A DNA stretch of 64,000 nt from Tricharina praecox. Its lineage: Eukaryota. The notes below the pieces were generated by a model that saw only the letters and a program-made list of their open reading frames with translations, had not been told where the DNA came from and made no database searches. The stretch covers positions 248,001-312,000 of the forward strand of contig NW_026250433.1 in the NCBI RefSeq assembly GCF_024521635.1. The letters are read 5' to 3'. Below, piece by piece: positions 1 to 64,000 of the stretch. Within the stretch, counting starts at the first letter, position 1, and every line of letters starts with the position of its first letter. The translations under genes and the position numbers were made by a program.

Positions 1-751
1 AACCAACATGAAGGGTCTGCGTGGTTTTAGGGACTAGAGAAATGCTGCAGGTGCCTTTGCAGCCTGTTGCAGTTGGGAGAGACCCGGTGATAGTGGTGGT
101 GACGGCTTTCTGGGAATGTTAGCGAGGATCATGCTGGAGAGTAGAGTAGGGGACTCACGGTTACCGTAGTAGTTGTTATGACCGGAGACGGGGTGAGGGT
201 GGATATAGACACGGAAGTGGACGTCCGTGTGGTGGTCACAGTGGATGTATCTATGTCCGTCGTAGTAGTAATGATTGTGGCCGTAGACGTCGCGGTCTTT
301 GTCGTAGTCGTCTTTGCCGTAGTCGTCTCCGTAGTCGTCTCCGTCGTGATCACTGGCGGCGGACACGGCGGCACAATCGTGACCGTTGTGGTGACTGTCT
401 TACTCACCGACACCGTCGTGGGCTTGGTTGTCGTAGTTGTTGAAGTGGTTGTTAAAAACTCAATCCATGTCGTAATCGCAGTCGTAGTAGTGGTCAATAT
501 CTCTGTCGCCGTCGTAGTCCCGGAGACAGTTGTAGTGATATCCGCTACCTCCCATCAGTTTTTCTCCCTAGTTATGAAGGAGTGGAAGTAAGTATCTCAC
601 CCTTCTCGGGGCACTTGCATCCAAGTAAGACGCAGAGAGGGTTACATATCAGCGCGGCCGATGGTCCTCCTGAGGCCGGGGGTGCGGCCGCAAGTGCCAC
701 AGTCGTCAATACTGACAAAAGGAATAGGAAGAAGATGGGGTACTTCTGCAT
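1..751 (-). CDS. Secreted Thr-rich (mucin/cell-wall-like) protein, 3' end outside the window
   Basis: ATG 751; signal-peptide-like MQKYPIFFLFLLSVLTTVALA; Cys motif CNPLCVLLGCKC; GTGAG..AG intron 600-545; Thr-rich exon 2; second GTGAGT..CAG intron near 157-111; exon 3 (KAVTTTITGSLPTATGCKGTC...) stays open to position 1. Confidence 0.75.
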
Positions 752-904
752 CGTTGAAAGATCGTATACTCCAATTATTGAGCTCACTTCTTACGGCTAC
801 GAGGAGTGCTTATGTATGTATGTAGATATCTTAACTCGACTGAGGTGCTTAGCAGTGTGATTATGGGTTCGACTCGTGCACATATTCGAGTCCGCATCCG
901 AGTA

Positions 905-981
905 CACTCAACCCCAACTCCCGAGCCAGTTCACTCAACCCCAACTCCCGAGCCAGTTCACTCAACCCCAACTCCCGAGCC
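905..981. repeat. 27-bp tandem repeat, about 2.8 copies (cactcaaccccaactcccgagccagtt)
   Basis: Directly visible perfect tandem units. Confidence 0.95.
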
Positions 982-1959
982 CAAAGTTGCCAGTCGTTCC
1001 AAGCGAATCTTTGACATGACGGGACCTTGCTTCCGTTGGCAAACTGTACATACCGGTACACCCGGTCTAGAGCAGTAGAACTGTGGTACCGGTACATCCG
1101 CTTTCCTGTGTCTTATCATCGGATCGGGGAATCTAGAACCCCATTAATGTACCTTTGTATAAACGTTTTTCTTGTCTTCTGGTGATGGCGGTGGCGGGCT
1201 ACTCTGCCTGGGAACCGATATCGATATTTATTGAAGGTTCGGGTGCATGTGATATCACTCGGCATAATTCCGAGTCAGGTGCAGTTGAAAGGCGCATTCC
1301 CGAGGCAACAGTCCGGCAGATGATTATCCAGATACAAGCACAGGTGACACGAGTGAAGCAGCTCATATCTCTGGGATAGCAATAATCCAATAGGTATGAC
1401 GGTATTGGACTCGGAAGATGGTTGTGAGTCCCCGCGAGTGCGCATGCAAAGATGAATTTGTGCTTCCAACTGCCCAATTCATGGCCACCATAGATTCTGG
1501 CCATTCTTGGGCCGGTAGGTTACTGCCATCCTCCAGGACCAGATACATGCGTGCACCGATGTGTATAAGGCTCGATGGTGAGAATTTTATGAGTACATAA
1601 CCATTGTTATGAGGATCGGACCAGGCACTTTTCTTGCCCTACTCTACTGGACCCGATTGGAGATGTCCTGATGATAGACCAAACGTCTGAAATGGGCTGG
1701 AAGCCAGGGAGTCTTGTGGATCGTGAAAGGGTTCCAAAAATATCCACCGACATGCACGTGGTTTTGACGGATTCCGGAACTTGGAACCTCACTGCAAAGT
1801 CGAATGCTACCATCAACAGTAGTTTCATCTTGTCCCAGCAGTCTCGATAACGCCCGTCTTCCACTTCTCTCCGAAGTTTCCCATGGCCCTTTAAATTTAA
1901 CAGAGATTGACTCTAGCTATGTTACAATACACATTCCGGAATCTGTATCCTTTCTAAGC

Positions 1960-3458
1960 CTATGGCTTCGGTGCCTGCCTCATCCGCTGCTTCCTTTCCC
2001 GCTCCAGCTGCGCCAACTTCTTCTGCTCTGCCAACCGCTTCTTTCTTCGGGTCTCGTATTCCTTATGTGTGGCTTCCTTCTGCTTCTCGCTGGCCTATGA
2101 ACTAGTTAGTTGCTTCCGCCCGTCAATGGTAAGGGTGTTTCCATACCGTTTCCTTCAACTTCAACACATTCCACCCCTTCTCACCAGTGCCGCCGGTGAA
2201 TTTATCCAACCAACTTCCGGGCCCACCAATCTGCTTCGGCGTAGCATCGATAACTTGGCTCTCCTCTACAGCGGGACGGACGATATTAAGGGCACTGTAT
2301 CTGGTCGGAGTTTTTGACGCCAACGGATTGGCGGTACCCTCCAGGGCCATAGGATAGAGTCCTAGCTTCTCGCGCACAGTCTCGTTCTTGAGGATGAAGG
2401 TCTGCGCCACTCCAATGGCGGAATTGCACATAATGTAGAAGCCCAAGGCTGCTGGCCACGAGTAGGTGAAAGCAAAGGACACCAGGGGAAGACCGAAGGC
2501 CAGGACGTTCTTCATCGACTTGGCCATGGTGGTGCTTCCGGCCTCTCCACCCTTGTAGATCTGAAAACCGATCAACAGTGATGCAGTCGTGGGAATGATA
2601 AGTGTCGGATCCGCCACCGACAAATCCGAAAACCAAGCTATTCCACCGTCCAGCAGCGCCGGAACTGGAACTTCGGCCATCGACCGGAGAATCTTGTAGA
2701 ATCCGTAGAACACCGGGATCTGCGTGAACGGGAAGATGAGCCACCAGCGGTTTATGCCAGAGACCTGGTACATCTGTGACATCTCGCTGCGGTACTTCAT
2801 CATTTCCGGCATGTCGTTGCGGGCCTGCGCGGCCTTCATCTTCTCCATTACGGGGGTGACGACGGGCTGGATTTCTTTCATGCGCGCGGCAGTGGAGGAC
2901 ATTTGGCAGTAGCCAGGGAATTGCGCGAGACGGACGAGGACGACGGTCGTTAGAATCGTGCCCCACCAAGGAAGCCCGGAGTAAACGTGCACCCCTTCGA
3001 AGAGGGTCTGGATTATGTTCGTGGTGCCCCAGCCGGAGTCAATTCCGAGGGACCTCAGGTAGCCCATCGTCTCTGGCGCGTGCTGGATGACCGTCGAGGT
3101 ATCAAAGTTGTCCAGGTTTGCGAGGAAGGGTGCGGCATCGGTGGTGGTGGGGGAGGATAGCGGGGCAGCAGCGGCGGCAGCGGAGGTTGTGGTGGAATTG
3201 AACCGGACGGTAGTCAAAGAGATTGGCCGCACAGCGTTGGATTGTCGTACTCGAGTCAACGCAGCTGCTGGTCGGAACTGAAGATTGCGTAGAGTATCAG
3301 CACCACGTTTCCTGACGAGTTCTGGGTGCGGTGCTGTCTGTTTGCCGAGGACTGACCTGAGGTGAAATGTGCAGTGATCTGGTCTGAATGCCAGCTGTTG
3401 AGCGTACACAGACTGCATTCTGGAGAGTCCCCAGGCGCATAACCCGTGAAGCCAGCAT
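1960..3458 (-). CDS. OXA1: Mitochondrial inner-membrane insertase Oxa1 (YidC/Oxa1 family)
   Basis: GLPWWGTI, QIPVFYGFY and WFSDLSVADP motifs; Arg-rich presequence from ATG 3458 (MLASRVMRLG); introns near 3356-3278 and 2145-2096; basic C-terminal tail ending at TAG 1960. Confidence 0.93.
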
Positions 3459-3824
3459 CGTGTAGATTTTTGTGGTTGATCCGATTTTGTCGTTCCGCTC
3501 ATCCACTGCTCACTTTAAGGTGCTCGTCGGGAGATTCCGTTCAAGTTTCTTTACAGTCACGTGAATCATTAACGAATGGCGTCTTGGCAAGTTAATTATG
3601 CTCCCTTGGTGTTGGTGCGTTTTGGTTCTTCCCCTTCTTGGTAGCTTTCGATGTCATCTGAGTAAAGCCGGAAGTGAAGACAAACACGCAAACATCAAAC
3701 ACAACCACAACCTTACGAACCAACTTCCATCAACCCTCGTCCTCACCCTTCATCCCTCCCTCGCCCCGCCACCCCACGCCCCGAGTTATTTCTCCCCACC
3801 CTCAGTAAACTGCTCAAAACAACC

Positions 3825-5379
3825 ATGGCCGACAACGAGGAGCTCATCGTGAGCTTCTGCGCCATCACTGGAGCTGATCCAGATATGGTTTGTCAGCCAC
3901 GTCCCTTACCCGCGTTCGACCTGTGATTGAGAACGTATTCCTGAGGATTCTCTCTTTTTCTGACACGCATCCCCCCACAGGCCCGTCACTTTCTCGAAGC
4001 CTCAAACTGGAACCTGCAGGTGAGTGAGCTGAGAACGAATCAACCCCACCTTGCCCCGCAGCACGAAGCTCGGAAAACGAAAGATTGACACGTTACGAAT
4101 CTAGATCGCGACTTCGAACTACTACGAGCCCAATGAAGCTGGACAGGACGCGATGGAAGAAGACGACGAAGATGAGGAGCTTCACCGCTCGCATGCTGCT
4201 GCGTCAGCACCTTCGTCCTCATCGGCTGCGTCGAGACCGAAGCCTAAACAGAGCTCTGGGTATGCGACAGCCGTGCGACGGATACTATTTCGAGCTATGG
4301 TGCTAATTAGTACGTGGGTTAGCTCCGGTGCAAAGATTCGGACCCTCGGAGATTTGAGTGCCCGCGATGATGACGAGGATGAGGAAGATGAAGGACCCAA
4401 GAAGCGCGATTTGTTCGCTGGTGGAGAAAAATCGTGAGTGGATGTGCGGTGTGAACGGAGGAAGGGACATTCATGCTGATGGCTCTGCAGCGGCCTTGCG
4501 GTTCAGGATCCCAGCAACCAGGGCGGCGGAAGAGCCGGTGTCGATTTGATTCAAGATATCCTAAAGCGTGCTGCGGAGTATGTTCACCTTTCCGCTACTA
4601 CCTCCGTCGAATCACGATACTGATAACCCAGCAGAGGTGGACAGCGTCGTAGACAGGAGGAAGAAGAACCCGGTCCACGCCCCCGATTCTCTGGCTCCGG
4701 CCACACCCTCGGAAGTGATGCCAACGAATCCGTTACCATCCCCGATCCCGTCGCTGCTATGCCGGCTCCTCGTGCGCCTGTCACTCGCACCCTTACCTTC
4801 TGGCGCGACGGATTCAGTGTTGAGGACGGACCCTTGATGCGCTACGACGACCCCGCAAACCGCGAGATCCTGCAGGCTATCGAGAGCGGCCGCGCCCCTC
4901 TGAGCTTGATGAATGTTGAGCCTGGCCAGCCCGCTGATGTCAACGTCTTCAAGCGCTTGGATGAGGATTATGTCGCGCCGAAGAAGAAGTTTGTGCCGTT
5001 TAGCGGTCAGGGACAGAGATTGGGCTCCGTGACTCCCGGTGAGCCATCTCGTGCTGCTGCTCCTGCTCCTGCTCCAGTTGCCGCTCCGGCCGCTGCCGCC
5101 GCCCAGCCAACCGCTCCCAGCGTCAATGTCGATGCGTCTACTCCCAGCACGAGCATTCAGATTAGGCTTGCCGATGGAACGAGGTTGGTCTCGAGGTTCA
5201 ACCACCACCACACTGTTGGAGACCTGTATTCGTTCGTCAACGCGTCGAATGCTGGCAGTCGGAGTAGGGACTACATCCTGCAGACCACGTTTCCCAACAA
5301 GGAGCTCAAGGACCACGGTCAGAGCGTCAAGGATGCTGGTCTGATCAACGCAGTTGTTGTTCAGAAGTGGGCTTCTTAA
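3825..5379 (+). CDS. SHP1: Cdc48/p97 adaptor Shp1/p47 (UBA-SEP-UBX)
   Basis: FAGGEKSG, SEP domain TFWRDGFSV, SHP box FSGQGQRLG, UBX domain IQIRLADG..TTFPNKEL; 6 exons with GT-AG introns. Confidence 0.95.
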
Positions 5380-5665
5380 GTTCTGGAATGTACTGGGGCG
5401 CATATTACGGGGAATGGGAATGGGCGCAACCGGAAATAAAGGCTTGCTTTTAGTTGTGATCGCATTTCATCCACATCTGTTTGCTTCTATTGTAATCGGA
5501 GATATCTGAATGTGAAGCACCGGTGTCATGACATTGATTCCGAGTGACAGTAGCCCAGGCCAAATAAAACTTTCATTCCCATCAAATCCCCATATCCAAT
5601 CCAAAGCAAATAAGAAGAGAACTCCGTGCTCCCTATAAAATACAGTCCATATGCAGGTCTCGTCT

Positions 5666-6471
5666 CTATCTGAACAGCCTGCCCACCCCACCACCGACCG
5701 AATCACCGACCCCAACACCGCCGCCGGTAGCAGCCGGCTGTCCACCGCCCACCGCCCCACGAAACCCAACCGCCCCCTGTCGCTCAACCTTATACCTCCT
5801 CCATGCCTCTCTCAGATGATCCGGCAGCAATGGGCCCTCATCCCCCCAAGTCTTTTGAATCTGCAACGCCAACTCAATAATCTCTCCGGTAAAGACCTTT
5901 GAGAAACCGCAAATCACAGTCCCCACATTCGCCGTAACACTCTGCGTGAGCACACTATTTGCCAGCTTCTTCACCGCCGCCTTGTTCAGGTTCGCGCGTC
6001 GGAACGATTCGTACCGTGCGTTCTGGCTCGCGTCGAATGCCTCGAGCAGGATTCTACTCTCGTCAGTTTAGTGGGGCAGAGGGGAAGGAAAGGGAAAACA
6101 AACGCCATCTTCTTCTTCTCTTCGTCGTCCTCGACGAAGCCTCCCGTGCCTCCATCTGCTAGGACGGTCTCGGTACCGTAATCATCCCGTCCCTCGTCCT
6201 CGTCTTCGTCGTCCTTTCCTCCTGCAGTACCGTGGATAACACTCTCGGCCTTCTCCGCGCCCCGGTCCACTACGCGCTCAGGCGGAAACGACGTCTGCCG
6301 GAGTGGATGCTGTGGAATAGAGATCGAGTTCTTGCGGGATGGCTGCGGCGCCTGTGGCGACGGTAGAGCCGAGTGCGTCTTCGGCTTCTTTTGCGATTGC
6401 GGCGTGTAAGAGATTCGGCGCTTGTGGCTGGCTGAGGAGGGGACGTAGCCCGGCGGTGGTGGGGACGACAT
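5666..6471 (-). CDS. TAF11: TFIID subunit 11 (histone fold)
   Basis: [33 protein letters not shown]11 motif; [10 protein letters not shown]; one intron near 6102-6054. Confidence 0.93.
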
Positions 6472-7251
6472 GATTGTTGTGGGGGTGCTAGTTGAGGTTG
6501 TGGAAGAGCTATAGATACGTGTTACGCGAGAAGTAGGAGTAAGCTAATTAGCGGCTGGGCGGCACGTGATGGCGTGATTTGTCGAGTGAGAGTGTGATTA
6601 GGGTTTGTGGTCTGCTTCAGTTGTTACTCGCTAGACAAAAAGGTTGTCAGTTAGCTCTCAGTCAGGCTGACACAATAGCACCTCAAACCGTATATGAATC
6701 ACGCATCAGCTCTCGGTGAGGCTAATCCAGCCAAAGCACTTCAAGCTGTCTGAATCACGCCTCAGCAAGTGAATTGGTACTGCGAGTGACACCCTTAAAC
6801 GGGATAAAGGTCTCGCCATTTGCGTTTTGTGGATTCCATTCAGTTTCGCAGCGGTCTCTAGCACAAGTCGTTGATTTGTATGTAACATTAAAAGATGATC
6901 CGTGGCTAAGTGAAAGTAACTGCCATATAACTAGGACTCATTCCGGCCAGAGCGGGAAAACATGACTATCAGACAGAAAATAAACTCCAGTACAAACCCA
7001 AAACAGTAATAAAAGGATCAAAATTTTGCCCAAAAACAAATCCAATGAAAGAAATTAACAACATATGAACATGTTTTTTGTACATACCCCAATCTATAAG
7101 CGGAAGTGACGGCCAATCGCATGCAAAAATCGCTTTGTCGAAAATAACGCAACAGGGTCGAAATATCTACAATTTGTTGCATCAAAACTCATCGCTGTTC
7201 TTTCACATGGTCACCCTGCTCATCGTAAGCCAAACGAACACAACACAACTT

Positions 7252-9191
7252 TTAGTTTGCACGCTCCGACATCCTCACATCCAATCTCGCCAGTGATCCT
7301 AGCGTGGTATCCGGTGGCAGACTCGCCGACAGAAGATCCATATCGGCCTCGATGACCGACCGCACAAGTCCATACTCATCGAATGTCTCGTCTGCAGTAC
7401 CGATCATCTGTGTGTTCGCGTCCATGCCGGGGATGTGGGATTCGACGTTGGAGTCGTGGCCTGCTGCGTGCTCCTCGTCCATCAAAGAGACAAGATCGTC
7501 AAGGTCCTCCGCATGGCGGTCGAGATCGTCCTGCCGCATCGAGATAGCCTGGATGGCGCCGATAAGGCAGACAATGGCGTTTACCCACCAGGCGAGGCCG
7601 ACGCAGTCAATGTTGAGACCGTAGCTGTACACAATTCCTGTGACGGTTGGGGAGAAAGCGCGGGCAAGACTTGCGCAGCTGCTTGCGATGCCATTGATGG
7701 CGCCGAGGACCAGGAGAGAAGGTGCAGAGTTGGTGATCAGGATTGCGTTGCACGGGTAGGCGAGGACTCCGTACATGATCTTGACGGCGAGGACGGCGTA
7801 CACGCCGGCGGTCTGCATATTGCCCTCCGGCAGCCAGACGAGGTAGGGCACGACGATATAGCAGATGGCGTAGGTGAACATGCAGAAGCGGTAGACGCTG
7901 AGGACACCGAAGGTTCTGGCTACCGGAGGGAAGACGACGAACTGCGCGCACATCGAGAAGAGACCTTGCATCGAGAGGATGAAGCCGATGTTTTGCGTGG
8001 TCATTCCCAGTCCTCCGGTGAAGAAGAAGAGATTGTGCGGCTTCTCGTCTGGGACTGGGGTGGAGAGGAAGACGGGCATCAACTGCTCGAAGCCCATGGT
8101 ATGGTAAGCGAGGATTCCGTAGGAGAGGACCAATCCGATCACTGGGCGAGTGAAAGCTCTGGAAACCGAGGGGATCCTTTTGGGCTTTGCGTTGATGCTA
8201 TCCTCAACGCTTTCCTCGCTGCTGCCGCTACCAGTTCCATTATAGTTTGCGGCGCTGTCAACCAGCAGTGGGCTGGATTCGCTCTCGTCTGCCTTCCGCC
8301 ATTTGAACAGGTTCACGAGCTTGTCTCCGAGCTCCCGTCCGTAATCCCGCTTGTTTCGCAGCACATCGTGGGTTTCGTCCAGGAAGAGGATTCCATTGGC
8401 GATTCCAAAAACCAACACAATCGAGGAAACCATATTCGGGAGGAGATACGGGTATTCCTCCAACAATCCACCGGGAGGGAAGACGCCAGGGTAGAATTTG
8501 GTCGGCTGGGCCAGGAGCCCACCGAGAGCCGGGCCGACAATCGAACCAAGACACCAGATGAAAGGCATGATTGCAAATGCCCGCGCTACAGGTTTCATTA
8601 GTTAGGTTCACGCCATTGGATAACGTTTCGAACTTACGCTGATGTTCCTTCTCCCTCACAAGCTCGGCCACCGCCGTCTGGATGACACCGATATTTCCAT
8701 TCAATCCACCACCTAGGGCCCTGGCGATCAGAGCAACCGACAAGCTCTTGGCAAACCCGAAGATCAACATGCTAATGAGCGTTCCAACCAGACCAATAAT
8801 TAGTACCGGCTTCCGTCCAATCCGGTCCGAAATCCGACCCCACAACATTCCGGTCGAAAACTCCGCGATTGCAAATGCGGACGTCACCATCCCCGCATAG
8901 ATTCCAATTTCGTTCTCGTTTTTCTGCACGGGATGTCAGCCATGCTTCCTCCGGTCAACGCGTGCCACGGATTCCGGGCCGTCCATACCGCAATGCCGAA
9001 GCCTTCGATCATCTGGTAGATGTAAGGGAAGATGGACGTGAACGAAATGGGTTCGCAGATTCGACATAATGCTGCGATCGAAGTTAGTGGCACGTTACCC
9101 ACGCGAATTCCGGGGATGGGTATTCACCAAGAATTATCAGCTGCTGGACGGGAAAGCCCGTGTGGAGAGGCCGCGGCGTGTTGGGCGACAT
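7252..9191 (-). CDS. MFS transporter (12-TM, yeast YCR023C/plant ZIFL-like)
   Basis: CRICEPISFTSIFPY; MFS motif A (WGRISDRIGRKP); GPALGG; 3 introns. Confidence 0.9.
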
Positions 9192-9992
9192 GTTGATTTC
9201 GTATGGGTATTTTGATCGCAAATCGAAGCCCAGGTCAATATTTCTGGTCACTGGGAACCCAAAGGAAGGATTGAGGGGTCGGTGGATGGACACAACTCCA
9301 GACCATACGGGGGGATACAGATGTATATATAAAGAAGGGTACAGCTCTAACAAGCTGTCGCCACCCCCAGCAAGCTAAAGCACCATACAGCACCTCAATC
9401 CCTACATACGGTGGGAACTCGGGACGTCCAAAGTGATCTAGGGTGGCCAACCGATTCTTTGGTACTTTTCCTCTTCCATCAGCTCCGTTACGGGTCCAGT
9501 GCGGACCAGTGATAGTGGGGCGGGACGCTGGATGCGTAATGTGATCTTCAGGGCTGCGGCAAAGAGAAAAAAAAGCTGACACTTGCATAGGTAAGTTCAT
9601 AGCTGCTGCAGAACACGGAGATCCCCACCCAAAGATCGGCCTCCGTCCTCCCGTTGTGAGTGGCGGCGGGGCACGGATGGAAGAGAATAGGGCTTGCAAT
9701 TGCTCTTTGCGGCTGCTGCTTCGCGGCGTGATATCACCGGCCAGGCCAATCAATAAAATCCTGCGGCGGAAATGCAGATAAGGTGCATGGACTATTTTCC
9801 GCTGTACGCAGGGCCGAATTCCAGTCGCGAGACCAATCAACCAGCCTTCACACCCGATTTCGATTTAACTTTTTACTCGAGAATTTCTTTCCGCAGTGTT
9901 TTTTTCTTCTCTTTTTTTCTATGCCCGATCTCCTTGGGAATTTCGCACCTCAAGGAATTTCCTTCGACTTTAGGACCATAACAAGCTCCGTG

Positions 9993-10041
9993 TGCCATTT
10001 GCCATTTGCCATTTACTATTTGCTACTTGCTATTTGCCTTT
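9993..10041. repeat. Degenerate 7-bp tandem repeat (TGCCATT) x7
   Basis: tgccatt x3, then tactatt, tgctact, tgctatt, tgccttt. Confidence 0.9.
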
Positions 10042-13000
10042 TATCCGGATCGTCGGCCCGCTCACCGACTAAAGCAAGGGTTCTCTCGAGTTAGCGGATG
10101 GGTGAGCCGCATCCCGGACATCCTGGCTTCGCATCTCGGCTAGCCCCACCTTTTGGTGCATGACCAGGCAGAGCCTGTGGAGAGAACGTCAACTCGCACA
10201 CTTCACCTACATATTTGGGTACTTATGTACTGGTACGATGTATCCACAACTTGCGGCTTCTATTACGGGTACATCTACAAGGGCTCCGACAGCGGCTTCG
10301 CAGTGCCAGAACCAGCATTCGTCTTCACATCAAGGATCCGGCCGGGCGAATCATTTTCCGGGTACCGTGGCAGGATTGCCGCTGGAGCTGTTGGCGATAT
10401 CGATAGTGAGACCGCCGGGGATTCCTCAGTTCGCGCCAGGAAGTCAAAAACAACGGTGTGCGGCAACCACGGATCTTTCGATCGTGTACGTGGATCTACA
10501 TACAGCATTTATAGGACAGATGTTTCCTTCTACCTAGTCTAGGTAGTGGGGGGTTCTGTAAGGCCCTCTCGATCTGGTGGGAGCTGGATACCCGAGTTCG
10601 AGTTCGAGGCCAACTGTTGCTTCTTTATGTCCAAAAGTTCATGGTATGTACACACTGGAAGGACGAGCACCTGTGCCGCCGGAGACGAAGTACTGTGCTG
10701 TCATGATCTGTTGCTGCTTTCCCTTCATACCATATGGAGTAACTACTCTACTAGGTGTTACTCGCTCTTAGAAACTTTCCATGCCTCGAATCCTTAAACA
10801 GCAACCTATTCCTTTCGATCCACAACCATCTTACGTACTCACTAAATCCGGCCATGTGCTATGTATGTGCCTCATTTCAAGATGGGAACTTACGGTAAGG
10901 TCCTCGCTCGCCGTTACGAATTCGTTATAGGAAGTATGTACTTACCTAGCGCCTGACGACGAGCAGCGACTCGCGAGTGCATAGCGGTCTGAAGCCGAAT
11001 CCGACTAACTCTCTCATGGCCCACCGGTTGACGCTTGAATCTACCTAACTTCATATGGGGTTCTATCAGCACAAGCCAGCATGCCCTGACAGGCGGGGGG
11101 AGGCTTGTCGTGTGGGTCCCCACTCCGCCAGTCGAACCCGGAACGCTTCATGAGACATCATTCTCCACCGGGCCCTGTACACCTTATTTCCCCACCGACA
11201 ACCCAGTTGCAACCTGTGTCGTACATACCACCTAGCTCAGCCCAATATTCGGGAGCTCTCGTCTCGGGACGACGTTCCGGGCTATGCTATCCCGTGTGCA
11301 ACAATACATCCGTCTCTGCCAAGTGATGTTACCCCACGCATCGATGGGAGCACAGTGACTTTCCTTCCGCATACGTATCGTTAGCTGTCGAGCGTTACCT
11401 GCTCGAAGGATACGGATGGGACGCACACTATTAACCCCGGATTCTAGGCAGTGTGGGTATCGTTATCCAGGTTTATCATGGGTGTTTTACTCATACCATG
11501 TGGCATGGGCCCTGTTGCAGCGCATTGAGATGACCCCCGTGGCATGGGCGGATACGAGGGGCTGATATCAGGAGCTTGATTGCGCGAGAGCTCGTACATA
11601 CTGGTGGGACCCCCTCACAAGAATGAAGCCTGGTGAGGACCGCTGCGAACTTTAAATATTCAGACAGCTCCACCAACCGTCATTACCACCATTGACTTCT
11701 ACACCTCCTGCTCAGGCCACCCTCTGTAGTGCACGGCATCTTTCTCGCTCGGAAACCTCCACGAGAGATTACCTACCAATTCTGCGGGTTTTGACGCTGT
11801 GTCGCCGGTGGATCGGAACCGTAGATGCATAGTTAACGTTCTATAGGGTGCTACATGCTCAAAATCCTCGTTTGCACCGCATGGCATGTGTTTCACTTCC
11901 GGTTATCGGGAGAGTATAACTCCGAAGGTGAACTGGTCTTCTCTGCGTCCGTTGGAGAGAATATTTCCATTTCCTCCATACATATACATGCGTTATCCGT
12001 TCCGTCATCTCCACGACGTACATACCGGCCACAGGATCCTTTTCTACGCTTAGTTATACTGGACAAGCCACCCACCATATCGGAGCCGGATGCGAGTCCT
12101 CTCTGTTGTGCTATTGATCAGTTTTTTCTAGCAATAGCGGCAGAGTGCATGCATCTGGACTTGTATCGGCTCTACTTGAACGGCATTTCATGGCGCTCCC
12201 GATACCGATATCATAGGATGCTAATGTCCTACTACACTTCTTGATGCCCTACCTATCTACTGTACCATCGATTCCGACGGCTTCCGTTCACCAGTGCCAC
12301 GCAGACTGATTGCTCGTATCTCCCCACGATTTGGCGATCACGCGCGAGAGTCCGGCGTAGATGAGTATAGAATACCTATGCCTGGTGGTAATGGCTACGC
12401 TTATATCCCGGAGCTATTCACCGACGGGCAAGGTGCCCCGAAGATGATGGCACTCACATCCAGAGTTCCGTGGCTGCGACTAAACTAGCTATTAAAAAAC
12501 TCATTCATGAGCTGGGGCCAGTGGAGCGCCCGGTTGACCTGCTGAAGACGTCTGTCTCCGAGATCGCCCTATCGCCCGGCGGAAGACATTCGCTACAATC
12601 CTGTCAACCCATAGGCGGATCAGAAGATCTGGAGTATAGAGCGGACTTTGATAGGCAATCCTCGTAATCTATCTATAGGAAATGTAGGGTCGATGTTAAG
12701 GCGATGTACCTGTAGTGGATTGCCTCCCTGCATCACTTCTGATTTTCCCTTGGGTCTTGCTTCGGTCTGGAGGAGGAGTTGGGATGATTAGGATGATACG
12801 CATTCGGGGGGACAGAGACGGCGACAGCAAGCCGTCTTGGAGGGCCACCGTCGTTTCGTTTCGATCAGCCTCGTCGAGCACCTATAAAGGAACTGCGGAC
12901 AAGGCGGGTATGTTCCACAGTCGTGGAGTGGAAGTGCCAATGAAACAACTGACAGGTCGTAGGACTTTAAAACCTTGCCGCGAAACGCCGCTTCAATGCA

Positions 13001-14925
13001 CCGTCAAAAAATTATTGACCGCTACCACACGCATAATGAAGACTTGACCCTGCCTCGCTATGCCGCATGACTCGGATCGGCTTCCCTTGTGGCTCAGCCT
13101 CGAAGTCTCCGGAACGGAAAATACTCCTGTCTGCCGATACATGGGAATCAAAACTTTCGAAGAGCCGATCGTCAAGGCACGATGAATTCGTCGGATATGG
13201 TCTTTTTTTTGTTCATTCATTGATTGCGTGCGACCTATCTAGATCATGGCAATATCTACCCGTTCGCCCCCCCGTTTCCCCGCCACTGTCCAACCCAACT
13301 TTCATCAGGCGGCCCGATGTGGCTTTCCCTACCCCCGCCGTGGCCTGTCCCGAAGATGTATGAGCGCACCAAAGAAATGGCACTAGGAAAAGGCAACTTC
13401 TACTCCCTCGACTCATCCCTGCCTCACCGCCTCAACCTCAGCACCCTCCTCCTCCTCAACTTCGTCGGATATGGAGGGGCAACACTCATGCGCGGTCACC
13501 CGATCGTCGAGTGATATCGAGTGAATCAAAAGGGCAGATCTTACCGGTGGAGACTTTCATTAAACGGCAGTCTTTTGGGCTACTCTGTCATCATTTCCGT
13601 GAGATGATCTACGCGATTTTGTTTTTCCGGCGCCGAATGTCTGTGGGCGGAAGGGAGGGAGGGTCTTGACCCTCATAAGACCGTACCCAATGGTCGATGC
13701 TGCCATGGGTGTTGATTATTGCGGGCATAATAAGTTGTGAACCAGGCAGATCACACCGGTATGAAGGGCAATTACAGCGAACACGCCTGGCATTCGATAT
13801 CGGCTCCCTCGAAGGCCAATAAGTGGGCCGTTGGCGGCTGTCAGAACTAGTGACTGGCGCGAAGTGGCGCTTGAGGGCTCCTAGGCACCTCCTACATTGC
13901 ATATGTACCTCTCAGCTCGTTCGTGTGCGATTGCGCCCGTGGCGAATCACGGTGGGTCATCGGCTGTTGATGTGGCCTCTGCTTGCCTCCGTCTTCGAAG
14001 GAGATAGGTGTCAGATACATATCCATATCCCTCCTCCGTAGCTGAAACCCATGATCCAACATGTACATTAACATGCTAGAGTAGGTACTTACGTACGGCA
14101 TAGTAGAGTTCCCACGTCTGCCCTGTGCCTCCGGTAATTTGATGCATGAGGCAAGTACTCGCACGGCGCCCGCAACGCATGATTGGGTGCAGTGCAGAGT
14201 CAGACAGATTTAAAAGCAATGTGGAAGAATATTTCGTGGTTTGTTGGCCAGCAGGGGTGGGCCGGTGTTCTAAGCAAGTAATCCCAACCTTCAGATGTTG
14301 TCAACTGGCGATAAACCTTCCCCCCGCCCCTTAGCGGCACAGGCCAGCCAGCCAATATTATTGTTCCTTAGTTACGCCTTTTTCTGCCCATTACTCTATC
14401 GACGACCTCTTCCGCACACACACCGACACCGACACTCGACACCATCCCGCCGTCGCAGAAATCTTTAGTGCAAATCGGCAGCCGCTCGACGCCGCTGGAC
14501 CTCCTCACTCGGCGATATCGGATTCTAGAAGGGTTGTGGCGGAGTGTGCAAGACGAGCGGAGCGATCGAGAGCTTGAAGCTGGTCCCACACTAGCTGGTC
14601 GAGCGGAGCCGCATCTGCAAGCAGCAACAGTAGCAACAACAACAAGCAGTCGCAAGCCTGAGCCGTCAGACACGAACAACTCCGGGAGTTCATTCGGCAA
14701 CATTTCTACAATAAGCCTGGGAGGGAATTGAGCTACCGCCGCAGTTTTTCCCGGGGCCTGCAATGACGATACGATCATCTCTTGTTCCCTCAGACACATT
14801 TGCGCGGGTTCGTTGAACGGGTTGCTCTGCCGCTGCTCTCTCCATCGCTCTCGCTTCGTCTTTCTCTCCCACCATCACCTCAACAATTCCACTGCTGGTA
14901 GGAAGCCGAGACCTATTATATACAT

Positions 14926-17900
14926 ATGATGCCAGCCTATACTCCCTTACAAGCACGACCGAGCGATCGACCCCGGACACCATCGAATCGGCCCGCCAGC
15001 CGGGCCGGGAGTGTGAGCCGCCCAGGAACATCACACTCGACGCATTCCTCCCACGAAAATGACCAGCCTTCGACTTCAACTCCGTCGTCATCGTCGTTGG
15101 CGTCGGCATTGCCGGACTATGTATGTCGGTCCTCTCCAGCGAGTGGAGGGGTGAGGAGGTACTGACGCTCGAGTCGAGACTCTAGGAGATTGCCTCGGGA
15201 AGGGAGCGTTCGGATCGGTTTATCGGGCACTCAATTGGGGAACTGGGCAGACGGTTGCGGTGAAACAAGTGCGACTGTCGGACTTGCCGAAAAGTGAACT
15301 GCGTGTGATTATGGTGCGTTCCTGGGGCCCTCCGTTCTGCACTTTGTGTGGGTGTTGTTGTTCGGTTGGTTGTGTATGAGGGACTATTTCTGACTTTCGG
15401 GTGTCTCGCTTCACCATCTCGCCAATAGCTCGAGATCGATCTACTCAAGAACCTTAATGTACGTACGGTCGTTACCGGCGGGTCAATTCAGCCGAGCCGA
15501 GGAAGGGGACGAGGAAGAGGAAGAGGAAGAAGGACCGTGCTGACAGGACAACCCCTTCTTGTCGTGTTGTAGCATCAGAACATTGTGCAATACCATGGTT
15601 ACTCGAAAACGGCGGATTCTCTCTACATTATTTTGGAGTACCACTCCCCACTTCCGAGCGCTACGGCATATACAGGAGTAGAAGGAGGAGGAGGCATAGC
15701 CATATGCTGACCGCGCACGAAATAGGTACTGCGAAAATGGCTCCCTCCACAGCATTTGTAAGAACTTTGGAAAGTTCCCCGAGAACCTGGTGGGAATCTA
15801 CTTGACGCAGGTCCTACACGGCTTGCTGTACCTGCACGATCAGGGTGTTATCCACCGTGATATCAAAGGTGCAAATATCTTGACTACGAAAGAGGGGCTG
15901 GTGAAATTAGCGGACTTCGGTGTTGCTACGAGGGCTACCGGACTCAGCGACTCTTCGGTTGTCGGAACGCCGTACTGGATGGCTCCCGAGGTAATCGAGC
16001 TTGCGGGAGCGTCCACGGCATCTGATATCTGGTAAGCAGCGCACCTCCGGAAGACGAAGGAAGCTGATCTAACGAGAGAAAAAGGAGTGTAGGATGTACA
16101 GTCATAGAACTTCTTGAGGGTAAACCGCCGTACTACAAGCTGGCGTCCATGCAAGCATTGTTCCGAATAGTCAATGATGACCATCCGCCATTACCGGAAG
16201 GTGTATCGCCGGTACGTAGAATTGTGGGCAACCGGGTGCACCACACATGGCTGAATGTGTTACTCCATCTAGGCTTGTCGGGATTTCTTGATGCAGTGCT
16301 TCCAGAAAGATCCAAATCTTCGCGTCTCCGCACGGAAACTACTCAAACATCCGTGGATAGTCAATGCAAAGAGAATCGATTCAGTTGTGCGGGCTTCCTC
16401 TACAACGAATTACGATGAAGCAGTGAAGAGTGTCCAGAAATGGAACGAGGCATTGAGATCGCCAAATACTAGCTCGTCAAAGAGACCACCCAGGCAATCC
16501 ATAAGTCCCAGCCAACGGCGACTTGGTGGCGAGTTCTCGTCAGCCCCCGGCAAGGGCCCTTTGGCTCTCCCAAGGTCACGGCCCAACACGGAAGCTTTTA
16601 TGTCCCCTGAATCCGCAGGTAATGGCATCTTCCTGGCACTCGTTCACGGTTCAACTTGACTGACGTGCCTAGACGATGACGACAATTGGGACGATGATTT
16701 TGCGTCTGTGTCTGTTATCTCTCCGAGTATCCTCCAGTTCCCTCGCAAGCCAGCAATGCAGCCTCGGGTTAGGTCCTTAGCGTCTGCCGAACGGCTTAAA
16801 TCTTTCGCAACGAATGATGGGGCGAACGAGAGCTGGGACGATAACTTTGAAGGCGACCTAACCGTCAGATGTGGGACGGCCAATCCTCCGCGGAGTCCGC
16901 TTAAGAAAGCCTTTGAGGAGGACGATCCAATGCAGACAATACGACCATACTCGCAGCCACGCCGGCAAAGCGAACCCGAACACGGCATTGATATTCCAGA
17001 CTTACCGATCTCGAGAAATTCTGGTTCTTTCCCCACGCCGGAGGGATCTCCGCCGAAGCATAGGGTCCTGAAGCAGAAGAAGAAGTTCATCTTGCCTTCC
17101 ACGCGGACCGTATCAGCAATACAACGTCCGTCGTCAGCATTCCGGGAGGACGCCTTTGAGGACTACTCGGATTTCTCATTCAATGAGTCTTCTTTTGAAA
17201 AGAAGGTGGATCTGATGATGAAGGATGCATCGCTCAGTCCTCGACTGTTTCACCCATCCGACCTCAAAAACAGCTTGCCGCGCTCAACCACATCCTCACA
17301 AAACGGAGGAAGCTTGAGACGATTACCGGCAGCGTTTGGAGATACGGAGAAGGAGACACACAGGATGCGGAGGACACGGTCAACACTGGAGATTCAACGG
17401 TTTGCGGAAACAGACGGGGAAGAGGACTATTCGGATATCTTTGGGGGAGATGAAGGCAATACGGATGAAGCGGCCTCGGAAACCAGCGGCGGCGACGACC
17501 AGAAGAGTTTGATGCTCAACAGCAAACTCTCGAACAATTCGTGGCTGGGGGATGAAGCGGATGAGGACGACCCATTTGCGGAGTTGGAGGAGGGGTTCGA
17601 CGAGATGGACTTGGACGCAAATATCGCGAGAGACAAGTACGCGAGATTGTGCTCACAAATCGATAGTCTTGTTAGCTCCCTGAAGACCACCCAAGTGGAG
17701 GAGGACCTCGAGGAAATATCTTCACAACTCATGGAAATCTTGTTGGATTCGCCCGAGACTAAGGATAATGTCATCAGTGCCCACGGAATGCTGCCGATTC
17801 TGGAGGTGCTCGAGACGTGCCAGACCGCAGACGTTATCCTGAAGCTTCTCAAGATTGTCAATGCTGTGAGTATTGACTAGTTTATGTACCTTGAGATTTG

Positions 17901-19865
17901 GCATGTGTACTGATGTTCGTTCGCAGCTCATATTCGACGACGTTGAGGTGCAAGAGAATCTGTGTTTCGTAGGCGGAATTCCCATCATCACCAAATTTGC
18001 TTCGAAGAAGTACCATCCACACATCCGACTGGAGGCCGCAGCTTTCGTACGCCAGATGTACCAGACTTCGATCCTCACGCTGCAAATGTTTGTCAGTTGC
18101 GGTGGATTGAATGTTCTGGTGGAATTTTTGGAGGAGGACTACGAGGCCCAGAAAGACCTTGTACTGATCGGTGTCAATGGGATATGGAGTGTTTTCGAAA
18201 TGCAAGGCCCCACTCCGAAGAATGACTTTTGTCGAATATTCTCGAGGAGTTCAGTTCTGCAGCCCCTCTCGATCGTGCTGAGCCATCTGCTCGACGAGGA
18301 TGGAGAACTGTCGGACCTGTGTGTCGAGCGCGTTGTCAATATCTTCTACCTCTTTTCGCAGGCGGAAAATCATGTCAAGGAGATGGTTGCTGATCGCATT
18401 GTTCTGAAGCGTAAGTCCTTTTCAGCTGCCCCTCCAATTGGTGTTTGCTGATGAGTCCGGATTTCCAGGAGTGCTGAAGGATCTGGAACGAATGGCTCCT
18501 GCTCACCAGGTGGTCATGCTCAAGTTCATCAAGAACCTCTCCATGCTGTCGTCAACGCTAGAAACATTACAGAACTCGAATGCGATCGAAGTTCTAACAG
18601 AACTACTGGACAGAAGCCGGACGGCAGCACACTTCAAGGAGATTTCGAACCAGGTATTAAATACCATGTACAACCTTTGTAGGCTTAGCAAGTCCCGGCA
18701 AGAAGAGGCTGCTATGAATGGAATCATTCCAGTCTTGCAGAGTATTGTCCAGACAGAACGGCCGCTCAAGGAGTTTGCACTTCCTATTCTGTGCGACATG
18801 GCGCATTCCGGAAAGAGGTGCCGCAGACTGCTGTGGCAGAACAAGGGATTGGAGTTCTACATTTCCCTCCTTTTGGATCCGTACTGGCAGGTTACTGCTC
18901 TCGATGCTATCTTTGTGTGGCTACAAGAGGAGACCGCACGGGTGGAAGAGAAGCTTCAGAGCCCGTCGTCCATCGATGCGCTTGTGAGGTGCTTTACCAC
19001 GTCGAAGACAAACGCCTTTGAGAATACTCTCGAGCCCCTGCAGAAACTCCTCCGTCTAAGCCCACCGATCGCCCACGCCGTCGGCCGCCGCGAGTTCTTT
19101 GCTCGCATCGTCCAGAAGCTCGGCCACAACAAGGCTGTGGTCCGACTCAACCTCCTTAAAATCCTGACCACTATCTGCGACGCCAGCGAGCAGAAAGAGG
19201 CATTAATCCGAGAATACGGCATGTACCCGATCGTGCACCGCGTCTCCGAGCGCGACCCCGCAGTGCTAGTCCGCAACATGGCTAGCGAGCTCGTCAAAGC
19301 CTGCAACGAGCGTGCCAAGGGCCACAGCATCCACCTCCCCCGCCGCCGGCAATCCCACGCCTCGGGCGTCGGCAGCAGTGTCCCTTCAGCATCCGCCGTA
19401 CAGAGCAACCGCCGCCATGTCTCCAACCTGTGGGACACCAATGCATCACTCGACATGGCACTCGGGCGTCCAGGAAGCACACGTAGCAACCGCAGCAACA
19501 GCAGCAGCGGTCTCAACAGCGTATCCTCCGCCTCCTCCGCGGGATCTAGAACACCTCAGCCAGGCACGCCCCAGATCTCGCGGCTACGCCTGAGGAATAG
19601 CCACAGCGTGCTCGGCCTTCGCCACTCCTCGAGCGGAAGCGGGGTGCTCCCTTCATCGCCGCTGCAAACCGCTAGCAGCAGCAGCAGCCTCGACACCACC
19701 AGCAACGGCCTGAGCCATAGCCCCAGTTCGGGCGGCGTCAACGGACGGTACCGCGCTGCTAACAATTACGTGCCGAGAAGGCACCGGGTTAGTGCCGCCG
19801 CCGCAGCGATTAATAGTGCTACTGCTGGGCAAGAACTGAACCTGAAGGACTGGGCGGAACGATGA
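14926..19865 (+). CDS. sepH: Septation initiation network kinase SepH/Cdc7/Cdc15
   Basis: [42 protein letters not shown]-terminal ARM-like region ([23 protein letters not shown]); about 9 exons. Confidence 0.95.
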
Positions 19866-20513
19866 AGACACTGTCTTTGCTTCAAGTTGGCTTTGGGAGG
19901 GGGTTGTTTATCGGACTGGTCTGGCATGAACAGATGGCAGGACGAAAGAGGCGGGGGTGAGATGGGATGAGTGTGCTACTCTTGTATACGCTTCACCTTT
20001 TCTTTTCTTTTTCTTTCTCTATATCCTCATTACTGTGTGTTTCCTTGGCTTCGTTCTGTTTGTCATGGGTGCGTTTTTTTTCCTACGTTTCCTTTCGGCG
20101 TGACGTGTATGAAGGGTGTTTCGTTTCAATTGGGAGGGGGATGGGGATGACACGATACGAGGGCATAGAACGGCAGGCAGGCAGGCGATGGGGCGATGAA
20201 GACAGAGATGATCAGATGAGATCAAATGAATGAGAATGCCATCTTATATGCAAGCACGAGTGACTGTAACATGGGAGAAAGCGTAGCTTGTGGTATCGGT
20301 TCGCATATCTCTAACTACACCCACCGCACACATCTACTCTATTTCATACAACATTGTGGTGAACAAAAAGAAAAGGAATCTAAACAAGAAACAATAAAAG
20401 CGCTATGTTGAAAGAAACATGGGACATTATCCACCCATAATGTTGAAATCGGGTAAGAATCGAAAACAGAAAGGAAAACAGAAGCCATCATCCATCTGGA
20501 CCACTATATACAG

Positions 20514-20539
20514 CCCCCCCCCCCCCCCCCCCCCCCCCC
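20514..20539. repeat. Poly(C)26 homopolymer (G26 on the minus strand)
   Basis: Directly visible, 11 nt downstream of the ABC1 kinase stop codon. Confidence 0.95.
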
Positions 20540-20550
20540 GCGGCACTGGC

Positions 20551-22559
20551 CTACGCCGACTCAATCCCCAGTAGGCCCTTCCAGAACAACAAGCTCTCAA
20601 ATGTCTTGAGCTTCAGCTCTACTCGCCAATAGTACCATACCGCACCAATCCAGCGGATGAGGTTGCCATTGCCAAGGATTCCACCGTGGGCATTGATGCC
20701 CTCGAGTGTCTCCTCGTAGACGGCGCGCGCGCAGTACCGTGCCATGATCAAGAATGTTCGCTCGGGGCCCTTGCCGGTCTGCAGGTTCTCGTCTAGGGAG
20801 CGGGTTAGGTCGTTGGTTTTGAGAATCAGTAGGATCACGCTGGGGACATTGGCGAGAAGCTGGACGAGTTGGGCGAGGAGGCCGTCGGTCAGAGCTAGAG
20901 TCGGTGGTTAGCATCAATTACAAACATACAAGGAAGGTCAGCATACCTTCGGTGATAACCTTCTTCTCGTCCTCGTCCCTTTGCGTCGCCACTCCCTTAG
21001 TCAGAGCAATATAATCCCTCCCGGTGATGGCACTGGCAAACAATGGAAACTGTTCCTCGGTGACACCCGCGACCTCCTCCGCATACCGCTTCATCTTGGG
21101 CACATCCGAGTCAATCACCGCCAACCACAGCTTTGCATAGCTCCGTCTGAGGTCCTGTGGGATGTCCCGGTACAGTCCGTGGTCGTAAAGGATGATGTCA
21201 AAGTTGGTCGGCTTACGACGGTCGTTGTTAACGCGGATCGCAAGGTTTCCTCCGTGAGGGTCGCAATGAAGAGGTGCGCCGCTGCCGAAGATCATCTCGT
21301 TGAATATCCGCGCGAGAGAAGCAGAGACTTCGTCTCGGCAGATGTTGTTCTTGTCGAGGTACTCGAGGTCGTCGAGACGTTTGCCGGGGATGTACTCCAT
21401 CACCAGGAGCCGAGGCCTCGCCCAGAGGACTGTAATTGTGTCAGCTATTGGTACTACCAGCAATTACACCGAGAGTATCCTACCATCGGGAACAACCAAG
21501 GGAAGATCCGGCGCCACACGACCAAAGTATTCTCGTACCCGTTTGATGTTCTCGGCCTCGAGCGAGAAGTCAAGCTCCTGGGGTAAACTATGCACACTTA
21601 GAACACATGTAGTAATTGAGAGGAGGCTGCAAAACCTACGAAGCTTCCATCTCATCGCTCAACCAGGTCAACGGGTATTCGGGGAAGAAGTATTTGATGT
21701 TTGTGAAGGTAAATTTCGTCAATGCCATATCGAGCGGGATCCATTCAGCGAGCGCAGGGTGCTGCAGCTTTACAGCGACCTCTCTCCCGCCCTTTACCGT
21801 CGCCCGGTGCACCTGCGCCAACGACGCAGCTCCAAGGGGCACCGGATCAAAGGTCTCAAACAGCTCCTCAACCGTCTGCCCAGTGTCGTCCAAGATCATC
21901 TTCCGGATGCTCTCCATGCTGCTGACAGGGCAGCGATCCTGCAGCGGGATAAACATAGTCGTCCATTCCTCCGGCAGAAGATATCCCATTGCCGCTAGAT
22001 GCTGTCCAAGCTTGACGAAAACACTCCCGTTCTTCTCGAGCACGACGTACGTTCTGCAAGCCCGAATCAGCCCACCACCGCCCCTTTACCTCCGACGTCT
22101 CCGTATTTGGATAGACCAACCTTTTCGCACACCGTATATGACACGCCGATAGTAGTCCGTTCGTATCCGCCGGATCATCCTCGAGGAGCTTCAACGTCGA
22201 CCGGTAACTATCCCCCCGTCAGCACACACCCCTTCGAAGCGACACAGCAATGCCTACTCTTGTATGTTGAGAAATAGCGTTTTAGCCACTCGTAACGCTC
22301 TTTCCGTAGCATTCAAGTAGTGCTTCCCATCCATCCATCCCACCGCAGAGGCACCCACCACTCCCGTGCCCACAACCGCCAACAGAATCGCTCTCCGCCG
22401 GCTCTTCGTTCTAGAGCTGGTTTGTAGAACGGTGCTCGGAAACCGTCGCGGAATCGTCGACGATATGCATCTTTTGCAGATCCACGGAGTTGTTGTCGTG
22501 GCGGAGGTGGTGGCACGTGGGAGAAGTGTTCGGGAGAGAGGACCTAGGAGGCGCATCAT
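20551..22559 (-). CDS. ABC1/UbiB atypical kinase, ADCK1/Mcp2-like, mitochondrial
   Basis: VFVKLGQH, AASLAQVH, VAVKLQ, ELDFSLE, HCDPHGGN, LYDHG motifs; N-terminal presequence; 6 exons. Confidence 0.93.
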
Positions 22560-23287
22560 GGGCGTGTGGACATGCAGCCGAGAGGGGTGAGAATTGGAAG
22601 GACGGCGGATTATATAGGTGGGCGGCAGTACACACAGACAGATGAGACAGCCAGATGAATAGATATCTAGGCCGATGGTAGGTGTGGTTAAAGGGACTCT
22701 TGTAGAGGAATCCAAGGAAAGACAGACAGCTCCTCAACTTTTTGGCGAAAGGCTTTACTAGACCCCATTGAGAAATTGCTGGCACCTGAGCCGCAACTTG
22801 TTGAGTCGGGGTCTCGTCTGGGGGCCAAGATATTATCTCATGGACTGGCATTCGGCATTGCCTTTCTGGGCTCTTCTTTCCGTCTCGTCTGCGTCCGATT
22901 ACATACATCCTCGAGTAAGGACTCTTTGTTGAGAGATGCCGGTAACAATGACGATGATAGGTACTCTACTGGTGGCTCCATAGAGGGAAGAGCGGAATAT
23001 TGACAGCACTCCCGGAAGACACTTTGCTTTTGTCGGGCCAGAGTGGCCCTCACACGAAGTCACCTTTTGCCGGCCACCAGACATCACACTCGAACTCTCG
23101 TGACGATTTGCATACTGCTCTCATGTAACCTCTTCATCTTGTATCTGCCACCATGCAGAGCGCGCAAGCAAGATAATCCCAAAGACGCCGTTCGTAGACC
23201 ATTTCCTCCCCACAAAAAAAAACAATAAGTCAAACCCAAAAACACCAGATAAAACTTTTGTGCCGTCAAACAACCACACCCAGATGT

Positions 23288-24168
23288 CTAAAACCTCTCC
23301 TTCTGCCTAGCCGCCACATTCCTCAGGTTACCATACACCTTTCCGGGGGGACTTCCGAGAATCAGGTTGACGACCGAAGTCCTGGCCATCCTGATATTCT
23401 GGAAACCGCCAAGAATGTGAATCTTCTGATCGGCCAGCACGATACGGGTTTTTGTGGTATTCTCGATCGCGAACTTGGTCTTTCCGTCCTTTCCAGCGAT
23501 ACGACCGATCGCACGCGCCAAATGCTCTCCGGTCAGCGTCTTGACATCCTTGATCTCGAATGTCTCGATGTACAGATCATCTAGACGCAGTAGCGCGATC
23601 GCATCGTCGACATCGAAGCCTAGCGAGAACGCCTTGACGAAATCCGCACCCTTCTGCAGCGCACCGGTGTCTACCGTCTTCTTCGACGTCCGTAGCTCAA
23701 CCGCCTTGTCCTTGAGGTTCATGCGCACCTGCAAGAGAAGGTGCTCGACGAGTGGCGGGAACATCTTCGGCCAGGCGGCTTTGAGAGGCGTCATTCGGTG
23801 TGGCGGGATGGGTACCTTCCGGCTCTCTTGGGTGACTGCTCCTTTCTGCGCACCGTGTCAGAATCTAAGTTCGCCTCAGGACCAAGGTATAGGGCGTACC
23901 GTCTTCTGAGCAGGCGCAAAGCGCGGCCGCCCCTCCTCGTCAATCTGCAAAACAGCATCCTGTTGTACTTGGTTAACAGGGTTGACTCCTCCGGTCTCGA
24001 GCGACGGCATGGCGGTCTCGATCATGATCATTTCATCGTCGGCTGCGAACCGTGGTCAGACGCTTCTCTGCCGCAAGGGAAGATGTGCTTCAAACCTGAG
24101 TGGTCCGGGATAGAGACATCCTCGATCTCCACGGGCGCGGGCTTCTGTAGGGCAGTTGGTGCAGGCAT
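23288..24168 (-). CDS. PNO1: Pre-rRNA processing KH-domain protein Pno1/Dim2
   Basis: RAIGRIAGKDGKTKFAIEN, LILGSPPGKVY; 2 introns. Confidence 0.95.
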
Positions 24169-24843
24169 TTTTTTCGTTTTTCGTTGGTGAAAGGTGGGAT
24201 GGTGGAGAGCTAGAAGCGAAAAGTTGTGTGGGGAGTTTATGGTATCCCACCACAAAATTGAAAACCCATCTGATAGCGATAAGTTTCACGAGTTGTCACT
24301 CGATCTTGACTTTAATGGTCCGTGGATATACATAGGGTTTATTTTTCGAGTCACTGTTCGCTGGCATTATGATAAGGTTTCAATTTCAAAATACTTCCAG
24401 TCACCGACAGGGCCAGGTCAGAGCCGTGTGATACCTAAAATCGAGCTTGACAGTCTGTCTTCCGCACAATATTTCAGCCCTCGCTGCCAACTTACATATG
24501 CGCACGTTCTAGCCCTGGGGACAATTCAGGATCGTCGGTCCAGCTCACCTGGATTTGCGCGTTTCCTCCCCATTATTCCTCACTAAATATAGCAACTCCG
24601 TAGCCGCGAACGCGATTTGCTTGATGAACTTGGCGACTACAGGCGTACAGCCGACATCCATTCGGTCGGTCCCAAGGGCGCCCATGAACACTGGGCAGTG
24701 CGAGGTTTCAACAAGTTCCACATCCTGAAGCTTTCGTGCAGCCATGACCGATCAATTGAAACCAACTCAAGCGATCGCTCTATCATAACCCCACATCCGT
24801 AACCCCCGCTGTTGTGCGATACACACCCAACCCAACCTCTCAC

Positions 24844-25483
24844 TCACAGACCCTGTCTCAACCGTTCCGCCAGCTGTTTCTTTCCAAACTCCCACGCATT
24901 CAACAGTCCCTTCTCAGACAAGTCAATGCCGCTGACCTGGATATCGTGTTGCGGCGGCCTTGAGACCCTCTGCACAATTGCTCCCGGATCTGTCTCCAGT
25001 ATCACACCATCATCCACAATCTCCTCGATCGCCAGTGCGACAAGATCGTAGTTTTCGATGATCGTTCGCTTGTCGGTAGAGTTTCTAAAGACGTTTCAAT
25101 TCCATCATTCCCGTACGTGCCTGCATAGCTCAAACTCACTTCAACAAAATCTGCAGCGTATCCCTCAGCGCCAGCACCACCTGGTAGAGCATCATCTCGT
25201 TCTCGTCCATGCCGCCGACGATGTACAGCATCACATCGCTTTCGGCCTTAAATACGACGACATGGCCGTCGTATAGGATGATGTCGGCGGTCGACTTGGC
25301 CGTCTTCTCTATCAGCCCCTTCTCGAAGGCCTTTTGCTCCTTCAGGGTCGGGTAAGGGTTCGAGGATGTCGCTATTGTGCTCGAGGTGTGCGGCGGGTAG
25401 TAGTATTTGGCGAGGATGCGCGTGCCGTCGGTTGAGAGGATTAGTAGCGCGTTGACGGAGAACAGAGAAAGGTGCGGAGCCAT
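24844..25483 (-). CDS. RET3: Coatomer zeta subunit
   Basis: RILAKYY, QKAFEKGL, ENEMMLY, then DKRTIIENYDLVALAIEEIVDDGVILETDP after one intron. Confidence 0.95.
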
Positions 25484-25939
25484 GGTGAAGGATATATAGG
25501 TGAGTAAGTATTCAGTGGTGGGGGGTGGAGGGGCGGTGGAGGGGCGGTGGATTTAGCGGAACTGGTAACTGGTTGTGTCGCGGAGAGCTCTGGGAAGCAA
25601 CCAGATCGACAGCGTTGCATGTGTCAGCTATCAGTTAGCATACCTGCTCAACTACAACCCTCTATTATACACGTCTTTGACACCTTTGCTGAGGCTGTCA
25701 ACAATCTCGGACAAATCATAATTCATTTATATAATACAAATGGCCAATTCCATCTGATCAGAGAATACATCCGATACCTCTTGGTCATATCGTGCCTGCC
25801 CCATAAACCTACCAAATATAAAAAGAAACCATAGTTCAGAGCGAGAATAAGGAGGTGCACAAAGAGCGCCGAGAAGCTTCTAGTATCAATAGATATGGTA
25901 TGTACACAAAAGCAAATAGGTAGATAGCAGACTCTTGCA

Positions 25940-28224
25940 CTATATAAATTCAAATGTATCCCCACTCACATCATTACACATTGTCCGGACCCTCTGCGAG
26001 CCAACCACACGCTCGAGCCTCATAGCATCCCACTTGGAGAACAAGACGCGAGCCTTGCATCTGCTGCCCTCAATACGTCCCTCGCCAACACTCCTCGTCA
26101 AGAAGCCGCCAACAACCTCCCGGTAAAACGTCTGATTATCCGGTAAACTGTAGAACACCACTTCCTTCACTCCACGGATCTCGTACCGCCTAAAGTGGTG
26201 CGCACGGCCGGTATAGAGAAGAATCGGGAAACGCCCAGACAAGAAGTGGGAACGCGCTCTGGAAACATCGGCAACCGGTGTCTCCTCGGAAATGGCACCG
26301 AAGGAGATATCGAGCGTGTCGAAGAAGTTGCGCACACGGACAAAGTCAAAGTACGAAGCGATAAAGATGAGCACTCCGTTGGATCCCTGGGCAACCTTGC
26401 GCGTGATCGTAGGAACAAACGCCGTTTTAAAGAACTTAAAGCGTGCATTGGGGTCTGCTACCGGGTTTGACGATTCATAGCGGACGAATGTTTGCCTGAC
26501 CTGGAGACCGCCCAGATCCGTGATCACACCCTCGTACTCGGGCTGTGTTTTCAGACGACCGGCGATGTTGGTCATGTGCTGGTTGAAAAGAGCGTTGAGC
26601 TCGGGCGAACCGTGGGCGCTGAAGACGAGCGACTGCCTGAAGTAGCGAGCATTCGAGTCGAGATACCAGTTACGGACGCGGCCAAAATCACAGCCGTGAG
26701 CCTCTGTGGGGATGAGGTTGAGGTGTTGGAAAACGTGCCCGACATGGTCCCAATTTTGCTGGAGGAGAGAATCGGCTTGATCGACAATTACGAGCTCGAT
26801 GGAGGAGAGAAAGTCGAAGTCCCGCTTCTTGTCTCCCTCATCCCCGATGGCGAGACGGAGGCCGAGGGGAGAGGCGAGAATGATGTCGGAGTTATAAAAC
26901 TGGCTGAAGAATTTGATGGTTTTCCGGGTGAACTTGACACCCACACGGAAAAGATCGTCGTGGTTGCCGCTGAAGAGTTCCTTGAAGTCCAGAGGCTTGG
27001 ATTCATTGAGGCGGTCTTCGTCTGGGGAGACTACGAAGGTATCGGTAAAGCGCTTCTTGTTTTCCTGCTGTTCCGCACCAACCAGCGATACAAGAGTGTC
27101 CACCACCCGCGCACAAGAGTGACGGGTGGGAAGGATAAAGAGGATTTTGGGGCGTGTAAAACCTTGATCCCGGAGCTCAAGTCCACTGTCACCGCCATGA
27201 GAGAGCTTCGTATTGTCCTTAATCACACGGTCCCGTGTCTTCCAGACATGGTTCAATGCGTGGATACAGTAAAGCCTTCGTAACTCGTCCGCATTTGATA
27301 CTGTTCTTCCGGCGAAGAGCACGTCTTGGTGCGAAAAGATGTATGGAGAGAATGCTTTCTGAATTGGCGTCAGCTCCCCATTGACTTCTCCGAACGAAGC
27401 GACTAGGCGCTGCTTGAGAGGTAGGGACTTGATGCCCTCGAATTTCCTTGACGTAGACGGTTCGGATTCGGAAGGCGTTGTGTGTATGGCCCTTCCGATT
27501 CCCGGTATCTGTAGCTTATTACTTGTCCACTGTCCCTTCTTTGCCAAATCGACTCTCTTGAGATAGTCGGGTGATGGGTTGGCAAAATGTGTTTCAAAGG
27601 GATCTGATGTGTCCTCGTCCTCGCTGTCAATATCGTCCTCCGCTTCTTCCTCCGCGCCTTCCGCTGCCTCCTCTTCCACCACAGCATCCACATCTGAGTC
27701 CACATCCTCGATTACCAGTTCTTCCGTAGCAGTCTTTCGGCGCTTCGACTTGTGTTTGTCCTCTCTGGATTTGCTAGCGACTAGAGACTCAAGGAGCGCA
27801 TTATATGGCTTGACTGTAGTTGTAGTTTTCTCGTCTTCCGACTCGGCTTCTGATTCGACATCTGACTGCACGGATCCATCGTCGTCTTCGGAGTCGTCGC
27901 TCGGGGCATCGTCTGCGGCAATTGAATCATGTTCTCTTGGGAAAATGTCAGCACAAGGAAGATGGCAAGCGACAGTTGGCGCGTCTGCAGTAACCTTTTG
28001 GGCCGATTGTCGAATTTTGGGGCTCCTCCCCGTCCCCGTCCTCGTCCCCGTCCGCTTCCTCGAATTCCACCTCTTCCACCGGGCGCGCCGCCTCTTCCAC
28101 GAGGCGCACCACCTCTTCCACGAGGCGCACTACCTCTTCCACGGGGCGCACCACCTCCACGACCTCCACCTCCACCTGCTCCACGAAATGTGCTTCGTCC
28201 GCGGCCTCGTGCTTGTCCTGACAT
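25940..28224 (-). CDS. UTP25: U3 snoRNP/SSU processome protein Utp25 (Def)
   Basis: RDQGFTRPKIL, FYNSDIILASPLGLR, DFLSSIE, LLQQNWDH; RGG-rich exon 1. Confidence 0.95.
28070..28160 (-). repeat. 21-bp coding tandem repeat (RGRGGAP) about x4 in UTP25 exon 1
   Basis: Near-identical cctcttccacgaggcgcacca units. Confidence 0.85.
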
Positions 28225-28606
28225 GATATGCGATGCTGTTTGGTTTTTGTCGTGATCGTCGCGCTGCTTGGGGCTCTGCGGAAACTTTTCTTAGAATGGG
28301 CAGGGATAGATGCGGCTCAGTTGGTGGCGGGGTGAAAGGGTTTTGCCCTGCGGGGTGCCAAGATTTCACTGAAAACGAAAGAAAGAATTCAGTAAACTTT
28401 GAAGTGGGAGGGTGAGACGCAGCTGCGACGACGAACGAGGACATACACGGATTACTGCCGAGCAACAAACGAGCCCTACCACATACCCTCGCCATCCTAA
28501 CCACCCGACGATTCGACCCAGCCGACGCTGTTCCCCGAATTAACTCCTCGTCCCGTCCCTCCGCACGACAGATCCCTTTCATCTCCGACGCCATCAAGTC
28601 ATCACC

Positions 28607-29909
28607 ATGGCTGACCAAGCTTCCTACATGCACCTTGCCCGACCTCTCCCCACGGTCCCGGTTCCCCACGCGCACGCTACTACCGCGCCCCTCAATGTCA
28701 CGATACACACCCAGGTCCGACTACCTGCTATCACTCGTTACCCACCGATGGTGCTGATTTGTTGGCGGGGTATCAATAGGCTCTCTTTTCGATCCTTGAT
28801 CACTCCCTGCGACGGAACATGGACCAGGAGCGTGTGATTGGAACTCTGCTGGGTGTGAGGAGTGATGATGGAACGGAAGTCGAGATCAGGAACTGCTTCG
28901 GCGTTGGACACAACGAGTCGCAGGAGCAGGTGTGTGAATATGGAGGTGATGTGGAAGAAAGCAATGTGGGGCGAGTTGCTGATACAGCCCTGCGTGACTC
29001 CAGGTTGAGGTCGACATGGAGTACCACAAGACCATGTTGGGTCTCCACCTCAAGGCGAACCCCCGGGAGGTGCTTGTGGGCTGGTAACTAGCATCTCCGA
29101 CTACTACTAGTCAACCTACAGTTCACTTATCCATGGTATTAGGTACGCGACTTCGCCAGAGCTCAACACATTCTCTGCCTTGATCCAGAACTTCTATGCC
29201 TCTAACGGCGAGGGAACTTTCCCCCACCCCGCCGTCCACCTCACCATTTCCACCAAGCCCGGCGAGGACATTGCGATCAAGACCTACATCTCTTCCGCCG
29301 TCGGAGTGAATCCCGACCGCATTGCCGACAGCTGTCTCTTCGTACCGGTTCCCCATGAGATTCGGTATGCCGAGTCGGAGAAGAGTGGACGTACGGGCGC
29401 CCCGGATTCCTGCCGCCTTTGAATATCCTCAAACTAACGGAGTGTAGTGGAGTTGATCTCTAGCGCGAAGAACAACGAGGATCGGAATATCCCCATCATG
29501 ACCGACATTGGCGCTCTGGAGAAGGCTATCGAAGATGTGATCGGCATGCTTGACCGCGTGAGCGACTATGTCTCAAAAGTCATTGTTTGTGTTTCAGCTT
29601 AGCTCGCATGGTGATTTCGCTAATACCCGTCTGCAGAAGGGTGACGCTCCTGCTTCCGTCGCCATCGGAAAGTTCTTGATGAACACCCTCAGCCTGGCTC
29701 CCAAAGTGAACGCCGCCGACGTCGAGAGAATGTTCAACTCCCACATCCAGGACGTTCTCATGGTTTCCTACCTTGCCAACACCATCCGTACACAAATTGA
29801 TCTTTCCGGACGGTTGGCGACATACAACTTCGGTCCCAAGGACCCACTTGCCGCGGTGACGCCTGCGCCTGTGCCGGCGACGACGACCACGACGACGACA
29901 ACCAAATAA
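28607..29909 (+). CDS. eIF3f: Translation initiation factor eIF3 subunit F (MPN domain)
   Basis: [42 protein letters not shown]; 6 exons. Confidence 0.93.
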
Positions 29910-30525
29910 GCGCATGAAATGTCAAAAAAGGAGGGGAATGGAAATGGGACATTGGATACTGAAGCGAGCAACTTTTTTCGACTTTCTGGGTGGCTATTTT
30001 GTGAGGAACGACGACGGGGGACCAGGTATGCTCGATATTTCGTTCCTAGGAAGGTTCGGGGAGTTTGAGGAGCGGGTTCTTTTACATACAATACATGAAT
30101 TGTTCGTTTCCTTACAATAAACTACCTAATCCACGACACCCTTTCCTTGTAGCTGGATAGAGTAGAGGACGGAGAAAGCCTCCTTACAGTTTTGGTTGGC
30201 GATGACGTTCCTACCCAAGTACCTGAGTAGGTGTCTGCTGCAGTAAAGTAGGTTTACCGAGTAATCCACGATGAGGCCAGTCTCTCCGAAAAGAGGCATT
30301 CCTTGGTTAGATGGTTGATGAGTGAGGATTTTCCCTAGATCTGTAATCCTTCTAAATTGAAGACCCAATCGAGTAAGCACATAAATAATAACTAGACTGT
30401 CCACAACTGCATGGAATATGGAAGTTGTCATTTTGCATCCCCCTTGAACCGCCAAAGCCACCCATATGTAGATCCCCGGCTCCCAACCTTACCCCACCAC
30501 GGCAACTTCCGCCCAACCCACAACC

Positions 30526-31838
30526 ATGATCGACCTCACGCTCAAGCGGATAACGCAACTGCTCCCGCCGACGCTCCCGTGGAGCGCGATCCACGTCGCC
30601 GGCACCAACGGCAAAGGCTCGGTGTGCGCGTACCTCTCCACGTCGCTCACGGCCGCGGGGCTGCTCGTCGGCCGCTTCACCAGCCCGCACCTAATCGACC
30701 GCTGGGACTGCATCAGCATCAACAACGCGCCGATCGCGCGGGCTACGTTCGTCGCCGCGGAAAACGCCGTGCTCGAAACCAACGCCCGCCTGCGTCTGCA
30801 CGCAACAGAGTTCGAGCTCCTGACTGCTACTGCCTTCGAGGTGTTTACGCGTGCGGGCGTGCAGGTTGGTGTGGTGGAGGTCGGCCTGGGCGGCCGCCAG
30901 GACGCAACGAATGCCCTAAGGCCCGAGAATGTGCTCGTTAGTGTCGTCACAAGGGTCGGGCTGGATCATCAGGGGTTCCTGGGGGGTACGCTGGCGGCTA
31001 TAGCGGGCGAGAAGGCGGGGATCACGAAGCGCGGGGTGCCGTTGGTTGTTGATGCGGATAATCCCGCGGACGTCGTGGAGGTGGTGCGCGGCGTGGTTGC
31101 GAGGGCGGAAGGTGGTGAGGTGGTGCTCGCTGCGCCTGAGATGGAGGCGGATGCGCGGGAGGGGTGTACGATCACTACACCCGCCTTTGGGACTCTGCGG
31201 TTCCCGAAGCTGCTGCCGGGCGCTTTCCAGCCGCATAACCTCGCCTGCGCGGTCAATGCGCTCTCGGCCATCGCTCCGCGGTTCCCGCAGTTGACGGGAC
31301 GGGGGATTGTCGCCGCAGTGGCGAATACGAAGTGGCCTGGGCGGCTGGAACACCTGGAGTTTCCGGGTGGTGGGAAGGTGCTGGTCGACGGCGCACATAA
31401 TCCGCAGGCGCAACGGGAGCTAAGGAAGTACTTGGATGGCCATGTTAGAGCTGGGAGGAAAGTGTGGTGGGTTTTGGCGGTCACGAAGGGGAAAGATGTG
31501 GCTGGCATGGTGGAGGAGTTGGTGGCTGAGGGTGATGCGGTCGTGGCTACGAGGTTTGGTAAGGTTGATGGGATGCCGTGGATTACGGCTGTGCAGACTA
31601 GTGATATCGCGGAGTGTGTGAAGCAGGAGAAGATGGAGGTCGAGGACTGCGTGGAGGCCGTTAGGTCGGCGTGCAGGAAAGCGAAGGAGGAGGGCGCGGC
31701 TGTGGTGGTGGCTGGTAGCTTGTGCGTGGTTTCCGATTGCTTTAGGGGAGTTGTGCTGATACGGATTGCAGATATTTGGTGGGGGACTTGCATCGATATT
31801 TGCGCGGCAGGGAAACCGAGGACCAGGTCACGGCATAG
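30526..31838 (+). CDS. FOL3: Dihydrofolate synthase / folylpolyglutamate synthase family
   Basis: HVAGTNGKGS, FTSPHL, EVGLGGRQDATN, WPGRLE, DGAHN; GSL|YLVGD joined across a terminal intron; stop TAG 31838. Confidence 0.9.
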
Positions 31839-32564
31839 GAGCATCAGGATTGCGGAGGATAGAAGTGTATATAGACAGTCATACGGAATCACGGTCTTTC
31901 CGGACCAGACATGTAGCCTCCGAATGCCTATGAGAAGTCGCTATTGTGTGGATTCTCGACTCCGAAACCTCGATGAGTGGAAACCAACAATATCACCAGA
32001 ACGATGAGTCCGAGCATTGAGGCCGGCCGCCCCCTCTATTCTCGAACCACCATAGGCACCTATCAATAAAGTGCATTACGGTACTGGCACTACATGAATA
32101 AATCCCAATTCTATATCCCCCAGTTTCCACAGTCCACTAAACGCCAAACACTACAGCCACAATCATAGCAAAGCCCCACAAGTACGCAGGTAGCAGATCA
32201 ATAAGCCGGGGGAAAAAAAACTCATCATGACCGATATAAGGAGTCTTGCCGCCGATGGGTAATCGAATAGGGGGCAAAAATATGTCGAGGAAAGAAAGAA
32301 AAGAAAAGAACAACTATAGCAGATGTAGTTAAAGTGTGATAAAAGCCACAGGTGTGAAGGGAAGAAGAACACCGACTCCGTAAGGAAAGCAAGTACATAG
32401 CAAGCTTATAACGAGAGAGAAAGCAAGCACGCAGAAGAAGAGCAAGAGCGAAACCAAATGACCACAGTATAGCCCAGAGTGAAAGTGAAATGTACGCAGA
32501 TAAAGCAAAATCAAGCAAGACGAGCCCCCAAACTCCGACGAAACACACGGGAAAATTCAAGCTC

Positions 32565-35500
32565 CTAGTTCGACTTCATCACTGATCGGGAGAGAGGATT
32601 GCTGAAACTGCCATTTCCAGGGAAATTCACCCCTACCTCCGCACCAGCGCTCGACATCGTAGGTGTGAAGTTGCTCAAAAGTGTGCCCGAGCGACTGCTC
32701 GCGCCACTGTATCCTCCCAGCTGAGACATCGTCTGCTGGTGCATCAGCTGAGGCATCGTAGCTTGTGCCGCTGGCCCAAGAGCTGCAGAGAGTGGAGTGG
32801 CAGGCATCATGTGAGAATGAGGTGCAGTCATAGACTGGAATGAGAACGTATGAGCATACGGGCTCACTAGTCCAGCCGTCATAGGTTCCGCGGCGAAACG
32901 AAGTGCAGAGTCATTCATCAGAATGAAGAGCTCCTTCGTTGGACGGAGCACAGTCCCCATGGCAGCCAGCGTGCGTTTAGGAAAGGTGTACTCCTGGGTG
33001 ACCGATTTGATCAACTCAGCGATGCTAATGATGAGCTGAATTACCAAGTTAGCTGTGACCTCCGCATCTATACTTCAGAATATAATACCTGTGTAAACTT
33101 ATTCGTATCATCCCAAAACTTCTTTCTTTCAGTCTGATCTCCTTCCTGGACCGCATCCCACCGCACCTGCGTCAACCTTCTCGCCGCTTCACACCCAGAC
33201 ATACACAGCGACGAAACCTCTCGAAGTTTCAGTGCGACTGGCGGTTGCAAGTTCTGAGTGCCCGCAGACTTTATCTCTCGGTCGATCAAAGGAAGCGTTG
33301 ACAGGGCGGCAGCAGTTGCAGCCTGGAATTTGCGGTACAATTGTTGCTCCTGGTCGAACCCAGTGTCCGAGTTTTGAGAGTTGGTCGTCCATGGCTGCAT
33401 TCCGGGGGTTGGAGGGATCGTGAAAGTGGCATCGAAGCTTCGGGGTGTTGCTAGTAGAGGTTGAATCGTCATTCCGGATGAACCGAAGTCGGCGGTTGAA
33501 TTGTTCGAGCTCGTATTCTGTCGATTGTGTTGGTTCATAACGGCTTGTTGGTGGCGAGAAGTCAGACTTGCGGAACGAGTTTTGGGCCCGTCGGATACCG
33601 CCTGTGCGAGAAGCAATGGCCGGAGAATGTCGTAAGCGCATTGAATCTCGACATACGATCCGTAAATGATCAGAATCAAAGTTCTCGCGTAACGCATGTT
33701 TTCCCCGGTGGTTACTGATCCAGCCTCTTTCAAGCTCGACTGCAGCATCGATAGCACCTGTCTAAACGCAGCAACGCAGGCCTGGCAAGCGTCGATAACC
33801 TTCTGTACCGCGGGTTCGTCGTCCTTGGTATCGTAGGCTTCCAACGCGCTGACCAGCGAGCTCACGTGCATCTTGCTGTTGTATAGGGCACGGCCAACCT
33901 TGCTCTCGGGCCCCTCCGGCTCACCAGTTGACTGTATGTACTGCTCAATCGGTTGCTGTAGCTGCGACATGGAATATAGAATCCCCCTTGCAGCTTCGCC
34001 AACCCGTGCGGACGAGAGAGATGATCGTTTGTTCTCAGGCAACGAAGACAATCGACGAAAGTACTGGCCAGGTCGTCGTTCCGTGTCGGTTGGACTTCTC
34101 GACGGCACGTGTGCATTGCTCTGGCCTCCATCTATGGCGGAATCGTGCGAATATCCTCTTGCGTGTTTGAACGGCTTCTCGTCGACGGGTCTTAAGCTTT
34201 GCGGCGTAAAGATAGGCTTCGTCCGGGTGGCGGTGTTGGAACGTGGTGGAGGTGGCATTCCTCGTCGCCGGTCTCGTGTGTTGCCGACTGTAGATTCGCT
34301 GTTCGACCGATGTCGCTCGGCGACCTGTGGCGAAGAAACTGGGTGTAACGCGGAAGATGCGGTGTCAGGACGTTGTTGCGCGATCCCGTTCATTGCTGGT
34401 GATGGAGATACGTTTATGGACGAGTTGCTTGGGTGCTTAGATCTCTTTCGGCCTGGCACTCCCGAAGGAACAGGGGACCTAGCTCGGGCGTTCTCGCCGG
34501 TTGCCGAGGAGCCGTTCGGTCTTGCAGGGCGGAGAGTTCGGAGGGTTGAGAAGAGTTCAGACTCGTTGACCAGTGTCGCGTCGGAAGCAAAGCTTGGAAT
34601 GCGGCGAGAGAACGATGGGTCGAAGGAGTCGTCGCTGCTGGGTCAATCGCAACACAGGTCAGCACCTTCTGTCCCAAGGTGGTAAGGCGGCAATATTCGC
34701 TCCCTCCCCTGGCCGCAGCAGTGACAAATAATGAATATACCTCGACCCGGACTCGGAATCTTGTGCGGAGTTGGAGCGTTCTGCGTGTTGTCGCAGGAAC
34801 TTTTTGACCCCGTCCAGCCACGCATCTCTGTCAGTTTCCTCGGTGTCCCAGATTTCTCGCGGCGGGAATGTGATCGGATTGTGGTCGACTTTCAGAATTT
34901 TGAGCTCGTTCATGTCACCGATGTAGGTCGGGAGCGAGTTGATCTTGTTCTTCGACATCGAGAGCACCTATGGGCCGTCAGCAATCTGGAAACCACGCAA
35001 CTTCACTCCGACTGGCGCCACAATTGTAGCAATAATGGAAGCATAAGTGAGTACATACCCTGAGGCTCATTAAATTCCCCAGATCTGGCGGCAATGCGCG
35101 TAATCTATTACGGCTCACGTCAAGGATCTCCAATGATGGCAATCGCGTGAGCTGTAGGGTACCGGCAGTCAGATTTCAGCCGCATCAGGAAGCCAGCACG
35201 GACTCCTTCCGGTGGGGGAGAGTCCACAGTTCCCCAGAGGGACGCGAGAGCGCAGGATCAGGGTTGTCCTCACCGCTATGGGGAATTCCTTCAAAAAGTT
35301 GGATCTCAGGTTCAGGTAACGCAATCGACCAAGGCTGGAAAACTCGTCCGGAAACGACGAAAGCTGATTGTGTGCGAGGGCGAGTCTGCAACGAGATCAC
35401 AACTCCAAGTGCTGTCAGATGTCTTTTCCCCCCCGTAGAATCGCATGCTAAGCATTCCGGTGTCGCACAGGAGGCGCAACCGCAGGGAAAGGAGTCGGAA

Positions 35501-35832
35501 GCTCTAAGGGACGGGAGGAGGAAGGGGCGACAGCTGTGGGCCTGCACTGACCTCTCGATCTCGTCTTTGATGAGTTCCAACACCTCGAGAGGAATATTCG
35601 CGATCTTTTTGTGGCTCAAATCCAGAGTTACGCCGGCCTTGAGGGTTCCATTCTCTGCCGTCGGCGTGCCAGCCTTGGCCAGAAGCTCTCTCGTCTTCTC
35701 GCGAGCATCCTCCAAAGAGCCGACGAAGATCGAAACACAGGTCGCATTATCTATGGGCGCCGGCGCACCGTTTCCGTTTCGAGAGCCGGACACGGAGAGA
35801 AGCTGTGGCTGCTGGTGAGGAGTAGTGGACAT
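32565..35832 (-). CDS. SOG2: RAM/MOR pathway LRR protein Sog2
   Basis: N-terminal LRRs (LDLSHKKIANIP, ILKVDHNPITFPP); YFRRLSSLPE; ARGILYSMSQ and LILIIYGSYVE in the Sog2-type C-terminal domain. Confidence 0.88.
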
Positions 35833-37328
35833 GGCGGCGAAGCGGGTGCGGGGTGGGAGGGGATGCAGGAGCTCGGGGACTCTTTAGATGCTGTACTATA
35901 GTAGTAGAATATGTTGATATCGTTCAGCGAGGATGAGGAGAATGTTGTCGTGCATCGGGCAAGGCTCAGCACGTATGTAGTGGATAGTAAAGTCCTTCGG
36001 AGCGAGATGCTCTTCGCGAACGAGCTCTATGTACTCTAGATTACGGCAAAGAACTCGAACACGGTAACGTTTCGCGGTATGTAGGGGGGACCGATGCGCA
36101 CCCTTGGCGATAATTAGGCAGGGGCGGGGCGGCGTTGGTGGTGAGCGGGCGGGGAAAGCGCCGGACGGAGGTGTGAACAGTGATCACCCAAGGTCTATTT
36201 CCAGCAGTGGCATGAGAGCCTGAAGAGTTCCGAATGGGACAAGCTGGTGGCCGGACTTAGTAAGCGAGGTCATTCTGGTAGCTGCTGGCGGGCACTCAAT
36301 GGCATGGACGACTTGGCCCGCTGCCAGTCCGAAAACCGGCAAATGAAGATAGCTCTCGACCTATGTAGGCACTGGTCATTGTGTTATATTTCACTCCACC
36401 ACCACATTTTTTTCTGGTGCGTTTTGCGGGTACTATACAGAGGATCGTGTCTGGAAGATCCACGACGAGACCGTGGACGGACAGTTCGGCCGTGGGCCCA
36501 CTAAGACTTAAGAGCAGCAACCCCGGCTGGTACATCGGGAGACCTGGAAAATAACCTGTCCTCTACACTAAAAGCAAGACTACAAAGAAGTACCTAATGT
36601 ACCAAAGTAAGAAGTACTCAAATAAGTACTTGGTACTACCTACTCATTTCGCCGATATCTATCTCTATCGGATCATCTAATCGTTAGGCTTGGAGCTCCG
36701 TTTCTGTGCAAAGGAGACGATCCGATTGAAGCTAGATATCGGTGGCATGAGTAAGAGTACATTATCATGCCAGTGTACAGTGATACTTGAGTGCTTGCTT
36801 ACTTACATACCAGTTTACAGTGAATTCGAGGACACCAGTATCGGCCCACGGCCATCACTCGTTGAAATCACGTGGACGTAGACACGACGGCCATCGGTCA
36901 TAAGAAGCGGAGACCCAATTCCTCGGCGATGGCCAAAGTACTCTAGATATAATAATGGTCTGACCAACCGGAAGGATCGGACTTTAAGCCGACAGTCACG
37001 GGCCTGCTCTCCGTTTTGGTGGTTTGAGGGATACGATCCACAATCGGACCGTCCTTTAGGTAATCACATAATTCTTGCCTGCAGACTGCAGTCGTGTAGT
37101 TATGGGATTGATCTCGTTATCCTGTAATGCTGGCTAAACTACCGAGCCAATATCGATTGTAGTAAAAATGTTTGCAATTTTATAGTCTGATTCGTGAAAC
37201 TCCGAAACGCCCAATAGAGACCCAAGCCCTTCCCAGTACTCCTATTCAAAAAATTACATTACACCCTCTAGGCACACCATACATAACCAAATAACCAAAT
37301 AACCAGTAGATATCATAAAGCACCCCAA

Positions 37329-39289
37329 CTACTTATCAGTGGGCGCCCACTTGCTCTTCTTCCTGATCGCCGCCCCATTAAGGAAGAAATACACGGGAAT
37401 CGGTATCATAGCCACCGCCAAAAACGCCAACAAGCTCCCAGCCCAGCCGACACCCAGGGCACCCTCCGGCTTAGGCTCAAACATGAACCTGCCAAACAGC
37501 GGAAAGCCCGCGGCCAGCGCACTCCGCAGGATAGTATTCGCCGCGATGGCGGAGGCGGCGAAGTTCAGGTACGCATCGATCAGGTAGTTCAGGCATTGCA
37601 GGAAGATGATGATGATTCCGAAGCCGAACGGGACGCCGCCGAGTGTGGGGACGATCCAGTGGATATTGGGGTCCGCGCCCGTCCACGAGAACCAAAAGAG
37701 CCCGATGGGGAAGAATATACTGCCGATTATGCAAGGGACCAGACGGTCCTCTGGTAGAACGTGCCCGGCTGCGTTGGCGCGCCGCGTCGTCCACGGCTGG
37801 AATGCTATCACTAAGCCTCCGCCCATGACCATGCCGAGGACCATGCCGATGAAGGGAAGAGTCGCAAGGCCGCCCTTCCAGCCGCGGACCTGGGCGAAGA
37901 CGATAGGGTACGAGACGAGGAAAAGGTAGAGGATCGAGTAGACAAAGGCGGTGTAGATGGAGATCAAGAAGATGATGGGCTCGGCGAAGAGGAGCTTAAT
38001 GGGACGGGTGAAATTCTTGACGAGGAGGGTCGGTAGGTCGACGCTGACTTCTTCTTGTTTGGCATGGATTCCCCAGCTTTTTTCATGTCAGCTCAGGAAA
38101 AGATCAAGTGAAGGGGGGAAATGCGCATACTTCTTGGTGATACGCCGGAGGTGCGCGGCTTTTTCAATCAGAATTACCGGTGGGTAAGTCTCCTCCAGGA
38201 ACAGGAGGCAAAGCCCAAGAGCAAGGAAGCCCATCAGAGCGGTGATGTACTCAGTCCATCTCCATCCCAGATCTTGGTTCTGCAGGATGAATCCTCCAGC
38301 AATCGGGCCGAACAGCGGGCCGCTGAATACCGCCATCGAGAACATTGCCACAGCTGTTCCTCGTGTCTCCTGTGCGAAGAGATCTGCGAAGACGGCACCG
38401 ACAAGGGTGACGGGACAACTGGCGAATACGCCACCGAAGAACCGTGCTATCAACACCGTCTGAATGTCCTTTGCAACTGCCACGGCAACCTGAAATATCG
38501 AGAAGCCGAAAATGCCCAAGAGGATTGGCTTCTTTCGGCCTTTGAGTTCGGAGAAAGGTGCCCCTGGATGACGGATCAGCAGCTGATATATAATCTCTTG
38601 GATGAGACGGGAACATACAGATCAGAGGACCGAAGGCAAACCCCAGCACGTACAGCGACATTCCGAGTATTGAAACTTCAGTGCTGACTCCAAAGTGAAG
38701 GCTGACGGCGCTTGTTGCGGACGAGAAGATGGAGCTGCCCCATGCAGCAACGAAAGTGGTGAAGCCCAGCACCATAGCTGTGATGAGCTTCTTTTTGAGT
38801 GGCCAGTTTTGGCCGTGCATTGGATCGTCGGGGCCCGTAAAATCCACAACATAAGAAGCTTGGTCCGGGAGTAATGGAGGATAGCCTAAAACTATGGTCA
38901 ATATATTGTCTGTTGGATCATAGGTATCAGTGGCCCGTACCTTTCCCGCCGCCAAACTCGGGCCATTCCTCTGCCGGCAGTCTTGAAGTTATCCGCGAGA
39001 AAACCGGTCCGAAAACCGATCCCGACCGCGGCTTATCCAAATCGTTACCGACGGTCGCCTCATAGATACTTGTAGCGGTGCGAAGTCGCTCCAACACCAC
39101 TCTGTCATGGGCATCATAATCTCGTGGTGGCGCTGTCCGCTGGTGTGATAGCGACAGGCGTGATACGACCGAGGTGGAGGAAGAGGAAGCAGTGGATGCA
39201 GATGTTGGATATCGAGAGAGCGGATCATGTTTGTCGGGTGGGCCGCCTTTCTCGATGTCTTGCGAGGAAGAGGGTTCGGATTTCGACAT
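37329..39289 (-). CDS. MFS DHA1 drug:H+ antiporter (Tpo/Flr1-like)
   Basis: VDFTGPDDPMHGQNWP, GWRWTEY, EETYPPVIL, LLFAEPI, YLIDAY, ASAIAANTILRS. Confidence 0.93.
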
Positions 39290-41513
39290 TGCTATGTATG
39301 ACAGTTGGCCAAAGCTTTGGGCTAGAGTCGGTGCCTATTCGATGATGTAGGTATTTGCACAACCTCAGTGACTTCACTGTGAACCAGAGGGGGCGGTTAT
39401 GTAGTAGTAGTTATTATATACGGTGGGCGATTATGACATAATGTGGTTGGATCAGTGGCGGAGGGATGAAATTTTGGCACAGCGTGGTCGACAAAATACC
39501 GGCATGCCGCATGCCATATCTATCGTACATAAAGCCTATTGCCGCTTCCGCAGCGGATATATAGAGCCGGGTCGACGTGCAGCGGCCATTGAGTTCTCGG
39601 TCCTCTGCATGGCTTACGTCCCTTTCCCTGCGGGCTGCAGTCAAAAGGGCAGCTGGTCGTTTTATCTCCGATGGGCAGCGCGAAGTGGAGCAGCTCTGCT
39701 TAAAGATCAATAACTACCCCTGTCATCCACAGGTATCCGAGCTGCTCGGGACATCGGCAGAAGCACGCTTGCCGTGATACATTCAGTCCCGGTCACCAAT
39801 GTTGCACGGATGACGCAGTTGACCTCCCGCAATGGTTAACAGATCCAGAGTGAGTATGCCTGATGCGAGCGGCGAGCTCACGATTGCGCTACCGCATACG
39901 GTGCTGGAATAGCTCCCAACGGAACATGGCGGGCGAAGACCGATGCCGGGGTCTGCCGCACTCTGGGTCAGCCATCAGTCCATCGCACGGACTCCGAACT
40001 CTCTCTCTAAGCATTAGGTACTACGACAGTAGGATACCTACCCGGACAACAGTTCAGGAATCTGCCGCTGAAGCCGTGCACTCGACGCAGATTGGGGAGT
40101 CAATTCGCCATTGTGTCTCGTGCTGGTGGGCTTGGGTCCACCCTGGAAGAAACTGCAGACAAACGCTCTGCAGCGGTCCAGGTGTCGACGGCGTCAAGGC
40201 GATATCGATGTCAGAGCCTTATTCTAATCAAGCACTCTCGAGGTATGAAGCCGCGAACACTGGGATGTGGTTCGCTGCCCAAAGTCCGCTGTGAGTTCGA
40301 AATCTGCGAAATTATCTACACCTTTTGGCCCCGAACGTCCTGATAGGTAGGGTGGATATCTGTACGGTGAGCACTCTTCCCTTACCTTGGGGAGAGTTGG
40401 GTGACCATTGTCGCAGTTACATCACGATTACCCACTGGGTCCTTCAAAGAATCTTGGCACTATCCACAAACCCCGACCAACCGGTCAGGATCCCGGACAA
40501 GATGGGTTCTTGTAGAGTACCCACAACAAAGTATGAGTCCCATTGAGGTCCCATTGAGGGTCTATAGCTTTCCGATCGATAGGCTAGGTATTCTATCCAA
40601 CCCCAGGACTTCCAGACGTTTGCTTGAATCGTTTGAAAAAAGAATGAAGGCTTCGAGTGATAATACATGACGTGTTGCACCATAATCCAATCGAGTTTAA
40701 TGCATACCGGCATTACCAGCATGCAGTTCGGCTCCGGACTTGATGGTCGTGTTCCCGAAACACCGCTCGCTCGAATATCACCGCTCGAAGGTCAGGGTGT
40801 TTCGATCTGATGGGTGGCAGGGTAGTTATCTGGGTCAACTGCCACACCCAGTATTTCTTCCCTTCTGGGGGCCGGGGGTGTCAGATGCCTCCTTTGAAAC
40901 ACCAGAGAAACCCATCTTACAACACTGCCCGAATCCCCAACGCATCAGCTGTGAGAATAGCACCAGCGCATCAACCAATAGCGGTTGCGTCTCCAGGCCC
41001 GGTTCCGCGCCACAGACAATCGATATCAAGTACGTTGGCCACCGTTGATACTCGCCGGTGACTTCTGTACACCGTACCTATTCCTCTCCACACGTTTGCC
41101 GACTTGGAATTATGGTAATCCACTTACCGGTACAGATCTGAGGTGCAATTCACCATGTGTACAACGGCTTTGGGATAGTTAATGGCTTTTTCTTTCTTCG
41201 AGGTTTTCCCCCCTAAGACCAGCACCCAATTCCAGGAGCTTCCCCTCCCCAAAAGACCCGGGCGATTTTGGGCGATTTTGGGTGGTGATGACAATTGAGA
41301 TGTTGATATGGGATGAGATGCGCCGGCGTATGTCTCTGCTTCTACTACTACAAAGCGTTGGTTTAAGGTGGAAGCCAGTTGCCGCGTATGCCCTAGGATA
41401 GCTGTTGTACACGTACTTACTAACAAATAACAAAAAATACCTGATGCCCCTCGTGACGAAACGAACTTCTGCTAAAATACTTGGTCCGCCCATCACTCGC
41501 CTGCTCTGCTTGC

Positions 41514-42319
41514 TCAAACCGCCGCCGCCGCTGCAGGCACTGCAACACCCTCTGCTGCGCCAGGAGTGACCTCTGGGGTCGCCGCAGTGGCTGGGTCTTC
41601 CTCCGTGGTTCCGCTGAACGCAGCTTGGCGACCACGCTTCAACTGCAACAGCGCAATAGCCTTCTCCTTCCACTGCTCCAGCGCTCTCTGCTCCAGTTCG
41701 ATACCAATATCCATATATGACTTGCCGAACTTGGCACCGACGGACAAGGCCTCCTCAGCTGTAACACGACGCTCGATATCCTCCCGCATTCGGAGATCGT
41801 AGAATTCTTTTCGCGCGATATCGTAGGCTTCGACCTTGGTCCGGCCCTGGTTCTCCATCAACCACATCTGGCGCTGAACGACACTGCGGGAATGCGTCAG
41901 CCAATGTTTGCCCAGTTCGAATACGCCGGCAACGAGCGTCGGGCTACCAACCTCTCTCCGTCCAGCATCTTCCCAGGCTGTCTCATCTTGCTCCAGTCGT
42001 ATCTCATAAAGTCCTTTCCGTCGTTCTCCACCAAGATTCTGGGCCTGGCCAGTTCCCACGGGTGGTCCTGGAAGAATCGGCTACGCAATTCGTCCTCGGG
42101 GTAAACAATGCGGTGGGGCTGGAACATCCGAGACGGCTTGCGGGCAGACTTTCGGATCTTCTTGTCCTGGAGCTGAACCGGTGGGGTTCGGACGAGGGTA
42201 GTCGTGGGTGGAATCGCTCCAACAACACGGTACCACGGAGGTTCTTGCTGTAATCGGCCAGTTTCGAGCATCTGCGAGGCAAGCTGGTGTACCCGGAGGG
42301 GTCGGAGGTGCCGTCCCAT
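41514..42319 (-). CDS. RSM25: Mitochondrial ribosomal small-subunit protein mS23 (Rsm25)
   Basis: [53 protein letters not shown]. Confidence 0.92.
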
Positions 42320-42998
42320 GGCGAAGGCGACGTTGGCTTACGACACTTTCGGTGGAGGAGCTGAGGACGAAGGTCGGGACAGTTGTGACTCCGCGGTCGA
42401 ATGGACGGGGTTGACAGTATACAGTAGTGTCGGCGGCGGCGGTGGGATGTTGTCCAATCACGGTATACCTTAAAGTTTTACTTCAAAATGTCAGCCAAGA
42501 AACTTAGTGGGACACCCCGCATTTACCCGGATCAATGTCATTAGGTCTCGTAAATCGTTGCCAATTCTAAAGTTTCTTGTTCCCGTCAAAATAAACCACC
42601 AGTAAATACATCTGCTTTTATCGAGTACATCTTCCTGCTAATCGCTGCCGAATTTCCACTTCTAGGCCGTCAATCTGCGAGGATTCGAGAAAGACTCCCG
42701 AGTTGTGCTAAGAGCCGGGTAATTGTAGAGTGACGGATAGTGGAGGGGGAAGTTATCCAAATTTCAACATTAGACATCCAGACCTAGTATTTACGCAACG
42801 TCAATCAGCGGTCGGAATCAGCAATCCCTCTATCTCCTTTGTTCTTCCTCGGTTTCGCACGGTAGGACCACACCGTGTTACTCAGGATTGGGCTTCAACC
42901 CGTCCGAGATCAGTCTTTATTCTACGGCACGGAGCCTCTCCCCACCTTTACCACTCTCCCCCGGCTGCTTCAACGATGCGAGCGGTATCCTTCGCCAC

Positions 42999-44972
42999 AT
43001 GTTACCGCGCCATATAGCAGAAGCCACGACGGCAGTCCGAGTATCTGGCCGTCGAATTTGCACCTCAAATGGACGCCGTCCTTCACGCCACCACTGCGCC
43101 CAACTCCATAACGCCGCCGCCACCACTACGACCGTCAATTGTTGCCCCTCATCTCCGTGGGGTCCGGCCCGACGCCCCACCACCGGAAAGAGCTCCCAGC
43201 GGTTTCCTGTCGACGTACTCTTCGTCAAGGCCTTGGTTAAGGCTAGCCTTTGCAGGGTCCACTCGGTTTCTTACCATGTCTGTGCTCGCCCTTCGCTTTC
43301 GAAACCTTCGTTTTCGAGGAAGCCATCTACAGCACGGCGTGACCTCTCCGATGATGCAACATCGCCACCACCACAGACCGGGACCTTTCGGGTCGTTCCC
43401 CAAGTTTTCAGGCCTCAGTTAAGGGCCATTGTGGATCCCATAGACCGTGGACCAATTGCTACCTCCAAAACCTCCCACCGTCAGCCGAAAGATTCAAGGC
43501 CCATACGTCCTCGCATCGAACGGATCCCAAAGGAAGACCAGGAAAAATACAAGATGCCCTGGCTCTTCCCCAGTTCGTGGGAGGAACGCGATGCCATCTC
43601 GGCGTTCCGGGCCGAAATACGAAACAAGGAGTCTACGAATGAGTCTCTCTTTGAGCTCTACCGCAACCTACCAGGCAGTCGGCTGCCGTACCTGGACCGA
43701 ATCACGATGGAAAGGTTTATCGTCCGGTTGATGACGGTTCCTCTTCGAGACCAGGTCGCAATGCTCCGATACTTGACCTTAATAGAGGACATGAAGGCAT
43801 CCAAGATCCCCATCACACGACATGAATGGAATCAGGCAATGTCGTTCGTCCTCAAAGCTTTCAAACAGACTACCGCCGCCGAAATGCGGGCCGCCTACGA
43901 GTTGTGGGCTCAATCGGAAGGAGATCACGGCGTCAATGCGGACTTGACGACCTTCAACATCCTGCTGGATGGTGCCTCGAACTCCAAATCTCCCGCCCTC
44001 GCTCAATCGATCCTCAAAGAGATGCGCACACGGAACATGAAGTACGATCGCTTCACATACACCGCCCTCATGATGTACCACGCACATATCGGCGACGGTG
44101 CCAAGATCCGCCAGGTATACCAGGGCCTGGTGGATGCGGGAGAGATCGTGGATACGGTGGTACTCAACACTCTCATGACAGCTCTCGTCATAGTAGGCGA
44201 AGAAGATGACGCCTTGCGGATTTTCGCGTTTATGAAGAGGGCTGGAGCTATTGCGGAGAAGAGCCCGACGCCAGAGATGGTCGAATACAGGGCGTGCCGT
44301 TCCTTCGCGCAGAAGCTGAAACGACCTGGAGCTCGAAATTCAAAGCGATATATGGAGGAACTCAAGGTCGTTCTCGGACCAGATATAGGATCTTTCCACC
44401 TCTTTGTGCATCTGAACTGTCGCAAGGCGAATTGGGACCGCGCTCAGGATTTTATCCGCGACATGAAGACGTTCGGGCTCGTTCTTCCGGACAGCGTCTA
44501 TCTGTCATTGCTGAAGGGCTTCGCCTGGTGGGGAAGTCCCGACCCGTACGGCCAGTGGAACCCGGCGAGACTGGAGAACGTGCTCAACGTGGTGCTGGAC
44601 GAGCAGGCTGGCTTGATCAAGTGGCAGAGGGTGTACGCGGTGTGGGTTGTGCGTGCGGTAGCGAAAGTGTACGTGAATGGCGAGGTGCTGGAGAGGGTTT
44701 GGCAGGAGGTGATGCAGCAGTGGAAACGGCAAGGCGGTACGGTGCATGAATTTGCTCTCGGCGTGTACTTCGCTGCCCTGCGCGACGTCCATGAAGCGCA
44801 GAATCAGCATTTGACTGCGGAACAACAGATGCCGCCACTAGGGCGCGATATGTATTCGGAGCAGTTGTCGGGGTTTCAGGAGCAGTTCTCGCAACAGACT
44901 GAGGAGGACTCACAACAAGCGCCGCAGTACCAGCAGCAGGAGCAGGAGCGACATCCCTTTGATGATTTGTAG
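42999..44972 (+). CDS. Pentatricopeptide repeat protein, probably mitochondrial
   Basis: PPR motifs ADLTTFNILLDGA, DRFTYTALM, DTVVLNTLMTAL; single exon; Arg-rich N-terminus. Confidence 0.88.
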   Translation: MLPRHIAEATTAVRVSGRRICTSNGRRPSRHHCAQLHNAAATTTTVNCCPSSPWGPARRPTTGKSSQRFPVDVLFVKALVKASLCRVHSVSYHVCARPSLSKPSFSRKPSTARRDLSDDATSPPPQTGTFRVVPQVFRPQLRAIVDPIDRGPIATSKTSHRQPKDSRPIRPRIERIPKEDQEKYKMPWLFPSSWEERDAISAFRAEIRNKESTNESLFELYRNLPGSRLPYLDRITMERFIVRLMTVPLRDQVAMLRYLTLIEDMKASKIPITRHEWNQAMSFVLKAFKQTTAAEMRAAYELWAQSEGDHGVNADLTTFNILLDGASNSKSPALAQSILKEMRTRNMKYDRFTYTALMMYHAHIGDGAKIRQVYQGLVDAGEIVDTVVLNTLMTALVIVGEEDDALRIFAFMKRAGAIAEKSPTPEMVEYRACRSFAQKLKRPGARNSKRYMEELKVVLGPDIGSFHLFVHLNCRKANWDRAQDFIRDMKTFGLVLPDSVYLSLLKGFAWWGSPDPYGQWNPARLENVLNVVLDEQAGLIKWQRVYAVWVVRAVAKVYVNGEVLERVWQEVMQQWKRQGGTVHEFALGVYFAALRDVHEAQNQHLTAEQQMPPLGRDMYSEQLSGFQEQFSQQTEEDSQQAPQYQQQEQERHPFDDL

Positions 44973-45599
44973 ATGCATGTATATTCTACGGTTTTGCGGG
45001 GTTTGGTCGTTGGTAATCGGTGTACATATATCAGGGAATGTTTGGTTGTTCATCATTGCATATAATATGTATGAGTGCGTGTACTCTGGAGTTGATATAA
45101 GCATGAATTGTTCACCCATTGATCTGCCGTTTCTCCTGTGCAGAAGTCGGAAGCCCGAAGTTGCCACTATAGAGTACCCAACCTTGTCTATATAGTACCG
45201 TAGTTGTGTCCCGACCTGCCGTGTACCCATCTCAAGCACCTACCGTGTACTCCACGCACGTCTAGCTCAAGCTGATCCCCCACCACCATGGACCGTGTGG
45301 AGTACCGGTACATACCAATTCCAGCCAGCAGGCCCAATGCCCACGCGGCGCGCGCGCGCGGCATCAAGTATGCCGAGGCAAGTCGGCTCGGCTATGAAGG
45401 GGCAGGAGAGGAGCAGATGACCTCCTTCCATTGCTCTTTCTTCTTCTTCCTTTCCGTCCGCACAATTGTTATTCCACATCATCACCATCTTCTCTCTTGA
45501 TCCTCCACGCACTCACTCAATCAGTCGCACCACATTGGTTGACTCCTTGCCTCCTCGCTACCTACCTCTGTGTCAATATACATACGGGAAATATACACA

Positions 45600-47671
45600 A
45601 TGCCTGCCCACTCACAATACCCGCCCATACCGGTGCCGAAGGAGGATCTGTACAGATTTATATTCGATCGCAAGGACCGGCCGTTTCCTGACAGTCAGGG
45701 TATGTATATATTTTTTTCGCCGGAGTTGAAATTAATTGCACTCCGTCTTCCCACGCCCTCGCGGAACCTTGTGGCTAACAACGGGTGGGCACACAGTCAT
45801 ATTTGTCGATGGCAACACCAATCGCGAAATGACCTTTGCGGACCTCCGCGACCAGTCCAAGGCGTTCGGAATCGGACTGAAGTCTATATGGGAGTGGAAG
45901 AAGGGCGACGTTTTGGCCGTGTTCAGGTGTGTAGTGTATTCTGTGGCGGCGACGGCAGCGAGAGGGCGAGGGCGAGCGAGGGCGAAGGAGAGCTGAGTAG
46001 CTGATGACCATCTCCAGCACGAACCAAATCGACACACCCCCCCTGATGCTCGGAGCGCTGTGGGCTTCCGGCACCGTGACCCCCGCGAACCCAAACTACA
46101 CAGTGGACGAGCTCACGTTTCAGCTGAAGGATTCGCGCGCGAAGGCGATCGCGACGCTGCCAGAGCTCCTGCCCATCGTGACCAAGGCGGCGGCAAACGT
46201 CGGCATTCCCACGGACCGCATATTGATCCTGGGAGACCAGCGGGCAGCCGGGTTCAAGCACTGGAGGGAGATAATCGATCCGTCCACTGCGGTCAAATGG
46301 CGTCAGGGAAAGATCGATGCGAACAAGGATCTGGCGTTCTTGGTTTATTCGAGCGGAACGACGGGGCATCCCAAGGGTGTTATGCTGTGTCATCGCAATA
46401 TCGGGAGCAATGTTTTGCAGTTGTTGGCTGGAGAGGGGCCGAATTTGACCTGGGAGAAGGATACTATCATCGCTTTCTTGCCGTTTTTCCATATCTATGG
46501 TCTCACATGTGAGTGTTGATTTGCTTCCCGTTTGGGCGTTGTCCAGATCGAGTTTGTGGGGCCCCACCAAAGAGGAGTGCATTGCCGCTAGATCCCGCTA
46601 GTGGGATTTAGCGAGATCCCGGCCTATGGGGGTTGATGATGATGATGATGATGATGATGAGCTCAGACTGACATATGCGTCGTTAACTCGCAGGTCTTAT
46701 TCTCCAGAACTGCTATTCGGGGAAGAAAACAGTTGTGATGGACCGGTTCGATTTGGATAAATTCTGCAGTCTCATCCAACAGCACAAAATCACCATGGGA
46801 TACATCGTCCCGCCGGTGGTGTTGGCCCTTGCCAAGTCGCCGGTGGCTACCAAATACGACCTCACCAGTCTGCGGATGCTCAACAGTGGAGCTGCGCCAT
46901 TGACGAGAGAACTGGTGGACGCTGTCTGGGATAGGCTGAAGGTGCCGGTCAAGCAGGGTATGGTCATCGCTGCTCTCTCCAGAGGTTTGGAAATTGACAA
47001 TTACAGGATACGGTCTGTCCGAGACATCGCCCGTTACCCACACCCAGCAATGGCATCTGTGGCAGTCAACGATCGGCAGTGTAGGCCACATGCTCCCGAA
47101 CATGTCCTGCAAGTACTGCGACGAAGAAGGCAACGAGCTCCCCATCGGCGAGACCGGCGAACTGTGGCTGAAGGGCCCCAACGTGATGCTGGGCTACCTC
47201 AACAATCCTACCGCCACAGCTAACGCCATCACACCCGATGGCTACTTCAAGACCGGTGACGTCGGCCACGAAGACAAACACGGCAACGTCTTCATCACCG
47301 ACCGCGTCAAGGAACTGATCAAATACAAGGGTTTCCAAGTCCCGCCCGCCGAGTTGGAGGGCAAGCTTATGGGCCACGAGAAAGTCGACGACGTAGCCGT
47401 AATCGGTGTTTACGACGAGGCCTTGGCCTCGGAAGTCCCGCGCGCCTACATTGTTCCTAAAGCCGGAACTAACAGCGACGAAAAGGCGCTGGCCGAGGAG
47501 ATCTCGCAGTACCTTTCTGAGCGCGTAGCACACCACAAGAGGCTGCGCGGTGGAATCCGATTTGTAGAGGCGATTCCGAAATCGGTCTCTGGTAAGATCC
47601 TGCGGAGGATCCTGAAGGAGCATGCGAAAGCCGAGGCGGCGACGGGGACTCCAATTAAGGCGAAGCTGTAG
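45600..47671 (+). CDS. 4-coumarate-CoA-ligase-like acyl-CoA synthetase, peroxisomal (PTS1 -AKL)
   Basis: AMP-binding YSSGTTGHPKG, LPFFHIYG, QGYGLSE, GELWLKGPN, FKTGD, DRVKELIKYKG; C-terminal AKL. Confidence 0.93.
46634..46660. repeat. (TGA)9 microsatellite in an intron
   Basis: Directly visible. Confidence 0.95.
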
Positions 47672-48532
47672 ACTTGTGATGTGCTACATACCAGTTGTGT
47701 GTGGAGTTGGGCATAGGTGGAGATCGATACCAGTCTGCGTTTGGATTTTTTGTCCGCGTTTCGCCAGCTCGCCAGCCCGCCCGTTATATGCAGTAACAAT
47801 AGAAGTACATACCTTATATTTACACATCATACCTGCCCGAAGAAATATGAAGAAATCGTGCTCGCTGTCTTCTTTCTTCGATCGTTGGCCTTACTTCGTA
47901 CAGAGTCATGATACCGGTAGTTGACAGTAATTCCGAGGGGTCAATACTGGCCAACCATTGTTTGTTCGGTCCGACAAAGAAAGAGAAAGTATGCGCACGA
48001 GTACATACGAAAGTGAAACATCGCAAAAACGGTCGGACATGCAGGCACACCCGGCTGCCGGCCGAATACCGTACGAGGCCAGTCCAGACTTTCCACAACC
48101 GTCCTCCGCATCACCCCACGGTCCCCATCAGCCACAATTCACCACCCATAGCACAAAATCGAATCCATGATATACTCCATGATTTCCCAACAGCATTCAT
48201 GCATGCATCCGAGGTGTCTGTCCGGTTTGTCGAGTAGGCATTGCGGAATCGCCAGCCGAAAGCTTGCTTGGCTGGCTGGCCCAGCTAGGCGAGACATACC
48301 GGTATTTATGTACCAGACCAGACATGACATGACGACAGTGGATGGCCGGCTATCTGTCCAACAACAACCAACTCCACCACCACCACCGTCGCCACCACAA
48401 CAGCATACCATCGTGTGTTTCACCTCCAACCACAGCCTCAAACGAACAAAGAAACGAACTGAGAAACCCCTTCACCGTCTCGATACACTGTGCAGTACTT
48501 AAGGACCCCCCTACCACCCGCGCCACGAAGAG

Positions 48533-49682
48533 ATGCATATCCTTGAGCGAGTACGAGATAAGATCGACAGATTCACTATGAGTGACTATGAAAATGTATG
48601 TGACTGGAACTCTAGGAGGAAGAGCTTGAATTCGAGGGACGGTGACTGATGGTGCTATTGAGTAGGAAGAAGAGTCAGACATATACCTTAACTGTGCGTT
48701 CACATACCATAAAACCTAGCCACCACGATCTCCATGCAGTACGCTGACGGATGTTCTACAGACCACGGGGCTCAGCGTTTGTTATTCCTTACCGGAACGA
48801 GAGATGGTACACGGCTAAGAGGGGTGCAGTTACCTGGGACGACTACGGGGTTTTACAGAATCCTGACGAATGGTTGATGGACCAGGTCTGGCGCGCACGC
48901 ATCCATGATTCGTTCGTAGGGACTCTTCTTATGCTGAAATTTTCTCTTTGAATAGCATATCTTCTTCTGGCAAAAGTAACATCGTCTCTCATCTCTCTCT
49001 CTCTTCTGTGTGCTTTGGCCTGGTGGGAGTCTGATAGATTGATGCAGATATCTCATCCACGAGGAATTGGCGAAACATCCATCGTCTAGGGTGATCTTCG
49101 TACCTCCGGCCATCTCCGTTATGATCAACGAACATTTCTCGCCCACCGAGATTCCCTACATCAACGAGGCCAGTCACATATTCCTACCCATCAATGACGG
49201 CAGCGGTGCACATCAAGACGGCGGCAGCCACTGGTCACTGTTAGTCATCAGCACCCATGACCGCCGGGCCTTCCACTACGACTCTAGTGGATCGATGCTG
49301 GCGCATCATGCGAGGCGGTTGTGCAGAGTAATCAGCGGCTGGTTCGGATATGACATAACTTTTCGCGATCTGCCGGAGACCCCGCAGCAAACGGATGGCA
49401 GTGCTTGCGGAGTGTTTATTTGTTGGGCCATGAAACATCTCCTCGTCAGGAGGCTGCTTGCGGTGGAGAGTGATCATGTCGTTGATATGAGTCTTGGGGC
49501 GAAGAATGTGAATCTGAAGGAGGTAAGAATGGAAATGCGAGAGTTGGTTTTCAACCTCAGGAGGAATGCTTGTAGAAGGTTGGTCCATCCGCTCCCGGTC
49601 TCTACGTACTTGGGGGAGCACCGTGCTGATATCTCTTCACTGCAGCATCCAAACTGAAAAGAGGCCTCCGACCAGATCGTAA
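48533..49682 (+). CDS. DEN1: NEDD8-specific protease DEN1/NEDP1/SENP8 (Ulp1/C48 family)
   Basis: Spliced DIYLNYHGAQLTWDDY..EWLMDQHIFFWQKYL; IFLPIND, GGSHWSLL, HYDS, QQTDGSACG (His-Asp-Cys triad); 7 exons. Start codon less certain. Confidence 0.88.
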
Positions 49683-50085
49683 AGCTAGAAGGAGGGCCGG
49701 TTTTGCTGAACTTGTGAATTATTCTCTACGCTTTCTGTTGGGCTAGAGCGATGCAGCGTGGAGACTTTGATAGGATCGTTATTTCTGTAAGGATTTCAGT
49801 CGCCTTCAGTTGGAGGAGAACTATCAGTCGTCCGTCGAAAGCAAAGGCTTTTCCCCCCATCCTGAAAGTGAGTGACAATAAGTGGTCCTCAACCCGGCAA
49901 GTGCACGGACCTAACTAGCCACCGAGAGCCGCACCTTAATTCCAACGCGTCTCCAGCCCAGTTCCAAGCTCGCCACATCCAAACCATCCTCCTCACCACA
50001 CCTCCACCGAAATACTCGACCCACTCCACCCCACGCTTGACACCTCCCTATCCAACCACCAATACCCTCACCCATTGCATCCACC

Positions 50086-50489
50086 ATGGCTACCGACGCC
50101 GGCATCACGCGTTCCCGCCCTCGCAACCGGCGCCAAAACCTCTTCGTCAAAGAGCGTACGCACCTCCCACCCTCACCCGCCCCCCCTCCCCTTAGCTAAC
50201 CCTCCCAGTGCGCACCCTAATGTACGCCTTCGGCGATGACCCGGACCCACTGCCGGAGTCGGTGCAAGTGCTTGACGAGATTGTGACGGAGTACATCGTC
50301 GACATGTGCCACGACGCGGCGCGCCTCGCGGCGCAGGCCCGAAGGAACAAGATCAAGGTCGACGACTTCAAGTATGCGCTTAGAAATGACCCCAAGAAGC
50401 TAGGCAGGGTCGAGGAGCTCCTCGTCATGTCGAAGGTCATTGCAGATGCTAGGAAGCAGTTCGATGATAAGCCGGAGGGGGAGAAGTAG
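50086..50489 (+). CDS. TAF13: TFIID subunit 13 (histone fold)
   Basis: LMYAFGDD, VLDEIVTEYIVDMCH, IKVDDFKYALRNDPKKLGRVEELL; one intron. Confidence 0.95.
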
Positions 50490-52023
50490 GAGAGAGTGGA
50501 GGGGATTGCGGCGGTCTACGGTACACTATACTGATGGGGAAGGATGGGCGTTCAGGATCGGGATTGGCATTGGGTTTATCTGTTCTGCGTGTTTCGTCAG
50601 AATTTACGCGTTTTGCTTGGTTCCCGCGGCGTTCGCTGCTCATCGCGCTTCTTAAAGTTTTACATACACATGACGAGAGACGAGTCGGCAACAACGCGAC
50701 GACACCCGCCTGCCTGAGCAGTGGGGTTCCAACTGATGAAATACACGTTTCGTTCTGTTTTTCTTTTCTTTTGTTCTTTGCTCGCATCTCACGCATCACA
50801 CGCAGAACTTTAACACCTGGCACTCCCCCGCCCCGTTAATCTGAACTAAACTGAAATCAAGATTCCATCTCATCTCTCTCTCTTCACTCTCTTCACGATA
50901 TGTCGGCCCAAAGCGAATCCCACCCCCCGTCTTTAATATGGAGGTGGGGATTATAATAGGCAAGTAATTCATCGGTCTGGATCCCAAAACTAAAATTTGC
51001 GGCGAGACGTCGGGTGTCTATAGGTCTGCGCAAGGGTATGTTGAGGATCGGTATATATGTTTTATGTAAAGAAGGAAGGGAAAAAAAAGTTGCGAGGAAG
51101 AGGGAAGCGGGGTTTTATAGGGAGGCGAGGTGGCTAGCGTCGGGGAAAAATGTAGTGGGGTGCAGACTACCTAGGCATAAAGGGTCACTCGTGTTTGGGG
51201 GGATGGGGTGGTGGGATGAAATCGAATTCTGCTGCACGGAATGTCATGCTCTAAAGACGGCTTTACGGACGTGACGGCACCGCCGGGGCGATCTGAGTTC
51301 ACAGGCGGAACTCGGCGGAGAGCAAATGGAGTGCCATATCATAGCATCAATGATTCGGGCGTTTGAGATTCCGTGGGAAGCAGTAAACACCCAACCAAAG
51401 AAACTGGTACTGGACAAAGAACAAAACAAAGGACCGACCACCCACCCCTATAGATACTGTCTGCAGAGCCACCTGTACACTCTTGCCGTTCTGTAGCGGG
51501 TTCGGACGGCATCCGTATACCCACATGAACATCCCGGGTGGTGATCCGGGTTCAGACTGGCGCAGCGGGGACATTTCCATGGCATTGTTGCTTGTGGGAT
51601 CTCGGACGTGTGTTTTACTGTGAGATTCGATGCTGAAGGTGATTGTGCGAAGTACCTAGGTTGAGGAGGAAGAGAATAGGCAACCGCAGATGTAGTGGTG
51701 GGTTGAAGTGTCTTGTATACACCTAGGCTCCTTTGGTTCCCCTAGAAAGGCATCTTGAGATCTATTTTGCTCTTCTTGAATAAGGGCCAGTAATTCCATA
51801 CAAAGGCGTTTGCCAGGCCTTCAAAGACGGCGACAAGTCGATACCTCCGGGTGATGCAGTGTGAACATCAGTCAGCGCCAAGCCGTATGCCATTCCAGCG
51901 CCTTCTCCCCCCAGCAAAGCGGCGGTCAGATCCGGTCAGGAGCTTCATTTCGATATTACCTACCCTTACCTTCAACTCTCACATCCACCACCACCACCTC
52001 ATCCGAACCCGCCGCCAGCAATA

Positions 52024-52535
52024 ATGTGGTATGAAACCTTTCCCGCTCGCTCACCCCTCTCCCCCACCCACCCCTCGACTAATTTTCTAACGCGGTAGGA
52101 CGGCGACAGCAAACATATCCTGAACGCCCAAGTCGCGATCCGCAGCCCGTGCTGCAAGAAATGGTTCGACTGTGCCGAGTGCCATGCCGAGCGCGAGGAC
52201 CACGCCCTCCTGCAGACCACCGAGATGGTCTTTGCCTGCAAGAAGTGCAAGAAGTGCTTCCGTAAGCAGCTGGCCGATTGGGATGATAGGTTTGTTTTTG
52301 CCACACGGGATGAGGAGGGGGGGAGATGGAGGGCTGATGGTGTGGTAGTGACGAGTACTGTCCTTTCTGCGACAACCGCTTCGTTCTGGATGCTAAAACC
52401 CCGAGTCTCGCGCTGAATGTGGAGGGCGAGGACGTCAGAGTCGATGCGAGGATGCTGAAGGACGAGAGGGTCAAGACGGACGAGCAGAAGACGATATGGA
52501 ATATAGGCGATGACGTTGCCAACAAGCTGGGTTAA
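52024..52535 (+). CDS. CHY-type zinc finger protein
   Basis: ATGTG|C gives MCKHILNAQVAIRSPCCKKWFDCAECH; CKKCKKCF; YCPFCDN; 2 introns. Confidence 0.9.
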
Positions 52536-52717
52536 TGGCGGTTGAGCTTCTGTTCAGTTTGGATGGCATGGGGTTGGGCGCATTGGTTGGGGAGCTACAT
52601 ATCACTACATATTGCTTGCATCACGGAGTCCATCACAACACGAGCCATGATTCTACTTTTTGTTCACTGCAGATTCCACCTTGTCAATCCCTCGTATCGT
52701 GCATTAGTATCCTCAGC

Positions 52718-53761
52718 CTATGACGAAGAGCCCTGTTGACCGCTCTGGTTGCCTTGGCCGCCCTGCCTGTTCTTCTTCCTGGCAGCTTCCTCCTGCTTCT
52801 CCTGCTCAATGCTCTTGACGTAGTTTTCTATCTGCTCATCAGGCATCATCTGCTGCATGTCAGCTCGAAATTCACTGGCCCGAGGTCAAGGGTAGCATAC
52901 CTCCATAGCCTTGCCAGCAGTCATTATGGCGATCTCAATGTTCTTCGCACCAGTCTGAACCACCTCCAACAAGGATTTGACGGTGAGCTTGATCGTTTCC
53001 TCCATGTCCATATCCTCCTTGTAATTCCTCTCCAAGAACTCGCGGACGGTCTTGCTCGACCTTCCGATAGCATTCGCCTTCCACGCGGAGTAGATACCCG
53101 AGGGCTCAGTCTGGTATAGTCTCGGCGTAGAATCGTTCGGATCGAATCCGATGACCAGCGTTGAGATACCGAAAGGCCGCACACCACCACTCTGCGTGTA
53201 CCGCTGCTGGACACCAGCAATGTATTTGGAGATGTACTCGATGGAAACGGGATCCTCGACGGTGAGACGGTGGCTCTGAGCCTCGAGGCGCGCTTTATCG
53301 ACGAGGATTCGGGCGTCGGCATTAAGACCGGCAAAGGCGACGCACACGTGGTTATCGATGAGGCCGATCTTCGAGGGAGTGATCCGGGTGTCCTGGAGCT
53401 TCATCGCCGAGCGCTTCTCGCAGCCAAGGACTACTACGTCCTTGCCTTTGACACCGACCGCGCAGGTTCCTGAGGAGAGAGGTGGTGGTTAGGTAGCTGA
53501 TGGCGGGGTGGCCGGGGCCGCAATCGGAGGTCTTACCTCGCTTGACAGCTTCGAGGGCATATTCGACCTGGAAGACGTGTCCATCGGGACTGTGTACGGT
53601 TTAGCAGGTTGGATCTGGAAATGTACAGAGCTAGTAGATGGATGAATGGATAGGTACCTGAAAACTAGATGGGATGTCAGTTGCGCTGCATTGCGGGAGA
53701 GCTTCGGAGGTGCCCTTTGGCAAGTTTACTTACCACTCAAAGCTCTGTCGTAGGAACCCAT
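52718..53761 (-). CDS. PRE6: 20S proteasome alpha-4 subunit
   Basis: [42 protein letters not shown]; 5 exons. Confidence 0.96.
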
Positions 53762-54152
53762 CTTTTGGAAAGCTGCGGGATGTCGTGAAGATCAAGGACA
53801 GGGCGAGTTTGGAGGAGAAGGAACCTGTAGTTGATGAATGTTGTTGATGGTTGGTTTGGCAGCGGAGAGAACTCGCAACTCTCTGAGGCTCCCACTACAG
53901 CCAAGTCGATTGTCCCGCATCGGAAGTTGCCGCTGACACAGCAGAGTAGCGTCAAACGTAGCCGCCTCAAGCGCCCCCACCATGTGGAGCCGACGGCTGA
54001 TGGAGAAAAATCGTTGACACCTGGTGGGGCAAAACATTGGAAAGCACCCCATGGCCTGGAAGAGCCTTTATTTTCTGTATTGAAATCCGCGCAGTTCTCC
54101 CCTGCTAGTTTAAAGGAAGGCCGACGAGTTACGAAGTTCTACACACATCGCC

Positions 54153-55922
54153 ATGAATCCCGCCATCGTCCTCCGCAATGTCGCGCGCACAGCCACCAGA
54201 CGCCCCGTCGTCGCCGCCGTACCCCGTCAGCGACTGCGAGCTGCTGCCGTCCAGGTGGCTGCGAGACGATCTATCTCATCCACTGAAGTCGCAGGCCCGC
54301 CCGATGCCCCCGCACCCAAGAAGAAGGAGGTCAAATATACCGCTGACTCGTACGTACCGGTGCACGCTTTCACGGAAAGCCGTAGCAACTGCTAATGTGA
54401 TGTCACAGCTACCCCAACATCCAACGCAACTCGCAATTCTCCAAATTGACCCTCGAGGACGTCACGTACTTCGAATCGATATGTCCCGTTGTGTCCATCG
54501 ACAAGGGCGCTAGCCAAGACGAGCTTGAGGCATTCAACACCGACTGGATGCGCAAATACCGCGGACAGACCCGACTCGTCGTCAAGCCCAAAAGTACCGA
54601 GGATGTCTCTAAAATCATCAAGCACTGCAATGAGCGGAAACTCGCTGTCGTCCCGCAGGGTGGCAACACCGGGCTTGTCGGTGGCTCCGTTCCTGTCTTC
54701 GACGAGATTGTCATCAACATGAGCAACATGAACAAGGTCCGCTCGTTCGACGAGGTCTCGGGAATCCTCACTTGCGATGCGGGTGTCGTGCTCGAGGCGG
54801 CGGATAGCTACCTCCGCGAGAAGGGGTACATCTTCCCACTTGACCTGGGCGCGAAAGGATCTTGCCACGTCGGTGGAAACGTCGCTACCAACGCTGGTGG
54901 TCTGCGGCTACTCCGGTATGGCTCGCTCCACGGTACTGTGCTGGGTGTGGAGGTTGTTCTCCCCGACGGAAGAATCCTGGACGACCTCTCTCTTCTCAGG
55001 AAGAACAATACTGGATACGATTTGAAACAGCTGTTCATCGGCTCCGAAGGAACGATTGGAATCATCACTGCTATCTCGATCATCTGCCCGCAGAAGCCCA
55101 CGGCTCAGAACGTCGCCTTCTTTGCGGTTGAGTCATACGAGAAGGCGCAGGAGATCTTCGTCAAGACCAAACAGCAGCTCTCTGAGATCCTCTCGGCATT
55201 CGAGTTCATGGACTCAAGCTCGCAAGCTTTCGTTAAGTTGGTTACCAGAAAAAAGCTGCCATTGGAGACTCAGGCGCCATTTTACGTTCTGATAGAAACG
55301 AGCGGTAGCAACACTGAACATGACAAAGAGGTATCCCTCCACTACTGCCACTCACCAACACAATAATAACTAACATTTGCAGAAACTCGATACCCTCCTG
55401 GAGAACCTCATGGAGAACGAAGACGTCAGCGACGGCACGGTCGCTGAATCCGAGACTCAGATGCGGGAGCTCTGGACATGGCGTGAGGGTATCGCCGAGG
55501 CGCTCGGCCACTACGGCGGAGTATACAAATACGACGTTTCCATTCCTCTATCGGAGCTGTACCTTCTCGTTGAAGACGTCCGCACGCGGATGAAGGAAGT
55601 TGGCCTCCTCACCACGCCCGAGAACCCCGAGGGAATTGTCGTCGACATCGTTGGCTACGGGCACATGGGAGATTCCAACCTCCACCTGAACATCCCCGTG
55701 CGCGGATTCGATAAGCGTGTTGAGAAGGCGTTGGAGCCGTTCATTTACGAGTGGATCCAGAAGAGGAGGGGAAGTATCAGCGCGGAGCATGGATTGGGTG
55801 TCGCGAAGAGCGACTTTGTTGGGTACTCCAGAGGCGAGACGGAGCTCGGTGTCATGAAGGCCATCAAGGGACTGTTTGATCCCAACGGTATCATGAATCC
55901 GTACAAGTACATCAAGGCATAA
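54153..55922 (+). CDS. DLD2: FAD-linked D-2-hydroxyglutarate/D-lactate dehydrogenase, mitochondrial
   Basis: [60 protein letters not shown]. Confidence 0.94.
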
Positions 55923-56189
55923 AAGGGAATGTTAATTTTAGGAGGTTGGAGGCGGTGGATGTATATACCTCATTTTTATGTGAGCATTTGAATTAAGTAT
56001 TTCAACTCAAAAGTGACTGCCATATGTAGCTCCCGGGACCGTGTTGCTTTAATCCTCACCCAATATCACCACGCGTGAGCAGTCACGTGCCCTCAAAAAG
56101 CAACGTGTATAATTCACCCACGCTCGCAAGCTTTCCTTTCAGCAACCTCAACCCACATTTACACCGACGAGCAACCAAACAGCACCACG

Positions 56190-56620
56190 ATGATCCCCCG
56201 ACTGTCGCTTCTCCTGCTCCTCCTGTCGCCGTTACTGGCGTACGCGCAGTTTGGTTTCTTCGACCAAATGTTTAACGGCGGCAGCGGAGGGCGCCAGCGC
56301 GAACAGCAGAACGTTCCCAGCAACAGCGACTGGTACAATCACAACTATGAGGAGGGTGCGTTCCCCCTCCCTACTACTACTAACTACTCTCTTGCTTCGG
56401 GAATGATCATCGCTCATAGTAATGAATAGCCACGTGTAATAAATACCTCTGCTCGGGAACCCTCGCATGCGTCGACAAGCCTACCCACTGTCCCTGCGCG
56501 TTCCCCAAGACCGAGGACAAGTTCGAGCTGCACCCTGACGGACTGGCAATCTGCCTGAGCAAGACCGGAAGGAAGGATACTGCGGCGAGGGTGGCGATGG
56601 CAAGGAAGGGGTTGATGTGA
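56190..56620 (+). CDS. LCL2: Long chronological lifespan protein 2 (secretory, ERAD-linked)
   Basis: Signal peptide, QFGFFDQMF, spliced [22 protein letters not shown]-terminal ARKGL. Confidence 0.9.
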
Positions 56621-56812
56621 GGCGCTGTGATTGGGACACTGGTTTGTTTGCGGGAGGGTGGAAATTGGAATAGGCTGGCACTACAAGTATCATACGAAAT
56701 AACAAATGTTTCCTCATTGTCTCGCTATCCAGCTCCTGAAGCTCCAAACGCCATAATCAAGCAAACAAACAAGCAAGCAAGCAAAGCACCGCCATACATC
56801 CCATCCACCCAG

Positions 56813-58147
56813 CTAATCCCGATTCCTGGAAACCAACCACCGTCTCAACGCGACCTCGCGCACCCCGTACTTCTTCAACAAGTGCTGCACCTCCAATCCC
56901 TCGATCGCGCTCGGCGGCGGAACCTCAACGTACACCAGTATGAGCGTCTTCTTGACCTGCGCGCTGACACGGTTGACGCTGTGCAGCCAGTGCCACGGCT
57001 TCGACTCGTTCTTTTTGCGCCCGACGTCGGTGGCCCAGTAGGGGTGTGAGTAAGCAGGCATGACAAGGACGCCGAATTCCGCGTGGGAGAAGACGGGGCC
57101 ACGGTTGTAGAGGACTATTGCATGTCTGTTAGCCATCGTGATGACACACGTGTGATGTGCGAGTGTGTGAGCTTACGGTATTCCACGCCGAACTTCACGC
57201 CAGGCCTGACGACCCAGCCCAACGAGCGGAAGTGGTGATATACGACGTAGTTGAGTAGGAAGGTATCATCGGGTTGAAGATCGGTTTCATCAAGAGGTGG
57301 GAAATACGAGTGTTTTCGGAACAAGCACAGGGCATCGCACACTTCAATGGACTTCTATGATACCAGGAGTATTAGATTTATTGTCTAGATAATAGCAGCG
57401 AAGAAGCACGGCAGCACACACATTTTCTTCAGGTCCTGGTCCCGTAATCCTGAGGGCGCCCAAGCCACATTGCAAGAAAAATGCCTCTTCTAAAGTCAGC
57501 TGCAAGTGCTCAAGATCTTCCACATGGACGACTGGTTTATCTTGCAGCGCATCTTCCTCGTCCTCATCGTCCCCTTCGAGAGGGACGAGTGGCGAAGCAG
57601 CGGCGTCAGGCTCCACCGAACCACCCTCACCAGTTTCCAACAGCTCGATCTTCCCCTCCTGAGCCAACTGATTCTGGATCCTCTCTTTCTCAGCTCTTGC
57701 ACGCTCTAACTTGAACTGGCGCCTATCCTGCCTGCGACGCTCCGTGATCTCCTCCGCCGTTAGATCCTCATTTTTACCAATGACACCGAGGGCCCTTCTC
57801 CTGCGGGAAATCCACGTGGGTTCGGACCGCGACAACGATCCTTTGCCAAAGAACCCGTTGTTCCAGAAAGCCTGGATGGATCGCGTTTCCACAACATGCA
57901 CCGACCGTGTAGCGGGATTGAAGAACCCCGTATACGCCGGAACGGGCTGGCACGGCGACCGACAGAATAGATACGTGTACAAGATTTGTAGGAGCGACAG
58001 CGGGTTGTGGGGGATCAGGGGAGAGAACGGGATGACTGTGAGAGGAAGGGGATTGGCGTGGAGCAAGTGATAGTTTGGCCGCTTTGTCCTCGGTTGAGGG
58101 GGCTTGATGTTTGCGGTGGCCGCCGCGGGTGTTGGTGTTGAACTCAT
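56813..58147 (-). CDS. SEN2: tRNA-splicing endonuclease subunit Sen2
   Basis: GFFGKGSLSRSEP, EHLQLTLEEAFFL, YHHFRSLGWVVRPGVKFG, LYNRGPVFSHAEF, NRVSAQVKK. Confidence 0.95.
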
Positions 58148-58236
58148 GTTATCTGTTTCACCATCTACTTCTTCGTAACGAGTCAGCCATGTTCTCCTGC
58201 AAGTGCTAGTGATAACAAAATGTGCTGGTTCTGATG

Positions 58237-58335
58237 TCGCTCAGATACCGTTGTAGTCAAAGATTGTGCCATCATTGAGGAGCGAACAAAGTCAACGCCG
58301 CTCCCCTAGGCGCAATATTGGTGTCATCAACGCGA
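58237..58335 (-). ncRNA. snR79: Box C/D snoRNA, snR79-like (predicted guide for the 18S Cm1007-equivalent site), intronic
   Basis: Terminal stem TCGC/GCGA; box C TGATGA (58329-58324); C' TGATGG (58274-58269); box D CTGA (58244-58241) preceded by guide GACTACAACGGTAT, complementary to 18S AUACCGUCGUAGUC (recalled yeast sequence, one mismatch); lies within GTATGC..CAG intron 58389-58197. Confidence 0.85.
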
Positions 58336-58905
58336 CGGAGGATATAGTCCTCGTTTAGAGATGCAGCAGAAAGAATTGCGGAAGCATACCTTTTAGAAAT
58401 GAGTGTTGTGGATGGGGTTGAGGTAGGAGGTGAGGACGGAGAGAAAAGAGAGAAGTTTGAAGAGTCAGAGGAGGGATAAAAGAGAAGACGAGGATGACTG
58501 AAAAGCGGAATTTAAACCCCGCCAAAGGCGCTAAACTTCGCCGACAGAGACTGCGGGCTAGGGTTCGAGTGAGTGAGTGGGGTGGAGGGGGGCTCACTGC
58601 CGCCCGCATGGAAACTGGAAACTCTCTTCGGTCGCTACGTTGTGGTTATGGCAGATGGAACGCGGCATGTAGTCAGATAAATATGTGGTATTAGAGAGAA
58701 ATCCCGGAGACGAGTGAGTGCGCTGTGAATTTCGCACAGAATATGACCGCTGCACACCGCCGTCAATCGCCAATCTCTTGAGCCCAACTCCAGTAAATAC
58801 AGGTCTATTGTATACACTGGCAAATGCATATTGTACACGGGTCACCTTGCGGGCCTCTCCCGGGCGCCCTGAATTTTGCCCTCATCCATCCACACTGCCC
58901 TCCAT

Positions 58906-59951
58906 CTATGTTGACGGCGACGGCGCTGGGTCCGGCGCTGAATCCGGCGAAGCCGACGCCGCCTTCCTGGTCTTCGTCAGGATTCGATCGCGAATGAACT
59001 GCACGGCCACGTCACCGCCCTTCTGCAGGGCCACCGCTCCGGTAATCGCGAAGAGGCACTCAAGGGCTACGGGTTGCTGGCCAGATCGCTTCAAGTCCGA
59101 GATCTATTACAGTGGTTAATCAATGCATTCACTCGGCAATAGTTGGCTAAGTGGTGGCGTTCTGTACCTCTGCCGGCTTCCACCGCATCACATTTGGCAA
59201 CCCGACTTCCTCAATCAAGGGCATCAGACGGCTCTCGCTCATAAGACCTTCGATTCGTGCTCCAGTGATGTTCTCAAGGCTCTTGTAGTCTTCGTGGACG
59301 AATGGCTCTGGGTTCTGGTACAGCGATCCCTCCAGAGATTTATAGACCGACGGCTTGGGTTCCTTCGGCCCTCCCTTAAGCGGTACAGACAAGAGGTGGA
59401 TAGATATCTGGGTCTGAAGGAGCCGTTTACCTATAAGGGTAATTGTATCAGCATCTGTCGCTCGTCCTCGCCGAGATATTAAACGATGGCAGGCTGCCTT
59501 AGCGGCGTCGCCGTTGTCCCGCCGCCACCGAGAAGGAAACCATACCCAAGAACTTCAACTTCGAGTTGAACGGCTGCCGTCCGTGATCGAAAGTCTTGTG
59601 CGTGACCGCCTGCCACTTGACATCCTCGGACAATCCCAGGTCCTTCCCGAAAAGCTTCAGATACATGGCATCCAGCACCTCCAAATCATCGTTCACCAAG
59701 AACTCCTTGCGCACACGGTGTGCGATCGGCGCCCGAGGCTGAGGACGGACGTTCTGGAACCGCTCTCCTTGTGTGTATGATAGCCGGGCGGGTCTCCGTT
59801 CGTACTGCTTCCGCTCGTACTGCTGTTCTTCGTGTATGCATCGCTGCTGCGCCGAAGGAAGAATTTGTCGGTTCGGTGTGAATCCGAGCGGGGGCCGCCG
59901 CAGTGTGAGCGACAACAGGGACGAGGCCTGTCGGGATGTCTGGAAGGCCAT
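58906..59951 (-). CDS. MRPL15: Mitochondrial ribosomal large-subunit protein mL57 (RNase III-like)
   Basis: VKWQAVTHKTFDHGRQPFNSKLKFLG|KR, MRWKP, LFAITGAVALQKGG; 2 introns. Confidence 0.9.
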
Positions 59952-60351
59952 TGTGGTGCGGGAGGAGGAGCTGAGCTGGTGACCAAAAAAAACTGACTTG
60001 ATTGAGTTTCTGTGAAGGATCTAAAGCGGGTAACAAACCAACCACCCAATCGCTTCAGATGAGGGTGGGGCACGTGTAGTGCGGCTCTGCTTGGATTCTG
60101 TCTTTTCTAGGGTCTCGGGATGCTGTTGGAACGGATTGAAGATCTAGAGAGTATGGAATTATATGTACTCTACTTTCTTGTTAATGTCATGCAGTTAGGT
60201 CTCGCTCCCGTCGGTTTCTGTTGCCGAGAACGATTTTAGGTGGGTCTCATCAGCCCCTCTTTGCCCCACCATCGATCATCCCACTGCTGCTTGTATCACT
60301 ACATATCGCCACGCGACATCTACAACGACCGACAGATCTCAATCCGCTTCA

Positions 60352-61080
60352 ATGTCTCGAATCCCCGAACCCTCCGACTTTCCGGGTGATATGGTCATCA
60401 CGATTATTGCGCCTCGAAAGGACGGCCCAGTCGAAAACATCCTGATCCTCCTTCACGGACTCGGCGACTCTCACTCGCCGTTCGCAGCCCTGGGCAAGAA
60501 CTTCAACTTCCCCGAAACCACGTGTCTAGCTGTCAGAGCTCCCACGATGCTGCCGTTCAATCCGAATGGCTTTCACTGGGGCGACGATCTGATCTTCGAC
60601 TCTTCTACTGGTGGACTGGATATGGAGGCTGATTTCACCTCCGCTCACAAGCTCATGAAGACGATTATTGATGATACTTTGGTGGGCAAGTGTGGCTGGA
60701 AGAGGCGGGCGATCTTCCTCTTGGGATTGGGGCAAGGCGGAATGCTGGCTCTGGACCTTGCGTCGAGGCTTCCGCCGAGCGAGGAGTTTGGCGGCGTTGT
60801 TTCCCTTGGTGGACCACTGCCGAACACGGCCCCTTCACCTCATCCGAAGGCGAAGACACCAGTGATGGTCATGGGGGCAGAGAAGAACTCGGAGGTCACT
60901 GAGGGCGTTGAAGCTCGTGTGAATGAGGTCTTCGAGTTTGTCGAGATTGTCAAGTGGCGTGGCAGGACTGGGGATGGCGTGATGAAGAACCAGGAGGAAG
61001 CTATGCCGATGATGCGGTTCATGGCGAGAAGGCTTAGAAGTCGTGCTGGCATCCCGGCAGGAGCTGTTGAGCTGTCTTGA
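60352..61080 (+). CDS. Phospholipase/carboxylesterase-family (APT1-like) alpha/beta-hydrolase fold protein lacking the nucleophile Ser
   Basis: LILLHGLGD, IFLLGLGQGG, GVVSLGG, TPVMV. Confidence 0.85.
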   Translation: MSRIPEPSDFPGDMVITIIAPRKDGPVENILILLHGLGDSHSPFAALGKNFNFPETTCLAVRAPTMLPFNPNGFHWGDDLIFDSSTGGLDMEADFTSAHKLMKTIIDDTLVGKCGWKRRAIFLLGLGQGGMLALDLASRLPPSEEFGGVVSLGGPLPNTAPSPHPKAKTPVMVMGAEKNSEVTEGVEARVNEVFEFVEIVKWRGRTGDGVMKNQEEAMPMMRFMARRLRSRAGIPAGAVELS

Positions 61081-61645
61081 TTGGATATTGTTCTGGTAAT
61101 TGTTTTTAATGAACCAATGAGAACAATCCAACGGCAGTTCTGCTTTCTGTGCATTGCCTTTAATGGGCTCCTGAACGAGACACATCAAGAGTTTATGTTT
61201 ACTTCGCCCTTCGATCCCAAAACCTCAAGCATCTCCTTCAAGCTTCCGTCGACATTCTCGCACGTTATCGAGGAGAGGCATCGAGTGATAGCGCGATGAA
61301 GCGGCGGAGGATGTGGTCAGTCTTGTTTAAATCGCTAAATTTATATGGCTACATTACGATTAAAGATGATATCTTAAGGATTCTGAATTTCCGGCCAGGC
61401 CACCGGTTGAGGTAGTTCCAACCTATCTCCCATCATGGTCTCTGGAGAAGGAGCCGACTGGACTCCGCCACCTTGTTCCCACCCCCGTCCCCTCCACGCA
61501 CTCGGCCTTGGTTCTCTCCAAAAAATGAGTGAAATTAGTGCAAGTTACTCTATAAACCCTCTTCCCATGAATAGGATATCTCATCAGCACGCATTCATCA
61601 CTCAGACCTCCTATCCGCGCAGTCCAGTCCAGCGCTTCCACAAGC

Positions 61646-62220
61646 CTACAACCCCAGAATCTTCTTGGTACACTCCCTAACCCGTCTTTCATACTCCTTC
61701 CTATTATCCCTCCAAATCTTGCTCGCATCAATGTTCGCACCAGACTCGTCATTCGGCTCCGCAAGCATGCTCATAACACTGATGAGGATCTTCTCGACGC
61801 TCTGGATCGGCGACCACCGCTCGCTGGCATCCTCGTACTGGTTCGGGTCGTCGCCGGGACTGTGCAGAATTGAAATGCACACCGCCCCGTCTTTGTAGAT
61901 GTTGGGGTGGAACATTTCGCAGGTGAATTTCATTTTGGGCGGGTTGAGAGGGTAGTCCTGCTTTAAGTCAGCACAACGCAACGCACGCGTGCATCTGAGG
62001 AGTTGGGGGAGGAGAGTGTGCTCGTATGTACCTTGGGGAAGCTCAAAGTTGCAGGGAACACGCCACCTTCGAATGGTGTGTCGTCGGGCCCCCGTATTAA
62101 ACACTCCCATTCCAGAAGGTTGTCCTCGTCGATCGGTCCGGCGCATATGCCCTCCGGTGCTTCCCGGATCAGCTCTTTGTATTCCTTAAGGAGACGTCTG
62201 TTGGCGACGGCAAAAGACAT
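61646..62220 (-). CDS. UBC7: Ubiquitin-conjugating enzyme E2 G2 (ERAD)
   Basis: [34 protein letters not shown] (acidic loop), [12 protein letters not shown]. Confidence 0.95.
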
Positions 62221-62503
62221 GGCGTGCGTGTAGTGTGTATAATAGTATGTGCGGTGGTGATGGTGGTGGTGGTGGTAACGAGAAGTTGTGGTTGTAGTGA
62301 TGAGTGGCGCTCGGGAGAGAGATCCTCGGGAGCGAACTTGGAGGTGAAGCTCATGTTGTCCATACACCCTGCCAAGACCAGCTAAAGTACTTCACAATCC
62401 TTGCAGGGCGAACTGATAATGGGTGACATGATGACTTCATTTGGCGGGGGATAAACACCCCGAAGCTGTTAGCTATCCTACTTTTTCAACATGCACAACT
62501 CCG

Positions 62504-64000
62504 ATGTCGACCATCTACAATATCACGAAAGTTTTCCGGCCCCTAATACAATGCCGCAATCTCTCCTCCCTACGCTCATCCAGCGGCCCGGGGCCTCGAG
62601 GCACCATAGGCCGTCGTCCAGCACCCGCCGGCATTCCCGACAATGCGACGAAAGCGAGTACCACGCTCCTCCGGCCTGAGCCTATCGCCGAGGTACCGGA
62701 CAATAGCTATAACTCCCTGAGCACGCCCGTCTACATCCCCGAGGACCCGGGCGCTGTAATTACCTCGAGGCATCCAGCGGCAAGAATGCTCGAGAACTCG
62801 GCGTTGGTTATACAGAGGCAGTTGGAGCTGGGAAATATTTTGCTGTACGTCTCTATATCATCTGGCAGAAGCCGGCGGCTCACGATATGGACAGCGGCTT
62901 CGAGCAGGCAAACAAATACGTCATCATGGATCCCGCCGGAAACCACGTCGGCTTCATGGCCGAGGAGGAAAACAGCATTACAAAGGTGGTGATGCGACAA
63001 TGGGCACGCACGCATCGGTCGTTTCAAACCCACGTATTCGACAAGCACGGAGTTGAAATACTACGGGTCTGGCTCCCTCCCCCCTCTTACCTATCTTTTC
63101 CAGCCGTGGCTAAACGGGCCCCCAAAAGTTCCACAGGCCATTCTCGTTCATCAACTCGGCAATTACAGCGTACGATCCGCTGGACCCCGCAACCTTGGGT
63201 AACGGCGGAACACCGGAGTATGTATCGCGAGATAAGTACAGAATCATCGGAGAGTGTCAGCAGCAGTGGCACGTGCTGAGGAGGAAGTACAATCTCTTTC
63301 TATACCAAGACCAGCCTGCCGAGTCCGATGTTGAGCCGGTGGCTGGAGGGAGGGGCGGGACATATAAGCAATTTGCGTATGTCGATGAGCCAGTTCTGTC
63401 ATGGTACGTCCCACACCTCGTATGTGTCGCAGTGGACGTATGCTTATAAGGGCGGCCAGGGACTTCTCACTCCTGACCGACTCGACTCCTCCCTCGCTGA
63501 TCGGCAGCGTAAATCGCAACTTCGCCGGCTTCGGCCGCGAGATCTTCACCGACACGGGTGTATACGCGCTCCGCATGGACGCGGCCAGCGTCGCCGCCGA
63601 GCCGCAGCACCTAATCTCTAACAGCCACAAGCAGCACTCGTACCGCGTCCCCGCCGCCGTCGAAACCCCAGAATCGACGGAACTCGAGGGCGTGGGCAAG
63701 CCCGCGGCCGGCAGGGGAATGACACTCGACGAGAGAGCGGTAATGCTGGCTGCTGCCGTGTCGATTGATTTCGACTACTTTAGTAGACACTCCTCCGCCA
63801 TGGGACATGGCGGGTTCATGCCGATTGGTGTGTTCGGCGGCGGTGGAGGCGAACATAATCCTAGTTCTGGTGCTGCCGGTGGCGTGGCGGGGGGCGTGAT
63901 GGGAGGTGCCGCCGGCGGTGCTATGGATGGGTATCACGGTGACCAGCAGCAGGAGCAGGCGCCGGATCAGTACGGCGGGTATCCGGTGCAGCAGTCGGAT
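62504..64000 (+). CDS. AIM25: Phospholipid scramblase family protein (Aim25-like), 3' truncated
   Basis: QRQLELGNIL|GFEQANKY, RQWARTHRSF, QQWHVLRRKYNLF, RNFAGFGREIFTDTGVY, ERAVMLAAAVSIDFDYFSR. Confidence 0.92.

Follow-up and report, generated by a model that had tools for sequence, protein, structure and literature searches.

The 5′ leader of the SEN2 gene of Tricharina praecox contains a single intron, and this intron very probably carries the local orthologue of the yeast box C/D snoRNA snR79 and of Neurospora crassa Nc CD18, predicted to guide a methylation of 18S rRNA. Splicing takes this intron out and links a non-coding exon 1 with the SEN2 coding exons in a single transcript. For this filamentous ascomycete the SEN2 locus gains a snoRNA gene at its correct place and a corrected 5′ UTR intron, neither of which is visible to annotation based on ORFs. 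The features of the locus are all on the minus strand of the window, a 64,000-nt stretch of contig NW_026250433.1 (positions 248,001 to 312,000); their coordinates, counted from the first letter of the window, are given in Table 1.

SEN2 and its spliced leader

The protein of the first SEN2 coding exon has 1430 relatives, the best listed of which are named tRNA-splicing endonuclease subunit Sen2; the top relative, sen2 of Rhizina undulata, is 54% identical across 95% of the first-coding-exon query. PF01974 (the catalytic tRNA_int_endo domain) is carried by Sen2 relatives among the matches listed, and the last SEN2 exon alone scores 25.6 bits against it (cut-off 27). The names of the relatives and PF01974 together identify the host gene as SEN2.

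Contigs assembled from runs X1 and X2, which belong to two separate studies and for which the RNA label is only a guess, are identical to the window (zero other letters) and skip three GT..AG intervals (57115–57176, 57355–57421, and 58171–58389); they are therefore derived from cDNA. Two of these intervals are the introns within the SEN2 coding region, and the third is the leader intron of 219 nt. Its joint, 58170/58390, is present in one contig each in X1 and X2 and leads from the non-coding first exon into the SEN2 coding exon. The original prediction had proposed that production of the snoRNA is coupled to the SEN2 transcript, and the joining of exon 1 to the SEN2 coding exons in contigs of both studies supports this coupling. 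The predicted GTATGC donor at 58389 is likewise confirmed, both by sequence and by the spliced contigs, and splicing from 58390 does continue into SEN2, but the partner is 58170 and not 58196 as expected: the TTGCAG at 58197, taken for the acceptor, lies inside the intron and reads CTGTGT in the related metagenome locus L043, and the AG in use is at 58172–58171. Since the intron ends at 58171, the spliced leader between the joint and the ATG at 58147 measures 23 nt and not the 50 nt foreseen. Run X3 (a seawater metatranscriptome) has a single 215-nt contig (57733–57947), within a SEN2 coding exon and outside the leader intron, and run X4 has no match across the window.

Exon 1 had been described as an ATG-free, pyrimidine-rich stretch from 58500 to 58390, and this description holds; the nearest ATG upstream of the stretch is at 58609 on the minus strand. 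Exon 1 is covered in X2 only from 58390 to 58413 (24 nt), and the X1 contig continues upstream past 58900. The block around TTTAAAT, near-identical in L043, probably serves the host transcript as core promoter, and its conservation suggests a transcription start near 58500. The same block holds a near-palindrome, GCGCCTTTGGCG, and the sequence farther upstream diverges from L043.

A gene upstream on the same strand (58829–59951) encodes a domain like that of RNase III (PF14622), which scores 27.1 bits against a cut-off of 35. The transcript contig of this gene in X2 stops at 58829, and in X1 one 4917-nt contig spans this gene, exon 1 and SEN2. In compact genomes contigs can fuse neighbouring transcripts.

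The spliced leader contains an upstream ORF (58145–58164) of 6 codons, which starts with the ATG at 58164–58162 and ends with a TGA that overlaps the SEN2 ATG (ATGA). L043 keeps the upstream ATG, with an ORF of 2 codons. Another upstream ORF (ATG 58190, 10 codons) leaves with the intron.

Table 1. Features of the SEN2 locus and of the snoRNA in its leader intron.
Feature	Position	Strand	Details
SEN2 coding region, 401 aa	56813–58147	−	Coding exons 58147–57422, 57354–57177, 57114–56813
SEN2 coding introns	57421–57355, 57176–57115	−	Both spliced out in contigs
Exon 2 leader, 23 nt	58148–58170	−	Carries short upstream ORF
5′ UTR intron, snoRNA host	58171–58389	−	Joint 58170/58390 in X1 and X2
Acceptor AG in use	58171–58172	−	Spliced contigs
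Branch-point-like CTGAC	58182–58186	−	Conserved in L043
TTGCAG, unused, intron-internal	58197–58202	−	Junction elsewhere; CTGTGT in L043
Box C/D snoRNA, snR79/Nc CD18 orthologue (very probable), ~95–101 nt including terminal stem	58236–58336	−	Rfam, shared guide, covariation
Terminal stem, 5 bp	GTCGC 58336–58332, GCGAC 58240–58236	−	Read in sequence
Box D CUGA	58241–58244	−	Read in sequence
Antisense guide GACTACAACGGTAT (RNA GACUACAACGGUAU)	58245–58258	−	5′ of box D
Box C′ UGAUGG	58269–58274	−	Sequence and alignment
Inner hairpin, D′-like CUAG to box C′, 8 bp	58277–58306	−	Arms GGGGAGCG (58306–58299) and CGCTCCTC (58284–58277)
Box C UUGAUGA	58324–58330	−	Core TGATGA (58329–58324) invariant in 35-sequence alignment
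Flanking hairpin GAGGA-ctata-TCCTC	58338–58352	−	Just 5′ of snoRNA; GAGG/CCTC kept in L043
Donor G|GTATGC	GT at 58389–58388	−	Kept in L043
Non-coding exon 1 of SEN2 host transcript	58390–58500	−	Without ATG; 77% pyrimidine; 3′ end fixed by contigs
Promoter-like block with TTTAAAT (58516–58510)	58480–58560	−	Near-identical in L043; putative role

Structure and identity of the snoRNA

Boxes C and D and the terminal stem place 58336–58236 among the box C/D snoRNAs, and the elements listed in the original prediction as a complete C/D snoRNA (terminal stem, boxes C, C′ and D, inner and flanking hairpins) are all present. Box C agrees with RUGAUGA at all six core positions and has U instead of R as its initial letter. 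The D′ position reads CUAG, not CUGA, and box C′ is clear. The 18-mer formed by guide and box D is single-copy in the window, with 0 matches in 100 shuffles when two mismatches are allowed. The fold of the snoRNA alone is uninformative (z = −1.21).

A search of the whole window against Rfam at gathering thresholds gives 0 matches. In a permissive search of 58000–58700 (701 nt) the best family is snR79 (RF01184; 89 model positions), which matches 58334–58239 with 31.8 bits and an E-value of 0.0042, and the last 18 positions, comprising guide and box D, agree with the snR79 consensus at 18/18. The Rfam check that accompanied the prediction thus returned the expected family, but at a score below its gathering cut-off of 55 bits. 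Two of the metagenome loci (L043 and L010) also fall below this cut-off, and the yeast-like L077 passes it at 85.5 bits. Since the score lies below the cut-off, the snoRNA is classed as an orthologue by its guide, target and gene neighbourhood, and not as an Rfam-threshold member; the call of an snR79-type RNA is borne out by the guide and D box, which are those of both the Rfam consensus and Nc CD18. Other low Rfam matches (LINC00901, snoR66, and ZNFX1-AS1_2; E 1.7–4.8) are attributed to chance.

Both helices covary in an alignment of 35 sequences. In the terminal stem and the D′–C′ hairpin 73.6% of cells are standard-paired, versus 38–51% in slid controls, and the covariation score of 0.391 (0.11–0.17 in the controls) is reached by 0 of 500 shuffles. 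All 13 pairs are altered on both sides somewhere among the 35 sequences: 5/5 in the terminal stem (70% of cells paired) and 8/8 in the inner hairpin (76% paired). Between the window and L043 the snoRNA differs by 5 substitutions in 101 nt and the flanks diverge more; the two that hit helix arms leave a standard pair in place (G-C to G-U and G-U to G-C).

These data bear on whether the element only resembles a snoRNA, through decay or by chance, and lacks a functional guide, in an intron that matters only for SEN2 expression, for example by removing the ATG at 58190. Such a reading would account for the score below the Rfam cut-off and for the degenerate D′ box, and we nevertheless give it a very low probability, as the boxes and guide are intact, the few substitutions relative to L043 preserve pairing within more divergent flanks, and the two helices covary. 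The unusual D′ is moreover a known snR79 trait, as C′/D′ in S. cerevisiae snR79 is described as conserved yet non-consensus and as bound by core proteins (PMC3116282).

The target site in 18S rRNA

Counting by the D+5 rule sets guide G 58249 opposite the second C of 18S AUACCG, in agreement with the site named in the prediction, that of yeast snR79. In yeast the assignment of Cm1007 to snR79 rests on snr79 deletion mutants, which lack this methylation and were used to place the site (PMC5199042). The equivalent of yeast Cm1007 is supported by this rule as the predicted target of the snoRNA guide.

For complementarity the 18S of metagenome locus L026 served as reference; it belongs to another organism and proved to be a full-length eukaryotic SSU rRNA. 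The guide forms 14/14 pairs with it. The Neurospora CD18 duplex is drawn with 11 pairs including the D box and stops where the guide A stands (PMC2780460), which hints that guide position 8 is mismatched in ascomycetes. Many environmental 18S genes (73 rDNA-like loci, among the matches listed) have a U opposite this eighth guide base and so form a perfect 14-bp duplex. The guide may fit the 18S of some lineages better than ascomycete 18S.

The hairpin loop contains GACTTTG (58293–58287, minus strand), a complement of 18S sequence located ~80 nt 3′ of the target. For several snoRNAs the longest internal 18S match falls in one stretch, 76–83 nt 3′ of the target in L026 18S, with lengths of 11 nt (L005 and L072), 9 nt (L019, L053, L057, and L077) and 7 nt (L043, tied). 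A match of 7 nt is by itself at chance level, and the motif is argued to be real because it recurs across lineages. Its position differs, lying between C′ and the guide in yeast-like loci and in the hairpin loop in the window and in most filamentous-type loci. Extra complementarity near the site is known for snR79 in most yeasts (PMC3116282). The longest internal match of the window's snoRNA to L026 18S, 9 nt in a hairpin arm (GGAGCGGCG; SSU position 233), is taken as chance.

A second guide upstream of D′ was considered and ruled out: the region from box C to D′ is unconserved among the 35 sequences and 7-nt matches to L026 18S are scattered. The guide upstream of D′ is called inactive in yeast (PMC3116282). 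In locus L018, whose SEN2 is nearest to that of Pyrenophora, a 14-nt stretch between boxes C and C′ is complementary to L026 18S at position 278 and might there act as a second guide for this lineage; the region between boxes C and C′ of L050 was flagged together with it.

Homologous loci in metagenomes

A metagenome scan with the exact 18-mer of guide and D box found at least 111 loci, which are silent on guide variation because they were chosen by the exact 18-mer. Simple rules sort the matches listed into 73 antisense-18S-rDNA-like loci (e.g. L026 1574–3380), 3 other repeats and 35 snoRNA-like loci, the last having a box C 56–88 nt upstream. Among the matches listed, SEN2 lies directly downstream, on the same strand and within a few hundred bases, in 24 of the 26 snoRNA-like loci with at least 600 nt of downstream sequence, and one of the nine with shorter flanks (L097) shows the start of SEN2; synteny of snR79 and SEN2, proposed earlier as a check, is therefore upheld and the neighbourhood is widely conserved. 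The SEN2 of L043 has 81–92% identity, that of L018 is 78% identical to a Pyrenophora protein and that of L053 58% identical to a Trichophyton protein, and in AT-rich, yeast-like loci the identity is about 30%.

The two exceptions, L010 and L022, have identical snoRNAs, each lying in an intron that separates two coding exons of a lysine-rich gene (around 2100–3200, minus strand), with no SEN2 following; a Pfam search with this alternative host gene in L010 found no family. The snoRNA seems to have switched host gene in these two loci, which counts against the SEN2-hosted orthologue as the best explanation.

Three further loci (L024, L107, and L111) have a different inner architecture and short flanks; in them a coding-looking exon ends immediately 5′ of the snoRNA, pointing to still another host.

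Intron signals were compared in the 33 snoRNA-like loci with enough flank, among the matches listed. In 26/33 a donor-like motif precedes box C by at most 130 nt, and a branch-like motif followed by AG occurs downstream of the snoRNA in 33/33; the donor-like and branch-like motifs are found together in 26/33, versus 11% at random places in those loci. The branch-like motif begins 45–62 nt past box D in 27 of these 33 listed loci, and 54 nt past it in the window, a spacing that fits splicing-coupled snoRNP assembly.

Production of the snoRNA from the SEN2 leader intron

The spliced intron contains one snoRNA, which lies entirely inside it and is separated by 53 nt from the donor and by 53 nt, counted from the terminal stem, from the branch A at 58183, itself 12 nt ahead of the acceptor. 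About 50 nt between snoRNA and branch point is optimal in mammalian work. By location and branch spacing 58336–58236 belongs to the intron-encoded type, with a presumed dependence on splicing. Distances of snoRNAs within Neurospora introns are given in PMC2780460.

By the established pathway, Snu13, Nop56, Nop58 and the methylase Nop1 would assemble on the C/D and C′/D′ motifs during pre-mRNA splicing. The excised lariat would then be debranched, and exonucleases would trim it back as far as the terminal stem shielded by the proteins, giving an RNA of ~100 nt whose guide would pair with 18S and direct 2′-O-methylation at the Cm1007 equivalent, the second C of AUACCG. If the snoRNA derives from the excised intron, one SEN2 pre-mRNA would be spent per snoRNA, and both outputs would thus share one promoter. 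The assembled contigs report on the host transcript; a ~100-nt RNA, with its termini and abundance, is beyond what they can reveal.

Alternatively, a real snoRNA could be made for the most part as a separate short transcript with a dedicated promoter and terminator; the SEN2 leader intron would then simply overlap it, and the two outputs would be uncoupled. The snR79 gene of S. cerevisiae, which is independently transcribed and adjoins SEN2, would be a precedent, and the yeast-like loci L019 and L020 lack a donor-like motif in the 130 nt that precede box C. At the SEN2 locus in the window, however, the sole promoter-like conserved block is upstream of exon 1 and not in the intron, the 53-nt spacing to donor and branch A is typical of splicing-dependent intronic snoRNAs, and the spliced host transcript exists, so that independent transcription appears highly improbable and production from the excised SEN2 intron is preferred.

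A broader proposal is that the link of snR79 to SEN2 is ancestral to ascomycetes and is kept by selection and not by inertia, with the snoRNP on the leader intron and the upstream ORF setting the amount of SEN2 protein per transcript. Behind it stands the breadth of the 24/26 listed loci, which extend from yeast-like ones to those nearest Pleosporales (78%, Pyrenophora Sen2) and Onygenales (58%, Trichophyton Sen2). We regard this proposal as unlikely; if it were true, snoRNP control of SEN2 yield would tie tRNA-splicing capacity to 18S modification.

Comparison with known snR79 genes and intronic snoRNAs

The snoRNA in the window shares with S. cerevisiae snR79 (RF01184) a guide and box D identical to the consensus, the D guide being the only one in use. 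It differs from the snR79 model in being longer (~100 nt versus 89 positions), in its 8-bp D′–C′ hairpin, and in scoring below the Rfam cut-off. Nc CD18 is an 88-nt RNA that was cloned and verified by Northern analysis, with its location entered as 'Intron', its target as 18S-Cm1004 and its homologue as snR79 in both yeasts (PMC2780460). Its 3′ end shares 19 letters with the window, covering guide and D box (PMC2780460), and its internal sequence is different. The tables and supplements of PMC2780460 do not name the host gene of Nc CD18.

The literature search for orf19.2735, which is presumably SEN2, found no paper under that identifier. No paper found in the literature searched has both snR79 and SEN2 or states a pan-ascomycete link, and none combines snoRNA, tRNA-splicing endonuclease, host gene and intron. 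'The fungal snoRNAome' mentions neither snR79 nor a host gene nor synteny in its main text. In the account of PMC5033589, snR79 is located in a 5′ UTR intron of the protein-coding gene orf19.2735 and is syntenic in four Candida-clade species. These hosts are budding yeasts whereas the window is from a filamentous ascomycete, and the name SEN2 is absent from the text of that paper (PMC5033589). Candida-clade yeasts are already known to have snR79 in such an intron, and the Neurospora entry reads 'intron', so the arrangement is less novel than first thought. A leader intron is a known location for snR79, and the window provides a further member that is correct but ordinary; the current view of how such RNAs work is unchanged.

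The closest parallels among other hosts are RPL7/snR59 and NOG2/snR191, in which most fungi keep the snoRNA within the same intron of the host, an arrangement read as co-expression of guide and host (PMC8476143, whose main text does not mention SEN2). RPL7 and NOG2 are ribosome-biogenesis hosts with introns that interrupt coding sequence, whereas SEN2 encodes a tRNA-splicing nuclease and has the intron in its leader. After RPL7/snR59 and NOG2/snR191, SEN2 offers a third example of a fungal intron probably retained for its snoRNA.
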